Counted from the stretch's first letter, positions 1-64,000 are shown. The stretch: DNA of 64,000 nt from an uncultured Candidatus Saccharibacteria bacterium (GCA_964365305.1 CAYIPG010000001.1:2214-66213), one strand, 5' to 3'. Notes: generated by a model not told the origin, from the letters alone. Numbers and translations are program-made.

Positions 1-421
1 TTTCCAATCATCTTCATCTAAAAGAGGCCTCCAAACCAACTTTTGACTCTTACTGATATAAGGCGGGTTTGAAACCCTGAAATACGGCTGTTGCCAACAA
101 TTTATAAAAATAACTTTGGGTCCCCAAAATCTTCCTATTCGCTCAAGCATTTTGTAATCACTAATGTGTAGCTCTGGATTCCAACGAAATTTAACCTCAA
201 CAAAAACAGGTTTGCCTTTTCTATCAATAACTATAAAATCAGGTATGGCGCGAATTTTTTCCCCAACATCACTATAGCGATCAAACTTTTCCTCCAGCTG
301 AGTGAGGTTTTGAACAAGCGCCTCATAACCAAAACGATAAATTATATTGCCGGAATGACGCATCATTTCTTCAAACAATGTTTCAGCCATTCGGCCTTTT
401 AACATATTCTCTGGGTTCATA
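1..421 (-). CDS. Hypothetical protein, 5' partial at window edge. The segment IPDFIVIDRKGKPVFVEVKF resembles a PD-(D/E)xK nuclease-fold core (D...EVK).
   Basis: Read directly from the minus strand, not in the ORF track: open frame from the ATG at 421-419 (MNPENMLKGRMAETLFEEMMRH...) running off the window start. The fold assignment rests only on a motif-like D-x(n)-E-V-K pattern. Confidence 0.35.
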
Positions 422-429
422 TTAAATTA

Positions 430-475
430 TCTATTCTCTACTACCTTACTTCGAAGTAAGGTAGTAGAGAATAGA
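430..475. promoter_or_regulatory. 46-nt perfect palindrome (23-bp arms) tctattctctactaccttacttcgaagtaaggtagtagagaataga; candidate operator or structured element.
   Basis: Checked base by base; centre ttcgaa at 450-455. Lies between the stop of the TrpR-like gene (510) and the start of the minus-strand gene at 421. No T-tract follows on either strand, so it is not a classic terminator. Confidence 0.4.
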
Positions 476-509
476 GAGGTAGAGTAGAAAGGAGGTAGAA
501 AAATGGAAA

Positions 510-935
510 CTATTTTTTAGAAAGAAGATTAAACAATAAAAAATGCAAGGGGTATTTCTTTTTTAACCAATTAAAAGAATATGCTATATCTTCACTCTTA
601 TTTGACTTGATAAATCTTTTACTTAAAACCTTTTGAAAGTTCTTTATCGCATTTTCATAACCGCCTAAACCAGAAATTAACCAACGATGGACATTAGCTA
701 TTGTGCCTTGGCTGGCCTTAAGTTCAGCGGCAATCTCACTGTAACCCTTGCCAGCTAGCAGGTGTTGGGCAATCATAATTCTTCTTGCTAACATAACCGC
801 CTCGGTTTCGCTAAGCAGTTCCTTGAAAAAATTCTTAACTTCTTCTCTGGAACGCAATTCAGTAATGCTTGTCCATAAAAGATCAAGATAATGCATTCTA
901 ACTTTTGAATCTAATCTCCTAGGACTAACTCTCAT
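510..935 (-). CDS. TrpR-like / YerC-YecD family small DNA-binding protein.
   Basis: 141 aa. The segment LLSETEAVMLARRIMIAQHLLAGKGYSEIAAELKASQGTIANVHRW matches the helix-turn-helix pattern of the Trp-repressor-like YerC/YecD family. Confidence 0.55.
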   Translation of the reverse strand: MRVSPRRLDSKVRMHYLDLLWTSITELRSREEVKNFFKELLSETEAVMLARRIMIAQHLLAGKGYSEIAAELKASQGTIANVHRWLISGLGGYENAIKNFQKVLSKRFIKSNKSEDIAYSFNWLKKKYPLHFLLFNLLSKK

Positions 936-940
936 AGCTA

Positions 941-974
941 TAATTCTATCATACTTCGAAGTAAGATAGAAATA
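941..974. promoter_or_regulatory. Imperfect palindrome taattctatcatacttcgaagtaagatagaaata sharing the core TACTTCGAAGTA with the 430-475 palindrome; candidate autoregulatory operator.
   Basis: Two mismatches in 17-bp arms. Located 6-40 nt upstream of the start codon of the TrpR-like gene, on its promoter side. Confidence 0.35.
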
Positions 975-1105
975 CTTTTGTATTGATATAAATAACTCAT
1001 GTCCTGAACAAAACTAACAGGCAAGAGCGAAGAAATCACAAATACCGAGGGATGAAGAACGAAAATACGAAGAGAATAAAAATACCAAAAAATTTGCTTT
1101 ATAAT

Positions 1106-2494
1106 TTAGCGACCGAGGCAGGAGAGAACGATATTAACGGTTTTAAGAGTTATACCGACATCAAAAATCAGCGAACGATTTTTTAGATAATAAAAATCGT
1201 AGGATAGTTTTTCTTTAGTGTCTTCCACCGAAGAACCGTAAGTATAATTTATCTGCGCCCAGCCGGTTAAGCCCGGTTTAACCAGATATCTTTTTTCATA
1301 GAAAGGAATTTCTTTAACCAATAGTTCGTGAAACTCCGGGCGCTCGGCGCGCGGCCCCACAAAAGACATCTCACCCTTAAGAATATTTATCAACTGCGGC
1401 AGTTCGTCTAGACGAATTTTTCTAATAAACCGGCCGACTTTAGTAATGCGGTTATCATCTTGAACGGTCCATTGAACACCTGTGGCCTCGGCATCAATGC
1501 GCATGGTTCTAAATTTTATTAAAGTAAATAATTTGCCCCTATGGCCTATTCTTATTTGTTTATAAAATATCGGCCCCCGACCTTCCAGTTTGATAAAAAT
1601 TGCAATAACAACGCCTAAAACTATTGCCAAGGGAAAGAAAATTAAACTGGCCAAAAAATCAACAGATCTTTTGGCAAATTCATAGCCCAATCTTCGGCCC
1701 GAAGAAAAATTGTTTAAGAACCATAAATTATTTACTCCGCTTATATCAACCTTTCTCCAAACCCGTTCGTTAAATTTGGTTAGATTAGTAATTTCTACTC
1801 TGTCGATAAAATCAGAAAGTGATGTTACCAAAACATCTTTATTAAAAAACTTATCATCAATGATAAAGGCCTTTACTTTACTGCTCTGCACTAAATCAAA
1901 AATACTTATTTTTTTAGACGGATTTAAAAACTCCGGCCAAAATTTATTTGACTCTCCAACAGGCCTAGGACCAACAAAAAATACCACCCTATAACCGACC
2001 TGGGGGTTTTGGTTTAATTTTAAGGCCAGCCGGAAACCGCGATCGTCATCAGACATAACCACAGCGTTAACTAAAAACCTTCTCTTAAAAACATTATTAA
2101 CCTGCCCCCGCCACAGCAAAAATAAAAAAGAAAATATGGCAAAGTAGATAAATAGGTTTGTCTTAGGCGCTATTTCGGTTAAACTGGCAAAATAAAAGAA
2201 CAGCACCGCCGCAAAGAAATTGATCATCAATGACCTAGCTAAACCGCTGTAAAATTCTAAAGTGTTCTTGGCCGAAGTAATATCGTAAAGATTATGGATG
2301 TAGAAAATAATCAACCATAAAAATATTAAAGGAGAAAAAGCCCAAACATGCAAAAAGAAAAGTTGATAAGTGGTAAAATTGGTATGCGCCGGATCAATGT
2401 TGTTGTACCTAAGATAAACTGTCAAAAATAAAGACAGGTATATCACAACTACATCTCCAACCAAAAGTAATATTTTTTTGGAATTAGAATTCAT
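1106..2494 (-). CDS. Polyprenyl-phosphate sugar-1-phosphate transferase (bacterial sugar transferase, WbaP/WcaJ-like initiating enzyme).
   Basis: 462 aa with several N-terminal TM segments. The C-terminal domain carries FVGPRAERPEF...VKPGLTGWAQIN...SYDFYYLKNRSL, the diagnostic Bac_transf motifs. Confidence 0.8.
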   Translation of the reverse strand: MNSNSKKILLLVGDVVVIYLSLFLTVYLRYNNIDPAHTNFTTYQLFFLHVWAFSPLIFLWLIIFYIHNLYDITSAKNTLEFYSGLARSLMINFFAAVLFFYFASLTEIAPKTNLFIYFAIFSFLFLLWRGQVNNVFKRRFLVNAVVMSDDDRGFRLALKLNQNPQVGYRVVFFVGPRPVGESNKFWPEFLNPSKKISIFDLVQSSKVKAFIIDDKFFNKDVLVTSLSDFIDRVEITNLTKFNERVWRKVDISGVNNLWFLNNFSSGRRLGYEFAKRSVDFLASLIFFPLAIVLGVVIAIFIKLEGRGPIFYKQIRIGHRGKLFTLIKFRTMRIDAEATGVQWTVQDDNRITKVGRFIRKIRLDELPQLINILKGEMSFVGPRAERPEFHELLVKEIPFYEKRYLVKPGLTGWAQINYTYGSSVEDTKEKLSYDFYYLKNRSLIFDVGITLKTVNIVLSCLGR

Positions 2495-2503
2495 ACCTTA
2501 AAA

Positions 2504-3430
2504 TCAAGATAGATAAATCTTTTTTAGTTCAGCAATCCCTTCTTCTAGTGTTATCCTTGACTCCCACCTTAAAAGTTTTTTAGCTAAAGAAGTATCTCCT
2601 TGGCTATATTTTATTTCACCGCCTCGCTCGGGCAAATAAATAATCGGACCGCCGATTATTTTAGCGATTTCGTTGACGCTATATGCTTTCTCGGAACAAA
2701 TATTAATTACCTCGCCTTGGCCAACTTTGTTTGATTGCATAGCTAAAATATTGGCCCGCACCACATCTTTAACATTGGTGAACGAACGCGTTTGTTTGCC
2801 GTCACCTACAATAGTTAGCGGCTGACCCTTATTTTTTTGATTCAAAAAAACAGCGAAGACAGCCAAATAACTGCCTTTGTCCGACATGCCCGGGCCATAA
2901 ACATTAAAATATCTAAGCGCCACGGTTTTTAGGCCGTAAACAGAACTGAAAATTCGGCAATAATGTTCGCCTATATGTTTTTGCAATCCATATGGGCTTA
3001 ATGGCATGGCGCTAAAGTTTTCCTTGAGAGGCAATTTGGTTTGATTTCCATAAGCCGAAGAAGATGCTGAATAAATTAATTTTTCAACCTGGGCTTCTTG
3101 GGCCGCCATTAAAACATTCAAAGTACCGGTGACATTGATATTGTTCGTGGTAATAGGATCATCAATAGAAAGTTGAACTCGTGGCAAAGCCGCTAAATGA
3201 AAAACAAACTTTGCTTCTCTAAATATAGGTTTTATTTTTTTGAGATCAGTTATATCGGCTTTATGGAATATGGCGCCAGCAGGAATTTTATTTTTATTGC
3301 CAGTAGAAAGATTATCTATAATATGAACATTAAAACCCCGATCAATTAATTCTCGGCTCAAATTAGACCCGATAAACCCGGCGCCGCCGGTGACTATTAC
3401 CTTGATTTTATTATCCATTTTGTTCTTCAT
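2504..3430 (-). CDS. NAD-dependent nucleotide-sugar epimerase/dehydratase (UDP-hexose 4-epimerase-like SDR).
   Basis: N-terminal VIVTGGAGFIGSNL Rossmann motif; about 308 aa extended-SDR architecture. Confidence 0.8.
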   Translation of the reverse strand: MKNKMDNKIKVIVTGGAGFIGSNLSRELIDRGFNVHIIDNLSTGNKNKIPAGAIFHKADITDLKKIKPIFREAKFVFHLAALPRVQLSIDDPITTNNINVTGTLNVLMAAQEAQVEKLIYSASSSAYGNQTKLPLKENFSAMPLSPYGLQKHIGEHYCRIFSSVYGLKTVALRYFNVYGPGMSDKGSYLAVFAVFLNQKNKGQPLTIVGDGKQTRSFTNVKDVVRANILAMQSNKVGQGEVINICSEKAYSVNEIAKIIGGPIIYLPERGGEIKYSQGDTSLAKKLLRWESRITLEEGIAELKKIYLS

Positions 3431-3466
3431 AAATCATCTATTATATAACCAAAATTCTATCCGAAA

Positions 3467-3501
3467 GTAACCAAAAACTCCACCTTTTTAAGGGTGGAGT
3501 T
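3467..3501 (-). terminator. Rho-independent terminator for the 3525-4979 gene.
   Basis: 9-bp stem aactccacc/ggtggagtt at 3476-3501 with a tttttaa loop, immediately 3' of the stop. On the minus strand it is followed by TTTGGTTACTTT. Confidence 0.45.
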
Positions 3502-3524
3502 GGGCTTATCAAGTGAACCAACCA

Positions 3525-4979
3525 TTACTGCAACGCCTTGATTTGATCCTGTATGGCTTTTATCTGGGCCTCAATTTGTTTGGTTAAATCATCCGTAGAG
3601 GTTGTAGCCGGGGTGGGGGCGGTCTTGACTGGCGCAACCGGAACACTTGGAGCCGTCAGAGTGTTTATCTGTCCTTGAATGGCTTTGATTTGATCCTCTA
3701 TTTGCTTAGTCAGATCATTATTAGAAGTCGCTGGAGCAACCATTGGAGTAGATGGGGCTACCACTGGAGTTGATACACTGCCCAACACTTCGTTGATTTT
3801 AGCCATAGTAGCCGGACCGACTCGGCCAACAGTTGAAATTCCATACTTGGCCTGGAATTTTTTAACTGCCGCTGTGGTCTTAGAGCCATAGAATCCGCTG
3901 ACAGTACCTTCAGGATAAACCTCTGGATCCTTGGCCAATAATTTTTGTAAATCTATAACCTCATCACTGCGAGTGCCGGGGTTGAGTTCGGTATCAATCA
4001 TAACAGCGCCAATGGCTAACGGTGTCTGAACTGAAACTCCAGATGTTAAGGCCTGAATTTGGGATTGGATTGCTTGAATTTGAGCTTGAATCTGATCAGC
4101 GGCCGTAGCGGCGACAGAAGGTGTTGTTGGAGCAACGGCCGAAACCTGAGCGCCCAACACCTCATTGATCTTAGCCAGAGTAGCTGGACCGACACGACCA
4201 ACTTGAGGCAAACCATATTTGGCTTGGAATTTTCTAACAGCTACAACTGTTTTGGGGCCATAAAGACCACTGACTATGCCTTCGGGGTAAATAGATGGAT
4301 CTCTAGCTAATAGTTTCTGTAGATCCATAACATCACTACTGCGAGTGCCGGGATTGAGTTCTTTAGTTATTACAACAGTCGGAACAACCACTGCCGGCGC
4401 CGATACAACAGGCGCGCTGGTAACTGGAGCAACTGTAGTTGTTGGAGCCGGAGTCGCAACGGTGGTGGTAGTAGTCGTAGGAGTCGCAGTGGTAGCTGTA
4501 GTTGTTGTGGTGGTTGTAGTCGTGCTAGGAGTGGAAGATGTCGTGCTAGTGGTTGACGATGATGATGAAGAAGAACTTCCAGTGCCGGTAGAACCCGCTA
4601 CCACGCAAGTACTTGATGTGGGAGTAACACCCACGGTCTCTGTGGCACCCGTTGACAAAGCAAGTTGTAGCACAGATGACGAGCTATTGCATTCAAAACT
4701 CGCAGTGACCTTATCTACATTATAGGTAAAATTCCTCTTACCCGCGGAAGTTATGTCAATACTGGAACCAGCGGCAAGTGTTATATCCAAAACGGTCTCA
4801 TTAACAGTTATGCTTTGGATGACTCCGCTAGTTACCGTCAGGTCAACTATTGTGCCGCTAATCGTTGTACGAATCGTTGTACCCGAAGATAAATTTACAT
4901 CATTATACGCTCCCAACACAATCATCGGAACCATGATGACGCTAATCGCCCCCAAAATAACACTAATATTAAATTTCAT
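3525..4979 (-). CDS. Secreted protein with two peptidoglycan-binding (PG_binding_1-like) repeats and a long Thr/Ser-rich linker.
   Basis: N-terminal signal/TM segment. Poly-S/T tract SSSSSSSSTTSTTSSTPSTTTTTTTTTATTATPTTTTTT. Two about 65-aa repeats ELNPGTRS.DV.DLQKLLA.DP..YPEG.VSG.YG.KT..AV.KFQAKYG, typical of PG-binding domain 1, plus short QIxAIQxQI heptad repeats. Confidence 0.65.
   Translation of the reverse strand: MKFNISVILGAISVIMVPMIVLGAYNDVNLSSGTTIRTTISGTIVDLTVTSGVIQSITVNETVLDITLAAGSSIDITSAGKRNFTYNVDKVTASFECNSSSSVLQLALSTGATETVGVTPTSSTCVVAGSTGTGSSSSSSSSTTSTTSSTPSTTTTTTTTTATTATPTTTTTTVATPAPTTTVAPVTSAPVVSAPAVVVPTVVITKELNPGTRSSDVMDLQKLLARDPSIYPEGIVSGLYGPKTVVAVRKFQAKYGLPQVGRVGPATLAKINEVLGAQVSAVAPTTPSVAATAADQIQAQIQAIQSQIQALTSGVSVQTPLAIGAVMIDTELNPGTRSDEVIDLQKLLAKDPEVYPEGTVSGFYGSKTTAAVKKFQAKYGISTVGRVGPATMAKINEVLGSVSTPVVAPSTPMVAPATSNNDLTKQIEDQIKAIQGQINTLTAPSVPVAPVKTAPTPATTSTDDLTKQIEAQIKAIQDQIKALQ
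4380..4600. repeat. Low-complexity (ACN/GTN)n tract encoding the poly-Thr/Ser linker.
   Basis: Runs of ggtggtagtagtcgt / gttgttgtggtggttgtagtcgt on the plus strand. They generate a spurious antisense ORF (4345-4725). Confidence 0.6.
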
Positions 4980-5014
4980 AGAGGTTTAATAAGATAAATT
5001 AGTTATTCTGGTAA

Positions 5015-5755
5015 TTATCTTGGGCAAGCGACAACTCTTGCTGATAACAGCTTAGCGATATCTTGAGTGCTTGCGGTGTCAGTAAGTGGATCAAGCGCGC
5101 CTGTCGTCGCCATCAACGAAACACAATTATTGCCATCCGTTGATTTTAATAAAATCTCACCACCACTGGCACCACCCCCTGCTACATAAGCAGTTCCTGT
5201 CGCTTGGTAAGCAGGGCCCACTCCCGAAACTGTAAATGACGGAGTAACTGTAGTATTACCGATATCGCCAGAATTTGGCACAGTTGAAGTTCCAATAGTT
5301 ACGGCTCCAGAATTACCATCAACAAAAAGAGATGTGGTGGCAACTTGCAAACCAAACCGAACAGTTGAGGTTGCTGTCGTAGAAGTAGCGGTAAAGGAAG
5401 AAGTATAAATAAAATCACCGATAATTGCCCCTCCTTCAACCGCTAATCCACCATCGCCATTTAGAGTCAATGAAGGTGTAGTAGTTCCAATACCAACTCT
5501 GCCCTTAAACCAGGAAACGCCCGTGGTTGAAGTGGCATTAAAAACACTGGCAGTTACGAAATCCTCAGCGATTATGCCGCCCGTAGCGCCAATGATAGCG
5601 CCGGGCGTGGAGGTACCACTACCCAAACCGGTACTGCTGATGGTCATAGTCGCGCCGTAAGCAACCACCGCCACCATAAAAATTGATAATAAAGAAGAAA
5701 CCGCGGTTGCTAAAAAGTACCGCTTGGAAATGAGAGATTTCATATTTTTACTCAT
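5015..5755 (-). CDS. Gly/Thr/Ala-rich secreted protein, function unknown.
   Basis: N-terminal hydrophobic segment (LATAVSSLLSIFMVAVVAYGA) followed by low-complexity G/T/S/A-rich sequence; no recognisable catalytic motif. Confidence 0.45.
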   Translation of the reverse strand: MSKNMKSLISKRYFLATAVSSLLSIFMVAVVAYGATMTISSTGLGSGTSTPGAIIGATGGIIAEDFVTASVFNATSTTGVSWFKGRVGIGTTTPSLTLNGDGGLAVEGGAIIGDFIYTSSFTATSTTATSTVRFGLQVATTSLFVDGNSGAVTIGTSTVPNSGDIGNTTVTPSFTVSGVGPAYQATGTAYVAGGGASGGEILLKSTDGNNCVSLMATTGALDPLTDTASTQDIAKLLSARVVACPR

Positions 5756-5886
5756 TAAACTTATTATTTATTAAGACCCGCGCGTTCCACTAGAAACGCC
5801 CAAACAGATCTTTAGGTTATAATTTTCCTGACTAATATAACTATTGTACTATAAATCTTAAAAAACATAGCAAGTGGGGTTATCCA

Positions 5887-5925
5887 CAAACAAAAAGGGT
5901 TAGTGATATAGAATCACTAACCCAT
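5887..5925 (-). terminator. Rho-independent terminator for the 5960-8185 gene.
   Basis: Perfect 11-bp stem gggttagtgat/atcactaaccc (5897-5923) with loop ataga. On the minus strand it is followed by TTTTTGTTTG. Confidence 0.6.
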
Positions 5926-5959
5926 TGAAATAAATAGGCGGTTTAAAAATTTCCGGCGT

Positions 5960-8185
5960 TTACCTTTTTAGCTTGCCTTCTTTAATTTGTTTGATAAAAA
6001 CCTCTCCTTGTTGTTTAAAGTCGGGCGCCAGTTCTATGGCCTTTTCTAATTGTTCAATGGCTTTTTTATCTTGAAAGATCTTGACATAAGCCGAAGCCAA
6101 ACTTAAACGATACTGGGCGTCACTGGGATTTTGGGCCACCAGCTTTTCCCAAATCAAAGCCACTTTATCAAACTTACCCAAGGCAATATAGGCATTTATA
6201 TATTTTGGATTAGCCACCACCTCGGCGCCGAAATGTTTTTTAAGCAAGGCCTCGGCCTCTTGCGGTCGGCCGGAAAAAATAAGCACGATAGCATAGTTAT
6301 GGATAGCGTCGGGATATTCAGGCGCGAGTTCATAGGCCTGTTTTAAGGTGTCCATCGCCAAGTCCTCCTCGCTCGCCCTAAAATAGGCCTCGCCCAACAA
6401 GAAATAAAACTGCTGCCTTTGGGAAGACACGCCTAAACCTTGCCGGGCTGTGAGGATGGCGTTAGGATAATCACCCGCCGTGCCGTAAAGAGTTGTCAAA
6501 AATGCCAGCGCTCGAATGTCATATGGAAATGCTTCCGCTTGTATTTTCATTTGTTCCAAGGCAAACTCGGTAACATTTTTTTTCTCTTCGGCTGGAGTGG
6601 CCGGATCATCATTGATCTTTTCCGAATAAAGCGCGAGTTGTTCTCTAATTTCCGGCGTGCCAAAAGTATTATACTCTATGCCGCGTTTTAAGGCCTGCAT
6701 ACCCCCATCTAAATCGCGCGCGCGGCTGCCGTCCCGGGAATAAGTTACCATCTGTAAAGCATTGATAATGCTCTTGGAAGCCAAAATCGGTTTAACATTA
6801 AAAGAATACAGCGAAAAAATCACTATGACTCCAACAACAGCCGTGATAACAGATCTGGCAATTTTAGGCACGGCCACCGTCTCCGATAAATTATTGCCCG
6901 ACAAATCCTGGTCGGATTTAACATATAACCAGTGTAAATACCCTAAGACGGCAAAGAAAATCATATAACTGGTGAAGTTATCAAAAACAAAAATGTTGTG
7001 GATAAAGTAAGCCACTAACAAACCCGCCATTACCGCCACTAATTTGGCTGACAATGTTTTTGATTTAAAAAGTTTCCACAAAACAAAACTAGCGGCGGCA
7101 AACATACTTAAGTAAGTCAGTAGGCCAACTATGCCTGTGGCGGTAAGCCAGTCCAGAAAAACATTGTGAGCCCGATCAAACCAGGGTTCTTGGCGCCACA
7201 TTCTGGAATCATAATATTTAGAAAAAATATAAACAAAATTTTCCGGACCCCAACCCAAAATCGGCCTTTCCTTCCAGGCCTGATAAGCCATGTTCCAAAT
7301 AAGAAAACGGGATTGGGTAGTGGTCTCGCTTAGCGAGATACTGGCAAAGCGGGTTAACACATCGCTGTTTCTAATAAAAGAAGTATCTTTAAGAGCAAGA
7401 AAACTCCCCACCATCAGCGCTATAACCAATAAACCAGATAACGCTAACTTGCGAGCCAAACCGCGCCCATACACGACATTTATTACAGCCCCTATAAATA
7501 AACCGGCGATAAGGCCGAGAATAGCGCCGCGCGTGGCCGTTTTATAAACAATGAAAAATTCAAACACGGCCGCCGCCAGCAAAATCAATCTCAAAAAAAT
7601 ACTCCGACCTTGAGACCTCAAAAAGAACCACAATAAAAGAAAAATATGGAAAACAAGATAGATGGCCAAATAAGTGGCATTGCCCATGGTGGCGTCTATG
7701 CGATCATCACCCTGATGAATATCAAATGAACCCAGCAATTGCAACAAAGCATAGAAACTCACGGTCAAACTGACTACCAGTGATACTCCAAAAAATACAA
7801 CCCAGTCCCGTTCCTTCCTGAAAACACTGGTTAGCATCAGAAAATAAATAAAATAATGCCAATAACCCCAGAACCCCTCCATCCGCTCAAAACCGGACCA
7901 AAAACTCTTGTAGGGGGAAACGCTAAAAATAGTGGCTAGAAACAGAACCAATGTCCATGTCACCACACTATATAAAATAACCGAGGAGCGCGGCCGATAT
8001 TGGGAGTCGCTCATCATCAACCACAACCAGAACACAAAAATGATTTCTATTATAATCCTAAAAATAAAATTACGGCCGGTGATAAAAGGGAAAAACAAAG
8101 ACCGGGTTACCACCAGCGACAAAATCGGCACTGCCAAAAGACCTATTTTTACCACCCAGGCAAATAATTTCTTGGTATCAAGCAT
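5960..8185 (-). CDS. O-antigen ligase-like (Wzy_C-type) polytopic membrane protein fused to a C-terminal TPR-repeat domain.
   Basis: 741 aa. About 10-12 predicted TM helices in the first 430 aa, then a soluble domain with repeated A..Y/LG.AY TPR-like helical pairs (YELAPEYPDAIHNYAIVL..., LAPDFKQQGEVF). Confidence 0.55.
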   Translation of the reverse strand: MLDTKKLFAWVVKIGLLAVPILSLVVTRSLFFPFITGRNFIFRIIIEIIFVFWLWLMMSDSQYRPRSSVILYSVVTWTLVLFLATIFSVSPYKSFWSGFERMEGFWGYWHYFIYFLMLTSVFRKERDWVVFFGVSLVVSLTVSFYALLQLLGSFDIHQGDDRIDATMGNATYLAIYLVFHIFLLLWFFLRSQGRSIFLRLILLAAAVFEFFIVYKTATRGAILGLIAGLFIGAVINVVYGRGLARKLALSGLLVIALMVGSFLALKDTSFIRNSDVLTRFASISLSETTTQSRFLIWNMAYQAWKERPILGWGPENFVYIFSKYYDSRMWRQEPWFDRAHNVFLDWLTATGIVGLLTYLSMFAAASFVLWKLFKSKTLSAKLVAVMAGLLVAYFIHNIFVFDNFTSYMIFFAVLGYLHWLYVKSDQDLSGNNLSETVAVPKIARSVITAVVGVIVIFSLYSFNVKPILASKSIINALQMVTYSRDGSRARDLDGGMQALKRGIEYNTFGTPEIREQLALYSEKINDDPATPAEEKKNVTEFALEQMKIQAEAFPYDIRALAFLTTLYGTAGDYPNAILTARQGLGVSSQRQQFYFLLGEAYFRASEEDLAMDTLKQAYELAPEYPDAIHNYAIVLIFSGRPQEAEALLKKHFGAEVVANPKYINAYIALGKFDKVALIWEKLVAQNPSDAQYRLSLASAYVKIFQDKKAIEQLEKAIELAPDFKQQGEVFIKQIKEGKLKR

Positions 8186-8222
8186 TTATTTATAGCCGCA
8201 CCCTAGCACAAAAGAAACCAAG

Positions 8223-8948
8223 CTACAACTTTTGACTCCGTAATTTTTCTACAGCCAATTCGGCCAAGAACCAATCTTCAGGACCATCAATGTTAACACT
8301 GTATTTTTCGGCCATGGGATATAGCGCCACCTTGTCGCCGTAAAAATTAGGACTTTGGGGATCAAACAACATTTCTGGTTTAAAAACATAAATGGCGCCA
8401 TTGTGGTAATAATTTTTTTTAGGAAAACTTTGCCGGCGGGGTATGCGATTTTTTATCGGCTCGCCGATAAAAAGTTCACCCCAGCCATTTTCATTTTCCA
8501 CCACCGCCCAATAGGGGCTAAAATGTCCTGGGATTTCGGAAACGCTAACCACCGAATCGGCTAATTTATTTTTGAATAAGACCATGGCCTCTTGGATATG
8601 CCAGGTCTGCCTTAACGGCGCGGTGGGTTGTAACAGCGCCACCACATCGGGCTGATAGTTCTCGTTTTCTTTTAACCAAGATATGGCATGTTGAAGCACC
8701 GGCAAATGCGGCGTGCCGTCTTGAGCCAGTTCAGCGGGACGGATAAAAGGAACTTCCACATTATACTTTTTGGCCACATCGGCGATTTTTTGATCATCAG
8801 TGCTTAAAATTAAACGATCAAAAACACCCGACTCTTGGGCGGCTTTAATCGTGTAAGCAATTAGTGGCTGGCCACATAAGTCCTTTATATTTTTACCGGG
8901 AATACCCTTAGAGCCGCCGCGCGCGGTTATAATGCCAAGTATTTTCAT
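8223..8948 (-). CDS. Acylneuraminate cytidylyltransferase family (CMP-nonulosonic acid synthetase, NeuA/LegF/PseF-like).
   Basis: N-terminal ILGIITARGGSKGIPGKNIK and LILSTDD motifs of the CTP_transf_3 family. Its start overlaps the upstream NeuC-like stop by 4 nt (translational coupling). Confidence 0.75.
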   Translation of the reverse strand: MKILGIITARGGSKGIPGKNIKDLCGQPLIAYTIKAAQESGVFDRLILSTDDQKIADVAKKYNVEVPFIRPAELAQDGTPHLPVLQHAISWLKENENYQPDVVALLQPTAPLRQTWHIQEAMVLFKNKLADSVVSVSEIPGHFSPYWAVVENENGWGELFIGEPIKNRIPRRQSFPKKNYYHNGAIYVFKPEMLFDPQSPNFYGDKVALYPMAEKYSVNIDGPEDWFLAELAVEKLRSQKL

Positions 8949-10207
8949 AAAGATAGAGTATTAAAAGATTTTTGCGGATCTGGATTTACACTCGCTAAAA
9001 TATCGGCAATTTTATTTCCAGCGTTGCCGTTGCCAAACATGGTATTACGGGGATACTTTCCAATTTTCAACTGGCGCTTAACCGCTGTTATAATTTCGCT
9101 TGAATCCATTTTTGTTTCAATAACATTATCTCCACGCTCCCGACTGTTTTGACGAGAACCGACTAGCACCACCGGCGTGCCAAAATAAGCCCCTTCTCTT
9201 ATAAAACTAGATGAATTGCCGATAGCGCAAGAGGACTTATTCAAAAGTCTATAAAAATCATCGGGCGGCAAGTGTTTGGTGAAAAAAACTTTAAACTTCT
9301 TTTCTTGATTGGCCCACTCCTTGATTATTCTGCCAAGTTCAGCCGAACCGGCGTCTATGTTTGAGCCCAACAGAACAACATTCATACCTAGTTCGTCCAA
9401 CGACCTTATCAAAACATTGGCCATTGTTTTATTTTCCTCTTTAGAAGCGGTGGTCACTGGATGCATAAGAACCAATAAAAAATTTTCACCTACTTTATCA
9501 ATAATATCAATATCCGAGACGGTGTTTTTATTTAATCGACAAACGGCGTCTATCGCCGGCGAGCCGACATTAAAAACAAATTCGGGATTCTCGCCCATTT
9601 GAATCACCCGTTTTCGGCTGGCTTCGGTGGAAGTAAAATGGAGATGAGCTAATTTAGTAATGGCATGGCGAACGCTTTCGTCCAAAGTGCCGCTTAAATC
9701 GCCGCCTTCGTTGTGGGCTATGGGCACATTAAGATAAGAAGCCGCAACCGCCACCGCTATCATTTCAAAGCGGTCGGCGTTTACAAAAACGATATCCGGT
9801 TTTAATTGTTTGAGTTTGTCCACCAATTTTATAATTCCCAATCCGGCCGACTTGGCCATGGTTTCTGAATTGCCGCCATCCAGAAAAAAAGAAACATAAC
9901 CGTTTACACTAAAACCGTCTTTCAATAAACTTTTTGCCAAAAAATCATTTTTAAGAACATAATCTTTTCCCAGAAACGATCTAAGGCGCCCCAAAACATA
10001 CCATGGCAACGCTAAAAGCCACGATCGGGGCCGACTATGTTTGATATTGGCAAAAAAATTGTCGTAGGCCGCCGGCACGCCCACGATTATTTGAAGTTCC
10101 AAACCCGGATGATTTTTAATAGCGCTAAGAACCGTTCTTAAGCGGCCATAATGCGCTCGGTTAAAAATCGGCACCAGGATTTTTCTTTTCCCGACCAATG
10201 TTGTCAT
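8945..10207 (-). CDS. UDP-N-acetylglucosamine 2-epimerase, hydrolysing type (NeuC-like).
   Basis: 420 aa. IAHNEGGD...RHAITKLAHLHF...GSPAIDA pattern of Epimerase_2 / NeuC-type enzymes. Confidence 0.75.
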   Translation of the reverse strand: MTTLVGKRKILVPIFNRAHYGRLRTVLSAIKNHPGLELQIIVGVPAAYDNFFANIKHSRPRSWLLALPWYVLGRLRSFLGKDYVLKNDFLAKSLLKDGFSVNGYVSFFLDGGNSETMAKSAGLGIIKLVDKLKQLKPDIVFVNADRFEMIAVAVAASYLNVPIAHNEGGDLSGTLDESVRHAITKLAHLHFTSTEASRKRVIQMGENPEFVFNVGSPAIDAVCRLNKNTVSDIDIIDKVGENFLLVLMHPVTTASKEENKTMANVLIRSLDELGMNVVLLGSNIDAGSAELGRIIKEWANQEKKFKVFFTKHLPPDDFYRLLNKSSCAIGNSSSFIREGAYFGTPVVLVGSRQNSRERGDNVIETKMDSSEIITAVKRQLKIGKYPRNTMFGNGNAGNKIADILASVNPDPQKSFNTLSL

Positions 10208-11313
10208 GATATAAATTCAACCGGAATCGGTTCGCCTTTCTTTAAGTCCGCCGCGGCTTTTTGGCCCAAAATCTCTTCGTATTTTTCCGATGGCAAACCG
10301 GCCAGATAGGCCTGCGGCCGCATCGCCCATAATTTTTCGGAACTGATAACTTCCCCTTTTTTAATATCACAAGCGGCCGCTAAGGTTTTTCTAAAAAACG
10401 GCCGAAATTGTTCCTCGCCGCTTTGCAAAATTTTATCGACTTGTCCCAGGCCGGCTTTTACAACTTCTTTGTTTAGATATTCTTCTTTCAGGCGCGGATC
10501 TGTTTCTATTTTCCTGACACCATCAACCAAAAACTTCAACTCATCCGGCGTCAGGGCAACTTTATGATCCGAACCCCACAGATCGCGGCTTAGCGAAAAA
10601 TGTTTTTCTATTATAGTGGCGCCCAAAGCCACCGACGCCAAAGCCGAATCAATGCCAATAGAGTGATCCGAAAAACCAACCGGAACATTGTATCTTTGTT
10701 TAAAAAATTCCACAGTGCGTAAATTCAAATCCTCGGTGGGGCAGGGATATTTTGAAACGCAGTGCATCAAAGCCAATGGGGTGCCGCGCCGTTTTAAAAA
10801 ATCAACCGAATTGTCAACTTCTGCCAAAGTGCTCATACCGCCCGAAATTATTATGGGCTTTTTTGTTGAAGCCAAATAATCCAGCATCACAAAATCCAAA
10901 ATATCGCCCGAGCCGACTTTCCATAATTCCACGCCCACTTCTTCGTTCAAAAGTTTAGCCGCGCCGCGAGTCATCGGCGTGGAAAAAAATAAAATGCCGA
11001 TTTCGTCGCAATATTTTTTTAATTCCCGCCAAAACCAAACCGGCGTGGCCAAAGTATTGCGCTTGACCCAGTTGTATCGGTCGGCGCCCTTAAAATGCGG
11101 CGCGACCACACTGATGTTGGCCTGTTCATCCTCTACGGTGTGGGTTTGAAATTTAACGGCGTCGGCCCCGGCTTCTTTAGCCAATTTCGCCAATTCTTTA
11201 GCATTCCGCAGATATGTTTCAACCGTCTGATCCGCTTCCGTTTGAATAAACCCCTTGCCCACTTCGGCCACCACCAATACGCCTTTAGAAATTTTGTCCC
11301 AAAAATTGCTCAT
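10204..11313 (-). CDS. N-acylneuraminate (nonulosonic acid) synthase, NeuB family, with a C-terminal SAF domain.
   Basis: VKFQTH, HCVSKYPCP, GFSDHS and EKHF motifs, with a C-terminal KKGEVISSEKLWAMRP antifreeze-like SAF domain. Confidence 0.8.
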   Translation of the reverse strand: MSNFWDKISKGVLVVAEVGKGFIQTEADQTVETYLRNAKELAKLAKEAGADAVKFQTHTVEDEQANISVVAPHFKGADRYNWVKRNTLATPVWFWRELKKYCDEIGILFFSTPMTRGAAKLLNEEVGVELWKVGSGDILDFVMLDYLASTKKPIIISGGMSTLAEVDNSVDFLKRRGTPLALMHCVSKYPCPTEDLNLRTVEFFKQRYNVPVGFSDHSIGIDSALASVALGATIIEKHFSLSRDLWGSDHKVALTPDELKFLVDGVRKIETDPRLKEEYLNKEVVKAGLGQVDKILQSGEEQFRPFFRKTLAAACDIKKGEVISSEKLWAMRPQAYLAGLPSEKYEEILGQKAAADLKKGEPIPVEFIS

Positions 11314-12281
11314 GATATTTTTTTATCTTCCCAATTATAAACCCAGTCGTTATTTATCAAACTGGCGAAGCGGCCGCGATAATAATCGCGGTTCAACATT
11401 TCAGTATGAGTCATCTCCCTTTGGGGCAAACCGACCATTTCTTTCCAATCAGGAATTTCTTTTTCAACTATATTTTTTTGTTCCTCTTTTGATAATTTAG
11501 CAAAATCGGATAAGTCCTTTAACAACTCCGGCGTTATGGAAACCGGACCGTCCTTGGTTTTATCGGCCGGCAGAATCGTAAAATGCCTTTCAATATAATC
11601 CGCCCCTAACATTATCGCCGCTTTGGATACCTTAATACCATCGCGAGAAATCAGAGTATGGTCCGACCAACCAATGCGGGGAGTAAATTGACGCAACCAA
11701 TCCAGACGAGCTAAGTTAGCCATGGCCAGAGTATTGGGATAATTGGTAACGCAGTGTAAAAAAACAAAGTCCTTATTTTTTGATTTTAAGATCTCGGCGG
11801 TTTTTTTAATTTCCTCGTCAAACGAAGCGCCGGTGGAAATTATCAAATTATCAAAATTATCCGATAGTTCCGAAACCATAGCATGACTGCCGCAATCATA
11901 ACTGGCCACCTTAACCATTTTTTGACTGGCGTAGGGCAAAGCAGCGGCCAATGGAATTCTGTTTCTGGAAAAAACTGTAAGCATCGGCGCTACACCGACT
12001 TTATTGCATTCGTCCACAAAAAACTTGTAGTCATCTGCCGTTAAATCAACACCCCGCAATCTTTCCAGTTCGGCCTGATATGGCCGCTTGATAGTTGTGC
12101 GAACACCGTTGTTTTCTTCGTGGCCTTCTTCAAACCGTTCGCGGCAAGTTAGATCCTCCGAGAATATAATTTGCCCCTTAACAATATCGGCGCCGTTTTC
12201 TTTAGCGGCATAAATCATATCTCTCAAAATTTGACGGTCGCCGTTGTGATTTTGGCAAATTTCAACGATTATTTTAGGCAT
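11310..12281 (-). CDS. Second NeuB-family (PEP-sugar aldolase) paralog, shorter and without a clear SAF domain.
   Basis: IVEICQNHNGD, HCVTNYP, GWSDHT and ERHFT motifs of the NeuB fold. Overlaps the downstream NeuB by 4 nt. Confidence 0.65.
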   Translation of the reverse strand: MPKIIVEICQNHNGDRQILRDMIYAAKENGADIVKGQIIFSEDLTCRERFEEGHEENNGVRTTIKRPYQAELERLRGVDLTADDYKFFVDECNKVGVAPMLTVFSRNRIPLAAALPYASQKMVKVASYDCGSHAMVSELSDNFDNLIISTGASFDEEIKKTAEILKSKNKDFVFLHCVTNYPNTLAMANLARLDWLRQFTPRIGWSDHTLISRDGIKVSKAAIMLGADYIERHFTILPADKTKDGPVSITPELLKDLSDFAKLSKEEQKNIVEKEIPDWKEMVGLPQREMTHTEMLNRDYYRGRFASLINNDWVYNWEDKKIS

Positions 12282-12482
12282 GTAATTCTACTTTTTTTGT
12301 ATAATAATATAACCCTAAAACTAGCAAATTTGTATCCGCTAGGCAAACCCCGTAAAGCAACTTTGGCCAATCAAAATAGCTGCGCTAATGGTGATATAAT
12401 GTCTATTAAAAAATAAGATTTTCCAAGATATAATAGTCCTAATGAAGTTTGATTGAGAAAGCAGCTGCCAAAGTTGTCTGAC

Positions 12483-12530
12483 GGGGCAAACAAAAAACCG
12501 CCCCGGGCTGTTGGCGAGGGGCGGGTTAAG
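12483..12530 (-). terminator. Rho-independent terminator for the 12542-13723 gene.
   Basis: GC-rich stem aaccgcccc / ggggcgggtt (12496-12527, one bulged G). On the minus strand it is followed by TTTTGTTTG. Confidence 0.5.
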
Positions 12531-12541
12531 AAAATCCAAGG

Positions 12542-13723
12542 CTAAGCCTTGGATGTAAGTTTTTCGGCTATCAACTTAGCTGCGTAACGATTGCCGTCTA
12601 AAGTCCCAAATTTTTCTAATAGTTCCTGATTGAACGCGCGGATGGCTGGTTTCATTTTTTCTGCCTCTGCGATCATTTCCCCCAGACCTTGGCCGCGATA
12701 CACAATGCCCAAGCCCAGTTTTTCAACACAGCGATTGTTAAAATAAATTTCGGGATCATCCTTGGGATCAAAATCAGGCACCACTAAGGGCGTTCCGGAA
12801 AGTTGCGACAACCAAACCGAGCCCCAGCCCGAACGGGCAAACTGGAAAATTATTTTGGGGTTGGAAACAACATGCGGCAAAAGTTTTTCCGACCCCGGCA
12901 CTGTTTTGGGATCGTTGCTGTAAATTTTTAAGCCCAATTGTTCGGCTTCTTTATACAACCGCTCCAAACCGGGAATGCCGGTTATGGTCACATAGATGCC
13001 TTCGGCAATATCGTCGTTGTTTGGAACTGGGGGATAAATCGTTGGCGGGATCAAAACCTCTTTAGGATAGGGCTGACGATTGGCCATATAAGAAAAAGTT
13101 CCGGGATGAGCCAAACCGATAAATTGGTATTGGGATTCAATTTCTTCGGCCAGCGGAATGACTCTTTTAACCAATTCCCGATCTACCGCAATTTCCTCTT
13201 TGGAAATAGTCAGAGTATTTTTCAATATTTCGGAAATATGCCCAAAACTAACCCCGAAACAAACCGACAGACCATATTTGACCCGGCCGGAGCGGGAAAG
13301 TTCTAAAACAATATCCCCGCCCGAAACAACTTTTTTATGGCCAGCCAAATCCTCTACTTCAATTTCTCCTTTTAAGTAGTCAGTGGCCGCCGAATTAACT
13401 TCGTTAAATTTGTCGGCCCAGATTTCCAACGCTTGCTGATAGGTATTATCGCCGTAAAAAATGGTTTTTAAAATTTCTCCCAACCGAGAGCACAACAATA
13501 TCTCGCCGGGATATTGTTGATTGGCGGCGCTAAACTCCTCCAGCATAATCCGCTTTTGTTTTTCGCCATAAACCCACGGCGCGATAATGCCAAAGCGTTC
13601 CCGACCCTGCGATTCCAACTCCTCATTGATGGCCAAAACCAGTTCGGTGGTTCTTAAATACGGCCCGGTGCCATAAGCAAAATTGGTGACAATAAACTTA
13701 TTTATTCTTGAAACCTTTTTCAT
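12542..13723 (-). CDS. Hypothetical protein; the C-terminal region resembles the GT-B nucleotide-sugar-binding half (MurG/PseG-like).
   Basis: 393 aa. The segment ARSGWGSVWLSQLSGTPLVVPDFDPKDDPEIYFNNRCVEKLGLGIV resembles the G-rich loop plus acidic motif of MurG/UDP-glycosyltransferase C-terminal domains. No other motif was recognised. Confidence 0.3.
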   Translation of the reverse strand: MKKVSRINKFIVTNFAYGTGPYLRTTELVLAINEELESQGRERFGIIAPWVYGEKQKRIMLEEFSAANQQYPGEILLCSRLGEILKTIFYGDNTYQQALEIWADKFNEVNSAATDYLKGEIEVEDLAGHKKVVSGGDIVLELSRSGRVKYGLSVCFGVSFGHISEILKNTLTISKEEIAVDRELVKRVIPLAEEIESQYQFIGLAHPGTFSYMANRQPYPKEVLIPPTIYPPVPNNDDIAEGIYVTITGIPGLERLYKEAEQLGLKIYSNDPKTVPGSEKLLPHVVSNPKIIFQFARSGWGSVWLSQLSGTPLVVPDFDPKDDPEIYFNNRCVEKLGLGIVYRGQGLGEMIAEAEKMKPAIRAFNQELLEKFGTLDGNRYAAKLIAEKLTSKA

Positions 13724-13806
13724 ATGAATTGAATACAGATTGACCCATTTAAAACACTTATATATACTAACTGCAAACCCAAATTTTAATCAAGAAAAAT
13801 TGTTAA

Positions 13807-14589
13807 ATGAACCAGCGAGAATATTATAATCTTTATAAAGTTGAAAAATTTTATTGGTGGTTCGTCGGCCGGCGATTTATCATAAAAAACATAATAAATA
13901 AATATATCTCCAAAACAACCTGCCTTAGAATTCTTGATTATGGTTCTGGAACAGGCGGTAATTTTTCTTTACTAAATGAGTTTGGTAATACGGTCGGCGC
14001 AGAGGTGTCAACTGTGGCAATAGAACTTTCAAAACAAAACTTTCCTAGTAATAAAGTTTACACAATAAATAAGGATCAAGCATTGCCATTTCCAGACAAC
14101 CACTTTGATTTGATAACACTATTGGATGTTTTAGAACATGTTAAAGATGACATAAAATTACTAAGCGAAATAAAAAGACACTTAAAGCCAAATGGAAACA
14201 TGTTAATAACTGTGCCGGCTTACCAATTTTTGTGGTCGGAACATGATGAGGCCTTAGGCCATTTCAGAAGGTACACCTTAAAAAATCTAACTAAAAAACT
14301 AGAAACTACTGGTTTCAAAGTTACCTACGCCACTTATACTATGTCTCTATTGTTTCCCCTAATGGTGTTTTACAGATTAATCCAGCAGTTAGTCAGTAAA
14401 AGTAAATCAACAGCACTTTTACACCCCACGGTTTCTTACCTCAATATTCCTACGCCTGTGAATTACCTATTAGTATCCATACTAAAACTGGAATCCTTGC
14501 TACTAGGGATTATGAAATTTCCTTTTGGGATGTCAGTTGCAATTTTAGCCCAAACACATAATGAACTGTCCAATTTGCCGCAGCGTTAA
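13807..14589 (+). CDS. Class I SAM-dependent methyltransferase.
   Basis: ILDYGSGTGGN motif I and LLDVLEHV motif; 260 aa. Confidence 0.7.
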   Translation: MNQREYYNLYKVEKFYWWFVGRRFIIKNIINKYISKTTCLRILDYGSGTGGNFSLLNEFGNTVGAEVSTVAIELSKQNFPSNKVYTINKDQALPFPDNHFDLITLLDVLEHVKDDIKLLSEIKRHLKPNGNMLITVPAYQFLWSEHDEALGHFRRYTLKNLTKKLETTGFKVTYATYTMSLLFPLMVFYRLIQQLVSKSKSTALLHPTVSYLNIPTPVNYLLVSILKLESLLLGIMKFPFGMSVAILAQTHNELSNLPQR

Positions 14590-15445
14590 AATAAGCAAAA
14601 AAAACCACATCCGCTATCGTAATTTATCAATCTGCCGACAATGCGGGGTTGTTTTTGTTTATCCTCAACCCCATAAAAAATCTATCGCCCAATTATACGA
14701 TTCTTCTTACTTTAAAAACGACCAATCACACCTGTGCGGGTATGAAAACTATGAAAAAGACAGAAAACTTATAATTAAAACGGCTCACCGACGATTAGAA
14801 TTTATAGAAAAAAACTGCCAACTCCGAGGTAAATTATTAGACATCGGTTGTTCTATGGGCTTCTTTCTAAAAGCAGCGGAGGATCGGGGCTGGAAAGTGC
14901 GCGGCATTGATATCTCAGAAAACGCTATAACAACCGCCCAAAAAGAGTTGATAGGTAAAGTCGCGGCAACCACTTTAGAAAAATCCAGCTTCCCCGACAA
15001 CCACTTCAACATAATCACGCTTTGGGATACTTTAGAACATGTCCCCGATCCAGTCCAAACAATATCTCAATGCTACCGCATTCTGAAACCTGGCGGGTGT
15101 TTGGTTCTGACCGTTCCCGCTATAAACAGCTGGCCTGCCAAAATAATGGGTACTAACTGGATGGGTTACAAAGACGAACATCTGTTCTATTTCACCAGTC
15201 GTTCCTTAAAAATACTTCTGTCTCAAGCTGGGTTTGAGGTAAAAAAAATCCGATATACCGGCAAGTATATTTATCTCAACATGTTCACTAAAAGATTATC
15301 TTTGTATAGTGTTCCTATGGCGGCTATTATACAAAAACTTATTAACCTCCTAAGATTAAACACTCACAGTATCTACATAAACCCATTGGATATTGTAATG
15401 GTCATGTCTCAAAAACAAATGCACACCGATAATCATTTGCAATAA
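14561..15445 (+). CDS. Class I SAM-dependent methyltransferase with an N-terminal Cys4 zinc-ribbon.
   Basis: CPICRS...CRQCG zinc-ribbon, then LLDIGCSMGFFL motif I and LWDTLEHV. Overlaps the previous methyltransferase by 29 nt. Confidence 0.65.
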   Translation: MNCPICRSVKISKKNHIRYRNLSICRQCGVVFVYPQPHKKSIAQLYDSSYFKNDQSHLCGYENYEKDRKLIIKTAHRRLEFIEKNCQLRGKLLDIGCSMGFFLKAAEDRGWKVRGIDISENAITTAQKELIGKVAATTLEKSSFPDNHFNIITLWDTLEHVPDPVQTISQCYRILKPGGCLVLTVPAINSWPAKIMGTNWMGYKDEHLFYFTSRSLKILLSQAGFEVKKIRYTGKYIYLNMFTKRLSLYSVPMAAIIQKLINLLRLNTHSIYINPLDIVMVMSQKQMHTDNHLQ

Positions 15446-15465
15446 AAAAACCTTCAGCCAAAAAA

Positions 15466-17868
15466 TCATCTAAAAAAATTGAGATCCGGCAAATAGTATG
15501 AATATTTAAAATCAACAATATGCTCACCCGGCGGAATAAAAACACCCATATAAACTGTGTTAACCTCATATATTTTTGCCTCTTTACCATCCACAAAAGC
15601 TTTCCAGCCGGGATAATTATTTTGAGAAAATATTAAAAACTGGTTATCGGCAGAATCTGTTTTGACTTTAAATAAAGTATTTTTCTTTTCCTGTAATTCA
15701 ATATTCCCCATCGCCGAAAAAACAGTAGAGTCACAATCGGCGCATTTTACAAAAATAGGATTTTCTTCCCCCGCCAATCCAGATTCTATGAAGTTTTGAA
15801 AAATATTATCATTATTCGCGCCGAAACCATTGATTTTTTTAACAAAATAAAACGTGGGTTTAGCGTCGCTGTTATCATATATTGATAATCCAACGGTTTC
15901 CCCAGTCTTCTTGCTTTGAACAAATGGTAAAATAAATGCCCGGCCCAGACCAAGGGGGCTAAAATCAACACTGCTAAGTATATAACGGACTCCCAGAAAA
16001 TTAAATATAAACAGACGCTTTTTTAGAATTTTTATCTTTTCATCAACAGCTATAGGCGCGGTGGCTAAATCGTAAGAAACAACCGAGGATAATCCGGAAT
16101 CCATTTCAAAAGATTTTATATCTTCTTTGGGATAGGGTGAAACAAAAAGTTCCCCGGACGGAACAAGAATCATCTTCCATAACCGACTAGTATTAAAACT
16201 AAGAAGCTTCTCATAATAACCGCCACTGTCTAATCCGTAAAAAAGATTCAAATTGGGTTTAATCCATAAAGTATTATTTTTTTCTTTTCTGATCTCATCA
16301 CCTCCCTCAGCTAACTGTTTATCTAATTCTTCGGGAAACAAAGTTATATAGCGCCCGGGATTTGCCCGCAAAAACCCTACGTTGGACAGTTCTTTGTATT
16401 TGTAAGATATGGGGTCATTCACATCAAACGAAAAAGCAGAAACCAAGACAAAATCAAAAACGGTAATAAAAATCAAAACCAGCAAGGGCAACCTGCTGTA
16501 TTTCTCTCCGTATAAAAACTTCATAGACAAATATCCTATAACCAAAAACAAAAAAGGAATCAGCATTTTCCCATAAACCACTACATTATTAAAATCCTTG
16601 ATGTACTTTATTCTAAAATAAAAAACAAACGCCAGTGTGACCAGAATGGCGCTAATCCCAATGACAGATAAAAGAATAAGTGCTGACTTCTTTTCGGGTT
16701 GTGATTCTTTTTTAATAAAAAAATCGGCAGCCAATCCTATTAGAATCGCTGAAGCAAAAGATCCTATTAGCATAAACCGGCTGGGAACTCTAAAAGCGTT
16801 AAGAATCGGGATTTTCGTTATTATCCAAAATAAGGGTGAATATTTAAGACCGATCGCAAGGGATGCCAAAAACAGCCACCGAAAAAATCTTAGAAAGGGA
16901 ACTCTGATAAAAAAAGAGGCTGCCAAAAACAAGAATGGAATGGCGCCCACATATAAGGACTCTTCAGACCCTTGGGTCGCGTTATCACGAGAAATATAAA
17001 TCGGCAGATCGGAATAGAAATCTGGGAGGAAAAAACGAGGCAGATCTACCGGACGAATTGAGTGCTCGGAAAGAAGATTATAAGGTATAGGCATCCCCCG
17101 TGAAGACATCTGCGCCACCCAGAAAGTTGGCCAGATTTGAACAGCCCCAATCATAATACCGACGATATTTATCAAAACAAAACTGAATAAAATCCTCTTT
17201 CTTTTTTCAGTATTTTTAATAGCCAAATAAATTGCAAAAAATCCAGCCGCGATAATTATCCAGAGAACAAAATGGGGCGTTATTGACAACCAACTTAAAC
17301 CTATTGCCAAGCCACCCCAAAAAACATACCACCGTGGACGCTCGGATTTATTTATTTTTAAAATTATTAGAAACAGCAGGGGTAAAAGAACTAATGAGTA
17401 AGCAACAGATGTTATGTGGCCAAAAAAGTATTGTTCACTGATAACAAAACTAAGACCACCAATAATAGAAGCATGGATGCCAAGTCCCAGTTCTTTTAAA
17501 AATAGAATAGTAAAAAATAGAGCAAAAACAGATGATAAGAAAATGAGCCAGTAGAAAGCCACCGTAGCAGAAAAAAAGATTATAAAAATCCAGTGTAGTG
17601 GAAAGAAAAAACCGCCTAAACTTGCGTAAATAGGAAACCCGCCAGCATTTTGAGGATTCCATAACATGCCAGAAAAAATATTCTCCTTCAAAAAATTCAG
17701 GTAAGGAATATTAAAAAGTAACGGATCACCACCTATTACCTTATCGGAAAATAAAAAAGGCCAATAGACCAGCATCATAATAAAAACAGATGCCGTCAAA
17801 CTACCCCACCATTTTTGCAAAAAATCCTCTAAAAACTTCATAGGTCGTCCTATTAGTTTATACACCAC
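15466..17868 (-). CDS. Large polytopic membrane protein, YfhO-like (putative extracytoplasmic GT-C-type glycosyltransferase).
   Basis: 800 aa. More than 12 TM helices over about 480 aa, followed by a large soluble C-terminal domain, which is the YfhO-family architecture. No sequence motif was confidently matched. Confidence 0.4.
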   Translation of the reverse strand: MVYKLIGRPMKFLEDFLQKWWGSLTASVFIMMLVYWPFLFSDKVIGGDPLLFNIPYLNFLKENIFSGMLWNPQNAGGFPIYASLGGFFFPLHWIFIIFFSATVAFYWLIFLSSVFALFFTILFLKELGLGIHASIIGGLSFVISEQYFFGHITSVAYSLVLLPLLFLIILKINKSERPRWYVFWGGLAIGLSWLSITPHFVLWIIIAAGFFAIYLAIKNTEKRKRILFSFVLINIVGIMIGAVQIWPTFWVAQMSSRGMPIPYNLLSEHSIRPVDLPRFFLPDFYSDLPIYISRDNATQGSEESLYVGAIPFLFLAASFFIRVPFLRFFRWLFLASLAIGLKYSPLFWIITKIPILNAFRVPSRFMLIGSFASAILIGLAADFFIKKESQPEKKSALILLSVIGISAILVTLAFVFYFRIKYIKDFNNVVVYGKMLIPFLFLVIGYLSMKFLYGEKYSRLPLLVLIFITVFDFVLVSAFSFDVNDPISYKYKELSNVGFLRANPGRYITLFPEELDKQLAEGGDEIRKEKNNTLWIKPNLNLFYGLDSGGYYEKLLSFNTSRLWKMILVPSGELFVSPYPKEDIKSFEMDSGLSSVVSYDLATAPIAVDEKIKILKKRLFIFNFLGVRYILSSVDFSPLGLGRAFILPFVQSKKTGETVGLSIYDNSDAKPTFYFVKKINGFGANNDNIFQNFIESGLAGEENPIFVKCADCDSTVFSAMGNIELQEKKNTLFKVKTDSADNQFLIFSQNNYPGWKAFVDGKEAKIYEVNTVYMGVFIPPGEHIVDFKYSYYLPDLNFFR

Positions 17869-17943
17869 TATTATATATCACTGCTACGATAGAAAAATCA
17901 AAGGAATATGGTAATTAATGAGCGTAAGGAAATAATTTTATAT

Positions 17944-18903
17944 CTATTTTTTTAGAAAATTAAAAACCGATTCAGCAATAAAATCTTGAGTAACTGCCAT
18001 CGCCTCATAAGTAGCGCCGCCGATATGGGGCGCGATGATTAAATTCTGATGAGTTTTGGTATATTTCCAAAGCTGGTCTTTTTTTAGATGACTACCATCA
18101 CTGCGTTCATCCCACATTACATCTATGCCCGCGCCGGCGATCCGTTTGTTTTTTAAGGCGTTATATAAAACATTTTTTTCTATCAACTCTGCCCGAGCGG
18201 TGTTTATCAAATAAGCCGATGGTTTCATGGAACGCAAATGTTTTTCTTTTATTAAATTTTGGGTTTGATCGGTTAGTAAAACATGAAGTGAAACAATATC
18301 TGATCTCTTAAATAGTCCATCCATATTAATCTTGACCACGCCCCGCGATTTCATAAACTTCTCTGAAACATTGGGGTCGCAGGCCATAACTTTCATATTA
18401 AAGGCCTTGGCGTAGCGAGCCATAATTTTGCCTAAACGACCGAAACCCAAAAGACCGACGCTTTTCCCTAAAAGTTGGTGCCCGCTCCAACTGGAACTGT
18501 TCCAACCACCTAATTTAACATCATCAAAAGCCGCGGGAATATTTCTAAGCAAAGATATTATCAATCCGAAAGTTAATTCGGCCGTTGAGGGAATATTTTT
18601 TAAAAAACTTTTTTGTCCGCGTAAAGAAATTATTTTTACGCCCTTAGCTTTGGCGTATTTTGTATCAATATGGTTAAGACCTGTGGTGGAAGTGGCGATA
18701 ATTTTTAGATTAGACATCTTGGCCATCAGTTCGCCGGAAACAGTAAGGCCAAGGCGCACAACCAAAATATTAATTTGAGGAAAAATTTTATTTTTTTCTT
18801 TAGAGCTTAAATTCTCCAAAAAATAAATCGACCCTAGTTTTTTATAAATAGCTAGGGCCTTAGACGAATAATTACTTTCGGCAATCAATATTTTTAATTT
18901 CAT
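17944..18903 (-). CDS. D-isomer-specific 2-hydroxyacid dehydrogenase family (NAD-binding).
   Basis: GLLGFGRLGKIMARYAKAFNMKV (GxGxxG) and the C-terminal HIGGAT motif typical of the family. Confidence 0.75.
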   Translation of the reverse strand: MKLKILIAESNYSSKALAIYKKLGSIYFLENLSSKEKNKIFPQINILVVRLGLTVSGELMAKMSNLKIIATSTTGLNHIDTKYAKAKGVKIISLRGQKSFLKNIPSTAELTFGLIISLLRNIPAAFDDVKLGGWNSSSWSGHQLLGKSVGLLGFGRLGKIMARYAKAFNMKVMACDPNVSEKFMKSRGVVKINMDGLFKRSDIVSLHVLLTDQTQNLIKEKHLRSMKPSAYLINTARAELIEKNVLYNALKNKRIAGAGIDVMWDERSDGSHLKKDQLWKYTKTHQNLIIAPHIGGATYEAMAVTQDFIAESVFNFLKK

Positions 18904-19622
18904 GATAACAACCCTTTAGAAATCATAAACTCGGCAAATTCCCAGTCCATAATAGAGTCAATATCAAAAACCTCGCCTTCCAAAAACAACGGCAAAATGT
19001 TTTCGCCGCACATGGATTTTTTATTCATTATGGTTTCGTAACGCGCCACATCTACTTGGCCATAATGATTATAGGCCTTCGGCAATTTTTGGCGCGGCCA
19101 ATTGAATATTTCTTTTTCGCCTTCAACAACCAAAATCGGTTTCAAAAAACCGGTCTCGCTGGCGTGAAACATTTTATAGGGAGTAACCGGCGGCTTACCC
19201 ACTGTCCAAACCGCGTCGGCGTCGGAATTATCGGCAATCATTTCAACCGCCTTATCAATATCGGCGGTTTTTCGAAACGGATGAGTGGGACGCAAATGAA
19301 CAATAAAATCTGGATGCCAATTATCGTTTTTTTCCAGCCACTCCAAGGCGTGAACAAAAACAGGATGGTCGAGCGTATCATCTTGGGCCAGTTCTTTCGG
19401 TCTGATAAAAGGAACTTCACAACCACACTCTCTGGCAACCTTAGCTATTTCTTCGTCGTCGGTAGATAAAATCAAGCGGTCAATATATTTGGCCGCTTTC
19501 GCCTTTTCTATGGTATGGGCGATTAAAGGTTTGCCGCCCAATAATTTGATGTTCTTTTTGGGAATTGATTTAGACCCGCCCCGGGCCATAATCAGGCCTA
19601 AAACTTTGTGATCTTTGTACAT
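18900..19622 (-). CDS. Second acylneuraminate cytidylyltransferase-family protein.
   Basis: VLGLIMARGGSKSIPKKNIK...LILSTDD; a paralog of the 8223-8948 gene. Overlaps the downstream dehydrogenase by 4 nt. Confidence 0.75.
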   Translation of the reverse strand: MYKDHKVLGLIMARGGSKSIPKKNIKLLGGKPLIAHTIEKAKAAKYIDRLILSTDDEEIAKVARECGCEVPFIRPKELAQDDTLDHPVFVHALEWLEKNDNWHPDFIVHLRPTHPFRKTADIDKAVEMIADNSDADAVWTVGKPPVTPYKMFHASETGFLKPILVVEGEKEIFNWPRQKLPKAYNHYGQVDVARYETIMNKKSMCGENILPLFLEGEVFDIDSIMDWEFAEFMISKGLLS

Positions 19623-21340
19623 TATAATCTTTTATATTCAACTCCTTTTATCTTTTTTATTTCGTCTTCTTTATATAAGCCCCAGGTGTCAAACAATAAA
19701 ACAGAATTATCAGCCAAAGCCAAAAGTTGACGCAGATTTAAATCCTCAAAAATAGGGTTGTTATTCATAACCACCACGGCGTCGGCGTTGGCAAAAGAAT
19801 CCTTCAAATCCTCTGTATATTTAACCCCTAAACGGGAAACCTCGTCACCATTAACCACCGGGTCGTGAACATGAATATTTTTTAGGCCGAATTTCTTTAA
19901 CCGGGCGATTAAACCGATTGTGGTTGAGCCCCTGATATCTGAAGTCGCGGGCCGACCCTTAAAAGCCGCGCCCAATATTAAGACCTTATTGTTATTTTTC
20001 TTTTTTGTTTTTAGAAAAGAATTAATTTCGTTCGCCACAAAATCAACCATGGTCTCGCTGATAGCCCGAGCGTTACTGGCCAACTTGGGAACATATTTTA
20101 CTTTCTTGGCGCTTTCAATAAATAAAAATGGATCTTTTTCCAAACAAATTCCGCCTACACCCGGACTGGGCAGAGGCACCTGGCCCCGTTCGTAACCCTT
20201 ATTGGCCGCCTCAATAACCCGGTGGGTGTTAATGCCGAATTTATGGCAGACCAACGAAAGCTCGTTGGCAAAAGCAAAAGTCACGTCGCGATAGACATTA
20301 TTTACCAACTTGACCATCTCGGCTTCCTCTAACGACTCCACCAAAACCACCGAGTGGGTTAAATGATTAAAAATACTGGCCACCAAATCCGCGCTGACCC
20401 AATTTATGCCGCCGACAACTTGAGGCAGTTTTTTTAGTTCTTCCAGCGCTTTGCCTTCTATTGTTCTTTCCGGCGCGAAAGCGACAAAAAAATCATCACC
20501 CGCTTTTAAGCCAGATTTTTTTTCTAAAATTGGAACAATAATTTCCCTGGTAGTACCTATCGGCACAGTTGATCTTAAGATAACTGCATCACCAGATTTA
20601 AGAACACTGCCAATATTTTCCGCCGCGAACTTGATATAACTTAAATCGGGCTTTTTGGTTTTTTTGTTTAAGGGCGTGCCAACGGCAATAAAATAAACAT
20701 CGCAATTGTTACCGTTCTTAAAATCATTGACGATATTTAGATTGGTTTTGAAATTATCTTTAAAAATTTGTTCCAAACCCTGCTCAAAAAAATGCGGGGC
20801 GCCCGAATTTAAAGAACTAACAACTTTAGCATCGGTATCATAACCGCACACCTTAAAACCAATATCGGCTAAAGTTACCGCCAGAGTCAAACCCACATAA
20901 CCCAACCCCACCACGCCAATTTGTTTGAACCTAACATCACTCTTTTGCCATAAATCGTAAAAAGAAACTAAATCAATCACTCGCCTATTTTTATCCACTA
21001 TAATAATTTTATTCAACCGATCTTTATGCCAATGTTCTTTTTTTATTTTTGAAGCAACTATGGATAAAATTTCATTAGAACTCTTGGGCCCTTCTATTAA
21101 AAAAGGATTTTTGTTCATCACTTTTTCAATAGGATCATCCAATGAAACCCCTTCGGATAAACCCCTCCGAATATCACCATCTGTGGCAATGCCCAACAAT
21201 TTATTTTTTGGATTTACAACCAAAATAACACCGGCGGGCAATAATGTTTGGCTTGATTTATTCAAAGTCAATAAAGACAAAGCCCGACCAATGCTTTCCT
21301 TTGGTTTTATAGAAATCTTTGAAAAATCTTTGATAATCAT
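19622..21340 (-). CDS. CBS-pair domain fused to a UDP-glucose/GDP-mannose dehydrogenase-family nucleotide-sugar dehydrogenase.
   Basis: The N-terminal ~130 aa contain two CBS-like motifs (GIATDGDIRRG, IIIVDKNRRVIDLVS). They are followed by IGVVGLGYVGLTLAV (NAD-binding), GGICLEKDP and GAAFKGRPATSDIRGS, which are characteristic of UDPG_MGDP_dh N, central and C domains. Confidence 0.75.
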   Translation of the reverse strand: MIIKDFSKISIKPKESIGRALSLLTLNKSSQTLLPAGVILVVNPKNKLLGIATDGDIRRGLSEGVSLDDPIEKVMNKNPFLIEGPKSSNEILSIVASKIKKEHWHKDRLNKIIIVDKNRRVIDLVSFYDLWQKSDVRFKQIGVVGLGYVGLTLAVTLADIGFKVCGYDTDAKVVSSLNSGAPHFFEQGLEQIFKDNFKTNLNIVNDFKNGNNCDVYFIAVGTPLNKKTKKPDLSYIKFAAENIGSVLKSGDAVILRSTVPIGTTREIIVPILEKKSGLKAGDDFFVAFAPERTIEGKALEELKKLPQVVGGINWVSADLVASIFNHLTHSVVLVESLEEAEMVKLVNNVYRDVTFAFANELSLVCHKFGINTHRVIEAANKGYERGQVPLPSPGVGGICLEKDPFLFIESAKKVKYVPKLASNARAISETMVDFVANEINSFLKTKKKNNNKVLILGAAFKGRPATSDIRGSTTIGLIARLKKFGLKNIHVHDPVVNGDEVSRLGVKYTEDLKDSFANADAVVVMNNNPIFEDLNLRQLLALADNSVLLFDTWGLYKEDEIKKIKGVEYKRL

Positions 21341-21343
21341 AAA

Positions 21344-22750
21344 TTAATTAAACTTGAACTTGCGCGCGGCAAACACAGTCATTTTTAGCAACAACCAGCC
21401 GTGTTTCCACCTTTGGATGTTGGTATTGCCGTAAGCGCGGGCGCCATAGCGTATTGGCATCTCAACAATTTTTAAATTTAGCTTGGCTGCCCCAAACAGT
21501 AAATCAAAATCGCCGAAAGGATCAAAATCACCAAAATAAGATCTATGGGCGGCTATCCTTTCATAGTCACTTTTAAACAACACCTTAGTGCCACATAAAG
21601 TATCTTTTAGACGCTGACCCAAAATCCAACTAAACATCATACTGAAAAATTTATTGCCTAAGATATTCAAAATCCTCATTGATTCTTTTTCCATCGGATA
21701 AACCAACCGTGAACCGTTTATAAATTCGCCCTTGCCAAAAACCAGGGCGCTATAGAACTTTGGCAAATCCTCTGGGGCTACCGTAAGATCAGCATCTAAA
21801 ATAATCAATACTTCTCCTTGGGCCATTTCAAAACCCAGTCGCACCGCATCCCCCTTGCCGGCCCCTTTCTGAACTGCGCAGCGAATATGGTTTTTATTGC
21901 TGTACTTATCTATAACCCGCCGAATCTCCTCTGGGGTACCGTCTTTAGAATGACCTTCAATAAAAATAATTTCTTGAGAACTTCCAAATTTCGGCAAACG
22001 CAAAATAGCATTTTCGATATTACCTTTTTCGTTTCTAGCTGGAATAATAATTGACACCGAATAGTCCTTTTCTTTTTGGGGCTGGGGTCGAGCCACTACA
22101 TAGTGAATCAAACCCAATTGTGAAAATATCGGCAAATTAGCAATAATTTTATTAAAAAAACTGGAAACTAAAGGTATCCAGATAGGTAAAAGCATTTTTT
22201 CGCCTTTCTTGATAACTTCAAAACCGGATAGATAAAGTAAATTTTCTATATCTTTTGGAGATAACCAATTCTGTATTGGCTGTCTGGCTTTTAGACCCAT
22301 AAATTCCGCCAAACGAAGAACGGGCTCCCACAAATAATTATAATAAGTAATAATAACTCTTGTTCGTTCATTGCTTACTTTTAGAAGGGCCGAAAAAGTT
22401 TTATGTACATCCTCTAAATAACCCAAAACATCGGACATAATTACATAATCAAACTTTTCTGTAACAAGCGTATTTTCAGCATCACCAACCCGCCATTCTA
22501 AATGAGGATATTTGGCTTGAGCAATTTCAATCATTTTAGAGCTGATGTCAATCCCGACACTGCACTTGGGTCTGAGCTCATTAAGCAAATCACCAGTTCC
22601 TGAACCTATTTCAACAACAGAACTATTTGGTGGAATGATAAATTTGCATAAATTTTCAACTACTTGGTGATAATACCAATTTATTTTTCTCCATTTATCC
22701 CGATCTTTGGCATGTTTATTAAAATAATCAATTAACTCGTGTTTGTTCAT
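21344..22750 (-). CDS. Bifunctional SAM-methyltransferase / family-2 glycosyltransferase fusion.
   Basis: N-terminal VVEIGSGTGDLLNEL methyltransferase motif I. C-terminal SIIIPARNEKGNIE...ILDADL GT2 (DPM1/GtrB-like) motifs with the DxD. Confidence 0.7.
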   Translation of the reverse strand: MNKHELIDYFNKHAKDRDKWRKINWYYHQVVENLCKFIIPPNSSVVEIGSGTGDLLNELRPKCSVGIDISSKMIEIAQAKYPHLEWRVGDAENTLVTEKFDYVIMSDVLGYLEDVHKTFSALLKVSNERTRVIITYYNYLWEPVLRLAEFMGLKARQPIQNWLSPKDIENLLYLSGFEVIKKGEKMLLPIWIPLVSSFFNKIIANLPIFSQLGLIHYVVARPQPQKEKDYSVSIIIPARNEKGNIENAILRLPKFGSSQEIIFIEGHSKDGTPEEIRRVIDKYSNKNHIRCAVQKGAGKGDAVRLGFEMAQGEVLIILDADLTVAPEDLPKFYSALVFGKGEFINGSRLVYPMEKESMRILNILGNKFFSMMFSWILGQRLKDTLCGTKVLFKSDYERIAAHRSYFGDFDPFGDFDLLFGAAKLNLKIVEMPIRYGARAYGNTNIQRWKHGWLLLKMTVFAARKFKFN

Positions 22751-22832
22751 ATAACATAGAGATAGTATACATAACTACAGTATAACCAATAAAAAAGAAG
22801 AGCTGTTTCAATAAATAACTCTTTTCTATTGA

Positions 22833-24710
22833 TTATTTGACAACTATTTTATAAATTTCCACGGATGGATTTTTATAGATTAATCTAAGATTTTTTTCTG
22901 CGCTAAAATTGGGATTGCTAAATTGTTTTTCTAATGGACCAAGATATACTAAACCGGAATTAAAATTCTCCCAATTTAATACAAGATTATTATAATTATC
23001 AATAGATTCCTTAAGGTTTTTATTAAAAACAAATTCTGAACGCCCAGCAGCGGTAAGATACCACATGCTTTTATCAAAATTTATTCCCGTATCTTTATAA
23101 CACTTTTCTTGACTGCAATCATATGGGATGATTGCCTTAAATCTTAAAGCCAGCATTTCTTTTGGTACATCAAATAACTTATTAACTATCAAAAATCTTC
23201 TTTCTAATTCTGAACTGGAAAGCGTAGACAAAAAACCGGTAGCCAAATATGGTCGAGATGAAGTATATGATCCAAGGTATAAAGAAGTCACTAAAGAATC
23301 AGAAATAACTGTGGATTCTGCAGATAAATTAGATTCAACCCACTTCCAGGAACTTATGATATCGCCCGGAAAAACATACGATATTATTTGGTCTTTGGGC
23401 GGGTACAGAAACCCAGAAAGATTCACAATGTGCTTTGTTACCAAAGAAACCGATAAAATAACAACAAACAAAATTATACCGCTCTTAAACATGGACTTGG
23501 TTGGAAAAAATGTCCTGAATAAATCGTAAAGCAAACTTGAAATTATAATAAAATAAACCAAACTAATCGGTTTGTTAAAATGAAAAAGGGCAAAACCAAA
23601 ACCGGTAATCATCGGTGTATACCAAACCAAAAAAGAAGTAACAATAAGGCCGATAAAGAAAACTCCTTTCTTTATTAAATCTGCCTGTTTTTTAAAATAA
23701 AATAAATAAACGGCAATTAATGTAATGAAATAAAATAAATAATTTACTAAAATGGTCCAGCCCATCGAAAAATTAGTTATATAGTCATTAACCAGGAACC
23801 TGCCAATTTCTTTGCCTAATCTAAGGGAGTAATCAGAACTGTAACCGGAAAAATTAAATCTTAGATAGTTAACGATATATGGTATTAAAACCAAAAAAAT
23901 AGTCGAGCATAATAAAAAAACTGGTTTAAATTTATAATCATTCGCAGTACGATTATATAAACTATAAATAAATACCAAACCGATAAAAACCATCATGAAC
24001 AACCAATAGTGTAAATAAACATAAGCCAACAGACCAATAGATAAACCGGCAAAAATAGCATTGATTTTGGTTGGTTTAATCCAAAATAAATAAGTTGTTA
24101 AAATAGCCAAGATCAAGAAACCTAGTGTAAGCATTGGATCATCTATCCTAGAAAAATACATCTTACTTATAGGAGTTCTGACCAAAGGAATAAACTTTTT
24201 TATAATCATTCCTAAATAATCATCATCAATATAACTATAACCAACCAACATTTGTGGAATTTGCGTTAAAGTGCCGACTAAACTAAAAAATAATGAGGGA
24301 ATCTTAGATCTAAGAAAAATCGTACCTAAATAATAAAAAAGAATAAAAAATATAATTGCGAATAAAAACTGCGCCGACAAATAAGCGATGTTTATATCAC
24401 CCCTAAATAATTTAATGAAAAAAGAAAACAATAATGGAGTAATAGGATTTAGTGGCGTAGGATTGTTGTCATTGGCATAAATACCACCAGGAGGAAAATG
24501 GCCATCATAAACTTCTCTGGCCCTAGGCATATATTGGAAAAACTCATCCCTATATACATTCTGCTGCATTAATAAAAAATCAGCGTTAGATTCATAAATA
24601 TTAATCCAAAGCAATATTTGCGGCATAACAAATAAAAAACCGACAAAAACGGCCAAAATAGCAACCATTAACCATATTTTATTATGTATATAAGAAATGA
24701 TGGGATTCAT
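22833..24710 (-). CDS. Large polytopic membrane protein of unknown family (paralog A).
   Basis: 625 aa, more than 12 TM helices. Shares the conserved motif MPRAREVYDGHFPP near the first extracytoplasmic loop and a conserved C-terminus (...EIYKI) with the 34053-36014 protein. Confidence 0.4.
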   Translation of the reverse strand: MNPIISYIHNKIWLMVAILAVFVGFLFVMPQILLWINIYESNADFLLMQQNVYRDEFFQYMPRAREVYDGHFPPGGIYANDNNPTPLNPITPLLFSFFIKLFRGDINIAYLSAQFLFAIIFFILFYYLGTIFLRSKIPSLFFSLVGTLTQIPQMLVGYSYIDDDYLGMIIKKFIPLVRTPISKMYFSRIDDPMLTLGFLILAILTTYLFWIKPTKINAIFAGLSIGLLAYVYLHYWLFMMVFIGLVFIYSLYNRTANDYKFKPVFLLCSTIFLVLIPYIVNYLRFNFSGYSSDYSLRLGKEIGRFLVNDYITNFSMGWTILVNYLFYFITLIAVYLFYFKKQADLIKKGVFFIGLIVTSFLVWYTPMITGFGFALFHFNKPISLVYFIIISSLLYDLFRTFFPTKSMFKSGIILFVVILSVSLVTKHIVNLSGFLYPPKDQIISYVFPGDIISSWKWVESNLSAESTVISDSLVTSLYLGSYTSSRPYLATGFLSTLSSSELERRFLIVNKLFDVPKEMLALRFKAIIPYDCSQEKCYKDTGINFDKSMWYLTAAGRSEFVFNKNLKESIDNYNNLVLNWENFNSGLVYLGPLEKQFSNPNFSAEKNLRLIYKNPSVEIYKIVVK

Positions 24711-24771
24711 TAAGATGTTAATTGAACTTAAATATTTTATAACTTATTAATTAAATATGCCAAATAAATGC

Positions 24772-26172
24772 TTACATATTAGACAATATAAAATTAGCCG
24801 TCCTTTCCCCCGCCCTGCCATCTAAAATAGAGCACTGTTCTTTAACTAACCTGGTTCTGGCATTTTCATCTATAGATGGATTCTCTAGATATTTATTAAT
24901 CCAACGAACCATCTCCTCCTTGTCGCTAACCAATTTTATTGCGCCGGTTTTTAACGCGTTTAAATAATGTGTCATTTTATAGAGTTCTGTGGGAGATCTA
25001 TATACCGATAAAGGTTCGGCTAATTCAAAATTAATATTTATTACCGGTTTGTTAAAAATAGAAGCATCAATGCACAAGCTAGAAGCGTAAGAAACTAAAA
25101 CATCGCAATGATATAAGCTATTTATAAGCATCTCTATATCTTTTGGGCTTAAATCCCAATCAATGCCGGCGCCTATCGGCATGTGATTTGAGAATCTTAT
25201 TCCAGGAATATCAAAAACTATGTTCTTTCTTTTTCTAACTTCGCCAATTTCGACAAAATCATTTGGCTGGAATCTCACAAACAACTGCGCGTTCTTAATA
25301 ACATTTTGTTCAATAAGCGCTTGTAAATAATCAATCATAAGCCATCTTGAGCTAATGAAACGTTTAGCCAAGGGAGCATAAAAAACAACTTTTTTGTTTG
25401 GATCTCCGCCTGTTTGTTTAAAAAAATCAGATCGACTTATTTTTTTCTGGTTAATATATTGATCATAATGGGGCACTCCGCCAATAAAAATATCCTTGCT
25501 TGGTAAATCTGCGTAATTAATAGCGTCTGTTTTTACCAAATCATTGTAGACAATTAATTTATCTGGCAATACCCTCAAAGCGCACCGACCGGTAATTTTA
25601 TCCCATGAATTTGCTAAAGCAAAAGTTTTAACGCCCCTTTTTCTAGCTTCCCTCAATAAAGACGCTTCTCTATCATCAAATGGATGGGCCGAGACGACGG
25701 CAATTGGCCTGTATTTATCAAAAAAAACATTGAATGCAGAATCATCAATCAGCAATATATCTAAAAAACGATACAATCTCCTAACAAGACGCCGGGCAAG
25801 TATACGATTCAGCAACCACCCGCCCCATAATCTAAAAAGATTTTTATGTGTTTCAAATGCCAACTTGCGTCTCCAATCTATGGTAGCTGTATTAATCATC
25901 TTAAATTTAAGGGAACCAAAAAACCGTTGCCATAAACTATGCTCGGTTTTGGAAACAATTTCATAAAATACTCTTGGATTGTTAAATTGCCGCTGATAAA
26001 AGTTTATTTTATTTTTTGTATTTACAAAAAAAACTATCTTAATAACCGGATTGGCAATCAGGGTTTTGAAAATATCCGTTCTTAAGATATTTTTAGCTTC
26101 CACTCCTTGAAAAATGGTTATAAATATGGTCTTAAAATCATTCATAAAAAACTGCGGAAAAATACCGCACAC
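24772..26172 (-). CDS. TagF-like CDP-alditol phosphotransferase family GT-B protein (paralog 1 of 4).
   Basis: VVFYAPLAKRF (cf. YAPTWR) and CDVLVSYASSLCIDASIFNKPVININFE...Y (cf. TagF DILITDYSS..FD...KP.IFY) motifs. 466 aa. Confidence 0.5.
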   Translation of the reverse strand: MCGIFPQFFMNDFKTIFITIFQGVEAKNILRTDIFKTLIANPVIKIVFFVNTKNKINFYQRQFNNPRVFYEIVSKTEHSLWQRFFGSLKFKMINTATIDWRRKLAFETHKNLFRLWGGWLLNRILARRLVRRLYRFLDILLIDDSAFNVFFDKYRPIAVVSAHPFDDREASLLREARKRGVKTFALANSWDKITGRCALRVLPDKLIVYNDLVKTDAINYADLPSKDIFIGGVPHYDQYINQKKISRSDFFKQTGGDPNKKVVFYAPLAKRFISSRWLMIDYLQALIEQNVIKNAQLFVRFQPNDFVEIGEVRKRKNIVFDIPGIRFSNHMPIGAGIDWDLSPKDIEMLINSLYHCDVLVSYASSLCIDASIFNKPVININFELAEPLSVYRSPTELYKMTHYLNALKTGAIKLVSDKEEMVRWINKYLENPSIDENARTRLVKEQCSILDGRAGERTANFILSNM

Positions 26173-26258
26173 TGAATAAATATGTATATTTTTATAACTT
26201 ACTGAATAATGGAGCGGTTTTATGGGTTAATGTTTATTCTAAAAAATACTTGGATAAA

Positions 26259-27458
26259 TCACCAACTTATTTGAATTGAAGTTGTTTTTTTATCATTAAG
26301 TTTAGTCAAAAAATCAGGATTTAATTTATAATAATCATTCTTTGTGTTCCATTCTAAAAAATTGGAGATATTAAAAAGAATTTTGCCCATAGTAACTTCT
26401 GTAGAATGCATCCCATCAAACATATAAAGATCGTTCAAACCTAAAGATGCTAAATCGGAATAATCAAAAAACTGAAACCCAAACTCATCAAATAATAATG
26501 GAATCCTGGCTTGAAAATTGTTAAATAAATCCCGCTGATAAACAGAACTTTTCAACTCTTTTATTACTTCTGATGAAAACGGCGTTGCTAAACCTACAAC
26601 TTTTATACCTTTTTTTTTGCTAATCTCTAGAAATTCAGCCAAAAGATTGAATCTATCTTCGCTAAAAAAACTACCCTGTTCAAATGGATCCGTACCATTA
26701 TTAATCCGATCCAAAACTTTTTCGCCGTCAATAAACTTAATTTCATTCGCCATCTCTTGAATATTGTGCCCATATTGATAACTGCCATCCGAACGAAAAC
26801 CGTCCCCAAACAACAACGCATTCAAACCGATAGCCGACTTACTTTCAATAGGTTCTTGCTCGTCAACTACTTTTTTAAAGATGTATATCGGATTTTTTGC
26901 TATTTGTAAAAACAAATACCTAGCAACATAAAGATGCGCTTTCCACTGATACGCTTCTTCTTTTTTACTTAAATCTTCCGATAATCCATAAATCAAGTCA
27001 TTTTTCTCGCCAAGCCAATAAAAATCAACACCTAAAATTATTGTCTTGGGTTTGGCTTCGTCTGGCAGTAATTTTATAAAATCAATCAGGTCAGCAATAT
27101 TATGAATTAAGCCGCCGGCATTATAGAATTTTTCACTGTCGTCAAACATTTCTTGGCGAATTTGCATAACGCGCGAAGAACCAAGAACTAAAACATCCGG
27201 CTTTTTTGATAAAATAGTTAAGTATTTATATGTCCTCAAAGATTGATCGGCTATTTTGCGACCAAAAAGAATATCCTGCCTACTCTTGGTCTGCAAACTA
27301 ATAACCCTTTTTATCGGCAAGAGTTCTCCCGAATAAAAAATAACCGCTTCAAGAATAAAAAAAATAATCACAAGCGGCAACCAAAACAAAAAGATATTTT
27401 TCAAAAAAAGTTTGAGAGTTTTCGGATATTTAGCCATAAACAAACCTCCGCACAACAA
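26259..27458 (-). CDS. DltD-like membrane-anchored SGNH-type acyl-transfer protein.
   Basis: 399 aa. An N-terminal TM helix is followed by VLVLGSSRVMQ, closely matching the DltD catalytic-serine motif LLVLGSSEL. Size and topology match DltD (about 390 aa). Confidence 0.55.
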   Translation of the reverse strand: MLCGGLFMAKYPKTLKLFLKNIFLFWLPLVIIFFILEAVIFYSGELLPIKRVISLQTKSRQDILFGRKIADQSLRTYKYLTILSKKPDVLVLGSSRVMQIRQEMFDDSEKFYNAGGLIHNIADLIDFIKLLPDEAKPKTIILGVDFYWLGEKNDLIYGLSEDLSKKEEAYQWKAHLYVARYLFLQIAKNPIYIFKKVVDEQEPIESKSAIGLNALLFGDGFRSDGSYQYGHNIQEMANEIKFIDGEKVLDRINNGTDPFEQGSFFSEDRFNLLAEFLEISKKKGIKVVGLATPFSSEVIKELKSSVYQRDLFNNFQARIPLLFDEFGFQFFDYSDLASLGLNDLYMFDGMHSTEVTMGKILFNISNFLEWNTKNDYYKLNPDFLTKLNDKKTTSIQISW

Positions 27459-27478
27459 ACTGTCGCGAAGTTATTAAA

Positions 27479-27886
27479 TTAAAATTGAAAATAAATAAAG
27501 GGATTATAATTATACACGCCGAACAATAAGATCACAGCAACAACAAGATAATAAATCAACCACCTAAGCCAAGATGGATAATCATCTATCTGTAAAGGAT
27601 GCTCTTTTCTTCTCTGTATCCATTCCACCACAATGAAACCCGCAATAATAAATAATCTTTTTGGATAAATTGTCCCGATATTAAATAGATTAAATTCCAA
27701 AGCTATTTTTTTTACCACATAAAACGCTTCATTTATTGTGTTGGCTCTGAAAAATATCCATCCAAACAAAACAAGAATAAATGTAAATAATATAGCTGGG
27801 ATATCTTTAAGCGAAGCAACGGTATTTGATTCAAATTTATTAATTAATTCTTCTGACTTTGACGCGGAATGTTTGTTTCCATCCAT
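27479..27886 (-). CDS. Small integral membrane protein (3 TM), possibly DltX-like.
   Basis: 135 aa. The C-terminus PFIYFQF resembles the conserved C-terminal aromatic FIYxQF-type motif I recall for DltX. This is weak evidence. Confidence 0.3.
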   Translation of the reverse strand: MDGNKHSASKSEELINKFESNTVASLKDIPAILFTFILVLFGWIFFRANTINEAFYVVKKIALEFNLFNIGTIYPKRLFIIAGFIVVEWIQRRKEHPLQIDDYPSWLRWLIYYLVVAVILLFGVYNYNPFIYFQF

Positions 27887-27925
27887 AATATTAAGTTAGT
27901 TATTTTAGTATTAAATTTATTATAT

Positions 27926-28690
27926 TCACATCATATGCAACCCACCGTCAATTGGAATATTCAAACCGGTAAGATATTCCGCATTGTCGCTTAATAAAAA
28001 TTTGGCTAAACAAGCCACATCCTTATTATTTACCAGCCGTTTTAATGGGGTTTGTGATTCTATCAATTTAATAAAGGTTTCTGGATATATCGTGGAAATA
28101 CCCTCTCCACTAACACCAGGAGATATCATATTAACCCTTATTTTTCTAGAAGCAAGCTCATTTGCTAAACAACGAACTAGACCAAATTGCCCATATTTTC
28201 CAACCGTGTAACTAAACAAACGGGCCGGAGGAACATTAAATAAACACGCTGAACCAATTACTAAAACACTTTTCAATGGATGGTCTTCCTCAATAAGCTT
28301 TGTAATTGTAAGCCATAAACCTTTTATCTGGACAGCAAACTGTATCTCAAAATTATTCCAATCGTCTTTATTGATTGTTCTAAATTCCGTTGAAACGCCG
28401 ACTGTGTAAACCAAGTTATTAAATTTTATTTGACTTGAACCAATAATTTTTTTAACTTGCGACTCATTGGTGATGTCTAATTGCGCGGTAATTAATGTGC
28501 TTTTTTTGGATTTTGATAATTTAATTAATTCTAAAAGACAACTTTCTTTTTCTTGACGAAAAAAAGTAAGAAATAGATTATGCCCGGCAAGCAGTAACTC
28601 ATGAGCTATTGTTTTGCCAAAAGTGCTGGTGCCGCCAATTATTAGTGTGTTGGGCTTGATCATAGTTTTAAATATATTTAACCTTGGCAA
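27926..28690 (-). CDS. Short-chain dehydrogenase/reductase (FabG-like ketoreductase).
   Basis: TLIIGGTSTFGKTIA glycine-rich NAD(P)-binding motif; 254 aa classical SDR length. Confidence 0.7.
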   Translation of the reverse strand: MPRLNIFKTMIKPNTLIIGGTSTFGKTIAHELLLAGHNLFLTFFRQEKESCLLELIKLSKSKKSTLITAQLDITNESQVKKIIGSSQIKFNNLVYTVGVSTEFRTINKDDWNNFEIQFAVQIKGLWLTITKLIEEDHPLKSVLVIGSACLFNVPPARLFSYTVGKYGQFGLVRCLANELASRKIRVNMISPGVSGEGISTIYPETFIKLIESQTPLKRLVNNKDVACLAKFLLSDNAEYLTGLNIPIDGGLHMM

Positions 28691-29096
28691 TACCGTTAAC
28701 CACTTCTTCGTTATTTTGATTTATGATGACAGTTTCAATTTCTAATAAATAAACCGAATTAATCTTATTTTTTATCTTACCCCTAACAGTGACAGTTTCA
28801 CCAATAAAAACCGGCTTTTTAAAATTAATATTTTGCGATAAATACAAATTATGATTTTTAAAAAACTTGCCTACTAAGGTTGAAAAAAATGCCGCTAAAA
28901 GCATCCCATGCACGACAGGTTCTAAAAAATCCTTACTTTTAGCAAATTTTTTATCGCGATGAAGTAAATTTTTATCTCCCGATAGAGAAATAAAATCCAT
29001 TACCTTGTTTTTACTAATAGTCGTTTTGAAAAACGCGACATCCCCGACTTTTATTTTTTCCCAAATATCTTTCTGGGGTATTTTTTTAACATACAT
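28668..29096 (-). CDS. MaoC-like hotdog-fold dehydratase/hydratase.
   Basis: 142 aa. SGDKNLLHRDKKFAKSKDFLEPVVHGML resembles the MaoC/(R)-hydratase hotdog active-site region (D/H...H-G). Confidence 0.6.
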   Translation of the reverse strand: MYVKKIPQKDIWEKIKVGDVAFFKTTISKNKVMDFISLSGDKNLLHRDKKFAKSKDFLEPVVHGMLLAAFFSTLVGKFFKNHNLYLSQNINFKKPVFIGETVTVRGKIKNKINSVYLLEIETVIINQNNEEVVNGIAKVKYI

Positions 29097-29325
29097 ATTT
29101 TACATTATATTTATCTAAAACTTTTTTAATATCTCCCACATTTTTAACCGCCATAAGATCATCCATATCAAATCTGACACCACTAGCTTTTTCCAGCTCA
29201 ACCATCATCATTATAGCATTAAAAGAATCCCATGTTGGCGTGTTGGTTGGAGAAATTTCATCATTTATTTTGTTGCTGGGGATTTCCAATATTTTTGCCA
29301 GTATATCGTATAATTTTTCTTTCAT
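29086..29325 (-). CDS. Acyl/peptidyl carrier protein (DltC/ACP-like).
   Basis: 79 aa. WDSFNAIMMMVELE contains the phosphopantetheine-attachment Ser in a DS(L/F) context followed by the helix-II acidic patch. Confidence 0.7.
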   Translation of the reverse strand: MKEKLYDILAKILEIPSNKINDEISPTNTPTWDSFNAIMMMVELEKASGVRFDMDDLMAVKNVGDIKKVLDKYNVKYVC

Positions 29326-29327
29326 AT

Positions 29328-31115
29328 TTAATGTTTATTGATTTCTATAAAACCATATTGATTAAACACATAATCATCCAAATCACGCTCCCAAATGTCT
29401 TCAGTTTCGGATGATTTTATTTTATGGAAATTAAAAATTTTATAAAAATCTTTAACCTGATTGTTTTTTAGCGTTGGTTTGTAACAGGCGCGTACTTTTT
29501 TCGGGTTTAATTTCTTAAGCTCGCTTAAGATAAACCCAAAAAACTGCTCTTCTACTTTCTTCCCCAAAACCCTACAACTAAGCAACATGGAATCTATCTC
29601 CCACCTATCCGGCATATCTTTGACCATACAAAATCCGGTAATACCGTATTCTCCAAATTTATCAACAACATCTAGCGCCCAAAGTTTATGGCCTGATTCA
29701 ATAAATTTTTTGATATCATCTTCTTGATAACGATGTGTGGTTAAATTAAATTGGTTTGTTTTTTGTGTTAATTGAGCGCTGCGCGGTATCAAAAAATCAT
29801 CAACTGCTTTTATCGAAATACATAAATTTAAATTATTTAAAAAAGTATCTAAATCTATAATTGCATCTTTATATTCTATTCTTTGTTTTTCTTGTAAATA
29901 CATCGCGCTCCGTTTCTTATCCTCTCCAGTAAACTCAAATGTATTGAATCCTTTATAATCCAGCAGAGTTTGGATATATTTCGTTGAATCGGTGGGCAAG
30001 TCCAAAACTGTGACATCCGGCAATGTTTGTTTTATTAACTCGCGGTTAGTCAGATCGTCATCAATAAACACCAAACTGTCCAAACCGACATTTAATTCTC
30101 TGGCTATTTCCTGCATATTCTTTGCTTTATTGTCCCAATTTATCTTGCTTACTATAATATCGTCTTTTCGCAAAACCATATACGGATGATGTAAAAATAC
30201 TTCTTCTACATCTTCTTGATTATTCTTGCTGTTAATCGCCAGCAATATGCCTCTTTTGCTTAAACTCAATAACAATTTCTGGAAATAATAAAACTGCTGC
30301 CCTTCGCCTGCTGGCGCTAATTTTATTCCGGCTAATCCATCTTCACCAATAACACCTCCCCATAATGTATTATCTAGATCAAGTACAATACATTTCTTCT
30401 TTTTGAAAGCCAGAGGCACAAGGTAAGATGTCAATTCTTCTGCTAACATTGGAATTGCTTCGGGAGATAATTTCATATCAGCCGTAAAAGAATATTTATC
30501 ATACCAAAAATCTTTTTTGCCTATGTATCCTAACCATTCATTAAAATTAAAAATGAAAACTTGTTTATCATTTTGATAAGTATTCAGTAAATTATTATTA
30601 TAGTCATCAATTATTCTATACCATCCATTATTGAGTTTGCTGTCAAAAATTCCAGTTACCGGCGGCCAAATTTTACTGGCATTGCTAATAATAATTTTTG
30701 CTTTAGTTTTACTTTTTATGTAACTTACAAGCTGTAATAATCCATCCTCCGTTTCATATTTAAATTTATTGAGTTCTTCATTAGTAATTTCATGGTGGCG
30801 ATATAAAATATCTTGATTTAAACCATGCAAATCGAGTAACAAAAAAATAATGTCTGGTTTAAATTCGTAAAGTTCACTACCCAGTATCTCTTGCTTCCAC
30901 TGTCCATATTTACCTTCGTAAACATCTAAAAAAATATCTTGAACAAATGATTTGGTTTTTAGGCATTCTGCCAATCCCTTAATAGTAAAGCTTGACAAAA
31001 GAGCTACATTTTTTGCTTCTTTATCTTTAGATATTTTATCAATTTCTTTGGCCCACCCAATGCATGATGCTATGGCATTTGACTCTAATTTTATTTTTTC
31101 TTTTGATATGTTCAT
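29328..31115 (-). CDS. FkbH-like HAD-superfamily (subfamily IIIC) protein, putative glyceryl-ACP-forming loading enzyme.
   Basis: 595 aa. The central CIVLDLDNTLWGG HAD motif I sits about 235 aa from the N-terminus with a downstream INSKNNQEDVEEVF (HAD IIIC). The C-terminal GNAT-like region (WEIDSMLLSCRVLGKKVEE) matches FkbH/OzmB-type domain order. Confidence 0.6.
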   Translation of the reverse strand: MNISKEKIKLESNAIASCIGWAKEIDKISKDKEAKNVALLSSFTIKGLAECLKTKSFVQDIFLDVYEGKYGQWKQEILGSELYEFKPDIIFLLLDLHGLNQDILYRHHEITNEELNKFKYETEDGLLQLVSYIKSKTKAKIIISNASKIWPPVTGIFDSKLNNGWYRIIDDYNNNLLNTYQNDKQVFIFNFNEWLGYIGKKDFWYDKYSFTADMKLSPEAIPMLAEELTSYLVPLAFKKKKCIVLDLDNTLWGGVIGEDGLAGIKLAPAGEGQQFYYFQKLLLSLSKRGILLAINSKNNQEDVEEVFLHHPYMVLRKDDIIVSKINWDNKAKNMQEIARELNVGLDSLVFIDDDLTNRELIKQTLPDVTVLDLPTDSTKYIQTLLDYKGFNTFEFTGEDKKRSAMYLQEKQRIEYKDAIIDLDTFLNNLNLCISIKAVDDFLIPRSAQLTQKTNQFNLTTHRYQEDDIKKFIESGHKLWALDVVDKFGEYGITGFCMVKDMPDRWEIDSMLLSCRVLGKKVEEQFFGFILSELKKLNPKKVRACYKPTLKNNQVKDFYKIFNFHKIKSSETEDIWERDLDDYVFNQYGFIEINKH

Positions 31116-31122
31116 ACTTAAA

Positions 31123-31461
31123 TTATCTCTTAAACGCTATAGCTATTCCAAAACTACTATCATGACTTATGCTTATTTGTATATCCTGTTTTGGCAAACC
31201 TTTTATTTTCACGCATGGCTGTCCACATACTTTATGCTTAATTTCAATTTGACCATGGTTATTTATTTCTTTTTTACCACATGCTTTAATCACAGCTTCT
31301 TTTGCGGCAAAAATTCCAGACAAATGTTCAGAAAATCTTACATTTGAAAAGCAATATTCCCATTCTTTCTTTGTATAAAATTTATCCCAAAATGGATAAT
31401 CTTTTTTCTTTATATTTTTAAACCTACTAATAGAGACAATATCTATTCCAATTCCAATCAT
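31123..31461 (-). CDS. acpS: Holo-ACP synthase (4'-phosphopantetheinyl transferase, AcpS type).
   Basis: 112 aa. MIGIGIDIVSISRF and AAKEAVIKA motifs of AcpS. Confidence 0.75.
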   Translation of the reverse strand: MIGIGIDIVSISRFKNIKKKDYPFWDKFYTKKEWEYCFSNVRFSEHLSGIFAAKEAVIKACGKKEINNHGQIEIKHKVCGQPCVKIKGLPKQDIQISISHDSSFGIAIAFKR

Positions 31462-31569
31462 AATTATTCCGCCTTAAAATAAACTACTTAACAATACCAT
31501 ACCATTATCAATCGGCTCTGTCAAAAAGCCAAGGTTTGGTTGCCATTCGTAGAAAAATATCTTGCTAAA

Positions 31570-32649
31570 CTAAAAAATTTTAATCTTTTTCCTAATATTT
31601 TTAATTATTGAACCCATGACTAAATAAAATCCAAATATGACTCCCATAAATATATAATTCCATCCAGCTCCATGCCATAAACCTATAAGCATAAAAGTAA
31701 TAAAGGTACTTGCATATATCCAGCTTTTTGTTTTGTTTTTCCGACTAAATACCAGGGGATAATAAAGATAATCTCTTAACCAAGTTGATAGTGAAATATG
31801 CCAGCGGCGCCAAAATTCTTCTATATTTCTTGAAAAGTAAGGATAGGAAAAATTTCTCATTAACTTAAAACCGAACAGTTTGGCCGTGCCAATCGCAATA
31901 TCAGAATATCCAGAAAAATCAGCATAAAGCTGGAAAGCAAAAAAGAAAGTGGCAATTAACAACTGATTGCCAGAAACATTTGATAAATTACTATATGTAT
32001 TATTTACAGCAATCGCTAACATGTCCGCTATAAATATTTTCTTAAAAAAACCCCATAGCATTTGCCGACAACCGTCAATAGCTTCTTCCATTTTAAATAC
32101 TCTTTCTCGCGCGAACTGCGTTAAAAAACTTTGCGCTCTATCTATTGGTCCAGCGATAAGTTGGGGAAAAAATGAAACAAATGCTAAAAACTCTGTAAAA
32201 TTACCGGCCGCAGGAATCTTGCGCCGATAAACATCAATGGCGTAACTTAATTCTTTAAAAGTATAAAAACTGATACCGACCGGTAAAATAATGTTAAGCG
32301 TAGTAACCGAAGTTAAAGCCATACCAGCAGACAAAAATAATCCCTGCAACGAACTAATAAAAAAGTTAAAGTATTTAAAAAAACCAAGGATGCCAAGGCT
32401 TGAAATTATAGTTATTGTTAAATAAATTTTGCGCCTTTGTGTATCGTCTGTGTTATGAATTTTCTTTCCCAAAAGAAAACTTATCGTGCTTGATATAAAA
32501 ATTAAAAATAGAAAACGCCAATCCCACCAACCATAAAAAATATAACTAACTATAAGAATAAATAAATTCTGCCTTGCTCTGTTCAATTTCCAGTAAATCA
32601 GGAAAACAAACGCTAAAAAAATTATAAATTCCAAAGAGTTAAAAAGCAT
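31570..32649 (-). CDS. MBOAT-family membrane-bound O-acyltransferase (DltB/AlgI-like).
   Basis: FWRRWHISLSTWLRDYLYYPL contains the invariant MBOAT His motif; multi-TM, 359 aa. Confidence 0.8.
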   Translation of the reverse strand: MLFNSLEFIIFLAFVFLIYWKLNRARQNLFILIVSYIFYGWWDWRFLFLIFISSTISFLLGKKIHNTDDTQRRKIYLTITIISSLGILGFFKYFNFFISSLQGLFLSAGMALTSVTTLNIILPVGISFYTFKELSYAIDVYRRKIPAAGNFTEFLAFVSFFPQLIAGPIDRAQSFLTQFARERVFKMEEAIDGCRQMLWGFFKKIFIADMLAIAVNNTYSNLSNVSGNQLLIATFFFAFQLYADFSGYSDIAIGTAKLFGFKLMRNFSYPYFSRNIEEFWRRWHISLSTWLRDYLYYPLVFSRKNKTKSWIYASTFITFMLIGLWHGAGWNYIFMGVIFGFYLVMGSIIKNIRKKIKIF

Positions 32650-32694
32650 TGTTTAAAATATAAAAATAATCTTGTGTTTCAAACAAATATGGCA

Positions 32695-34056
32695 TTATTG
32701 TAAAACCAGTTCGGATAACAAATCAGCTATCCTGGAAGCCGATTTACCATCCAGTTTCCCAATTTGTTCAACAACTAAACTATTACGCCCAGACCTATCC
32801 AGGCCAGAATCATTAAGATATATATTGATAGTGCGTATCATTTCGTCTGGGTCTTTAGCAACAAAACAAGCCCCAGTTTTAAGCATTTTCTTGGTATGCT
32901 CATAATATTCCGCAAAACGCGATACGCTTCCAAAAACAGGCTTTTGCTCTTGTCCGTCAAAAGATACCAGAACAATAGGTCTATCAAGCGCTGCCGCGTC
33001 AAGAACCAAACTGGAAGCATAAATAACAACCAAATCGCTATGATATAACGAATCAGCTAACGGTAAATCTTCATCCATGGTAACCTCCCAATCTGAATAA
33101 ATATCTTTTCTAAATGGAATGCCTGGTTTATATATAAAAAAATTATTATCCGGAGTAAAACCATCGAAAGAAACATAATCATTCGGCGGTAATCTTACTA
33201 AAAACTTAACACTGCCTGGTATTTTTTTATCCAAAAGAGACCTTTTCAATATATCCAGTAGCTGCCCATCTGTGTTGGCAAAACGCCGGCCAAGCGGACC
33301 GACAAAAATTAATCTGTCTGAAGGATTAAAACCAAGCTTTTTCAAAAAAATGTCTCTAGAACAATATTCTCTCCTGACATAATGATCCAGCTGAGGCAAT
33401 CCTGACACAAAAATGTTCCCCTCTTTCATGTCTTCATGCTCTAATGCCTCTTTTTTAATAACATTGTTTTGAACTATAAGTTTATCCGGCTTAATTCTAA
33501 AAAGGCCTTTGTTGGTAATGTTATCCCAAGATCTAACCATACCTACAGTTAGCACACCGCTTTTTTTGCTTGCGGCCAAAAGATAAACATCCATGTCATG
33601 AAAAATATCAGTGGAAAATAATAAAAATGGAGAATATTTGTTTAAATATTTCTCCATCAAACCGATATCCATAAAAATAAGATCCAACCAACGAACAAAC
33701 TTCTTAACAAAACCAAAATTGCCAAAAAACTTACCCAATATCCTTGAAAAATAAAAATGGATTGCGTTTTGGTCGGAAAGATACTTTTTCTTTTGATGAA
33801 AAAAACGAGTTGTGGTGTTTACTAATGACCCGCCCAGGTATCTAAATAAAATATCTTTTCTGCTTAATTTTAAACTCGGTATTCCTTCTATGACTATATT
33901 TCCAAACTCAAATTTTTTCTTAAAATATTCTTCCTTATAGTCCGGCACCAATACAACCACCCTAATTCCGCTATTGACCAATAAACTAGCGATCCCGGTT
34001 TCCAAAATATTTCTAGATATAAAAGGATTAAAACTTGTAATAAATATTGTTTTCAC
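32695..34056 (-). CDS. TagF-like CDP-alditol phosphotransferase family GT-B protein (paralog 2).
   Basis: LIFVGPLGRRF and DLVVIYASSLVLDAAALDRPIVLVSFD motifs. Overall colinear with the 24772, 41207 and 49603 proteins. Confidence 0.5.
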   Translation of the reverse strand: MKTIFITSFNPFISRNILETGIASLLVNSGIRVVVLVPDYKEEYFKKKFEFGNIVIEGIPSLKLSRKDILFRYLGGSLVNTTTRFFHQKKKYLSDQNAIHFYFSRILGKFFGNFGFVKKFVRWLDLIFMDIGLMEKYLNKYSPFLLFSTDIFHDMDVYLLAASKKSGVLTVGMVRSWDNITNKGLFRIKPDKLIVQNNVIKKEALEHEDMKEGNIFVSGLPQLDHYVRREYCSRDIFLKKLGFNPSDRLIFVGPLGRRFANTDGQLLDILKRSLLDKKIPGSVKFLVRLPPNDYVSFDGFTPDNNFFIYKPGIPFRKDIYSDWEVTMDEDLPLADSLYHSDLVVIYASSLVLDAAALDRPIVLVSFDGQEQKPVFGSVSRFAEYYEHTKKMLKTGACFVAKDPDEMIRTINIYLNDSGLDRSGRNSLVVEQIGKLDGKSASRIADLLSELVLQ

Positions 34057-36014
34057 GGTTTCGTTATTTTATAAATTTCCACTAAAGAGTTACGATAAAC
34101 CAAACTCAAATTTTTATCCGCCGCTAGATTAATCCGACTGCCCAATTGCCTTTCCCATGGGCCAAAATAGACATAATCAGACGGCATATTGCTTATAACG
34201 CCTATCGAGGTGCTATTATAACGCTCTGTAAGTTCGTCTATTTTGCCCATCGGCAAGCCGGTTTTGCCGTCAAAATACTCCGCGAATGTTTTTTTAAATC
34301 CATCTCCATAAAGTTGAAACTGTGTTTTATTCAAATTAATACTCATATCCGGGAAACAGCCGGCATCAAAACAATTTTGAGGCGCTTTACCTTCCAGTTG
34401 CTGTCTAAAAAGATCAGATGGGACATTGAATAGTTTCCGAGCTATAAGCAGCCGTTCTTCCAATTCAAAATTAGAAGCCAAAGAAAGATGCGCCCGAGGT
34501 AAGAAGGGGCGGGCCGAAGTATATGCCATTAAATAGATGGAGGTTACATAGGAAGGTGAAATAATTTTGGGTTCTGGCTCAAGATTATGATTAATCCAAT
34601 CCCAAGAATCAACAACTTCATTGGAGAATTTATAGTAAAGCAAGGTTTCTTTATTGGGACTTTTCCATAAAGAGACGGTGTTTATGGCGTATTTGGAAAA
34701 AACTAGCAGACCTAGCACAGCTACTCCAATTTTTATTACCTTCTTTATTCTAAACGAATTTCTAAAACTATAAATCCAATCAAACAACAGCGTTATCCAT
34801 ATAATATAAAGAGTAACCGCCACAGGATAACGCCATTTGCTTGGCACCGTTGACTGCCCGATAAACAGCTGTAAATTCCACACCAATATAGCCGCTATTA
34901 TAAATCCAAAAAACAATAAACCTTTTTTATATTTATTTGTGAATTTGCCATCAGCAACCACGGTGTTTCTAAAGTATGTCGCCCCAATAGCCAAAATGGT
35001 TATAAAATAAAACAAATAATCCAATAGGTTCTTTTTATGAAACCCCCAGTCCCGGCCGGTCAGCACCGCCGAGCGATAAGATATGTCTTCAGCGTCCGGC
35101 AACGCCTTAAACATGAAATAATTGATAAAATAGGGCAACAATAGAATACCAAAAACAACAAAAAGAACTCCGAAATTTTTAAGCAGTTGCCGGTCTTTCG
35201 GATAAAACAGCGCCGCGGCTATGGCCATAACAGCCATGACCGCTGTCCAATATATCCAAGTGGTAAAATAAATATAGGCCAATAGCGCCGCCGGCAAAGC
35301 CGCCGCTACGGCAAGAGAATATTTCGGCTTCATCCAAAACCGGATAAAAGTAATTATCGCCGTAAGATAAAATGGATAGACCAGTAAAGGATGGTCAATT
35401 CTGGCTATACGAAGTTTATCAATCTGGGTTCTGATGATTGGAATAAACTGCTTGAAGGTATAATCAAACAGTGTTTTGAGATCATTGCGGAAATCAAATG
35501 AAAAGACATTGGGAAGAATCGGGGTTAAAGCGCCGGTTGCGGCAAAAAATAATGACCAGCTTTTGGATTTGAACAACAACCGTCCAACTATATAAAGAAA
35601 AACAAATATAACCGCCGAGAATAAGAATTGAATAAATAAATATGCTGATGTAACATCGCCCTTAAAAAGAGTTATGGCCAACCCGAATACCAAAGAAGGC
35701 AGGGCGTTGCGGGGAGACGGCCTTTGTTGGTCCAAAGAAAGTTCGGTTGGAGGAAAATGCCCGTCATATACTTCCCGAGCCCGTGGCACATACATATAAA
35801 GCTCGTCGCGGTAGGTTTTTAGTTGAGCCAATACAAACCTATCTTCATGAATATTAAAATAATCCCTAATGGCTAAAGGCGGACCAATAAATAAAAAACC
35901 CACCGCGGCCGCGGCGCAGCTAATCAAAAGGAATTCCTTTCTTGAAAATCTTGAAAACAAATTGGCTATTTTATTTGTTGCGTAACCGAAAATCACCCTT
36001 AAACTGTTTTTCAT
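34053..36014 (-). CDS. Large polytopic membrane protein of unknown family (paralog B).
   Basis: 653 aa. Shares YVPRAREVYDGHFPP and the C-terminus ...LVEIYKI with the 22833-24710 protein. The 5' end overlaps the RmlB-like gene by 44 nt, so the true start may be an internal Met. Confidence 0.4.
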   Translation of the reverse strand: MKNSLRVIFGYATNKIANLFSRFSRKEFLLISCAAAAVGFLFIGPPLAIRDYFNIHEDRFVLAQLKTYRDELYMYVPRAREVYDGHFPPTELSLDQQRPSPRNALPSLVFGLAITLFKGDVTSAYLFIQFLFSAVIFVFLYIVGRLLFKSKSWSLFFAATGALTPILPNVFSFDFRNDLKTLFDYTFKQFIPIIRTQIDKLRIARIDHPLLVYPFYLTAIITFIRFWMKPKYSLAVAAALPAALLAYIYFTTWIYWTAVMAVMAIAAALFYPKDRQLLKNFGVLFVVFGILLLPYFINYFMFKALPDAEDISYRSAVLTGRDWGFHKKNLLDYLFYFITILAIGATYFRNTVVADGKFTNKYKKGLLFFGFIIAAILVWNLQLFIGQSTVPSKWRYPVAVTLYIIWITLLFDWIYSFRNSFRIKKVIKIGVAVLGLLVFSKYAINTVSLWKSPNKETLLYYKFSNEVVDSWDWINHNLEPEPKIISPSYVTSIYLMAYTSARPFLPRAHLSLASNFELEERLLIARKLFNVPSDLFRQQLEGKAPQNCFDAGCFPDMSINLNKTQFQLYGDGFKKTFAEYFDGKTGLPMGKIDELTERYNSTSIGVISNMPSDYVYFGPWERQLGSRINLAADKNLSLVYRNSLVEIYKITKP

Positions 36015-37035
36015 AATGGTTACGAAATTCTCGTTGAGATTTAATTTTTTGCCACCAACCCTTATTATCCAAATACCACTTTACTAGATCTTTTAACGAG
36101 TTATCAAATGAAATACTGCATTTCCAGCCAAGTTCCTTTTTAATCTTGGCGGAGTTGGGGGAGTAACGGGCATCAGAATAAGGACGGTCATTGATATATT
36201 TTATGTACTTTTCCGGCTTAACTCCCAATGTCTTGGCTAACAAGTAGATAACTTCCAAATTGCTTTTTTCCTCGCCATTAATGTTATAAATTTTAAAGTC
36301 CTCGGCTTTATGAATCATCACATCCACGGCCTTGCAAAAATCCAAAACATGCACCCAACTGCGAATTTGCTTGCCATCGCCGTGTATTGGAATTTTTTTG
36401 CCTTCAATAATACTGGTTATAATTACCGGAATTAATTTTTCCGGATATTGATAAGGCCCAAAATTATTAGAACTCCGAATAATCAAAGCCGGTGTCTTGT
36501 GTGTTTTTATGTAGGCCTGAACCATCACATCCGCCGCCGCCTTAGAAGCGGCATAGGGATTAGTCGGGCTAATCGGGTGGGACTCGGATGTTTTAACCCC
36601 CAACGGCACATCGCCATAAATTTCATCAGTGGAAATATAAACAAAGCGAGGCACCTTGCGCCGATGCGCGGCATCTAACAAAACATGAGCGGCCTTTATA
36701 TTGGTATCAATAAACCGGGAAGAATCAATAATAGAGCGATCCACATGGCTTTCGGCCGCAAAATTTATAACGACATCAAATTTATATTTTTTTAGAACCC
36801 TATTTATTAATTTACTATCGCCAATATCTCCGTGAATAAAATTATAACGCTTACTGGAATCCAAATCCGATAAATTATCCTTGTTGCCGGCATAGGTCAG
36901 CAAATCCAAATTAGCCAAATAATAATTTGGATACTTGTTATGCAAATATCGAACAAAATTAGAGCCCATAAAACCACTACCACCGCATATTAATATTTTT
37001 TTAGATATCTTCATAAACCAATCATATTTCAACAA
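35971..37035 (-). CDS. rfbB: dTDP-glucose 4,6-dehydratase-like (RmlB-type extended SDR).
   Basis: ILICGGSGFMGSNFV, DLLTYAGN (cf. DKLTYAGN) and YISTDEIYGD motifs. Confidence 0.75.
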   Translation of the reverse strand: MLKYDWFMKISKKILICGGSGFMGSNFVRYLHNKYPNYYLANLDLLTYAGNKDNLSDLDSSKRYNFIHGDIGDSKLINRVLKKYKFDVVINFAAESHVDRSIIDSSRFIDTNIKAAHVLLDAAHRRKVPRFVYISTDEIYGDVPLGVKTSESHPISPTNPYAASKAAADVMVQAYIKTHKTPALIIRSSNNFGPYQYPEKLIPVIITSIIEGKKIPIHGDGKQIRSWVHVLDFCKAVDVMIHKAEDFKIYNINGEEKSNLEVIYLLAKTLGVKPEKYIKYINDRPYSDARYSPNSAKIKKELGWKCSISFDNSLKDLVKWYLDNKGWWQKIKSQREFRNHYEKQFKGDFRLRNK

Positions 37036-37045
37036 TTAAACTGGA

Positions 37046-37729
37046 TTAACCAATAAAACGATACTTGATAGTGGTCCATAATATTATAAGGCCATGCTTC
37101 ATGTTGATTTTCTTGCCTTCTTTATAACTTCTGGGGTTATATTTAATCGGCACTTCCACGCTTTTGTAACCGCGTCCCCAGGCCTTGCAAACAAGTTCTG
37201 TGTCAAAATCAAAATCATCGGTCTTAACTTCAATGGCATCCGTCACCCTCTTGGAAAAAACTTTGTAACCACCCAGATATTCCTTAGCCCTGCGACCATA
37301 AAATAAGTTTGTTGTCCAAGTGATGAGATTATTACCAAGAAGATTTATTTGGTATACCGACCCAAACTTAGGCACATCCCGAACTCCCAAAACCATATCT
37401 ACTTTACCATCTATTATTGGCTTCATTAAGGCAGGATAATCTGTGGGACTGTATTCTAGATCAGCGTCTTGGATTATCATCATATCCCCGGTGGCAACTT
37501 TTAAGCCAGTTTTCATAGCACCGCCTTTGCCTTTGTTTTTCTCGTGATAAATAACCTTACAACTATCCTCCAGACCCTTTAAGATATCTCGCGTGCCATC
37601 GGTTGAGCCATCGTCCACAATAATAATTTCCTTTTCAATCAACCCCAAGTCAACGGCTTTAACCGTGTCAACAACCTGCTGAATTGTATTCTTCTCATTA
37701 AACGCGCAAATAATTATTGATAATTTCAT
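37046..37729 (-). CDS. Family-2 glycosyltransferase, polyprenyl-phosphate sugar synthase type (GtrB/ArnC/DPM1-like).
   Basis: LSIIICAFNE...IIVDDGSTDGT...QDAD motifs; 227 aa with no C-terminal TM domain. Confidence 0.75.
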   Translation of the reverse strand: MKLSIIICAFNEKNTIQQVVDTVKAVDLGLIEKEIIIVDDGSTDGTRDILKGLEDSCKVIYHEKNKGKGGAMKTGLKVATGDMMIIQDADLEYSPTDYPALMKPIIDGKVDMVLGVRDVPKFGSVYQINLLGNNLITWTTNLFYGRRAKEYLGGYKVFSKRVTDAIEVKTDDFDFDTELVCKAWGRGYKSVEVPIKYNPRSYKEGKKINMKHGLIILWTTIKYRFIG

Positions 37730-37906
37730 AAGTAAAAACGCTAAAACATATAATTTTATATAGTGATATTATACTATAACTTAGATAATCCCTTCTTGGC
37801 AACCACCACCAATATTAAAGTTTAGACGGAAACAATTTAAACGGCTATTCTTGAAAAAAAAACGCATAGATGGAATAATAAATGCTGTAACAATAAACTT
37901 TGATTT

Positions 37907-39118
37907 ATGATTAAAAACAATAAAACCCAATTAAGAGTCCCTTATGCCTTTACAGTTTTCGGAGAGGAAGAGCGTAAAGCCGTCGCTGAAGTATTAAAAT
38001 CGCCTCAAATTGTAGCAGGAAAAAGGGCGGAAGAATTTGAAACCAAAATTGCCGGTCTTTTCGGTAAAAAGTTCGGTCTTTTGGTAAATTCCGGCTCCTC
38101 GGCTAATCTGTTGGCTTTTGAGGTCTTGAATTTGCCAGCCGGTTCGGAGGTAATCACACCTGTTCTTACTTTTGCCACGACTGTGGCTCCTATTATCAAA
38201 AAAGGTCTAGTACCGGCTTTTGTTGATGTAGAGTTGGGAAAATATACTCTGGATATTGATCAAGTTGAAAAAATGATTAATTCCAAAACACGGGCTTTAA
38301 TGGTGCCATCGCTTTTTGGAAATGTGCCCGACTTGCCCCGACTTCAGCGCTTAGCCAAAAAACATAATTTATTTCTAGTGGAAGATTCCTGCGATACGCT
38401 CGGCGCCACAATAAATGGGAAACCCACTGGTGTTTATTCTGATATTTCCACAACCAGTTTTTACGCTTCCCATATTGTTACGGCCGCCGGCGAAGGCGGT
38501 ATGATCTGCCTGAATAATCCAGAGTGGTATAGGCGGGTTCGTGTTTTAAGCGGATGGGGTAGGCGTTCGGCTCTCAATGAATCCGAAGATATAGCCGTAA
38601 GATTTCAAACAAAACTCGACGGCCAACCCTATGATTCCAAATTTATTTTTGAGGAAATCGGCTATAACTTTAGAACCACTGATATCGCCGCGGCTTTCGC
38701 GTTGGCCCAGTTAAAAAAACTGGATAAGTTTTCCGAAATCAGAATAAAAAATTTCCAAGAACTGCTGGATTTTTTTCGGAATTACCAAAATTTTTTTATT
38801 CTACCCGAACAATTAAAAACAGTCCGAACCAATTGGCTTTCTTTCCCGCTGCTAATCAAAGACAGAGCGCCTTTTTCCCGAATGGAAATCGTGACCCATT
38901 TGGAAAAAAACAATATTCAAACCCGCCCGATGTTTACCGGAAATATTCTAAAACAACCCGGTTTTTTGAATATCAAAAAAAGAACAAGAAAAGGCGGATA
39001 TCCCAACGCTGATTTAATTATGAAAAATTCTTTCGTAATCGGTTGTCACCATGGTTTGGAAAAACGGCACTTGGATTATCTTAAAAAGATTTTCTCGGAT
39101 TTTTTGGGACGATTTTAA
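37907..39118 (+). CDS. DegT/DnrJ/EryC1/StrS-family PLP-dependent sugar aminotransferase/dehydratase.
   Basis: DSCDTLGATINGKPTGVYSDISTTSFYASHIVT; Lys-containing PLP region typical of the family. Confidence 0.8.
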   Translation: MIKNNKTQLRVPYAFTVFGEEERKAVAEVLKSPQIVAGKRAEEFETKIAGLFGKKFGLLVNSGSSANLLAFEVLNLPAGSEVITPVLTFATTVAPIIKKGLVPAFVDVELGKYTLDIDQVEKMINSKTRALMVPSLFGNVPDLPRLQRLAKKHNLFLVEDSCDTLGATINGKPTGVYSDISTTSFYASHIVTAAGEGGMICLNNPEWYRRVRVLSGWGRRSALNESEDIAVRFQTKLDGQPYDSKFIFEEIGYNFRTTDIAAAFALAQLKKLDKFSEIRIKNFQELLDFFRNYQNFFILPEQLKTVRTNWLSFPLLIKDRAPFSRMEIVTHLEKNNIQTRPMFTGNILKQPGFLNIKKRTRKGGYPNADLIMKNSFVIGCHHGLEKRHLDYLKKIFSDFLGRF

Positions 39119-39183
39119 TAACCCCAATAAAAAAGGGGGCGCTTACGCGGGCTCCCTCTGTGTAGAATAGCCAACTCAACCGG

Positions 39184-39993
39184 CTATTGTTTAAGTTTAA
39201 GCGTTTTCCCCACTACACGAAAAGTATGGGTCAATTCTTCTAGTTGCTGTTGCCGTTTCTCACGCATGATTTCAAAAAGTGTCGTCTCTTCTTCGGTCTT
39301 TTGCGCCGGCGGATATAAAAAATCAATCGGTACGGAAACTATTTTATAACCGGCGGCCATCACTTCTAAGCGTGCCGTGTCTTGAATATAGTTATCAGAA
39401 ACTCCAAATCGTTTAGCCGGATAACATTCCGCAAAATAAGAGAGTAATCCTCGCCTAAATGCCACCGGACCAAAAGCCACATCAAAACATTTACCGGTAG
39501 TATCAGCAAAAACAGCGTTGATCTGCTTTTCGGATTTTATCTGGAACATCGGGTAGCTGGCATAACTGGTTGGGGTGCGTTCAGGAATCACAAGATCGGC
39601 CTCACCGCGCTGAATCGGCGCGATGATTTGCGGAACCCAGCGAATTATATCCGCTTTCTCCGGTTCGGTCCAAAGAAAAATATCCGCTTTATTATCATCA
39701 TTGGCAACCATGCTGAATAATTCTCTCTTTTGATTACCCATACCCTTCTCACCCGCCTGTCGGTGAACCTTAGCTCCGACTTTGGCCAAGGCGCGGCTAA
39801 CAGTAGCATCAATTGATCCATCCACCACTACAACATCATAACCAACAGCTATAGCTTTCCCAATAAGCTGGCAAGCTAACTGGAAACGGGTCTCAGTGGT
39901 CCTTTTATATAAAGTTGCCGTGAGTATTGTGATATTGTTCATATTATTAGCTGTTTGTAGATAGAAATATAATTTTGAACAACTTTTTGCCAA
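39184..39993 (-). CDS. Putative GT-A-fold glycosyltransferase-like protein. The true start is probably the internal Met near 39942.
   Basis: ITILTATLYKR...YDVVVVDGSID...GEKGMGNQ resembles GT2/GT81-like N-terminal Rossmann plus acidic motif. The annotated 5' end overlaps the upstream GT4 by 55 nt. Confidence 0.35.
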   Translation of the reverse strand: MAKSCSKLYFYLQTANNMNNITILTATLYKRTTETRFQLACQLIGKAIAVGYDVVVVDGSIDATVSRALAKVGAKVHRQAGEKGMGNQKRELFSMVANDDNKADIFLWTEPEKADIIRWVPQIIAPIQRGEADLVIPERTPTSYASYPMFQIKSEKQINAVFADTTGKCFDVAFGPVAFRRGLLSYFAECYPAKRFGVSDNYIQDTARLEVMAAGYKIVSVPIDFLYPPAQKTEEETTLFEIMREKRQQQLEELTHTFRVVGKTLKLKQ

Positions 39994-41042
39994 TCCATAG
40001 TCCTGGCAAAATTTAAGGACTCTCGCGAAAATGACTCTCTTAACATACTATCGGACAAAATTTTCTCCATAGCATCGGCCGCCTCCAAATGATCTGATGG
40101 TGAAACCAGCGTACCATTTTCGCCATCCAAAACCGCATCTTCAGCACTAGTCCCGCGCGAAGAAACGATTGGCAATCCGCACGCCGCCGCTTCTAAAAAG
40201 ACCAGTCCGAAACCCTCTATATCTTTGTTAATATCTTGCGGCAACAAAATAAACAACTCGGCGTTTTTATACAGTCCAACCAGTTCCTCCTCGGATAAAT
40301 CTTTCAGAAATATTACCCGATCCTGCAATTTGAGATGTGAGATTTGTGACTTGAGATTTTGATATTCTGGACCACTGCCAACAATCACATACTTAAGATC
40401 GGGAAACTTCGGCGCGATTTGGGCAAACACCTTGATAGAGTATTCATAACCCTTGCGTTTTTTTAGTGTGCCCACGCTTAAAATATAGGGCTTAAGTTTT
40501 TGAACTTTAGCATCACTTTGATATTTGCCTGCCCCGTAGCGAGCTTGCTCTGCTTCGGGGATATTTGATATTTGATACTTATCAAAATCCACCCCATGGT
40601 TAATCACTTCAATCTTTAAATCAGGAATTACCCTTAGTATCTCTCTTTTTGTATTATTGCTGATAGCTGTAATTTGGTCGGCCTTTCGATAAGCCCAAAT
40701 CAAAAGTTGTTTTTTGATCGGTTGATATAACGGCTGAACCGCGCCAGTGCCAATAGTTGTTATTACAATCTTTTTGCCAAGACCCAAAGAAAAAACTGCG
40801 GCTATCACACCATATGGCCAACCATCTAAAGCGTGAACTATATCGCAACTCTTAAAAACCGACCTTATTTTAAATAATCGAAAAATAATCCTTAAAAAAC
40901 CTCCAGACAATAGATTATCCGAAGTTAAAATTTCATACTGATAATGGGATTCTGCTTTCTTTAAAGCGCTTGAAAACGACAAAAAAAACCGCCCTGATCC
41001 TGTATTCGATGATAAATCATTGTTCAAAAAGCACACTTTCAT
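39939..41042 (-). CDS. GT4-family (group 1) glycosyltransferase.
   Basis: GLVFLEAAACGLPIVSS...DGENG (EX7E region). Contains a 7-nt-periodic repeat tract at 40328-40362. Confidence 0.75.
   Translation of the reverse strand: MKVCFLNNDLSSNTGSGRFFLSFSSALKKAESHYQYEILTSDNLLSGGFLRIIFRLFKIRSVFKSCDIVHALDGWPYGVIAAVFSLGLGKKIVITTIGTGAVQPLYQPIKKQLLIWAYRKADQITAISNNTKREILRVIPDLKIEVINHGVDFDKYQISNIPEAEQARYGAGKYQSDAKVQKLKPYILSVGTLKKRKGYEYSIKVFAQIAPKFPDLKYVIVGSGPEYQNLKSQISHLKLQDRVIFLKDLSEEELVGLYKNAELFILLPQDINKDIEGFGLVFLEAAACGLPIVSSRGTSAEDAVLDGENGTLVSPSDHLEAADAMEKILSDSMLRESFSRESLNFARTMDWQKVVQNYISIYKQLII
40328..40362. repeat. Degenerate heptanucleotide tandem repeat (tttgaga/tgtgaga/tttgtga/cttgaga/ttttgat) inside the GT4 gene.
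   Basis: Read directly. Shares the 18-19-nt string tttgtgacttgagatttt with the repeat at 60508-60535 in another GT4 gene. Confidence 0.7.
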
Positions 41043-41206
41043 TTTTTATTTATAAGCACATAGACAATATTATATACCCAACGCTCGGCTAAATATGAAT
41101 ATTGTTTTTTGATGTTCCGTTCTTTCAATTGACTTAACAAATATTATATTATAACTTATTATCAATATATAAAGTTACACTAGAGTTGTCACTTTAATAT
41201 ACAAAA

Positions 41207-42562
41207 ATGAAAATGATATTTCTGTTTATACCGCATTATGTTTATACATCAGATTTGCTCCACACAAAATATATAAATCACCTGGCAAGCAAATATCGTG
41301 TAATGGTGTTCGGGCCAGTTTTTGATCCTGTCAACATAGAATCGTATCCTAAGTTAGACAATGTTGAGTATGTTTATATGGAAGCGCAACACCCCAATCT
41401 TTGGCTACTTTTTAACAAAACCTTACGTTTTTCCTTAATAAAAGAATTTGACAATCTGGAATACCATAAATTAATAGCCCGAACGGGCCGGAATTTAAAC
41501 TGGCAAAGAAAATTATTAAAAAATATAGCTGTGCTATTGCCTAATTTTCTTGTTAAAGTCAATAGCTTCACTAAGCTAGAAAGTATACTGTTAGACAACT
41601 CGGGACTGATTAAAGATTATATCGATAAATACCAGCCCGAACTTATTCTAACATCCACACCCGGTTTTACCGGCCTGGAGGCTGAAGCTGTGCTTATGGC
41701 CAAAAAAAATAATATAAAAACCGTGGCCATAAACTTTAGTTGGGACAACATTTTTAATACCGCTAAACAAATAAGAAAAACGGATTATTTAATAGTTTGG
41801 AACAATCGGGTCAAAAATGCCGCCTGTGAAATTCATGGCTATCTCCCAAAAAACATTTGTGTTTCCGGTACAATGAGATTTGATCATCATTTTAACGATG
41901 AATTTAAATCTAAGAACATGTCTGGACGCACAAGTTTTTTGACCGAGAAAAATTTGAACCCTAATCTAAAAACTATATTTTTCACCACTGTACCGCCGCA
42001 CACATATCCTTTCCAAACCAAGTTTTTAGAAAATTTGATAAACTTAAGGGATAACGGCGTATTTAAAGAGAACTTAAACATAATAACCCGATTGCATCCC
42101 CGAGATGAAATAGCTAACTACAAACATATTATTGGCGCAAAAAATCTTCATATAGAGGAAGCGGGTCAATTAAAAAATCAAAGACCGGGAGATTTGCATA
42201 AAATAGAAATGAATGAAAGCGATTTGGAAAATTTGCGGCGGTCTCTGCTTTACTCAAATGTAGCGGTCAATTTTCGCTCCAGTATGACTTTGGAAACATG
42301 CCTCTATGATCTACCCACCATAAACTTGGCTTACCACGATTACGATATTTATTACCAAATGGATCATTACATACCTATACTGGCATCAGGGGCGGTTAAA
42401 CTGGTTAAAAATCAGGAAGAGTTTATAAATGCGATGAAAAATTATTTAGCAAACCCTAGATTGGATAGCGAAAAAAGAACAAAAATATCTAAAGAACTCG
42501 TCCCTTTCCAAGACGGCCTAGCTTACAAAAGAAATGTTGATTTTCTAGAAAGAATTATCTAA
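41207..42562 (+). CDS. TagF-like CDP-alditol phosphotransferase family GT-B protein (paralog 3).
   Basis: FSWDNIFNTAKQIRKTDYLIVWN and SNVAVNFRSSMTLETCLYDLPTINLAYHDYD motifs, colinear with the other three paralogs. Confidence 0.5.
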   Translation: MKMIFLFIPHYVYTSDLLHTKYINHLASKYRVMVFGPVFDPVNIESYPKLDNVEYVYMEAQHPNLWLLFNKTLRFSLIKEFDNLEYHKLIARTGRNLNWQRKLLKNIAVLLPNFLVKVNSFTKLESILLDNSGLIKDYIDKYQPELILTSTPGFTGLEAEAVLMAKKNNIKTVAINFSWDNIFNTAKQIRKTDYLIVWNNRVKNAACEIHGYLPKNICVSGTMRFDHHFNDEFKSKNMSGRTSFLTEKNLNPNLKTIFFTTVPPHTYPFQTKFLENLINLRDNGVFKENLNIITRLHPRDEIANYKHIIGAKNLHIEEAGQLKNQRPGDLHKIEMNESDLENLRRSLLYSNVAVNFRSSMTLETCLYDLPTINLAYHDYDIYYQMDHYIPILASGAVKLVKNQEEFINAMKNYLANPRLDSEKRTKISKELVPFQDGLAYKRNVDFLERII

Positions 42563-43377
42563 TGAGAACGATACCCACAACAAAATCCGGTAATTATACA
42601 AGCGATGCCAACCTATTAAAAAGAAAAAAATTTGCCAAACTATTCCAACCAAAAATAAATCTGGTTAAAGAAATAGTTTTCTTGTTAAAATTGAAAGGTG
42701 GCGAATGTATTCTGGATGCGGGTTGTGGTAATGGCGATTTGCTTATAGAGATAAGAAATAAGTACAAACACCGTGGTGATTTATATGGTGTGGATATTGC
42801 CGAAGGAATATTGCAACAAGCTATCTTTTTAAATAAGAAAACGAAATCAAAAATAAACTTTCAGAGAGCGGATGTCAAAAACTTAAAACTGCCTTCCGAG
42901 CATTTTGATATAGTGATACTCAAACATGTCCTTCATAATGTAGCTAAACCCACACAGGCAATTGAGGAGTGCCGCCGAGTTCTTAAAACAAATGGCCGAT
43001 TGGTTATAGTTGTAACCGGCAAAAAATCAAGATTGCTATTAAGACAGCTAAAACAAAAAATTGCCGCCATTCTTGGCTTAGATTTTTTCCCAGACGCCGA
43101 GAAAGATATTAACCTGGAGAGTATTTCCGACTATCTGAAATCTTCACTTTGGAACTTTAGAATTAAACAACTTAAAAGCGTCCTGCGCTTAAAAAATCCC
43201 AAGCCATACGTTGATTATGTGGATAGTGGCCGGGATTTTTGGGCTAGCGGAATAAAAGATGAGAAATGGCAGGAAATATTAAGTTTTTCTCAAAAATATT
43301 TTGATCAGATCATTAAAAAGAAAGGACAGATATCAGATCAAAGCATTTTAGGAATTGTGATTGCCATTAAAAAATAA
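42562..43377 (+). CDS. Class I SAM-dependent methyltransferase.
   Basis: ILDAGCGNGDLL motif I and VILKHVLHNV motif. Confidence 0.65.
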   Translation: MRTIPTTKSGNYTSDANLLKRKKFAKLFQPKINLVKEIVFLLKLKGGECILDAGCGNGDLLIEIRNKYKHRGDLYGVDIAEGILQQAIFLNKKTKSKINFQRADVKNLKLPSEHFDIVILKHVLHNVAKPTQAIEECRRVLKTNGRLVIVVTGKKSRLLLRQLKQKIAAILGLDFFPDAEKDINLESISDYLKSSLWNFRIKQLKSVLRLKNPKPYVDYVDSGRDFWASGIKDEKWQEILSFSQKYFDQIIKKKGQISDQSILGIVIAIKK

Positions 43378-43386
43378 TTTATAGGT

Positions 43387-44310
43387 TTATAGGTTTCTAT
43401 CTTTCAACCAATTTAGATATATCCGCGCCACCTTTTCATTGCCACGCAAAATCATCCCCACATGGGAAAAGCCCTTTACATATTTTACCGAAACATCTTT
43501 TTGATACTTCTTAAGCCAATTTATTAATATTTTTTCTTTGGCTGGTTGATGGCCTTGATCCCGCGCGCCGTTAACTAATAATATAGGCGGCATTTTTTTT
43601 GGATTTTTTATTGTAAGCAACTTCCAATATTTTTTAACAATCGGATGTTTTGATTGAATAGCCGCCATCAAGGACGAGAAGAGAACTAAATATTCTCGCA
43701 TATACTTTTTTAGATATTTTTTAGGAAAAAAAGGAGAGTCGGAAATTCTTAAAACCGCCTCTCGCGATATTTCGAGAGGTTTGTTCAAATCAATGGGTTT
43801 CCGTATTTGATCTGACTGTGGTTCAAAACAATTTAATGGTCCAGTGGCGCCATAGCCCGAAATAGCAACAGTGCGTTTGGGCATAATATCCGTCGCCAAC
43901 TTAAAAACCTGGGGCCCACCCATACTCCATCCCAAAAAAACCACTTTGCGATTTTTATCCGTAACTTTTTCAATGACTTTTTTAATAAGCTTCATGTTTT
44001 CTTCTTGAGTCAACCGGCACAATTCTTGAGCTGAACATCTATAAACATCACCTGAATTACAAGCCCATTCCACCGTAATAACTTCTCGTCCTTTTTCGGC
44101 AAACAATGGCGCCCAGCCCTTTCTGCCATCTGGCGTAATTTCCCAAATTTTCATCAAATGCCCGCCGCCGCCAATAAGCGCAATAACTGCCTCACCCGAT
44201 AATTTAGCCGGTATATAATGCTTGTACTTCATGTGGTAGGGTTGGCGACCTACTACACCCTCTTTGGTGTTATAATTTGTGGTCTTGGATTTATTTATAT
44301 TGACGCCCAT
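43387..44310 (-). CDS. Alpha/beta-hydrolase fold protein (esterase-like).
   Basis: VVFLGWSMGG nucleophile-elbow (GxSxG); 307 aa. Confidence 0.5.
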   Translation of the reverse strand: MGVNINKSKTTNYNTKEGVVGRQPYHMKYKHYIPAKLSGEAVIALIGGGGHLMKIWEITPDGRKGWAPLFAEKGREVITVEWACNSGDVYRCSAQELCRLTQEENMKLIKKVIEKVTDKNRKVVFLGWSMGGPQVFKLATDIMPKRTVAISGYGATGPLNCFEPQSDQIRKPIDLNKPLEISREAVLRISDSPFFPKKYLKKYMREYLVLFSSLMAAIQSKHPIVKKYWKLLTIKNPKKMPPILLVNGARDQGHQPAKEKILINWLKKYQKDVSVKYVKGFSHVGMILRGNEKVARIYLNWLKDRNL

Positions 44311-44400
44311 GATTTAATGTTTTAGAATAAAGACGAAGCAAATCTGTTCTTTGATATCAAAACATATTGTATCTGGTAAATCCAGAAAGGAGATGTTGCC

Positions 44401-45939
44401 GTGATCAATGATTTTCGAGTGCTGATGCTCTATCCCAACTATCAACACGAGATGATGGTACCGCCGGCCTTGGCGTTATTTTCCTCTCTGTTGAAGTGGG
44501 AGGGCTTTAAGGTGGATCTGTTTGACACCACCAATTACAAGATTGACACCGGTGGGGTGGATTCGGAGAAAAGTAAAATGGCCAACTTAACGGTGCGGCC
44601 GTTTAAGTCGACAACCTTGATCAAAAAGGATGATGTCTACACTGATTTTCGCCAAAAGATCAACTCCTTCAGCCCCGATCTACTTTTGGTAACCGCTACC
44701 GAAAACATGTTTTTGGTGGCCATGAAGTTGCTCAACTCGGTTGAGGACACTGGCGTGCCTGTTGTTCTAGGCGGGGTTTTTGCTACTTTCGCCCCGGACT
44801 TAGCCATGCGCTGGCGGGAAGTGGACATGTTGTGCGTGGGCGAGGGAGAGCAGGTCATTGTGGAATTATGCCGCCGCATGAACCGGGGTGAGGATTCTTC
44901 CAGCATTCCCGGACTCTGGGTTAGAGGAAAAGATGGCCTGATTAAAAAAAATCCCCTGGGTCCTCGAGTGAATATGGATGAAAACCCGTTGCCCGATTTT
45001 ACTCTTTTTGAGGATTCTAGATTCTACCGTCCTATGGCCGGTAAGATTTTGAGAATCTTTCCCGCAGAAACTCATCGGGGCTGTCCCTTTACTTGCGCTT
45101 TTTGCAATTCGCCCGATCAGGACAGATTATACGGTCAAGCCACCGGGCAAAAATTCTTTCGCAAGAAAAGGTTTGATAAGATTCACGAGGAACTTTTGTT
45201 TTGCCGCGATGTCTGGCGGGCCCAGTATATCTTTTTCTGGGCGGATACTTTTTTCGCCTGGAGCGAAGAAGAGTTCGATCAGTTCTGCGAAATGTACGCC
45301 GACATCAAACTGCCTTTCTGGTGTCAAACCCGACCCGAAACAGTAGTGGAGCGCCGCATCAAAAAACTAAAAGATGTTGGCATTCACAGAATGGGTTTTG
45401 GCATTGAGCATGGCAACTTTCAATTCAGAAAGGATGTGGTTGATCGCCGCTATACTAATGAACTGGTGATAGCAAGAATGAGAATTCTGGTGGAGCAGGG
45501 TGTTGAATTTAGCGTCAATAACATCATCGGCTTCCCCGACGAAACGCGGGAATTGTCTTTTGATACTATTGAACTAAATCGGCATATTCCGAGCGACACC
45601 ATGAGCTGTTCAATCTTTGTTCCTTTTCATGGGACAAGATTGAGGGAATTGTGTGTCGAAAAGGGCTACATCCATCCTGATGTTATCTGCCCCACCAACT
45701 CCGACGATACGGTTTTAATTATGCCGCCGCCTTTTATGAGCAAAGAACAAATGAAGGGTTTGCGGCGGGTGTTCGCCATGTATGTTAAATTCCCCAAAGA
45801 ACGCTGGCCAGAAATTCGGCAGGCCGAAGAGCTGACTCCTGAGGGGGATGAGGTTTGGGAGAAGTTAAGAAAGGAGTTTGTTAAAACCTTCTTTGCTCCG
45901 CCCGAAACCGACATCGAAAAGATCAATAATGCTGTTTAA
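44401..45939 (+). CDS. B12 (cobalamin)-binding radical SAM protein, putative class B radical-SAM methyltransferase.
   Basis: GTG start. N-terminal B12-binding-like domain (RVLMLYPNYQ...), then CPFTCAFC (CxxxCxxC) radical-SAM cluster motif; 512 aa. Confidence 0.8.
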   Translation: MINDFRVLMLYPNYQHEMMVPPALALFSSLLKWEGFKVDLFDTTNYKIDTGGVDSEKSKMANLTVRPFKSTTLIKKDDVYTDFRQKINSFSPDLLLVTATENMFLVAMKLLNSVEDTGVPVVLGGVFATFAPDLAMRWREVDMLCVGEGEQVIVELCRRMNRGEDSSSIPGLWVRGKDGLIKKNPLGPRVNMDENPLPDFTLFEDSRFYRPMAGKILRIFPAETHRGCPFTCAFCNSPDQDRLYGQATGQKFFRKKRFDKIHEELLFCRDVWRAQYIFFWADTFFAWSEEEFDQFCEMYADIKLPFWCQTRPETVVERRIKKLKDVGIHRMGFGIEHGNFQFRKDVVDRRYTNELVIARMRILVEQGVEFSVNNIIGFPDETRELSFDTIELNRHIPSDTMSCSIFVPFHGTRLRELCVEKGYIHPDVICPTNSDDTVLIMPPPFMSKEQMKGLRRVFAMYVKFPKERWPEIRQAEELTPEGDEVWEKLRKEFVKTFFAPPETDIEKINNAV

Positions 45940-45948
45940 CAGCTTCAC

Positions 45949-45980
45949 AAGCCACCCTCAAGGGTGGCTCTTTTTTTGTT
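45949..45980 (+). terminator. Rho-independent terminator after the radical-SAM gene.
   Basis: Stem agccaccct/agggtggct followed directly by CTTTTTTTGTTT. Confidence 0.7.
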
Positions 45981-46048
45981 TGGACCATAATTTGGATCTC
46001 AAAAAAATAAGGTTTCATTATATCGTGGTTTAAAAAACAAATTTTCAT

Positions 46049-46786
46049 CTATTTCCCAAGGACATAAACTATTTTAGATCCCCATCTCTTCCTAAGTTTA
46101 CCATCCAATCCGAATCCGGAAGCTAAATTTAATATAAATCTTCTGGCTCTGCCTTTTACACCCATAAAAATCCCCTCATTTACAAAATATTTTTTATCAA
46201 TCAACTTGAAATATTTAAGTACGGTCTTATTGAAAATAGCGGGAGTAAAAATTGAGATATGATTATTTTTTTCATGGAAACCAGAAATCTCGCCATATTT
46301 ATAAAAATACCTCCGACTCAAAAAAGAATCAGTATTAACTAAAGTAAAAATAAATATTCCTCGTTTTTTTAATATTCTATGCACTTCCCTTATAAAATTA
46401 TGGGGATTCTCCAAGTGAGGCAGAACGCACCACGCTGTAATAATGTCAAAAAAAGAATCGCCATGCGGGATTTTGTCGTAATTTAGGTCAACAATTTTAA
46501 AATCTTTTAAAAAACGGCGATTCTCATCATTAATATAATCATCAACATCCAAACCATAAACATTTTTTATACCAACATCTACAACTAATTGCCTAATAAA
46601 ATCGCCGCTGGCCGTCCCGCAATCTAAAACATTTACATCACCGCTGTTTCCAAAAAAAAACCTCTTATAATCAAAAACTATGCCTGAACAAAACTTATTC
46701 CTAACAGTCGGCCCTTTATAAGTCCTGAGCCTGTCTTTTAAAACTTGGTCGGAACGTATTTCTTCCGTGGTTAAATATTTGGCCAT
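46049..46786 (-). CDS. Class I SAM-dependent methyltransferase (paralog of 48879-49619).
   Basis: VLDCGTASGDF motif I and ITAWCVLPHLENP, shared with the paralog. Confidence 0.55.
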   Translation of the reverse strand: MAKYLTTEEIRSDQVLKDRLRTYKGPTVRNKFCSGIVFDYKRFFFGNSGDVNVLDCGTASGDFIRQLVVDVGIKNVYGLDVDDYINDENRRFLKDFKIVDLNYDKIPHGDSFFDIITAWCVLPHLENPHNFIREVHRILKKRGIFIFTLVNTDSFLSRRYFYKYGEISGFHEKNNHISIFTPAIFNKTVLKYFKLIDKKYFVNEGIFMGVKGRARRFILNLASGFGLDGKLRKRWGSKIVYVLGK

Positions 46787-46789
46787 AGA

Positions 46790-47842
46790 TTAATATAAAT
46801 CCTCAAGTTTTATTTGTTCATCCTCTTCTATCATTTTTCTGATTTTTTTGCCAACCACCCTATCAATCATGGCGGGAGACAAACCGCCCTTGCCCGGCCG
46901 CTTAAAATCTATCATGTCTTTTTTCAAAACTGTGCCGACAGAGAGATCGCGGTTTGCCACGATACTCTGACCAGCCCAATTCCTGCCTTTCTCTAAGGTC
47001 TTTATTCTTTTTTTTTCAGTGTGTTGCTTTAAGGCAGTCTCGATATCCCTTATTTGTTTGACCATCAGTTTAAACTCTTGAGGCAACAACGCGCCTGGAT
47101 TATCCAAAGATCGGGGATCTGTTTTATCAAAAGTCAAATGCTTTTCTACTATACAAGCTCCCCTGGCCACGGCGGCTAGCGGTATATGCCAACCAACGCT
47201 GTGATCCGAAATACCGACCGGAACATTATACTTATCCCTAAAATATTCCATTCTTTTTAGGTTGGCGTGCTCATACGGGGTGGGATAAATAGAAACACAA
47301 TGTAGTATGATAATATCCTTAACACCATTTTTTCGTAAAGTATTAATGGCCTTATCAACTTCTTCGTTGGTCTGCACGCCAAAAGATATAATCACCGGCT
47401 TTTTTCTTTTGGCGATATTCTTTAAAAACTCATAGTTATGCGCCTCGCCCGAACCAACTTTAAAGTAAGGTTGCTTGATGATGTTGTCCAGAAAATCCAA
47501 GCTTTCGTTGTCATGCGCGGTTGCAAAAACTGGAATACCGATATTCTGGGCGTGGTTAAAAATTTTTTCCATCTGAACATCCGAAAATTCTTTATACTTC
47601 ATTCGCTCAAACCAATTATAACCAAGCTCTTTCTCTAACCTGTTGCTAACCTTTTTGCTCACCAATTTTTCGGTTTTGGTCGCTTGAAATTTAACTATAT
47701 CCGCTCCGGCTTCAAAAGCGGCTTCAATTTGTTTTTTAGCTAAATCAATCTGACCATAATTAGTGACTCCACCCTCGCAAATTATAAAACATGGCTTACC
47801 TTCTCCAACAATCATCTTGCCTAATTTTATTTTATTTTCCAT
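46790..47842 (-). CDS. Third NeuB-family nonulosonic acid synthase, with SAF domain.
   Basis: VKFQA, LHCVSIYPTP, GISDHS and EKHLT motifs, with C-terminal GTVLKKDMIDFKRPG. Confidence 0.8.
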   Translation of the reverse strand: MENKIKLGKMIVGEGKPCFIICEGGVTNYGQIDLAKKQIEAAFEAGADIVKFQATKTEKLVSKKVSNRLEKELGYNWFERMKYKEFSDVQMEKIFNHAQNIGIPVFATAHDNESLDFLDNIIKQPYFKVGSGEAHNYEFLKNIAKRKKPVIISFGVQTNEEVDKAINTLRKNGVKDIIILHCVSIYPTPYEHANLKRMEYFRDKYNVPVGISDHSVGWHIPLAAVARGACIVEKHLTFDKTDPRSLDNPGALLPQEFKLMVKQIRDIETALKQHTEKKRIKTLEKGRNWAGQSIVANRDLSVGTVLKKDMIDFKRPGKGGLSPAMIDRVVGKKIRKMIEEDEQIKLEDLY

Positions 47843-48810
47843 TTTTTTATTTCTTTTAACACTAATTCGCTTATATATACTTGCGTTCTCTCATTAGCTT
47901 CCTTGGTTGAACCGCCAAGATGAGGAACTATTATCAAATTACTGTTTTTCTTGGCGTACTCAACCAAGGGATTACTTCTTATATGGCCGCCATCCGGCAT
48001 TTCATTGCTTAGAGTGTCCAGAGCCGCGCCGGCTATACCCCCATCATTTAACGCATTAAACAGAGCCGCTTCGTCCGTAATTTCTCCCCGGGCAGTATTT
48101 ATAAAAATAGCGCTCGGCTTCATCATTTTAAAATGTTTTTCTTTAATCATCCCGAAAGTTGAATCATTGTAAACCGAGTGCAAGGAAACAATATCTGATT
48201 TTCTCAAAACATCCGCCAAACCCGCCTTACGAACACCATATTCTTTCATCTCCTTGCGACTAATAAAAGGGTCGTGGGCTAAAACCTTCATACCAAAGGC
48301 CATGCTGTATTTAGACACCATTTTACCCAAACGGCCAAAACCGATAAGACCGATAGTTTTGTTATAAAGTTCAACCCCGGCATATTTTTTTCTATCCCAT
48401 TCGCCTTTTTTAATTGAGTCAAAAGCTGCCGGTATATTCCTTAACAGAGCCAACACCAAAGCAATAGTTTCCTCGGCTGTGGAGTAAGTTTTTTTAAGAA
48501 CGGGAGAACCGGCCTTAATATTAATTATATTAATACCTCTCCTGCGACATTCATCCAAATCAATATAACGCAGTTGTGTTGTCCTGGAACCCACCAATTT
48601 CAAGTTGATGGCTTTGTCCAAAACATCCTTACTAAGCTTAACTTCAAGCCCGGTGACTAATACATCAGCTGATGCGAGATTACTAAAAAATGTTTTATTT
48701 GAAACAAAATCAATAACCCTGCCTCCTTTGGCAAGAATGTTTTTAGCTCTTAAATTGAAATCTTTTTCAGCAATTAGTATTGTAAGCATGGCCCATGTAT
48801 AATTTCTCAT
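47827..48810 (-). CDS. D-isomer-specific 2-hydroxyacid dehydrogenase family (second copy).
   Basis: IGLIGFGRLGKMVSKYSMAFGMKV and HLGGST motifs. Confidence 0.75.
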   Translation of the reverse strand: MRNYTWAMLTILIAEKDFNLRAKNILAKGGRVIDFVSNKTFFSNLASADVLVTGLEVKLSKDVLDKAINLKLVGSRTTQLRYIDLDECRRRGINIINIKAGSPVLKKTYSTAEETIALVLALLRNIPAAFDSIKKGEWDRKKYAGVELYNKTIGLIGFGRLGKMVSKYSMAFGMKVLAHDPFISRKEMKEYGVRKAGLADVLRKSDIVSLHSVYNDSTFGMIKEKHFKMMKPSAIFINTARGEITDEAALFNALNDGGIAGAALDTLSNEMPDGGHIRSNPLVEYAKKNSNLIIVPHLGGSTKEANERTQVYISELVLKEIKKWKIK

Positions 48811-48878
48811 ATACTATAACATCTAGCAACCATGTCTTGTTTTTGGATGTTATAGTAATAGATTAACATAAAATAAAA

Positions 48879-49619
48879 ATGCGCTATTTTACAGCTGATG
48901 AAATAAAAAACACAAATAGAAAAGAGGTCACAGAAGTATTAAAAGGGTGCGCCGGAAAAAATGTAAAATATTATTTTGGAATAAAGGTGTTTAAAAAATA
49001 CTCCGATTTTGCATTGATAACGCACGATGCCAAAATATTAGACCTCGGAACAGCCAGCGGAGCTTTTACAAAACAGCTATACAATTTGGGCTATAAAAAT
49101 ATATTCGCGCACGATATAGACAATTACCTCCCTAATGAGGTGAAAGAAATTGTGAAAGAATACAAACTATCGGATCTAAGCACAGAAAAAAACCCTTGGG
49201 ATGATAACTTTTTTGACGCTATAACCGCTTGGTGTGTTTTACCGCATTTAGAAAATCCGTTCCATTGCGCTAGAGAGCTCTGGCGTGTTCTAAAACCCGG
49301 TGGAATATTTATGTTCACAACTCCTCATATTCTTTCAAAACCAAGCATGGCTTTCTTTCTAAAAAAGAAATATTTCGCGGGGTACAGACCAACCAATAAC
49401 CATATAGCGTTGCTTCCTTTAAGTATTTTGGAGAAAACTATTTTTAGAGGTTTTGAGCTTATTGGAATAGAATATCTGGTTACACCAAAAGTAAACCGGG
49501 GCGCTAAGGGTAAATTAAGGAAATTACTGATTGACTTAAGTAAGTATAATAAATGGCTAAAAAAATTTCTTGAAAAAAGATGGGCTTATAATATCTGCTA
49601 TATCATACGCAAAATTTAA
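48879..49619 (+). CDS. Class I SAM-dependent methyltransferase (paralog of 46049-46786).
   Basis: ILDLGTASGAF and ITAWCVLPHLENP. Confidence 0.55.
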   Translation: MRYFTADEIKNTNRKEVTEVLKGCAGKNVKYYFGIKVFKKYSDFALITHDAKILDLGTASGAFTKQLYNLGYKNIFAHDIDNYLPNEVKEIVKEYKLSDLSTEKNPWDDNFFDAITAWCVLPHLENPFHCARELWRVLKPGGIFMFTTPHILSKPSMAFFLKKKYFAGYRPTNNHIALLPLSILEKTIFRGFELIGIEYLVTPKVNRGAKGKLRKLLIDLSKYNKWLKKFLEKRWAYNICYIIRKI

Positions 49620-50973
49620 GCATGATTTTAGCCAATCTTTCGGCCGATTTTCCATCCCTTTTCCAGCAAATATCCTCGGCAACTTTTTTTCTTTCATCCA
49701 TGTCTAAATCAGGATCTGAAAGATAACCCTTTAGATATTGGGATAACTCGTTTTCGTTATAAGCAATTTTAACTCCCTTACTTTTTATTAACGGCTGTAA
49801 GTGTTCCAGTTTAAAGAATTTTCTAATACTTTCCTTCTCACTAACACTTTTTATCTTATCAAAACCTATAAGAATGACGGGTTTATCAAAAAATAACGCG
49901 TCCATAGCTATGGTTGATGGACCAGGCAACACAACATCGCTATTACAAATTAAATTCATAAGATGTTGATCCGCGTTTTTATCAAGCTCGCCCTTGCCAA
50001 AAAGCGTCTTTGGATAATCTAACTTAAAATTAGAAGGGAGTTTCAAACTACTTATATCTACTTGACCTATCACGGGCAATCTGATTAAAACTTGAACTTT
50101 GTTCGGATCCAAACATCTCAATAATTCAAGAACATACTCATTATAACTAACACTGTCTTTGCTAAATTGTTTCTGTAAGAAACTATCGGCAATAGTTATA
50201 AACAGTACGGTTTTTTTGCTTGGATCCAGACCAATTTTATTAAAAAAAACATCTCGAGGTGTTACCGCTATATTCAAGTAGTTATCATAGTGGGGAATAC
50301 CAACTATTTCTATGTTTTTCTCTGCTACTCTATTGTATTTTTCGCATTCCTCTTTCATAATCTCATTCTGTACAATAATCCTATCTGGAATTTCCCTAAT
50401 TATTCCCCGTCCGGTCAAATTATCCCACGATCTGACCATACCTACGACAAAAATACCTCTTTTTTTGGACTCTCTGATTAAGTCCAGATCGCTTTCCCCC
50501 TCGCTCCTATCAGTTATATCGGTTGAGAAAACTAAAACTGGATTATACTGGTCAAAATAAACGCCAAACCGGTTTTTAGGCAGAAAACAATAATCCAAAG
50601 TCCTTAGCGCGCCCTTAGCTAACTTAGAATTACCGAATAAGACCGTTAAAACACGGCTCATAAAATACTGAACCATTCCAGAAAATGTGTTTAGTTTTAA
50701 TCTTAATCTAAGAAAAATTTTAACAGTGTTGGTATTGAGTAAAGCGCGAGACAAAAAACCAAAAAAAATCTTAACCGTGGATAATGGCGGAACTATTACT
50801 CCTTCAATAATTAGATTGGCATGCCCAAAATTTTTCTCTAAGTAATTTTTTTCGCTCACCGGCGCCAATATCACTATCCTGACACTCCCAGAAGAGAGAA
50901 TCTTTAAAAAATCGGTGGCCAAGATATTTCTGACCACGAAATTAGAAAAAACGCTAACAAAAACTGTTTTCAT
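49603..50973 (-). CDS. TagF-like CDP-alditol phosphotransferase family GT-B protein (paralog 4).
   Basis: RSWDNLTGRGIIREIPDRIIVQN and SDVVLPGPSTIAMDALFFDKPVILIGFD motifs. Confidence 0.5.
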   Translation of the reverse strand: MKTVFVSVFSNFVVRNILATDFLKILSSGSVRIVILAPVSEKNYLEKNFGHANLIIEGVIVPPLSTVKIFFGFLSRALLNTNTVKIFLRLRLKLNTFSGMVQYFMSRVLTVLFGNSKLAKGALRTLDYCFLPKNRFGVYFDQYNPVLVFSTDITDRSEGESDLDLIRESKKRGIFVVGMVRSWDNLTGRGIIREIPDRIIVQNEIMKEECEKYNRVAEKNIEIVGIPHYDNYLNIAVTPRDVFFNKIGLDPSKKTVLFITIADSFLQKQFSKDSVSYNEYVLELLRCLDPNKVQVLIRLPVIGQVDISSLKLPSNFKLDYPKTLFGKGELDKNADQHLMNLICNSDVVLPGPSTIAMDALFFDKPVILIGFDKIKSVSEKESIRKFFKLEHLQPLIKSKGVKIAYNENELSQYLKGYLSDPDLDMDERKKVAEDICWKRDGKSAERLAKIMLKFCV

Positions 50974-50980
50974 TGGTTAG

Positions 50981-51691
50981 TTATAGTATTAGGAATGATC
51001 GGGCGATTTCCAAGTCAAAGGGATCGTTTATATCATGAGCGCTTTTCGTGTCTATCTCAAAACCCACCGCTTGGCCTAATTCAATCTTTTTTTCCTTCAA
51101 AAACAAATCTCGTTTAAACCACCATAAATTACCATGAGCGTATCTTTTAGGATCAAGTTGCCTGCTGGGATGAGCATAATGCAATTCTGGATTATCAAAT
51201 CGTAAATAACCGTTAGAATCAATATGACGAACATGGTAAGGATGAAAAACACGGGGCACGGCTATAACAGTTTTTCCCGAATCCGCCTTTTTGGATATAA
51301 TTAAGTCAAGTGTTTTATCTATTTGTTCAGGTTTTATAAAAGGAGTGGTAGGTTCAATCAGTAGAATATATTCAGGTTTATAATTCTGGTTTTGTTCTAA
51401 CCATAAAAGAGCGTGCTCAATAACCGGTATGGTCGGCGTGTTGTCTTGGGCTAATTCCTGGGGGCGCAGGAATGGTATTTCGGCTCCCCACTGCTGGGCC
51501 ACATCAGCAATTTCTTTATCATCGGTGGTAACAATTAATCGTTTAACCGAATTACTGCTCTTTATCGCTTCGAGACAATACGCCATCAGCGGCTTTCCGC
51601 CAAGATCCGCGATGTTTTTACGGGGGATGGATTTGGATCCGCCTCTAGCGGGAACAATCGCTAATGTTTCAATTTTATTATAAACATTCAT
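50981..51691 (-). CDS. Third acylneuraminate cytidylyltransferase-family protein.
   Basis: LAIVPARGGSKSIPRKNI...LIVTTDD. The track ORF extends to 51805. I place the start at the internal ATG (51691-51689, MNVYNKIETLAIV) by comparison with the paralogs and to avoid overlapping the sqdB-like stop. Confidence 0.7.
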   Translation of the reverse strand: MNVYNKIETLAIVPARGGSKSIPRKNIADLGGKPLMAYCLEAIKSSNSVKRLIVTTDDKEIADVAQQWGAEIPFLRPQELAQDNTPTIPVIEHALLWLEQNQNYKPEYILLIEPTTPFIKPEQIDKTLDLIISKKADSGKTVIAVPRVFHPYHVRHIDSNGYLRFDNPELHYAHPSRQLDPKRYAHGNLWWFKRDLFLKEKKIELGQAVGFEIDTKSAHDINDPFDLEIARSFLIL

Positions 51692-51761
51692 AGATAAAAC
51701 TATATATAATTGTAACCCAAAAATAAAGCCGGCGGTTTTTTGCCGATGGCTGTGTGTGATC

Positions 51762-53000
51762 CTATACAAAACGAACTTTTTCCCTACGCCCATCCCACTG
51801 GACATCGGGGATCAATACATCCTTTTTGGCCTCAATGCGATCTCGGCACTTCATTAGATCTAGAAGCATAACCTCCATCTCGGTTTCTATGTCATGGGTG
51901 GGTCGGTATCCCAAATCAAGAAGATGTCTATGGTCGGGGTTGTAATAATGTTCCTCCATTTCTTTGCGCGGATTCTCGAGATTGCGCACTTCCACCGGCA
52001 ATCCCAACCCACCGGCCACTTTCTTGATTTTCAGAGCCAACTCGGTGATATCATAGACCTCCTCGAACTGGTTGAAAACCCGATACTCACCGTTCCTAGA
52101 TGGGTTCTCAAGCGCGAGAGTCAGACACTGCATGGAATCCCGCAGGGGAAGGAAACCTCTTTTCTGATGTCCCTTCCCAAACGGCGTCAGCGGGTGTCCA
52201 ATGACGGCCTGACAGCAGAAACGGTTGATGGCTGTACCGAAGGCCTGATCAAAGTCCAGTCGTGTCAACAACTGTTTGTCATTGCCCATGGCATCGATGC
52301 GAGTACCAAAAACAACGCCCTGCATAATATCCGTGGCCCGCAGGCCCCAGATTTTGCAGGCAAACATAATGTTGTTAGAACTATGAACTTTGCTCCAGTG
52401 GTACCAACTTCCCGCTTGTCGTGGAAAAACCGCCTTGGGATATTTCTTCCCACGAAATTCGGCATCAAAGAAACCCTCTGGGATATCAACCGGTGGCGTG
52501 CCGTACTCACCCATTGTCCCCAACTTGACCAGATGGGCCTGTGGGCAAATATCCCGCATAGCAAAGATCAAATTGAGAGTTCCAACAATGTTGTTGGTCT
52601 GGACGAACGCAGCGTGTTTGGCGCTCATCATAGAATACGGCGCCGATGGGCATTCACCCAAATGCACCACAGCATCGGGTTGGAACTCGCGAAAAACCCG
52701 TTCAACCAGATCGTAATCACGGAGATCCCCTTCCCAAAAACGCAATTCTCTCCCAAAACGCTTTTTGAAAGCTGGTAATCGTTCTTTCATTAAACAGATA
52801 GGTATGGCACTCCAGGAACCCATTTCTTCCACCCACACCCGGCGGGAAAAATTATCCACCCCCGCCACCTTATGACCTCTAGCCGTTAAATGCTGCGCCA
52901 AAGACCAACCTAAATACCCGTCCACTCCAGCAATCAAAATTTTCATTTTATGGTCTCCTTTTTTAGAGATTGATGAAGGTTGCTTGATCGTTTTTTTCAT
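51762..53000 (-). CDS. sqdB: UDP-sulfoquinovose synthase (SQD1/SqdB).
   Basis: Near-colinear match to remembered SQD1 signature blocks: HLVKLGTMGEYGTP, WYHWSKVHSSNNIMFACKIWGLRATD, QGVVFG, RLDFDQAFGTAINRFCCQAVIGHPLT.FGKGHQKRG, RVFNQFEE and EEHYYNPDH. The gene is visibly more GC-rich than its neighbours. Confidence 0.85.
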   Translation of the reverse strand: MKKTIKQPSSISKKGDHKMKILIAGVDGYLGWSLAQHLTARGHKVAGVDNFSRRVWVEEMGSWSAIPICLMKERLPAFKKRFGRELRFWEGDLRDYDLVERVFREFQPDAVVHLGECPSAPYSMMSAKHAAFVQTNNIVGTLNLIFAMRDICPQAHLVKLGTMGEYGTPPVDIPEGFFDAEFRGKKYPKAVFPRQAGSWYHWSKVHSSNNIMFACKIWGLRATDIMQGVVFGTRIDAMGNDKQLLTRLDFDQAFGTAINRFCCQAVIGHPLTPFGKGHQKRGFLPLRDSMQCLTLALENPSRNGEYRVFNQFEEVYDITELALKIKKVAGGLGLPVEVRNLENPRKEMEEHYYNPDHRHLLDLGYRPTHDIETEMEVMLLDLMKCRDRIEAKKDVLIPDVQWDGRREKVRFV

Positions 53001-53049
53001 AAAAAGAGCAAAAATAACCTTAACATTTGTATAAACTTAAGTAAAGACA

Positions 53050-53730
53050 TCAAATTTTGGTGTGCAAACCGCATTCACCGCCAATATGGGCTGTGCCGCT
53101 AAATCGACCTGCTCTTTCAAATTGTCCTTGTCTACCGCCACCCTCTCGGGTTTTACCAGATGTAGTGCATGGCTTACAACCCAAGGAAAGGTAACCTTGA
53201 CCGTAAAGAGGGTGGTGTCTTAAATTATTTTCTTTTATGTATTGCCACACATCCTCTTTAGTCCAAAAAGCAATTGGATTTATCTTGGCAATTTTACCAT
53301 CTTCAACCAGTGGAGTATTTTTTCTGTATTCTGTTTCATCCCTCCGCAATCCAGTAATCCATGCATCATAATTACCCAAAACAGCATTTATTGCTGGTAT
53401 CTTCATTTCACAACATTTATACTGATCATTTTTTATGAAAGAAGCGCCATAATACTCATTTATTTTTTTCTCGTCCTCTTCACTGGGACGAGTCCATTTA
53501 AAATTCATCTTTAAGTCGCTCACTAGAGAAGCGGCGAAAGATAGGGTTTCTTCAAACTCGTATCCCGTATCTATACCCACAAACTGAAAATCCGGATTTA
53601 TCTGCCTTACCAAATCCACTATAACTACCGAGTCCTTACCAAAAGAGCAGGCCGCAAAAATATGTGGATACGCTTTGGCCGCCAATGTTATTAGGCCTTT
53701 GGAAACATCTGTTTTCTCTTTGAGAGTCAT
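53050..53730 (-). CDS. cysH: Assimilatory APS/PAPS reductase (CysH family, Fe-S type).
   Basis: SFGKDSVV (PP-loop, cf. SGGKDS), KCCEMK (CC pair), SLGCKPCT (CxxC) and the C-terminal ECGLH motif. Confidence 0.8.
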   Translation of the reverse strand: MTLKEKTDVSKGLITLAAKAYPHIFAACSFGKDSVVIVDLVRQINPDFQFVGIDTGYEFEETLSFAASLVSDLKMNFKWTRPSEEDEKKINEYYGASFIKNDQYKCCEMKIPAINAVLGNYDAWITGLRRDETEYRKNTPLVEDGKIAKINPIAFWTKEDVWQYIKENNLRHHPLYGQGYLSLGCKPCTTSGKTREGGGRQGQFERAGRFSGTAHIGGECGLHTKI

Positions 53731-53763
53731 ATAGATTTAATTATTTGGTTAATTATAATATTT

Positions 53764-54921
53764 TTAACTCAACCTTTTCTCCAAAAGTTTCCTGTTTATT
53801 TTTACTGACTTTAAAATCTTCACTATCCTTTCCGAAGCCCGACCATCGCCCAAATGCGGCTTGATATTTTTAAGTTTTTGCCTAAAAATCTTATTTGCCA
53901 AAACATATCTTATCTTTTCGATTACATCGGTTTTATTATGATTTGAATCAACCACATTACTGGATCTAGATCGGCCGGTTTGACGATGACCGATATTCAC
54001 CGCCGGCAATTTTAGGTAAGGGGCTTCTACCAAAGCTCCAGAGGAATTACCAATCATAGCTTTAGCCGCGGCCATCAAACCCAAAAAATCCAAATTTTCT
54101 ATATTCTTATAAATTTTGAAATTAGAGTCGTGATCAACTTCATGGATGGCCTTGATAATTCCTTCGTAACCCGGATCGGAACAAGGATAAAGCAGAACTG
54201 ATTTAAAATCTAACGATTTGATCGCGCCAAGAATTAACTTCATATCTTCATAGTTCTCTCGGCTAGTTTTCATTGTTTCAGGATGGTAAATGGTAATAAA
54301 AAAATCTTCACCGGGCCAAGCGTATTTAGCCGCAGCCGCCTTAGGAACAGTAAATATTCTCTTAATAATACGATCTATATAAACCGAACCGACTGTGTGA
54401 ATGCGCCACGACTCTTCGCCCAACGACCTAACAATTTGGGCCGCTCTTTTAGTTTCCGGAAAATGAATGTGAGCTAACTTAGTAATAGCGTGCCGTTGAA
54501 CATCGTCTACATTACCGGACGACTCACCACCTTGGGTGTGAGCAATGGGTATATTCAAAGACAAAGCCGCAAAGGCAATCATCAAATGTTCCCCGCGGTC
54601 GGCGTGCACCAAAACAATATCAGGCCTTAATTTATTAAGAACCGACACGCTCCTAGTCAGACACAAACCCAAATTCTCGGCCCTGATGACCGCCGAATCT
54701 CCACGGCCAGTGCCTATATCAATAACCTCTATTTTTGACTTTGGGAAAAGATTATTTGCCTCGTCGACAGTTTTTCCAAACTGCGGTGAGGCATGCATAT
54801 CAGAAAGAAGAAGCTGTAATTCCAAACCCGGGTCTTTTTCAATTAGTTTTATAAGTTCAGAATAAGCGCCTAGGCCACCCCTCTTGCCCGAAAAAACACA
54901 GATTTTTCTTTTTTTTTTCAT
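53764..54921 (-). CDS. Second UDP-N-acetylglucosamine 2-epimerase, hydrolysing type (NeuC-like).
   Basis: IAHTQGGE...RHAITKLAHIHF...VGSVYIDR, colinear with the 8945-10207 protein. Confidence 0.75.
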   Translation of the reverse strand: MKKKRKICVFSGKRGGLGAYSELIKLIEKDPGLELQLLLSDMHASPQFGKTVDEANNLFPKSKIEVIDIGTGRGDSAVIRAENLGLCLTRSVSVLNKLRPDIVLVHADRGEHLMIAFAALSLNIPIAHTQGGESSGNVDDVQRHAITKLAHIHFPETKRAAQIVRSLGEESWRIHTVGSVYIDRIIKRIFTVPKAAAAKYAWPGEDFFITIYHPETMKTSRENYEDMKLILGAIKSLDFKSVLLYPCSDPGYEGIIKAIHEVDHDSNFKIYKNIENLDFLGLMAAAKAMIGNSSGALVEAPYLKLPAVNIGHRQTGRSRSSNVVDSNHNKTDVIEKIRYVLANKIFRQKLKNIKPHLGDGRASERIVKILKSVKINRKLLEKRLS

Positions 54922-54927
54922 TATTTT

Positions 54928-56328
54928 TTATTTATATAACTTTAATTTAAAAAGATAATCTTTAAAGAGAATTATGATATTTTTATAAAGGCCGACTGCA
55001 AAAAAAACATCATCGCGATTAAATACAAAAATCTCTTTAACTCTTATTTTTAAATAAGGACGCGCCTTAACTAACCAGTAATAAAACAGGATCGTTGTAA
55101 TAGCATAGGTTATAACATACTCTAACGCCGCGCCCCACACTCCAAGAATAGGCAAAAGCAAAGCCAATAAGCCAATAGATAAAAAAGTATTATCAAATGA
55201 GCGAATAAATAATATGCGCTGTTCTTGTAAAGCTATTATCATCATACGCAAAACCTTGTAAAAACCATACAAGAAAAAAACAACTGACATGAGCTTAATG
55301 AGGGATACCGCCTCGCTATATTTTGGGAAAAAGTAATGTATAACCATAGGCACAAAAATAAAAAAACAGATACCCAGTAAAAGACCCAAAAAAGAAGAAT
55401 ATTTCAACATTCTAGCAAAAATATGCCTTAATCTTTTATGATCATCTAACTCTCTAGGCAATAAAAGACCCATGGTTCCTATCGGAAATAAAGTAATTAT
55501 AAAGGCCAGCGCAGATCTGGCTAAACTGTATATAGCCACGGCCTCTGTGTTCAGAAAAAACTTTACTAGCCATAACCTGGTGCTACTGGATAACTTAGAT
55601 AAAATATTTCTAAGCAACACCCATAAACCATGTGCTTTTACAAGCGGCCATAAAATGCCATTACTTGCAAGCGCTGATTGAGCGAAAAGTTTAAAGTAGG
55701 CCTTTATAAAATAAAAACTGGAAAATGCCAAAGCGCAGAATTGAGAAACAATGTGAATAATTAAAACAGTTTTTATGTTTAAACCCTGCTTGGTAATAAA
55801 CAGAGTGACTATAATTAAAGTTTTTACAAGCTCACCCGCTAATGGAACCGATAAATTTAAAAAAGAAATTTTAGATCTAAAAAAAGAATCCTGCACCGAC
55901 TGCATGCTCTCAATAAGTATCATTATGCTGGCGATTTTAATATAAATCCCCAGACCCTGGCTATAATAGTTAGAAATAATATCTGCTCCCAAAAAAACCA
56001 AAATCGCAAGTATTACCCCCAAAACCGTTTTAGCTCCAGCATATTCCAAAAACAACCGTTTAGCTGACCTTATATTTAACTGTCCAATAAACCTGCTTAA
56101 GCTAACTTCCACAATAGAATCTATTCCACCCGAAGTCAGACTGCTGGCTATGGTTATAAAAGAAATCACTAGCTGATATAAACCAAAATCATAAACGGTC
56201 AGCAAAGTCAAAATCATGGCGGAATTTATCAAAACAACAAATTTTACGGATAAATTCCAAAAACCGGAAATGACTTCCCCTTCTATCAAATTTCTTGCCA
56301 AAGAATGTCCTTTTATTTCCATATTCAA
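54928..56328 (-). CDS. Wzx-like polysaccharide flippase (MOP superfamily).
   Basis: 466 aa, about 12-14 TM helices, no soluble domain; sits in the operon between glycosyltransferases and NeuC. Confidence 0.5.
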   Translation of the reverse strand: MNMEIKGHSLARNLIEGEVISGFWNLSVKFVVLINSAMILTLLTVYDFGLYQLVISFITIASSLTSGGIDSIVEVSLSRFIGQLNIRSAKRLFLEYAGAKTVLGVILAILVFLGADIISNYYSQGLGIYIKIASIMILIESMQSVQDSFFRSKISFLNLSVPLAGELVKTLIIVTLFITKQGLNIKTVLIIHIVSQFCALAFSSFYFIKAYFKLFAQSALASNGILWPLVKAHGLWVLLRNILSKLSSSTRLWLVKFFLNTEAVAIYSLARSALAFIITLFPIGTMGLLLPRELDDHKRLRHIFARMLKYSSFLGLLLGICFFIFVPMVIHYFFPKYSEAVSLIKLMSVVFFLYGFYKVLRMMIIALQEQRILFIRSFDNTFLSIGLLALLLPILGVWGAALEYVITYAITTILFYYWLVKARPYLKIRVKEIFVFNRDDVFFAVGLYKNIIILFKDYLFKLKLYK

Positions 56329-57378
56329 CTAAAAAGCGAGAGCGATACTTAATTTCTCCATCAAATAGTTTAAGCTATGGTGGTTAACAACAATATCTCT
56401 TAACTCACTTGTTAATCTAATCTCCTCGTTGCTTTCCAATTTTAGCAAATTAATTATCTTTGACCCTAAATTATCAGAATCCCCTTCATTAAAAATAAAA
56501 AGGTTGACCAATTTTGAGGGTAAGATATCTTTATAAGATAAATTAGAAACTAATATCATGGTTTCGCAGGACATTGCTTCCAAAGTAGTTTTATCTAAAC
56601 TTCCGGTTGGGGTTAAATTTATGAAAATACGGCTCTCATTGTAAGCTAAAACCGCCTCTGAATTTGGAATAGATGATCTAAAAATTATTTTACCGTCTTT
56701 TATTAATTTTAGAGACATGGTCTTCAACTTATTCTTGTAAAATTCATCAGCTCTAGAAGAGGGAGAACCAATAATATAAATTTGAAAATCAATTTTCTGC
56801 CTATCTAGTAACTCAGCCGCCGAGATTAGCACTTCTATTTTTTTAATGGGCGAGATACGGCCTAGAAATAAAATTTGATTATGATTTTTTGCGACAGGGA
56901 CCTTCTTAAAAAGATCAACATCAATTCCAGCCGGCATTAAATTTGTTTTGCTAAACTTGGCCGCAAAAGAATATTTTGAGGTGCAAAAAACTCTACCTGA
57001 AAAAAAAATCCCTACTCTATCTATAACATTACCCATAGGATGGTTATACCACAATGAAGTTTTCTTATCATAAAGTTTCCAAAATAAACCGCCCAGCACA
57101 ATATAGATAGGATTCATATGCACAAACACTACATCATAATCATGCCTTAATTTCCAAATATACTTATAAAAATTAAATATATATTTGAGCCGAGACGGAC
57201 CTGATTCTTTGCCTAACGAAAAAACCCCGACATTGTTTGGCAATTCGGTTTTACCTTGATAGAGACAGACCACCGAGATCTTAGTGAATTTTTGAGCTAA
57301 TTTGCTTATCCAACTATGATAAACGCCCAAAATATCATCATCCAGGTCTACTTTTTGAGTTATAAACAAAAGTTTCAT
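56329..57378 (-). CDS. GT4-family glycosyltransferase (divergent).
   Basis: C-terminal LEAMSCETMILVSN (EX7E-like region); 349 aa GT-B size. Confidence 0.5.
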   Translation of the reverse strand: MKLLFITQKVDLDDDILGVYHSWISKLAQKFTKISVVCLYQGKTELPNNVGVFSLGKESGPSRLKYIFNFYKYIWKLRHDYDVVFVHMNPIYIVLGGLFWKLYDKKTSLWYNHPMGNVIDRVGIFFSGRVFCTSKYSFAAKFSKTNLMPAGIDVDLFKKVPVAKNHNQILFLGRISPIKKIEVLISAAELLDRQKIDFQIYIIGSPSSRADEFYKNKLKTMSLKLIKDGKIIFRSSIPNSEAVLAYNESRIFINLTPTGSLDKTTLEAMSCETMILVSNLSYKDILPSKLVNLFIFNEGDSDNLGSKIINLLKLESNEEIRLTSELRDIVVNHHSLNYLMEKLSIALAF

Positions 57379-57412
57379 GTGGTTTCTGTATCTTCTACTT
57401 CTAAAAAGGAGC

Positions 57413-58282
57413 TTAGATAAGCTCCTTGTAGTGTTCCTTGTACCAATCCACCGTTCGTTTCATGCCTACTTCTATAGGAGTAAATTCAAACTTCCCTAAC
57501 CAGCGTTCTAGAGTTGAGATGTCACCCTGAATAACCGCTTTCGATGTTTCACCTGGGCGCATAGGTAAAAACTCTATTTTTGCTCCCAACATATCCGCTA
57601 TCAACTTGGCCACTTTAATCAAGGGTTCACCCCTGCCACTGCCGGAATCAATTACTTCTGTAGCGACTTTGTCCAACTCCAAAGCCCGAACTAGAATCTC
57701 TGCCGTATCGCCAGCGTAAACCAAATCAACTAATTGGCTACCATCACCATAAACCTGTAGCGGTTGGCCCTGTAGGGCTCTGATGATAAAACTGGGAGCA
57801 AACTTTCTAACCGGTTTGAATTTCTGGCCTTCGCCATAAACATTAAACCCTCTAACAACATTTATATGAGTGCTAAATTCTTTATTGTACAAAAAAGCAA
57901 AGTCCTTGGCTGTTCTTTTGGTTAAAGCATAGGGGTTGTACCAAACATCCGGCAGTGTTATATAAACGCATTTCTTGTTATATTTTTTAACTGCCTCAAA
58001 AACATTAAGCGTGCCCAATATATTGACCTCGTTGGTCTCAATAATATGCTGAAGGGTTTCCGCTGTGCCAAGAATACCGGCTAAGTGGATAACCCCATCG
58101 CATTCAAAAACGGCCTGGTCCACAGCATTCTTATCGCGAATATCGGCTGTAAAACTTTTAACTCCTGGCACCGGATCAATCATACGACGATCAAAACTTA
58201 AAACCTGATGCCCATGAGACAAAAGCGTTTTTATCACATGACCGCCAATAAAACCCTGCCCGCCAGTTACTAAAACTTTCAT
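57413..58282 (-). CDS. NAD-dependent nucleotide-sugar epimerase/dehydratase/reductase.
   Basis: VLVTGGQGFIGGHV Rossmann motif; 289 aa. Confidence 0.75.
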   Translation of the reverse strand: MKVLVTGGQGFIGGHVIKTLLSHGHQVLSFDRRMIDPVPGVKSFTADIRDKNAVDQAVFECDGVIHLAGILGTAETLQHIIETNEVNILGTLNVFEAVKKYNKKCVYITLPDVWYNPYALTKRTAKDFAFLYNKEFSTHINVVRGFNVYGEGQKFKPVRKFAPSFIIRALQGQPLQVYGDGSQLVDLVYAGDTAEILVRALELDKVATEVIDSGSGRGEPLIKVAKLIADMLGAKIEFLPMRPGETSKAVIQGDISTLERWLGKFEFTPIEVGMKRTVDWYKEHYKELI

Positions 58283-58335
58283 ATTTTTACTTATTTTATT
58301 TATATATAAATTAACACTTGTTTATTAAGACAATA

Positions 58336-59505
58336 TTAAAATATAACATTAATTAAGGCAATTTTGTAACGTTCTATATATTCTTTTTTGGATATAAAAT
58401 TCTGGGATGTCTCTAAAGCATTTTGGGCGAATTCTTTACATTTTTTTTTGTCAATAATTAATTCAATCATTCTACTGGCAAGTATATGACTATTGCCTAC
58501 AGGCACAACAAACCCGTTAATATTATTAATCACTATTTCGTTTGCCGGAGCAACATCCGTCATAATGACAGGCAGTCCGGAAGCGATGGCCTCTGAAGGA
58601 GACCGCGCGCCGCCCTCATAGTTGGATGTTAAAATAAAAAAATCAGCTGTTTTGTAATACGATATTATATCGTTGGTCCATGATTCAAAAATAACATAAT
58701 TTTGTAACTTGTAACTTGTAACTTGTAACTTTAAACCATCCAATTCGGGGCCGTCACCAACAATAAGCAATAATGTTTTTGGATAATCAGTAATTATATC
58801 TTTCATGGCCTTGATAGCCATACCAACATTTTTTTCTTTAGTTAGGCGAGAGGCCATTAATATAATAGGTTCATGTTTTTTATATTTTGTATGGAGATTT
58901 ATTTTGACAGAACCATTTGTAAAACGATCCATATCATATACTATAGGCAAAACAGTAATAGGGTTTAGGGTATGGGGTTTAGGGTATAGCGACAATAAAG
59001 AGTTTTTAATTCGTTCGGAAACTACCCGAAGACAATTTGCTTTCTTTACTAATCGTTGAGCCATTAAAACACGGACTTTATTCTTCAATGATTCTCGCCA
59101 AAAATACGGGCTTAAAAAATCGGTGTGGATCTGGATTTGCAGTGGTAATTTAAATTTTTTCTTTAATAGATAACCCACCCAACCGGTTTCAAAAGGATCC
59201 TGGGTGGTGATTACACAATTTCTAATTTCCCCACCTTCGCTAAAACTTCGGCGGGCGAGTAATTTTAAATTTCTAAGTATACCGCTAGAAATTTTGTAAG
59301 CGTCCCAAAAGTAAAATAGGTTGATCTTGGTATTGGTGGGATATAAAAAAACATTACTAAAGTTTTGCGTTTTTAGTTTTGCGTTTTTAGTTTTTATTAC
59401 TATATGTAGCTCTTCCACCAAACCGCCATAGTCCGCCATTCTTTGGCGGACTTCTGATCCTTCAACAAATATATTCTTATCAGTAGACAACATTAAGACC
59501 TTCAT
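58336..59505 (-). CDS. GT4-family glycosyltransferase carrying several in-gene tandem repeats.
   Basis: GGARSPSEAIASGLPVIMTD...NGFVVP (EX7E). Repeats at 58702-58729, 58962-58988 and 59362-59391. Confidence 0.75.
   Translation of the reverse strand: MKVLMLSTDKNIFVEGSEVRQRMADYGGLVEELHIVIKTKNAKLKTQNFSNVFLYPTNTKINLFYFWDAYKISSGILRNLKLLARRSFSEGGEIRNCVITTQDPFETGWVGYLLKKKFKLPLQIQIHTDFLSPYFWRESLKNKVRVLMAQRLVKKANCLRVVSERIKNSLLSLYPKPHTLNPITVLPIVYDMDRFTNGSVKINLHTKYKKHEPIILMASRLTKEKNVGMAIKAMKDIITDYPKTLLLIVGDGPELDGLKLQVTSYKLQNYVIFESWTNDIISYYKTADFFILTSNYEGGARSPSEAIASGLPVIMTDVAPANEIVINNINGFVVPVGNSHILASRMIELIIDKKKCKEFAQNALETSQNFISKKEYIERYKIALINVIF
58702..58729. repeat. (ttgtaac)x4 heptanucleotide tandem repeat inside the GT4 coding sequence.
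   Basis: Counted base by base. It encodes the duplicated KLQVTSYKLQ in the protein. Confidence 0.85.
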
Positions 59506-60140
59506 TTTTCTAAAATAAAAAACAATCTATAACCATCCAAAACCGGCCGTATTTTTTTAACCGATTTAAAATTATTTTTTAAAATTTTTACTATTCTACC
59601 CAGCCGATATTTATAACCGTCTATTTCCCAGTAATGTTGGCCAGAACTGGCAAAACCCCTAAAAAACCAAGGAAATCTAAGGAAAAACACCAAAAAATTA
59701 CTTTTAAAAATTGTTCTAATTCCAGGAAACTTAAAAACAAATTCAAAACCGGAAGAACGGTAGGGTAAAGAAATAATTACATTTTTTTTACTGACCCTTT
59801 TTAATTCCATAAGAGTTCTCTCAAAGTCCTCCCACGGCAAATGTTCAAGAACTTCAAAAGTAGTCACAACATCAAAACTACTGCTTTCAAACGGCAAGTT
59901 TCTAACATCCGCGATAACATCTGAATTCAAATCTTTGTCTATATCGCAAGTAATAACTTCCAAACCAGTGGATTTTAAATAAGCCGAAGTGATATTTACC
60001 CCAACTCCAACTTCTAAAACTTTACCAGAATTTCCAACCAAATCGGACACTAAACTGGTCTGATAATAATACGAAATAAATCTTTCCAAAGAGTTATATT
60101 TTTTTCTAAAATAGTGTGACTTTTTAACTTGTGTGTCCAT
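59502..60140 (-). CDS. Class I SAM-dependent methyltransferase.
   Basis: VLEVGVGVNITSAYL motif I-like and FEVLEHLP; 212 aa. Confidence 0.5.
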   Translation of the reverse strand: MDTQVKKSHYFRKKYNSLERFISYYYQTSLVSDLVGNSGKVLEVGVGVNITSAYLKSTGLEVITCDIDKDLNSDVIADVRNLPFESSSFDVVTTFEVLEHLPWEDFERTLMELKRVSKKNVIISLPYRSSGFEFVFKFPGIRTIFKSNFLVFFLRFPWFFRGFASSGQHYWEIDGYKYRLGRIVKILKNNFKSVKKIRPVLDGYRLFFILEK

Positions 60141-60141
60141 C

Positions 60142-62370
60142 TTATTTATTTAATATCTCTAGCAAATTACTAATAGTTCTTTCTATGGAAAAATCTCTGG
60201 ATCTAACCAAGGCATTCTGGGACAATTTCTCTCTTAAAAAATTGTTCTCGTTTATCTTTTTAATAGCGTCCACAAACTCTTCTTTATTATTTGGAGCAAG
60301 TAATATCCCATCAAAACCGTTAGTGATGATTTCTGATATGTTGCCGATATTAGTGGTTACAACCGGCAAACCCAGACCCATCGCCTCTACTATTTGAAAC
60401 GAAAAACTCTCAAAAGAAGTATTGAGAACAAATATGCTGGTCTGTTCTAAATACTCTAAAACTTTTTCTCTAGGAACTGCCCCTGTGAGTTCAACACGGT
60501 TCTCCAATTTGTGACTTGAGATTTGTGACTTGAGATTTTCATGCTCTGGTCCATCTCCGATAATTATCAACTTCCACTCCGGCAGATCCAGCATCATGCT
60601 TATAACCATATCAAACCCCTTCCACGGCACAAGCCGACCAACTGAAACAATGATCTTGTTCTCTCGATGATTTGAGGTTTGAGATTTGAGGTTTGAGGTT
60701 TTCACGCCATTGTATATCGTTATTACTTTGTCTGGATTCTTGACCCAACCCGATACTAGTTTTCTAAAATACTGGCTCGGGGTAATAACCGTGTCGGCGT
60801 GACCAACCACAAATTTCTGAACCTTTCTTAAAAATTCAACCCTAAAACCATATTTATTTTTTTGAAAATCATCAATGGAGTCATTTACACCAAAACGCTG
60901 AACCGATTGCTCCCACACATAATCGCCCGGCACGCGAATAATGAATTTCTTTCGCGCTAATCTGGTTGCAACAAGAGCCGGCAAGCCGGCGCTGATAGTA
61001 TCTTGCGCCAAAATAACATCGCTAATCAAGGCCTTTTTGAAGCATACCCAAAAATAAACTAGATGCCGTATCCCCTTAGGCAGACCCCTAGAGACCCCAG
61101 ACGGGCCATAAGTGACCACCTTAACCCCCACACCGCGCCGGGGTAACTCTTTAACCAATAGCGAAGCATATGTGGCTGGACCGCCGATATCGGGCGGATA
61201 AATTCCGGTGGCCAAAAGCAGACGAATATCAAAAATTTGTGATTTTAAAAGTTCGCCCATTCTTTTGGAAATACTGTTCCAAGAATAGTTCGAGATAACC
61301 AATTCCCGACCATTTTTAGAAAGTTTCTCCGATAAACCAACATCTGATAATAAAAGTTTTATCTTTTCCGCAAGATCGTTATGATTTTCAATCTCGCAAA
61401 ACAAACCGGTCTCGCCGTCTTTTAGAAAGTCAGTTATACCTCCTACCGGCGTGCCAATGACCGGCAACCCCGCCGCCATGGCTTCTAAAAAAGAGTTGCC
61501 TAAACCTTCGGAACGGGATGGCCGAACAAATATATCGGCTTGAGACAAGTATTGAGGAATTAAGTCGGGGTCAACATGGCCGATAAATTTGACTCTGTCG
61601 GCAACACCTAAGTCAGTGACCAATTTTTCTAGTTTAGACCTGTCGGGACCGTCGCCAATAATTTGTAATTTGTAATTTGTAATTTGTAATTTAGCGCAGG
61701 CCCGAATCAGAATATCAACACCGTTTTTATAAACCAACCGCGAAGTCGTAATAACCGTATAAGCCCCATTGGACTTATAGGTCTTATTGGACTTATAGGC
61801 ATCTAAATTGACTCCATTCGGCACCACTTCTATTGGACATCTAGCGCCGTGCCGTTTAGCAAAATCAACTAGGTGATTGCTGATGGCTTGTATATAATCG
61901 GCTTTCTTGAATATCATCTTCCAGAACGGATAAAATATCCCAATTTTTTTTAGTATATGTTTTTCCGAATCTCCTTCCTGCAAAGTCAACAACATCGGCA
62001 CTCGTGGATACAACAATTTAAAAAACAAAACCCCCAAACCAGCGTAAGCGGCCATGATAGACCACGAAATTTTATATTGATTTTTTCTGTGCAACTTCCC
62101 AGCTAAAAATGCCGATTTAATCGGGAAGGATATTTTACTGCCATCAATTCTAAAAATGCGGACTCTGCCCATAGTTTCTCTGGAGAGGCGGCTCTTATCA
62201 AAACGCAAGGTTATCAAATCAAAATCAAAAGAATCACCCAGACGATCGGTGATTTCTTTAACAGCTATTTCCGCCCCGCCCACCAACGGAAAATAGGCCA
62301 GAGAAAAAATTAAAACCCGCGGCTTTTTTGCCATACCTATAAAACTCTTAGGTCGCGGATTAGATAACAT
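60142..62370 (-). CDS. Tandem double GT4 glycosyltransferase (two complete GT-B modules in one 742-aa protein).
   Basis: Two EX7E regions: LEAMAAGLPVIGTPVGGITDFLKDGETG in the N-terminal half and VEAMGLGLPVVTTNIGNISEIITNGFDG in the C-terminal half. Several in-gene repeat tracts. Confidence 0.8.
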   Translation of the reverse strand: MLSNPRPKSFIGMAKKPRVLIFSLAYFPLVGGAEIAVKEITDRLGDSFDFDLITLRFDKSRLSRETMGRVRIFRIDGSKISFPIKSAFLAGKLHRKNQYKISWSIMAAYAGLGVLFFKLLYPRVPMLLTLQEGDSEKHILKKIGIFYPFWKMIFKKADYIQAISNHLVDFAKRHGARCPIEVVPNGVNLDAYKSNKTYKSNGAYTVITTSRLVYKNGVDILIRACAKLQITNYKLQIIGDGPDRSKLEKLVTDLGVADRVKFIGHVDPDLIPQYLSQADIFVRPSRSEGLGNSFLEAMAAGLPVIGTPVGGITDFLKDGETGLFCEIENHNDLAEKIKLLLSDVGLSEKLSKNGRELVISNYSWNSISKRMGELLKSQIFDIRLLLATGIYPPDIGGPATYASLLVKELPRRGVGVKVVTYGPSGVSRGLPKGIRHLVYFWVCFKKALISDVILAQDTISAGLPALVATRLARKKFIIRVPGDYVWEQSVQRFGVNDSIDDFQKNKYGFRVEFLRKVQKFVVGHADTVITPSQYFRKLVSGWVKNPDKVITIYNGVKTSNLKSQTSNHRENKIIVSVGRLVPWKGFDMVISMMLDLPEWKLIIIGDGPEHENLKSQISSHKLENRVELTGAVPREKVLEYLEQTSIFVLNTSFESFSFQIVEAMGLGLPVVTTNIGNISEIITNGFDGILLAPNNKEEFVDAIKKINENNFLREKLSQNALVRSRDFSIERTISNLLEILNK
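60508..60535. repeat. (tttgtgacttgaga)x2 tandem repeat in the double-GT4 gene.
   Basis: Shares tttgtgacttgagatttt with 40342-40362. Confidence 0.8.
60671..60698. repeat. (tttgagg/tttgaga)x4 heptanucleotide repeat in the double-GT4 gene.
   Basis: tttgagg tttgaga tttgagg tttgagg, counted directly. Confidence 0.85.
61659..61692. repeat. (taatttg)x4.8 heptanucleotide repeat in the double-GT4 gene.
   Basis: It encodes KLQITNYKLQI at the junction region of the N-terminal GT4 module. A second 18-nt in-frame duplication (attggacttatagg...) lies at 61769-61800. Confidence 0.85.
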
Positions 62371-62379
62371 TCCAAAAAG

Positions 62380-63177
62380 CTATTTTAAGCGGTCTATTTC
62401 TGCCTGTATACCGGCCTGATCGGGCGCTATTTTTAGAACTTCTTGGTAGTACTTTAAAGCATTGGTTTTATCACCTTCATCGCGGTAATAAGAGGCCAGA
62501 TAAAGAACTAAATTAACATCTTTGATTATGTTCATACCCTCCAATAAAACCTTGGGCGTTTCTGATTTTTTGGCCATATAAACATTCTTATAAAAATCAG
62601 CTAATCCCAAGTAATAACCCGGCTGATAAGCATCATTGCTTATGGCTTTTTTAAAACTTGCCTCGGCTTTTTCATTATCATGCAAATAAAAGCCGTAGAG
62701 ATTGCCCAAATTAGCAAAAGATAGACCATTGGAAGGATATAAAATATTGGCATACTCCCAGGCGTCCCGCGCGCCTTCGTAATCGTTAAATGATTTTTTA
62801 ATAACTCCCACCGCGATCCAGTTATCCACCCCGCCAACGCTTATTGGATTTTTATTTAAAACAGAATCCAAAAGAGCCAGGTCTTTTTTTTGCTTGGCAA
62901 TATATTCCTCGGGAGCGCTAAAACCCTGGCCAAAACGAACTTCACCAATGGGGCGGCCGGCGTATCTAGGCAAATCAGGTCCATTGTAGGCGGCAGGGGC
63001 CTGTTGTTTATTGTTTTGATTTAGTTCTTTTTCGTTCGTCGCAGACGCGTCTTTGGAGTTAGGCCCGGAATTCGGAATCGGCGGTGATTTTTTAAATATC
63101 AAGTCCAAAAAAATAATAATCAACACAACCAATATTAATCCAATTCCAATAACAATCTTTTTATTTAATCTAAACAT
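62380..63177 (-). CDS. Membrane-anchored TPR-repeat protein.
   Basis: N-terminal TM (IVIGIGLILVVLIIIFL), then TPR-like helical repeats (ALKYYQEVLKIAPD, AEASFKKAISNDAYQPGYYLGLADFY). The start is placed at ATG 63177 (MFRLNKK) because the longer track ORF (to 63204) would begin inside the upstream gene's terminator T-tract. Confidence 0.55.
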   Translation of the reverse strand: MFRLNKKIVIGIGLILVVLIIIFLDLIFKKSPPIPNSGPNSKDASATNEKELNQNNKQQAPAAYNGPDLPRYAGRPIGEVRFGQGFSAPEEYIAKQKKDLALLDSVLNKNPISVGGVDNWIAVGVIKKSFNDYEGARDAWEYANILYPSNGLSFANLGNLYGFYLHDNEKAEASFKKAISNDAYQPGYYLGLADFYKNVYMAKKSETPKVLLEGMNIIKDVNLVLYLASYYRDEGDKTNALKYYQEVLKIAPDQAGIQAEIDRLK

Positions 63178-63196
63178 GGAATCAATAATAACAAAC

Positions 63197-63237
63197 ATGA
63201 CCAAAAAAACAACCCCGCCTCTTAAAGAGGCGGGGTT
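63197..63237 (-). terminator. Rho-independent terminator for the 63288-63986 gene.
   Basis: Perfect 11-bp stem aaccccgcctc / gaggcggggtt (63211-63237) with loop ttaaa. On the minus strand it is followed by GTTTTTTTGG. Confidence 0.6.
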
Positions 63238-63287
63238 GTCCTAACCCTCCGACCGAAGCATCGCATCGGAGCACAAGGTGGTTAGAT

Positions 63288-63986
63288 TTAGTTACTTAAG
63301 GTTAAGGTTTCAGTCACACTAGAGTCCGAATTGGACAGACCCGGGACCAAGAAACCATTAAACCAGTCAATGGCCTGCACACTCATAGCGGTATTGGTCG
63401 CGTTATCAGACCAAATAAAGTCGTCGTCGTCCCAAGCATCCACATTGGCCGCCGTGGTAGCAAACACATAGTTTTTGCCACCGGTCCAGTTATCGCCCGC
63501 CGTCGCTTGCGAAATTGCTGTGTCAGCAGAAGCTGACTGATTCTCGCCATCCTCCGCATTATTCAAACTAGCAAACTGCGCATCGCCCTGCATCTTCACA
63601 GTAATAGCTGGTGTGGAACTAGCTCCCGTAATATCGCCTTTTAACACAAAGTATCTGGTTACACCTGCCGGAATAGATATGGATTCAGTCGTAGCGCTGG
63701 TGGGATTAGTTGGGTTAAAGGTAATGCGAACTTCTTGATCATTCGTGTTGTCTGCCGTGGTGCTGGCGATAGAGGAGAAATCAGACACACCCGAATCATT
63801 CAACAAACCGGAGTTATTGGCATTGCCGCATGAGGCGCTGCTAAAGAGAGCATCGTCGTAGCAGTAGACCTGATAGTTAGATACCCTGAAATCCGATACT
63901 AATGGATCACTCTCACTAATACCATTCTGGAATTCTTGCAGATAACCGCTCACAGATGTTGAAACCAAGAAAGTGAACTTATACAA
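63288..63986 (-). CDS. Ser/Thr/Asn/Asp-rich hypothetical secreted or surface protein; may extend beyond the window end.
   Basis: The track ORF has a low-complexity S/T/N/D-rich composition (SASADTAISQATAGDNWTGG...) and no recognisable domain. The first Met is 14 nt from the window edge, so the 5' end is uncertain. Confidence 0.35.
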   Translation of the reverse strand: MYKFTFLVSTSVSGYLQEFQNGISESDPLVSDFRVSNYQVYCYDDALFSSASCGNANNSGLLNDSGVSDFSSIASTTADNTNDQEVRITFNPTNPTSATTESISIPAGVTRYFVLKGDITGASSTPAITVKMQGDAQFASLNNAEDGENQSASADTAISQATAGDNWTGGKNYVFATTAANVDAWDDDDFIWSDNATNTAMSVQAIDWFNGFLVPGLSNSDSSVTETLTLSN

Positions 63987-64000
63987 GCTAATGCCATTCG

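Follow-up and report, generated by a model that had tools for sequence, protein, structure and literature searches.

In-frame heptanucleotide repeat tracts in GT4 glycosyltransferase genes of an uncultured groundwater member of the Patescibacteria

An uncultured member of the Patescibacteria from groundwater has three sugar-transferase genes that carry tandem repeats of a seven-base unit, read in frame. Runs of this type occur commonly in GT4 genes throughout the phylum. The three genes lie in a 64-kb stretch of the genome (the window), where three of the four GT4 genes hold every tract. The reading that we prefer, and which we hold to be roughly an even call, is that these are genuine heptanucleotide microsatellites, born by slippage and fixed in frame, where they fill coding sequence in hypervariable segments of the GT4 enzyme surface. 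Since seven and three have no common factor, a stretch of three units (21 nt) passes through all three frames and produces one peptide period of seven residues. The 14-nt units are two diverged 7-nt units.

Tracts of the window and their positions in the GT4 fold

A lag scan of the window (21-nt window, at least 19 matches) gave tandem matches only at lags of 7 and 14, and 200 shuffles gave none. All tract-bearing ORFs have intact reading frames and strong Pfam GT4 matches (Glycos_transf_1 / Glyco_transf_4, E-values 3.9e-38 to 8.5e-87), in agreement with the preliminary description of this DNA, which had placed its tracts inside intact GT4 ORFs. The AlphaFold model of ORF1 predicts two domains in which strands and helices alternate, consistent with a GT-B fold of two Rossmann domains; of the three tracts of this protein, one falls in a loop, one in a linker and one in a short helix. 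The fused double GT4 has more than 1,100 homologues; among the best 120, full-length orthologues are mostly 723–812 aa, and the fusion is kept across Parcubacteria-type Patescibacteria. Genes and tracts are listed in Table 1.

Table 1. GT4 genes, repeat tracts and neighbouring gene of the window (positions counted from its first nucleotide)
Feature	Position	Strand	Repeat unit	Peptide and site	Evidence
ORF1, GT4 glycosyltransferase, 389 aa, three 7/14-nt tracts	58336..59505	-			Pfam Glycos_transf_1, E = 3.9e-38; AlphaFold mean pLDDT 92.6
ORF1 tract	58702..58731	-	(GTTACAA)x4.3, equal to (TTGTAAC)x4.3; 100%	KLQVTSYKLQ, aa 259-268, helix right after GDGP	TRF, translation; AlphaFold helix 255-264, pLDDT 98
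ORF1 tract, period 7/14	58958..58989	-	CATACCCTAAACCC x1.9	LYPKPHTLNP, aa 173-183, N/C interdomain linker	TRF; AlphaFold loop 174-182, pLDDT 78
ORF1 tract, perfect 14-mer	59361..59394	-	(AAAAACGCAAAACT)x2.4	KTKNAKLKTQNF, aa 38-49, N-domain hairpin loop	TRF; AlphaFold loop between strands 32-37 and 47-49
Methyltransferase gene between two GT4 genes, tract-free (no TRF row); context and internal control	59502..60140	-			Pfam Methyltransf_11
Fused double GT4 glycosyltransferase, 742 aa	60142..62370	-			Pfam, two Glycos_transf_1 stretches, E = 8.5e-87
Double GT4 tract	60507..60538	-	(CTCAAGTCACAAAT)x2.3 (TRF: ATTTGTGACTTGAG); 100%	ENLKSQISSHKL, aa 611-622, module 2 helix after GDGP	TRF
Double GT4 tract, site class A	60671..60701	-	(CCTCAAA)x4.4, equal to TTTGAGG; 91%	KTSNLKSQTSN, aa 557-567, linker before GRLVPWKG of module 2	TRF
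Double GT4 tract	61659..61692	-	(CAAATTA)x4.9, equal to TAATTTG; 100%	KLQITNYKLQI, aa 227-238, segment just before GDGP of module 1	TRF
Double GT4 in-frame 9-nt repeat	61768..61796	-	9 nt x3.2; 80%	YKSNKTYKSN, aa 192-201, linker before ITTSRLVxKNG of module 1	TRF
Third tract-bearing GT4 gene, 367 aa	39939..41042	-			Pfam Glycos_transf_1, E = 4.5e-41
Third-gene degenerate 7-periodic tract	40328..40362	-		QNLKSQISHLKLQ, aa 227-239, helix after GSGPE	19/28 lag-7 matches; no TRF report
Third-gene array with 33-nt GC-rich hairpin inside (40527-40559)	40517..40577	-	(TATCAAA)x4; part 40560-40577 is GATATTT x2.6 by TRF		Insert removal restores a perfect array

Five tandem tracts had been reported earlier, and four of these were recovered by TRF as well as by direct reading, while the degenerate tract at 40328–40362 is seen by direct reading only. 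The tracts at 58958–58989, 59361–59394 and 40560–40577, and the 9-mer repeat at 61768–61796, were absent from that list; the proposed common motif TTTGNRR fits the five listed tracts but not these additional ones. Nor do all tracts sit at an equivalent position in the protein, as had been suggested: only those starting at 58702, 60507 and 40328 are in the helix after GDGP, the one at 61659 precedes GDGP, those at 60671 and 61768 are in the linker before GRLxxxKG, and those at 58958 and 59361 are in the interdomain linker and the hairpin loop. They had also been described as insertions, but alignment shows that at the GDGP sites the proteins have the length of their repeat-free orthologues, with no length change at 60507–60538. 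The tracts replace surface elements of the fold, namely the helix after GDGP, the strand before GDGP, interdomain linkers and the hairpin loop. The region of the 9-nt repeat differs in length among aligned orthologues.

Abundance and turnover in related genomes

In a comparison set of 81 related Patescibacteria loci (1.49 Mb), there were 64 perfect lag-7 runs, of which 57 lie in GT4 ORFs, 1 in other ORFs and 6 in intergenic DNA, corresponding to 134, 1 and 77 perfect 7-nt arrays per Mb, respectively. The other ORFs have the same G+C as the GT4 ORFs, and the GT4 share of the perfect coding arrays (57 of 58) has a binomial p of 9e-29. The remaining non-multiple lags from 4 to 15 gave 0–7 perfect runs each, and TRF found 85 period-7 arrays, exceeding every other period. 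Triplet-period repeats, with 26 in GT4 versus 74 in other ORFs, are proportional to length and so not enriched. If tolerance alone were at work, the coding density should be well under the intergenic density; the GT4 data show the opposite. Tolerance alone is therefore no sufficient account of an enrichment of more than 100-fold, and a density in GT4 ORFs above that of both intergenic DNA and other ORFs points to either positive selection or a process specific to GT4 genes.

About 40% of the tracts are perfect, the perfect ones have a second length mode at 30–34 nt, and no coding tract exceeds 7.6 units. Unit sequences are diverse (44 distinct units in 72 tracts), with G making up 9% of the sense strand of units versus 24% in GT4 ORFs. 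The tract RNA is unstructured, and a search of Rfam with the tracts gave no match. Other Patescibacteria have tracts of this kind, likewise in frame, in genes that are essential, such as those for TopA, ValS, DnaG and LigA.

Heptameric SSRs are over-represented in bacteria, with about four units being commonest, and a polymerase-footprint hypothesis has been proposed for them (PMC4692102); Mrazek 2007 is cited in that paper for their over-representation, and their origin is attributed to polymerase slippage. The tracts described here resemble the heptamers of Xanthomonas (GGGAATC), Nostoc (GGGGAYT) and cyanobacteria in the dominance of period 7 and in having about four units most often. The Xanthomonas and Nostoc heptamers, however, are rich in G, and it was in intergenic DNA that they were noted to be strongly over-represented, whereas here the sense strand is G-poor and the tracts are within ORFs, in frame and in one enzyme family.

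Between species, the tract sites change faster than the rest of the gene, with a median nucleotide identity of 0.39 versus 0.54 in control windows. Tracts recur at homologous surface sites of diverged genomes with differing units, and in a sibling species with 77% identity both the units and their positions differ. Some orthologues have one common change in most or all copies of their unit; at the site of the 61659–61692 tract, orthologues carry AATTACC (L010) or AACTACC (L056), changed in most or all copies. Wherever the unit is kept between species, so is its copy number. An identical copy of the 58702–58731 tract occupies the same site in L008, where the genes are just 60% identical at the nucleotide level, the 14-mer of 58958–58989 is found at the same site in L009, and a few orthologue pairs have tracts that are 100% identical though third codon positions are saturated. 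These last pairs weigh against the preferred reading.

Copy number, reading frame and known switching systems

Non-triplet repeats concentrated in glycosyltransferase genes for surface glycans are the classic signature of contingency loci, and ON/OFF switching by slipped-strand events was the role proposed for the tracts in the preliminary description. The parts of that proposal concerning the frame and the gene family stand, as the units of 7 or 14 nt are not multiples of three, the gain or loss of one unit truncates every gene tested (products of 44–642 aa), and the tracts are concentrated in glycan glycosyltransferase genes. Every test of actual switching that could be run was, however, negative at the assembled-consensus level. 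Comparison of three independent assemblies of this organism shows no gaps, and likewise that of four assemblies of the sibling species, despite 7–34 SNPs. No tract-internal indels were found in 69 full-length orthologues, from ten clusters of at least 90% identity, and an orthologue at 81% identity retains two tracts at unchanged length with two amino-acid changes. None of 95 arrays in related genomes coincides with a frame break, no pair of ON and OFF alleles was seen among them, and the gene fragments in these genomes are broken away from tracts. The sole allele split at a tract site (L259) is ambiguous, having a 1-nt shift in a context of a GC-palindrome and an A-run on a 1.5-kb contig. A flank-anchored scan of metagenome contigs found nothing. 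Copy number is fixed across assemblies and strains, so that, by the terms the preliminary description set for itself, its claim fails at the consensus level. The copy numbers in the window are 4.3–4.9 for 7-mers and 1.9–2.4 for 14-mers, under the PhasomeIt cut-off of 5 for long units (PMC6321876).

A coding heptanucleotide with demonstrated switching occurs in NeuO, the O-acetyltransferase of the E. coli K1 prophage CUS-3, where the poly-psi motif AAGACTC is present in 2–93 copies; copies vary between isolates, switching at high frequency has been measured, and the heptads raise enzyme activity (PMC3046976). The tracts share with NeuO a coding heptanucleotide in an enzyme that modifies surface glycans, a frameshift on gain or loss of one unit, and three units per heptad (RLKTQDS in NeuO; NLKSQIS and KLQITNY here, with KLQVTSY and NLKSQTS also found in the translations). 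In NeuO the tract is single, lies 2 nt past the start codon and encodes a dispensable N-terminal extension, whereas here up to three 7/14-nt tracts per gene are found mid-gene, replacing core surface elements, at 4–5 copies and with no variation seen. Like the SSR contingency loci of H. influenzae (lic2A/lgtC), C. jejuni (poly-G) and N. meningitidis (lgt), they are non-triplet repeats in surface-glycan glycosyltransferase genes of small-genome hosts dependent on other cells. Those loci, however, are long tracts with units of 1–5 nt, are mostly found close to the 5' end, and are strain-polymorphic with ON/OFF alleles in genome collections, none of which was found here.

Alternative readings and proposed origin

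It is rather unlikely, but deserves real weight, that the tracts are true contingency loci, in which slipped-strand gain or loss of units toggles single GT4 enzymes at a low but selected rate and second-order selection maintains repeat purity and the association with GT4. The enrichment in glycan genes of non-triplet but not of triplet repeats, a GT4 density at least equal to the intergenic one, the proportion of perfect tracts (some of them identical across deep divergence), the truncation caused by any one-unit change, and the precedent of NeuO, where a coding heptanucleotide VNTR occurs in an enzyme that modifies the capsule, all argue for it. Against it weigh the lack of copy-number polymorphism and of OFF alleles in any comparison (L259 being a 1-nt shift), the low copy number, the mid-gene and multiple placement, the constant copy number of conserved units between species, and the presence of the same tracts in essential genes elsewhere in the phylum. 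An improbable alternative is that the ~30-nt tracts with their shared units serve as recombination junctions, providing the bare minimum of identity for homologous exchange where domains and modules meet in otherwise diverged GT4 paralogues or alleles. Such exchange would shuffle acceptor and donor domains, or gene conversion would spread the tracts through the multigene family. The preliminary description had noted an identical string of 18–19 nt in two GT4 genes, which is real and extends to 23 nt (40338–40360 and 60517–60539; shuffle maximum 14), at a homologous site of paralogues with 31% aa identity. Units are shared within genomes in 7 pairs versus 1.6 expected (p = 0.0015), with AAGCTAC occurring three times in L083 and CAAATGT three times in L061, and an identical 47-nt composite of array plus insert occurs in two genes of L012. 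Neither this sharing nor the 23-nt identity is predicted by independent local slippage. Also consistent with exchange are the tracts at N/C and intermodule linkers, the second length mode at 30–34 nt, which is close to the pairing minimum of E. coli RecA, and mosaic alleles, one of which (P0152) changes parent at a linker site. But shared units are also found at non-homologous sites, where exchange would give a non-functional protein, the other mosaic examined (P0169 versus P0048) has its breakpoints off the tracts, and out-of-register exchange would frameshift two times in three.

It seems very improbable to us that the tracts belong, as landing pads, arms or remnants, to a family of GC-rich palindromic mini-elements that colonise coding DNA in frame in the manner of Rickettsia palindromic elements. 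About nine arrays, all in GT4 ORFs, do have GC-rich inserts, several of which share a core or terminus (GCCTRCCGGYAGGCAGGC, or ..CGGGGCAGGC); removal of the insert leaves a continuous array in the two cases checked (40527–40559 of the window, and L014), the window insert folds as a stable hairpin (-15.7 kcal/mol, z = -2.6), and composites occur in two copies per genome in L012, L023 and L038. Uninterrupted tracts nevertheless outnumber interrupted ones about ten to one, the zero added length at GDGP sites is incompatible with an inserted arm-core-arm unit, insert lengths are multiples of 3, so that nothing in them points to a target duplication of 7 bp, and the co-location may merely reflect a common tolerance at permissive sites. 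Rickettsia palindromic elements are palindromic and ~100–150 bp long, and the low-complexity regions of Plasmodium are triplet-based. Both resemble the present case in that repetitive DNA is tolerated in essential and non-essential ORFs, at surface loops, in reduced AT-rich genomes; here, however, a ~30-nt tract of 7-nt tandem units mostly replaces sequence without adding length. Least probable, in our estimate, is a functional element in the nucleic acid or the peptide, with selection acting directly on the perfect periodicity of 7 nt or on the heptad peptide free of acidic residues; examples would be a binding site, an mRNA stretch lacking structure, or a surface patch that binds a membrane or partner. 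The strong strand asymmetry, the unstructured tract RNA, the identical tracts of some orthologue pairs despite saturated synonymous sites, and the effect of heptads on NeuO activity would fit such a function, but comparison of orthologues shows lower conservation at the tract sites than in the remainder of the gene, the units differ widely and lack an Rfam match, and the strand bias can be explained by stop avoidance and composition.

Under the preferred reading of fixed coding microsatellites, the tracts would probably have arisen by replication slippage or out-of-register template switching, with 7-nt units being favoured in line with the heptamer bias previously noted for bacterial SSRs. 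A tract would persist only where all frames of the sense strand are open (stop-free, or patched by point changes), the total length keeps the frame and the peptide is tolerated. The surviving tracts have a G-poor sense strand and encode peptides rich in K, N, Q, S, T, L, I and Y, which stand in for surface elements of the GT-B fold at the helix that follows GDGP, the segment that precedes it, the interdomain and intermodule linkers and the hairpin loop. Such sites are likely to be hypervariable between species and stable between strains. The length-neutral replacement of a segment by a tract is unaccounted for by this reading. An on/off switching role is probably absent from the tracts. Since a change by one unit in either direction would truncate the enzyme, rare OFF mutants are bound to appear, and in our view this frameshift mutability is a latent by-product of the tracts, and neither a demonstrated nor a necessary function. 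Were they contingency loci after all, the surface glycan of these episymbiotic bacteria would be diversified against phages or hosts.

Heptanucleotide tracts of the window and the protein segments they encode

The window comes from an uncultured groundwater bacterium (Patescibacteria, Hainich) and carries a glycan-biosynthesis locus; three of its four GT4 genes bear tandem tracts. Of the five tracts listed in the preliminary description, four were recovered by TRF (see Table), and the fifth (40328-40362) is indeed 7-periodic but degenerate, with 19 of 28 lag-7 matches. TRF also found tracts absent from that list. Only lags 7 and 14 showed tandem periodicity across the 64 kb (0 in 200 shuffles), and no comparable clean 7-nt tract was found in the window's other ~50 ORFs. 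The remaining period-7 TRF entries (32493 and 54903) reflect weak low-complexity sequence rich in AT or T. The T-rich repeat at 54903-54935 (TRF periods 7 and 10-12) extends across the short gap between the genes at 54928-56328 and 53764-54921, including the 3' end of the former and the 5' end of the latter, and is probably an AT-rich spacer unrelated to the tracts. No Rfam-type RNA family reached the gathering threshold in 39000-64000, no tRNA genes were found, and the RNA of the tracts is predicted by folding to be unstructured. An assembly artefact was ruled out: samples from two wells and two filter fractions, assembled independently, gave identical tracts. The tracts are real microsatellites.

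Coordinates of genes, repeat tracts and inserts (window positions, except where an L handle denotes another locus or contig)
Feature	Position	Strand	Details
ORF1, GT4 glycosyltransferase	58336-59505	(-)	389 aa
Methyltransferase	59502-60140	(-)	
Two-module GT4 fusion	60142-62370	(-)	742 aa
Further GT4	39939-41042	(-)	
Fourth GT4	56329-57378	(-)	
Tract	58702-58731		7 nt x4.3; TRF
Tract	60507-60538		14 nt x2.3; TRF
Tract	60671-60701		7 nt x4.4; TRF
Tract	61659-61692		7 nt x4.9; TRF
Extra tract	58958-58989		7/14 nt; TRF, newly listed
Extra tract	59361-59394		14 nt x2.4; TRF, newly listed
Extra tract	40560-40577		7 nt x2.6; TRF, newly listed
Extra in-frame 9-mer	61768-61796		TRF, newly listed
33-nt GC-rich hairpin, sense CCCGAAGCAGAGCAAGCTCGCTACGGGGCAGGC	40527-40559, within 40517-40577		-15.7 kcal/mol; in (TATCAAA)x4 array of GT4 39939-41042
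GC-rich inserts (a)	L012 10534-10561 and 12898-12925; L014 2911-2937; L038 10554-10584 and 11558-11588		
GC-rich inserts (b)	L077 12608-12635; L059 10590-10639; L011 1131-1200; L023 7816 and 8002; L008 ~11940-12025		
In-frame (AAATCTC)n in candidate housekeeping genes	contigs L161, L163, L252, L167, L184, L214, L222, L215, L224, L253		

The tracts had been described as insertions at a single equivalent protein position, and neither point is borne out. The helix directly after GDGP is encoded by those at 58702 (KLQVTSYKLQ), 60507 (NLKSQISSHKL) and 40328 (NLKSQISHLKLQ), the segment preceding GDGP by that at 61659, and the linker ahead of GRLxxxKG by those at 60671 and 61768, while the 58958 and 59361 tracts correspond to the N/C interdomain linker and a hairpin loop. 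In an alignment of 36 sequences, the post-GDGP segment is equally long in orthologues with and without the repeat. In the AlphaFold model of ORF1 (mean pLDDT 92.6), the three tracts of this gene fall in a helix (255-264) and two loops (174-182 and 38-46). Heptad-periodic peptides occur at the same sites in orthologues of 43-78% identity (NLKSQISNLKL, NLKFKIENLKL, NLESRILNLEL and LKLQITNYKLQ).

In about nine heptamer arrays, each within a GT4 ORF, a GC-rich palindromic insert interrupts the array in frame. In both cases checked (the window and L014), removal of the insert restores a continuous array, which is perfect in the window. The inserts belong to a family of ~21-90 nt found in many Patescibacteria GT4 genes, with the core GCCTRCCGGYAGGCAGGC or the terminus ..CGGGGCAGGC, and leave peptide signatures such as LPAGRQG, PACRQAR, [PS]AGEAG and CLPVGK. 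Related palindromes are also found between genes (L014 2237 and L037 906). A 7-bp target-site duplication by these elements was ruled out as the source of the 7-nt period, since the inserts are multiples of three and the tracts add no length.

Distribution of heptamer arrays

The survey covered 79 loci fetched around orthologues in species-representative genomes, together with the window and a sibling species (81 loci, 1.49 Mb). TRF detected 85 period-7 arrays, of which 72 lie inside GT4 ORFs, and 33 period-14 arrays, of which 23 do; every other period gave 45 or fewer. Triplet-period repeats were not enriched in GT4 ORFs of these loci (26, vs 74 in other ORFs). Perfect lag-7 runs numbered 57 in GT4 ORFs (134/Mb), one in other ORFs (1/Mb) and six in intergenic sequence (77/Mb), and other non-multiple lags from 4 to 15 gave 0-7; the binomial p for the GT4 enrichment is 9e-29. 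AT-richness was ruled out as its cause, the G+C content being 43.8% in GT4 and 44.8% in other ORFs. Density was highest in the ORF1 family (442/Mb), followed by the double GT4 (212/Mb) and other GT4 paralogues (74/Mb), and a few homologous surface sites host arrays repeatedly across loci. Sense-strand G makes up 9% of the units, and perfect-tract lengths show a second mode at 30-34 nt. The unit CCCTAAA/CCCTATA is found at several GT4 sites (window 58958-58989; L009 11148-11200, 11791-11820 and 12854-12887; L011, L014 and L024), with the in-frame TAA patched away every time; CCCTAAA is the complement of the plant-type telomere repeat TTTAGGG. Intergenic heptamer arrays (L051 1327-1404, L060 6455-6484, L059 3577-3597, L042 17719-17762 and L077 5597-5633) are in some cases long, such as (TGCTAGG)x11.1, and several include CTAG and begin 6-16 nt past the stop codon of the gene before them.

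Metagenome contigs of all taxa, scanned in an unbiased way for a single unit, (AAATCTC) at 3.7 or more copies, returned at least 120 stretches with at least 129 arrays; the GT4 bias was not reproduced, with 3 of 129 in GT4 ORFs among the matches listed. On low-G+C contigs the array occurs in frame in genes identified by eye as candidates for ValS, TsaD (twice), DnaG, LepA, TopA (twice), LigA, GuaA, GlmM and GT2. The TopA of L222, from candidate division CPR3, has two such tracts; among its orthologues, tracts fill loops or form insertions in a lineage-specific manner. Contigs with one (AAATCTC) array carry many further 7-nt arrays, whatever their G+C content. In several phage-like contigs (L087-L103, e.g., L094, L099 and L091; G+C ~42-70%), an apparent start codon is preceded, at a distance of a few bases, by (AAATCTC)n, in the position expected of a ribosome-binding site. 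A special, universal role of AAATCTC was ruled out by a composition-matched control unit absent from the tracts, AACTATC, whose frequency in viral contigs is similar (10 matches, vs 17 and 25 for real units). Given these arrays beyond GT4 and the about equally common control unit, heptamer arrays are a general class of simple sequence repeat, as already noted for bacteria (PMC4692102), and on/off switching cannot be their general role.

Stability within species and turnover between species

Gain or loss of one unit would, by simple arithmetic, truncate every gene tested, as had been pointed out; the predicted copy-number variation was not observed in assembled consensus sequences. Independent assemblies of the same organism from the two wells and two filter fractions are 99.95-100% identical over up to 13.9 kb, with seven SNPs in one assembly and no gaps. 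Between the four assemblies of the sibling species (77% aa identity) there are 10-34 SNPs and again no gaps; its tracts differ from those of the window in unit and partly in position. Among 69 full-length orthologues, grouped into ten clusters at 90% identity or more, no tract contains an indel, and the differences consist of whole segments replaced through recombination. Of the 95 tracts located in GT4 ORFs, not one coincides with a frame break. A relative of ORF1 at 81% identity retains two tracts at unchanged length with two amino-acid changes. For the 61659 tract, a flank-anchored, variable-gap search of metagenome contigs gave no match to any other allele. Nor were OFF alleles seen among short cluster members and N-terminally short homologues, whose breaks lie at contig ends or outside tracts. 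The sole split allele at a linker site (L259, a 1.5-kb contig) has a 1-nt shift in a context of GC-palindrome and A-run. Two GT4 breaks lie within the conserved SR(S/T)EG..FLEAM(A/G)AGLP region: in L053 (~6370) a stop codon replaces the conserved Glu ahead of AMAAGLP, and in the second gene (P0170/P0172) the split follows GLGS, a few residues before that position. Neither break is related to the tracts; sequencing errors or pseudogenes are possible explanations.

Between species, tracts can be 100% identical in genes of ~60% nucleotide identity (window/L008, L019/L029 and L009/L010); in other orthologues, one or two unit positions are altered in most or all copies (e.g., AATTACA, AATTACC and AACTACC). 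Over 1,174 orthologue comparisons, tract sites were less conserved than control windows (median 0.39 vs 0.54), which weakens the case for long-term conservation at the nucleotide level, and the small excess of identical pairs at tracts (0.5% vs 0.04%) fits a limited unit repertoire. Within genomes, the same unit recurs above expectation (p = 0.0015), and the string reported as common to two window GT4 paralogues (31% aa identity) is confirmed, at 23 nt. The tracts are fixed within species and turn over between species.

The double-GT4 fusion is kept across Parcubacteria-type genomes (window 60142-62370 and the orthologue alignment A1). In a few (L032 11100-11300; P0189/P0190) each module has its own gene, and the split falls exactly at the intermodule linker, the site of a heptamer tract in other genomes. 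Near-identical double-GT4 alleles are mosaic (P0152 vs P0062 and P0054; P0169 vs P0048; P0173). P0152 changes from P0062-like to P0054-like at the module 2 linker that precedes GRLxxKG; the P0062 linker contains the insert ALSAGRPV.

Origin and significance of the tracts

Most likely, the tracts are born by slippage favouring 7-nt units, and would be retained only where frame, freedom from stop codons and fold permit. Tolerance alone is inadequate, because the density in GT4 genes is at or above that of intergenic sequence, and so a process specific to GT4 is possible, such as low-rate switching or exchange between paralogues. The classic contingency-locus reading, in which slipped-strand frameshifts turn the genes ON and OFF, would account for the GT4 bias; however, it failed every variation test run, and the copy number is under the usual length cut-off (5 copies for long units, PMC6321876). 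NeuO, the E. coli K1 prophage O-acetyltransferase with a coding heptanucleotide repeat (PMC3046976), differs from the tracts in position, copy number and variability. We consider it rather unlikely that the perfect ~30-nt GT4 tracts are selected as evolvability devices, either low-rate frameshift switches or in-frame junctions for recombination or gene conversion, with GC-rich palindromic mini-elements inserting in frame; if true, they would be a previously undescribed route of surface-glycan diversification in the Candidate Phyla Radiation (CPR).

Three features appear to be undescribed in the literature searched: period 7 as practically the sole tandem period in these genomes, 7-nt tracts that take the place of helices and loops in a conserved enzyme fold at unchanged length, and in-frame GC-rich hairpins within tracts. 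For annotation, the tracts explain the recurrent low-complexity peptides KLQ, NLKSQ and LYPKPYT in CPR proteins. Patescibacteria (CPR) live attached to other cells and, to our knowledge, almost nothing is known of their surface variation. As a candidate mechanism for it in the CPR, frameshift-prone repeats enriched >100-fold in glycosyltransferase genes would be the first, and one directly testable on existing deep metagenomes. Even without switching, the dominance of period 7, the segment replacement and the hairpins are relevant to how proteins in reduced genomes are shaped by microsatellites and selfish DNA.
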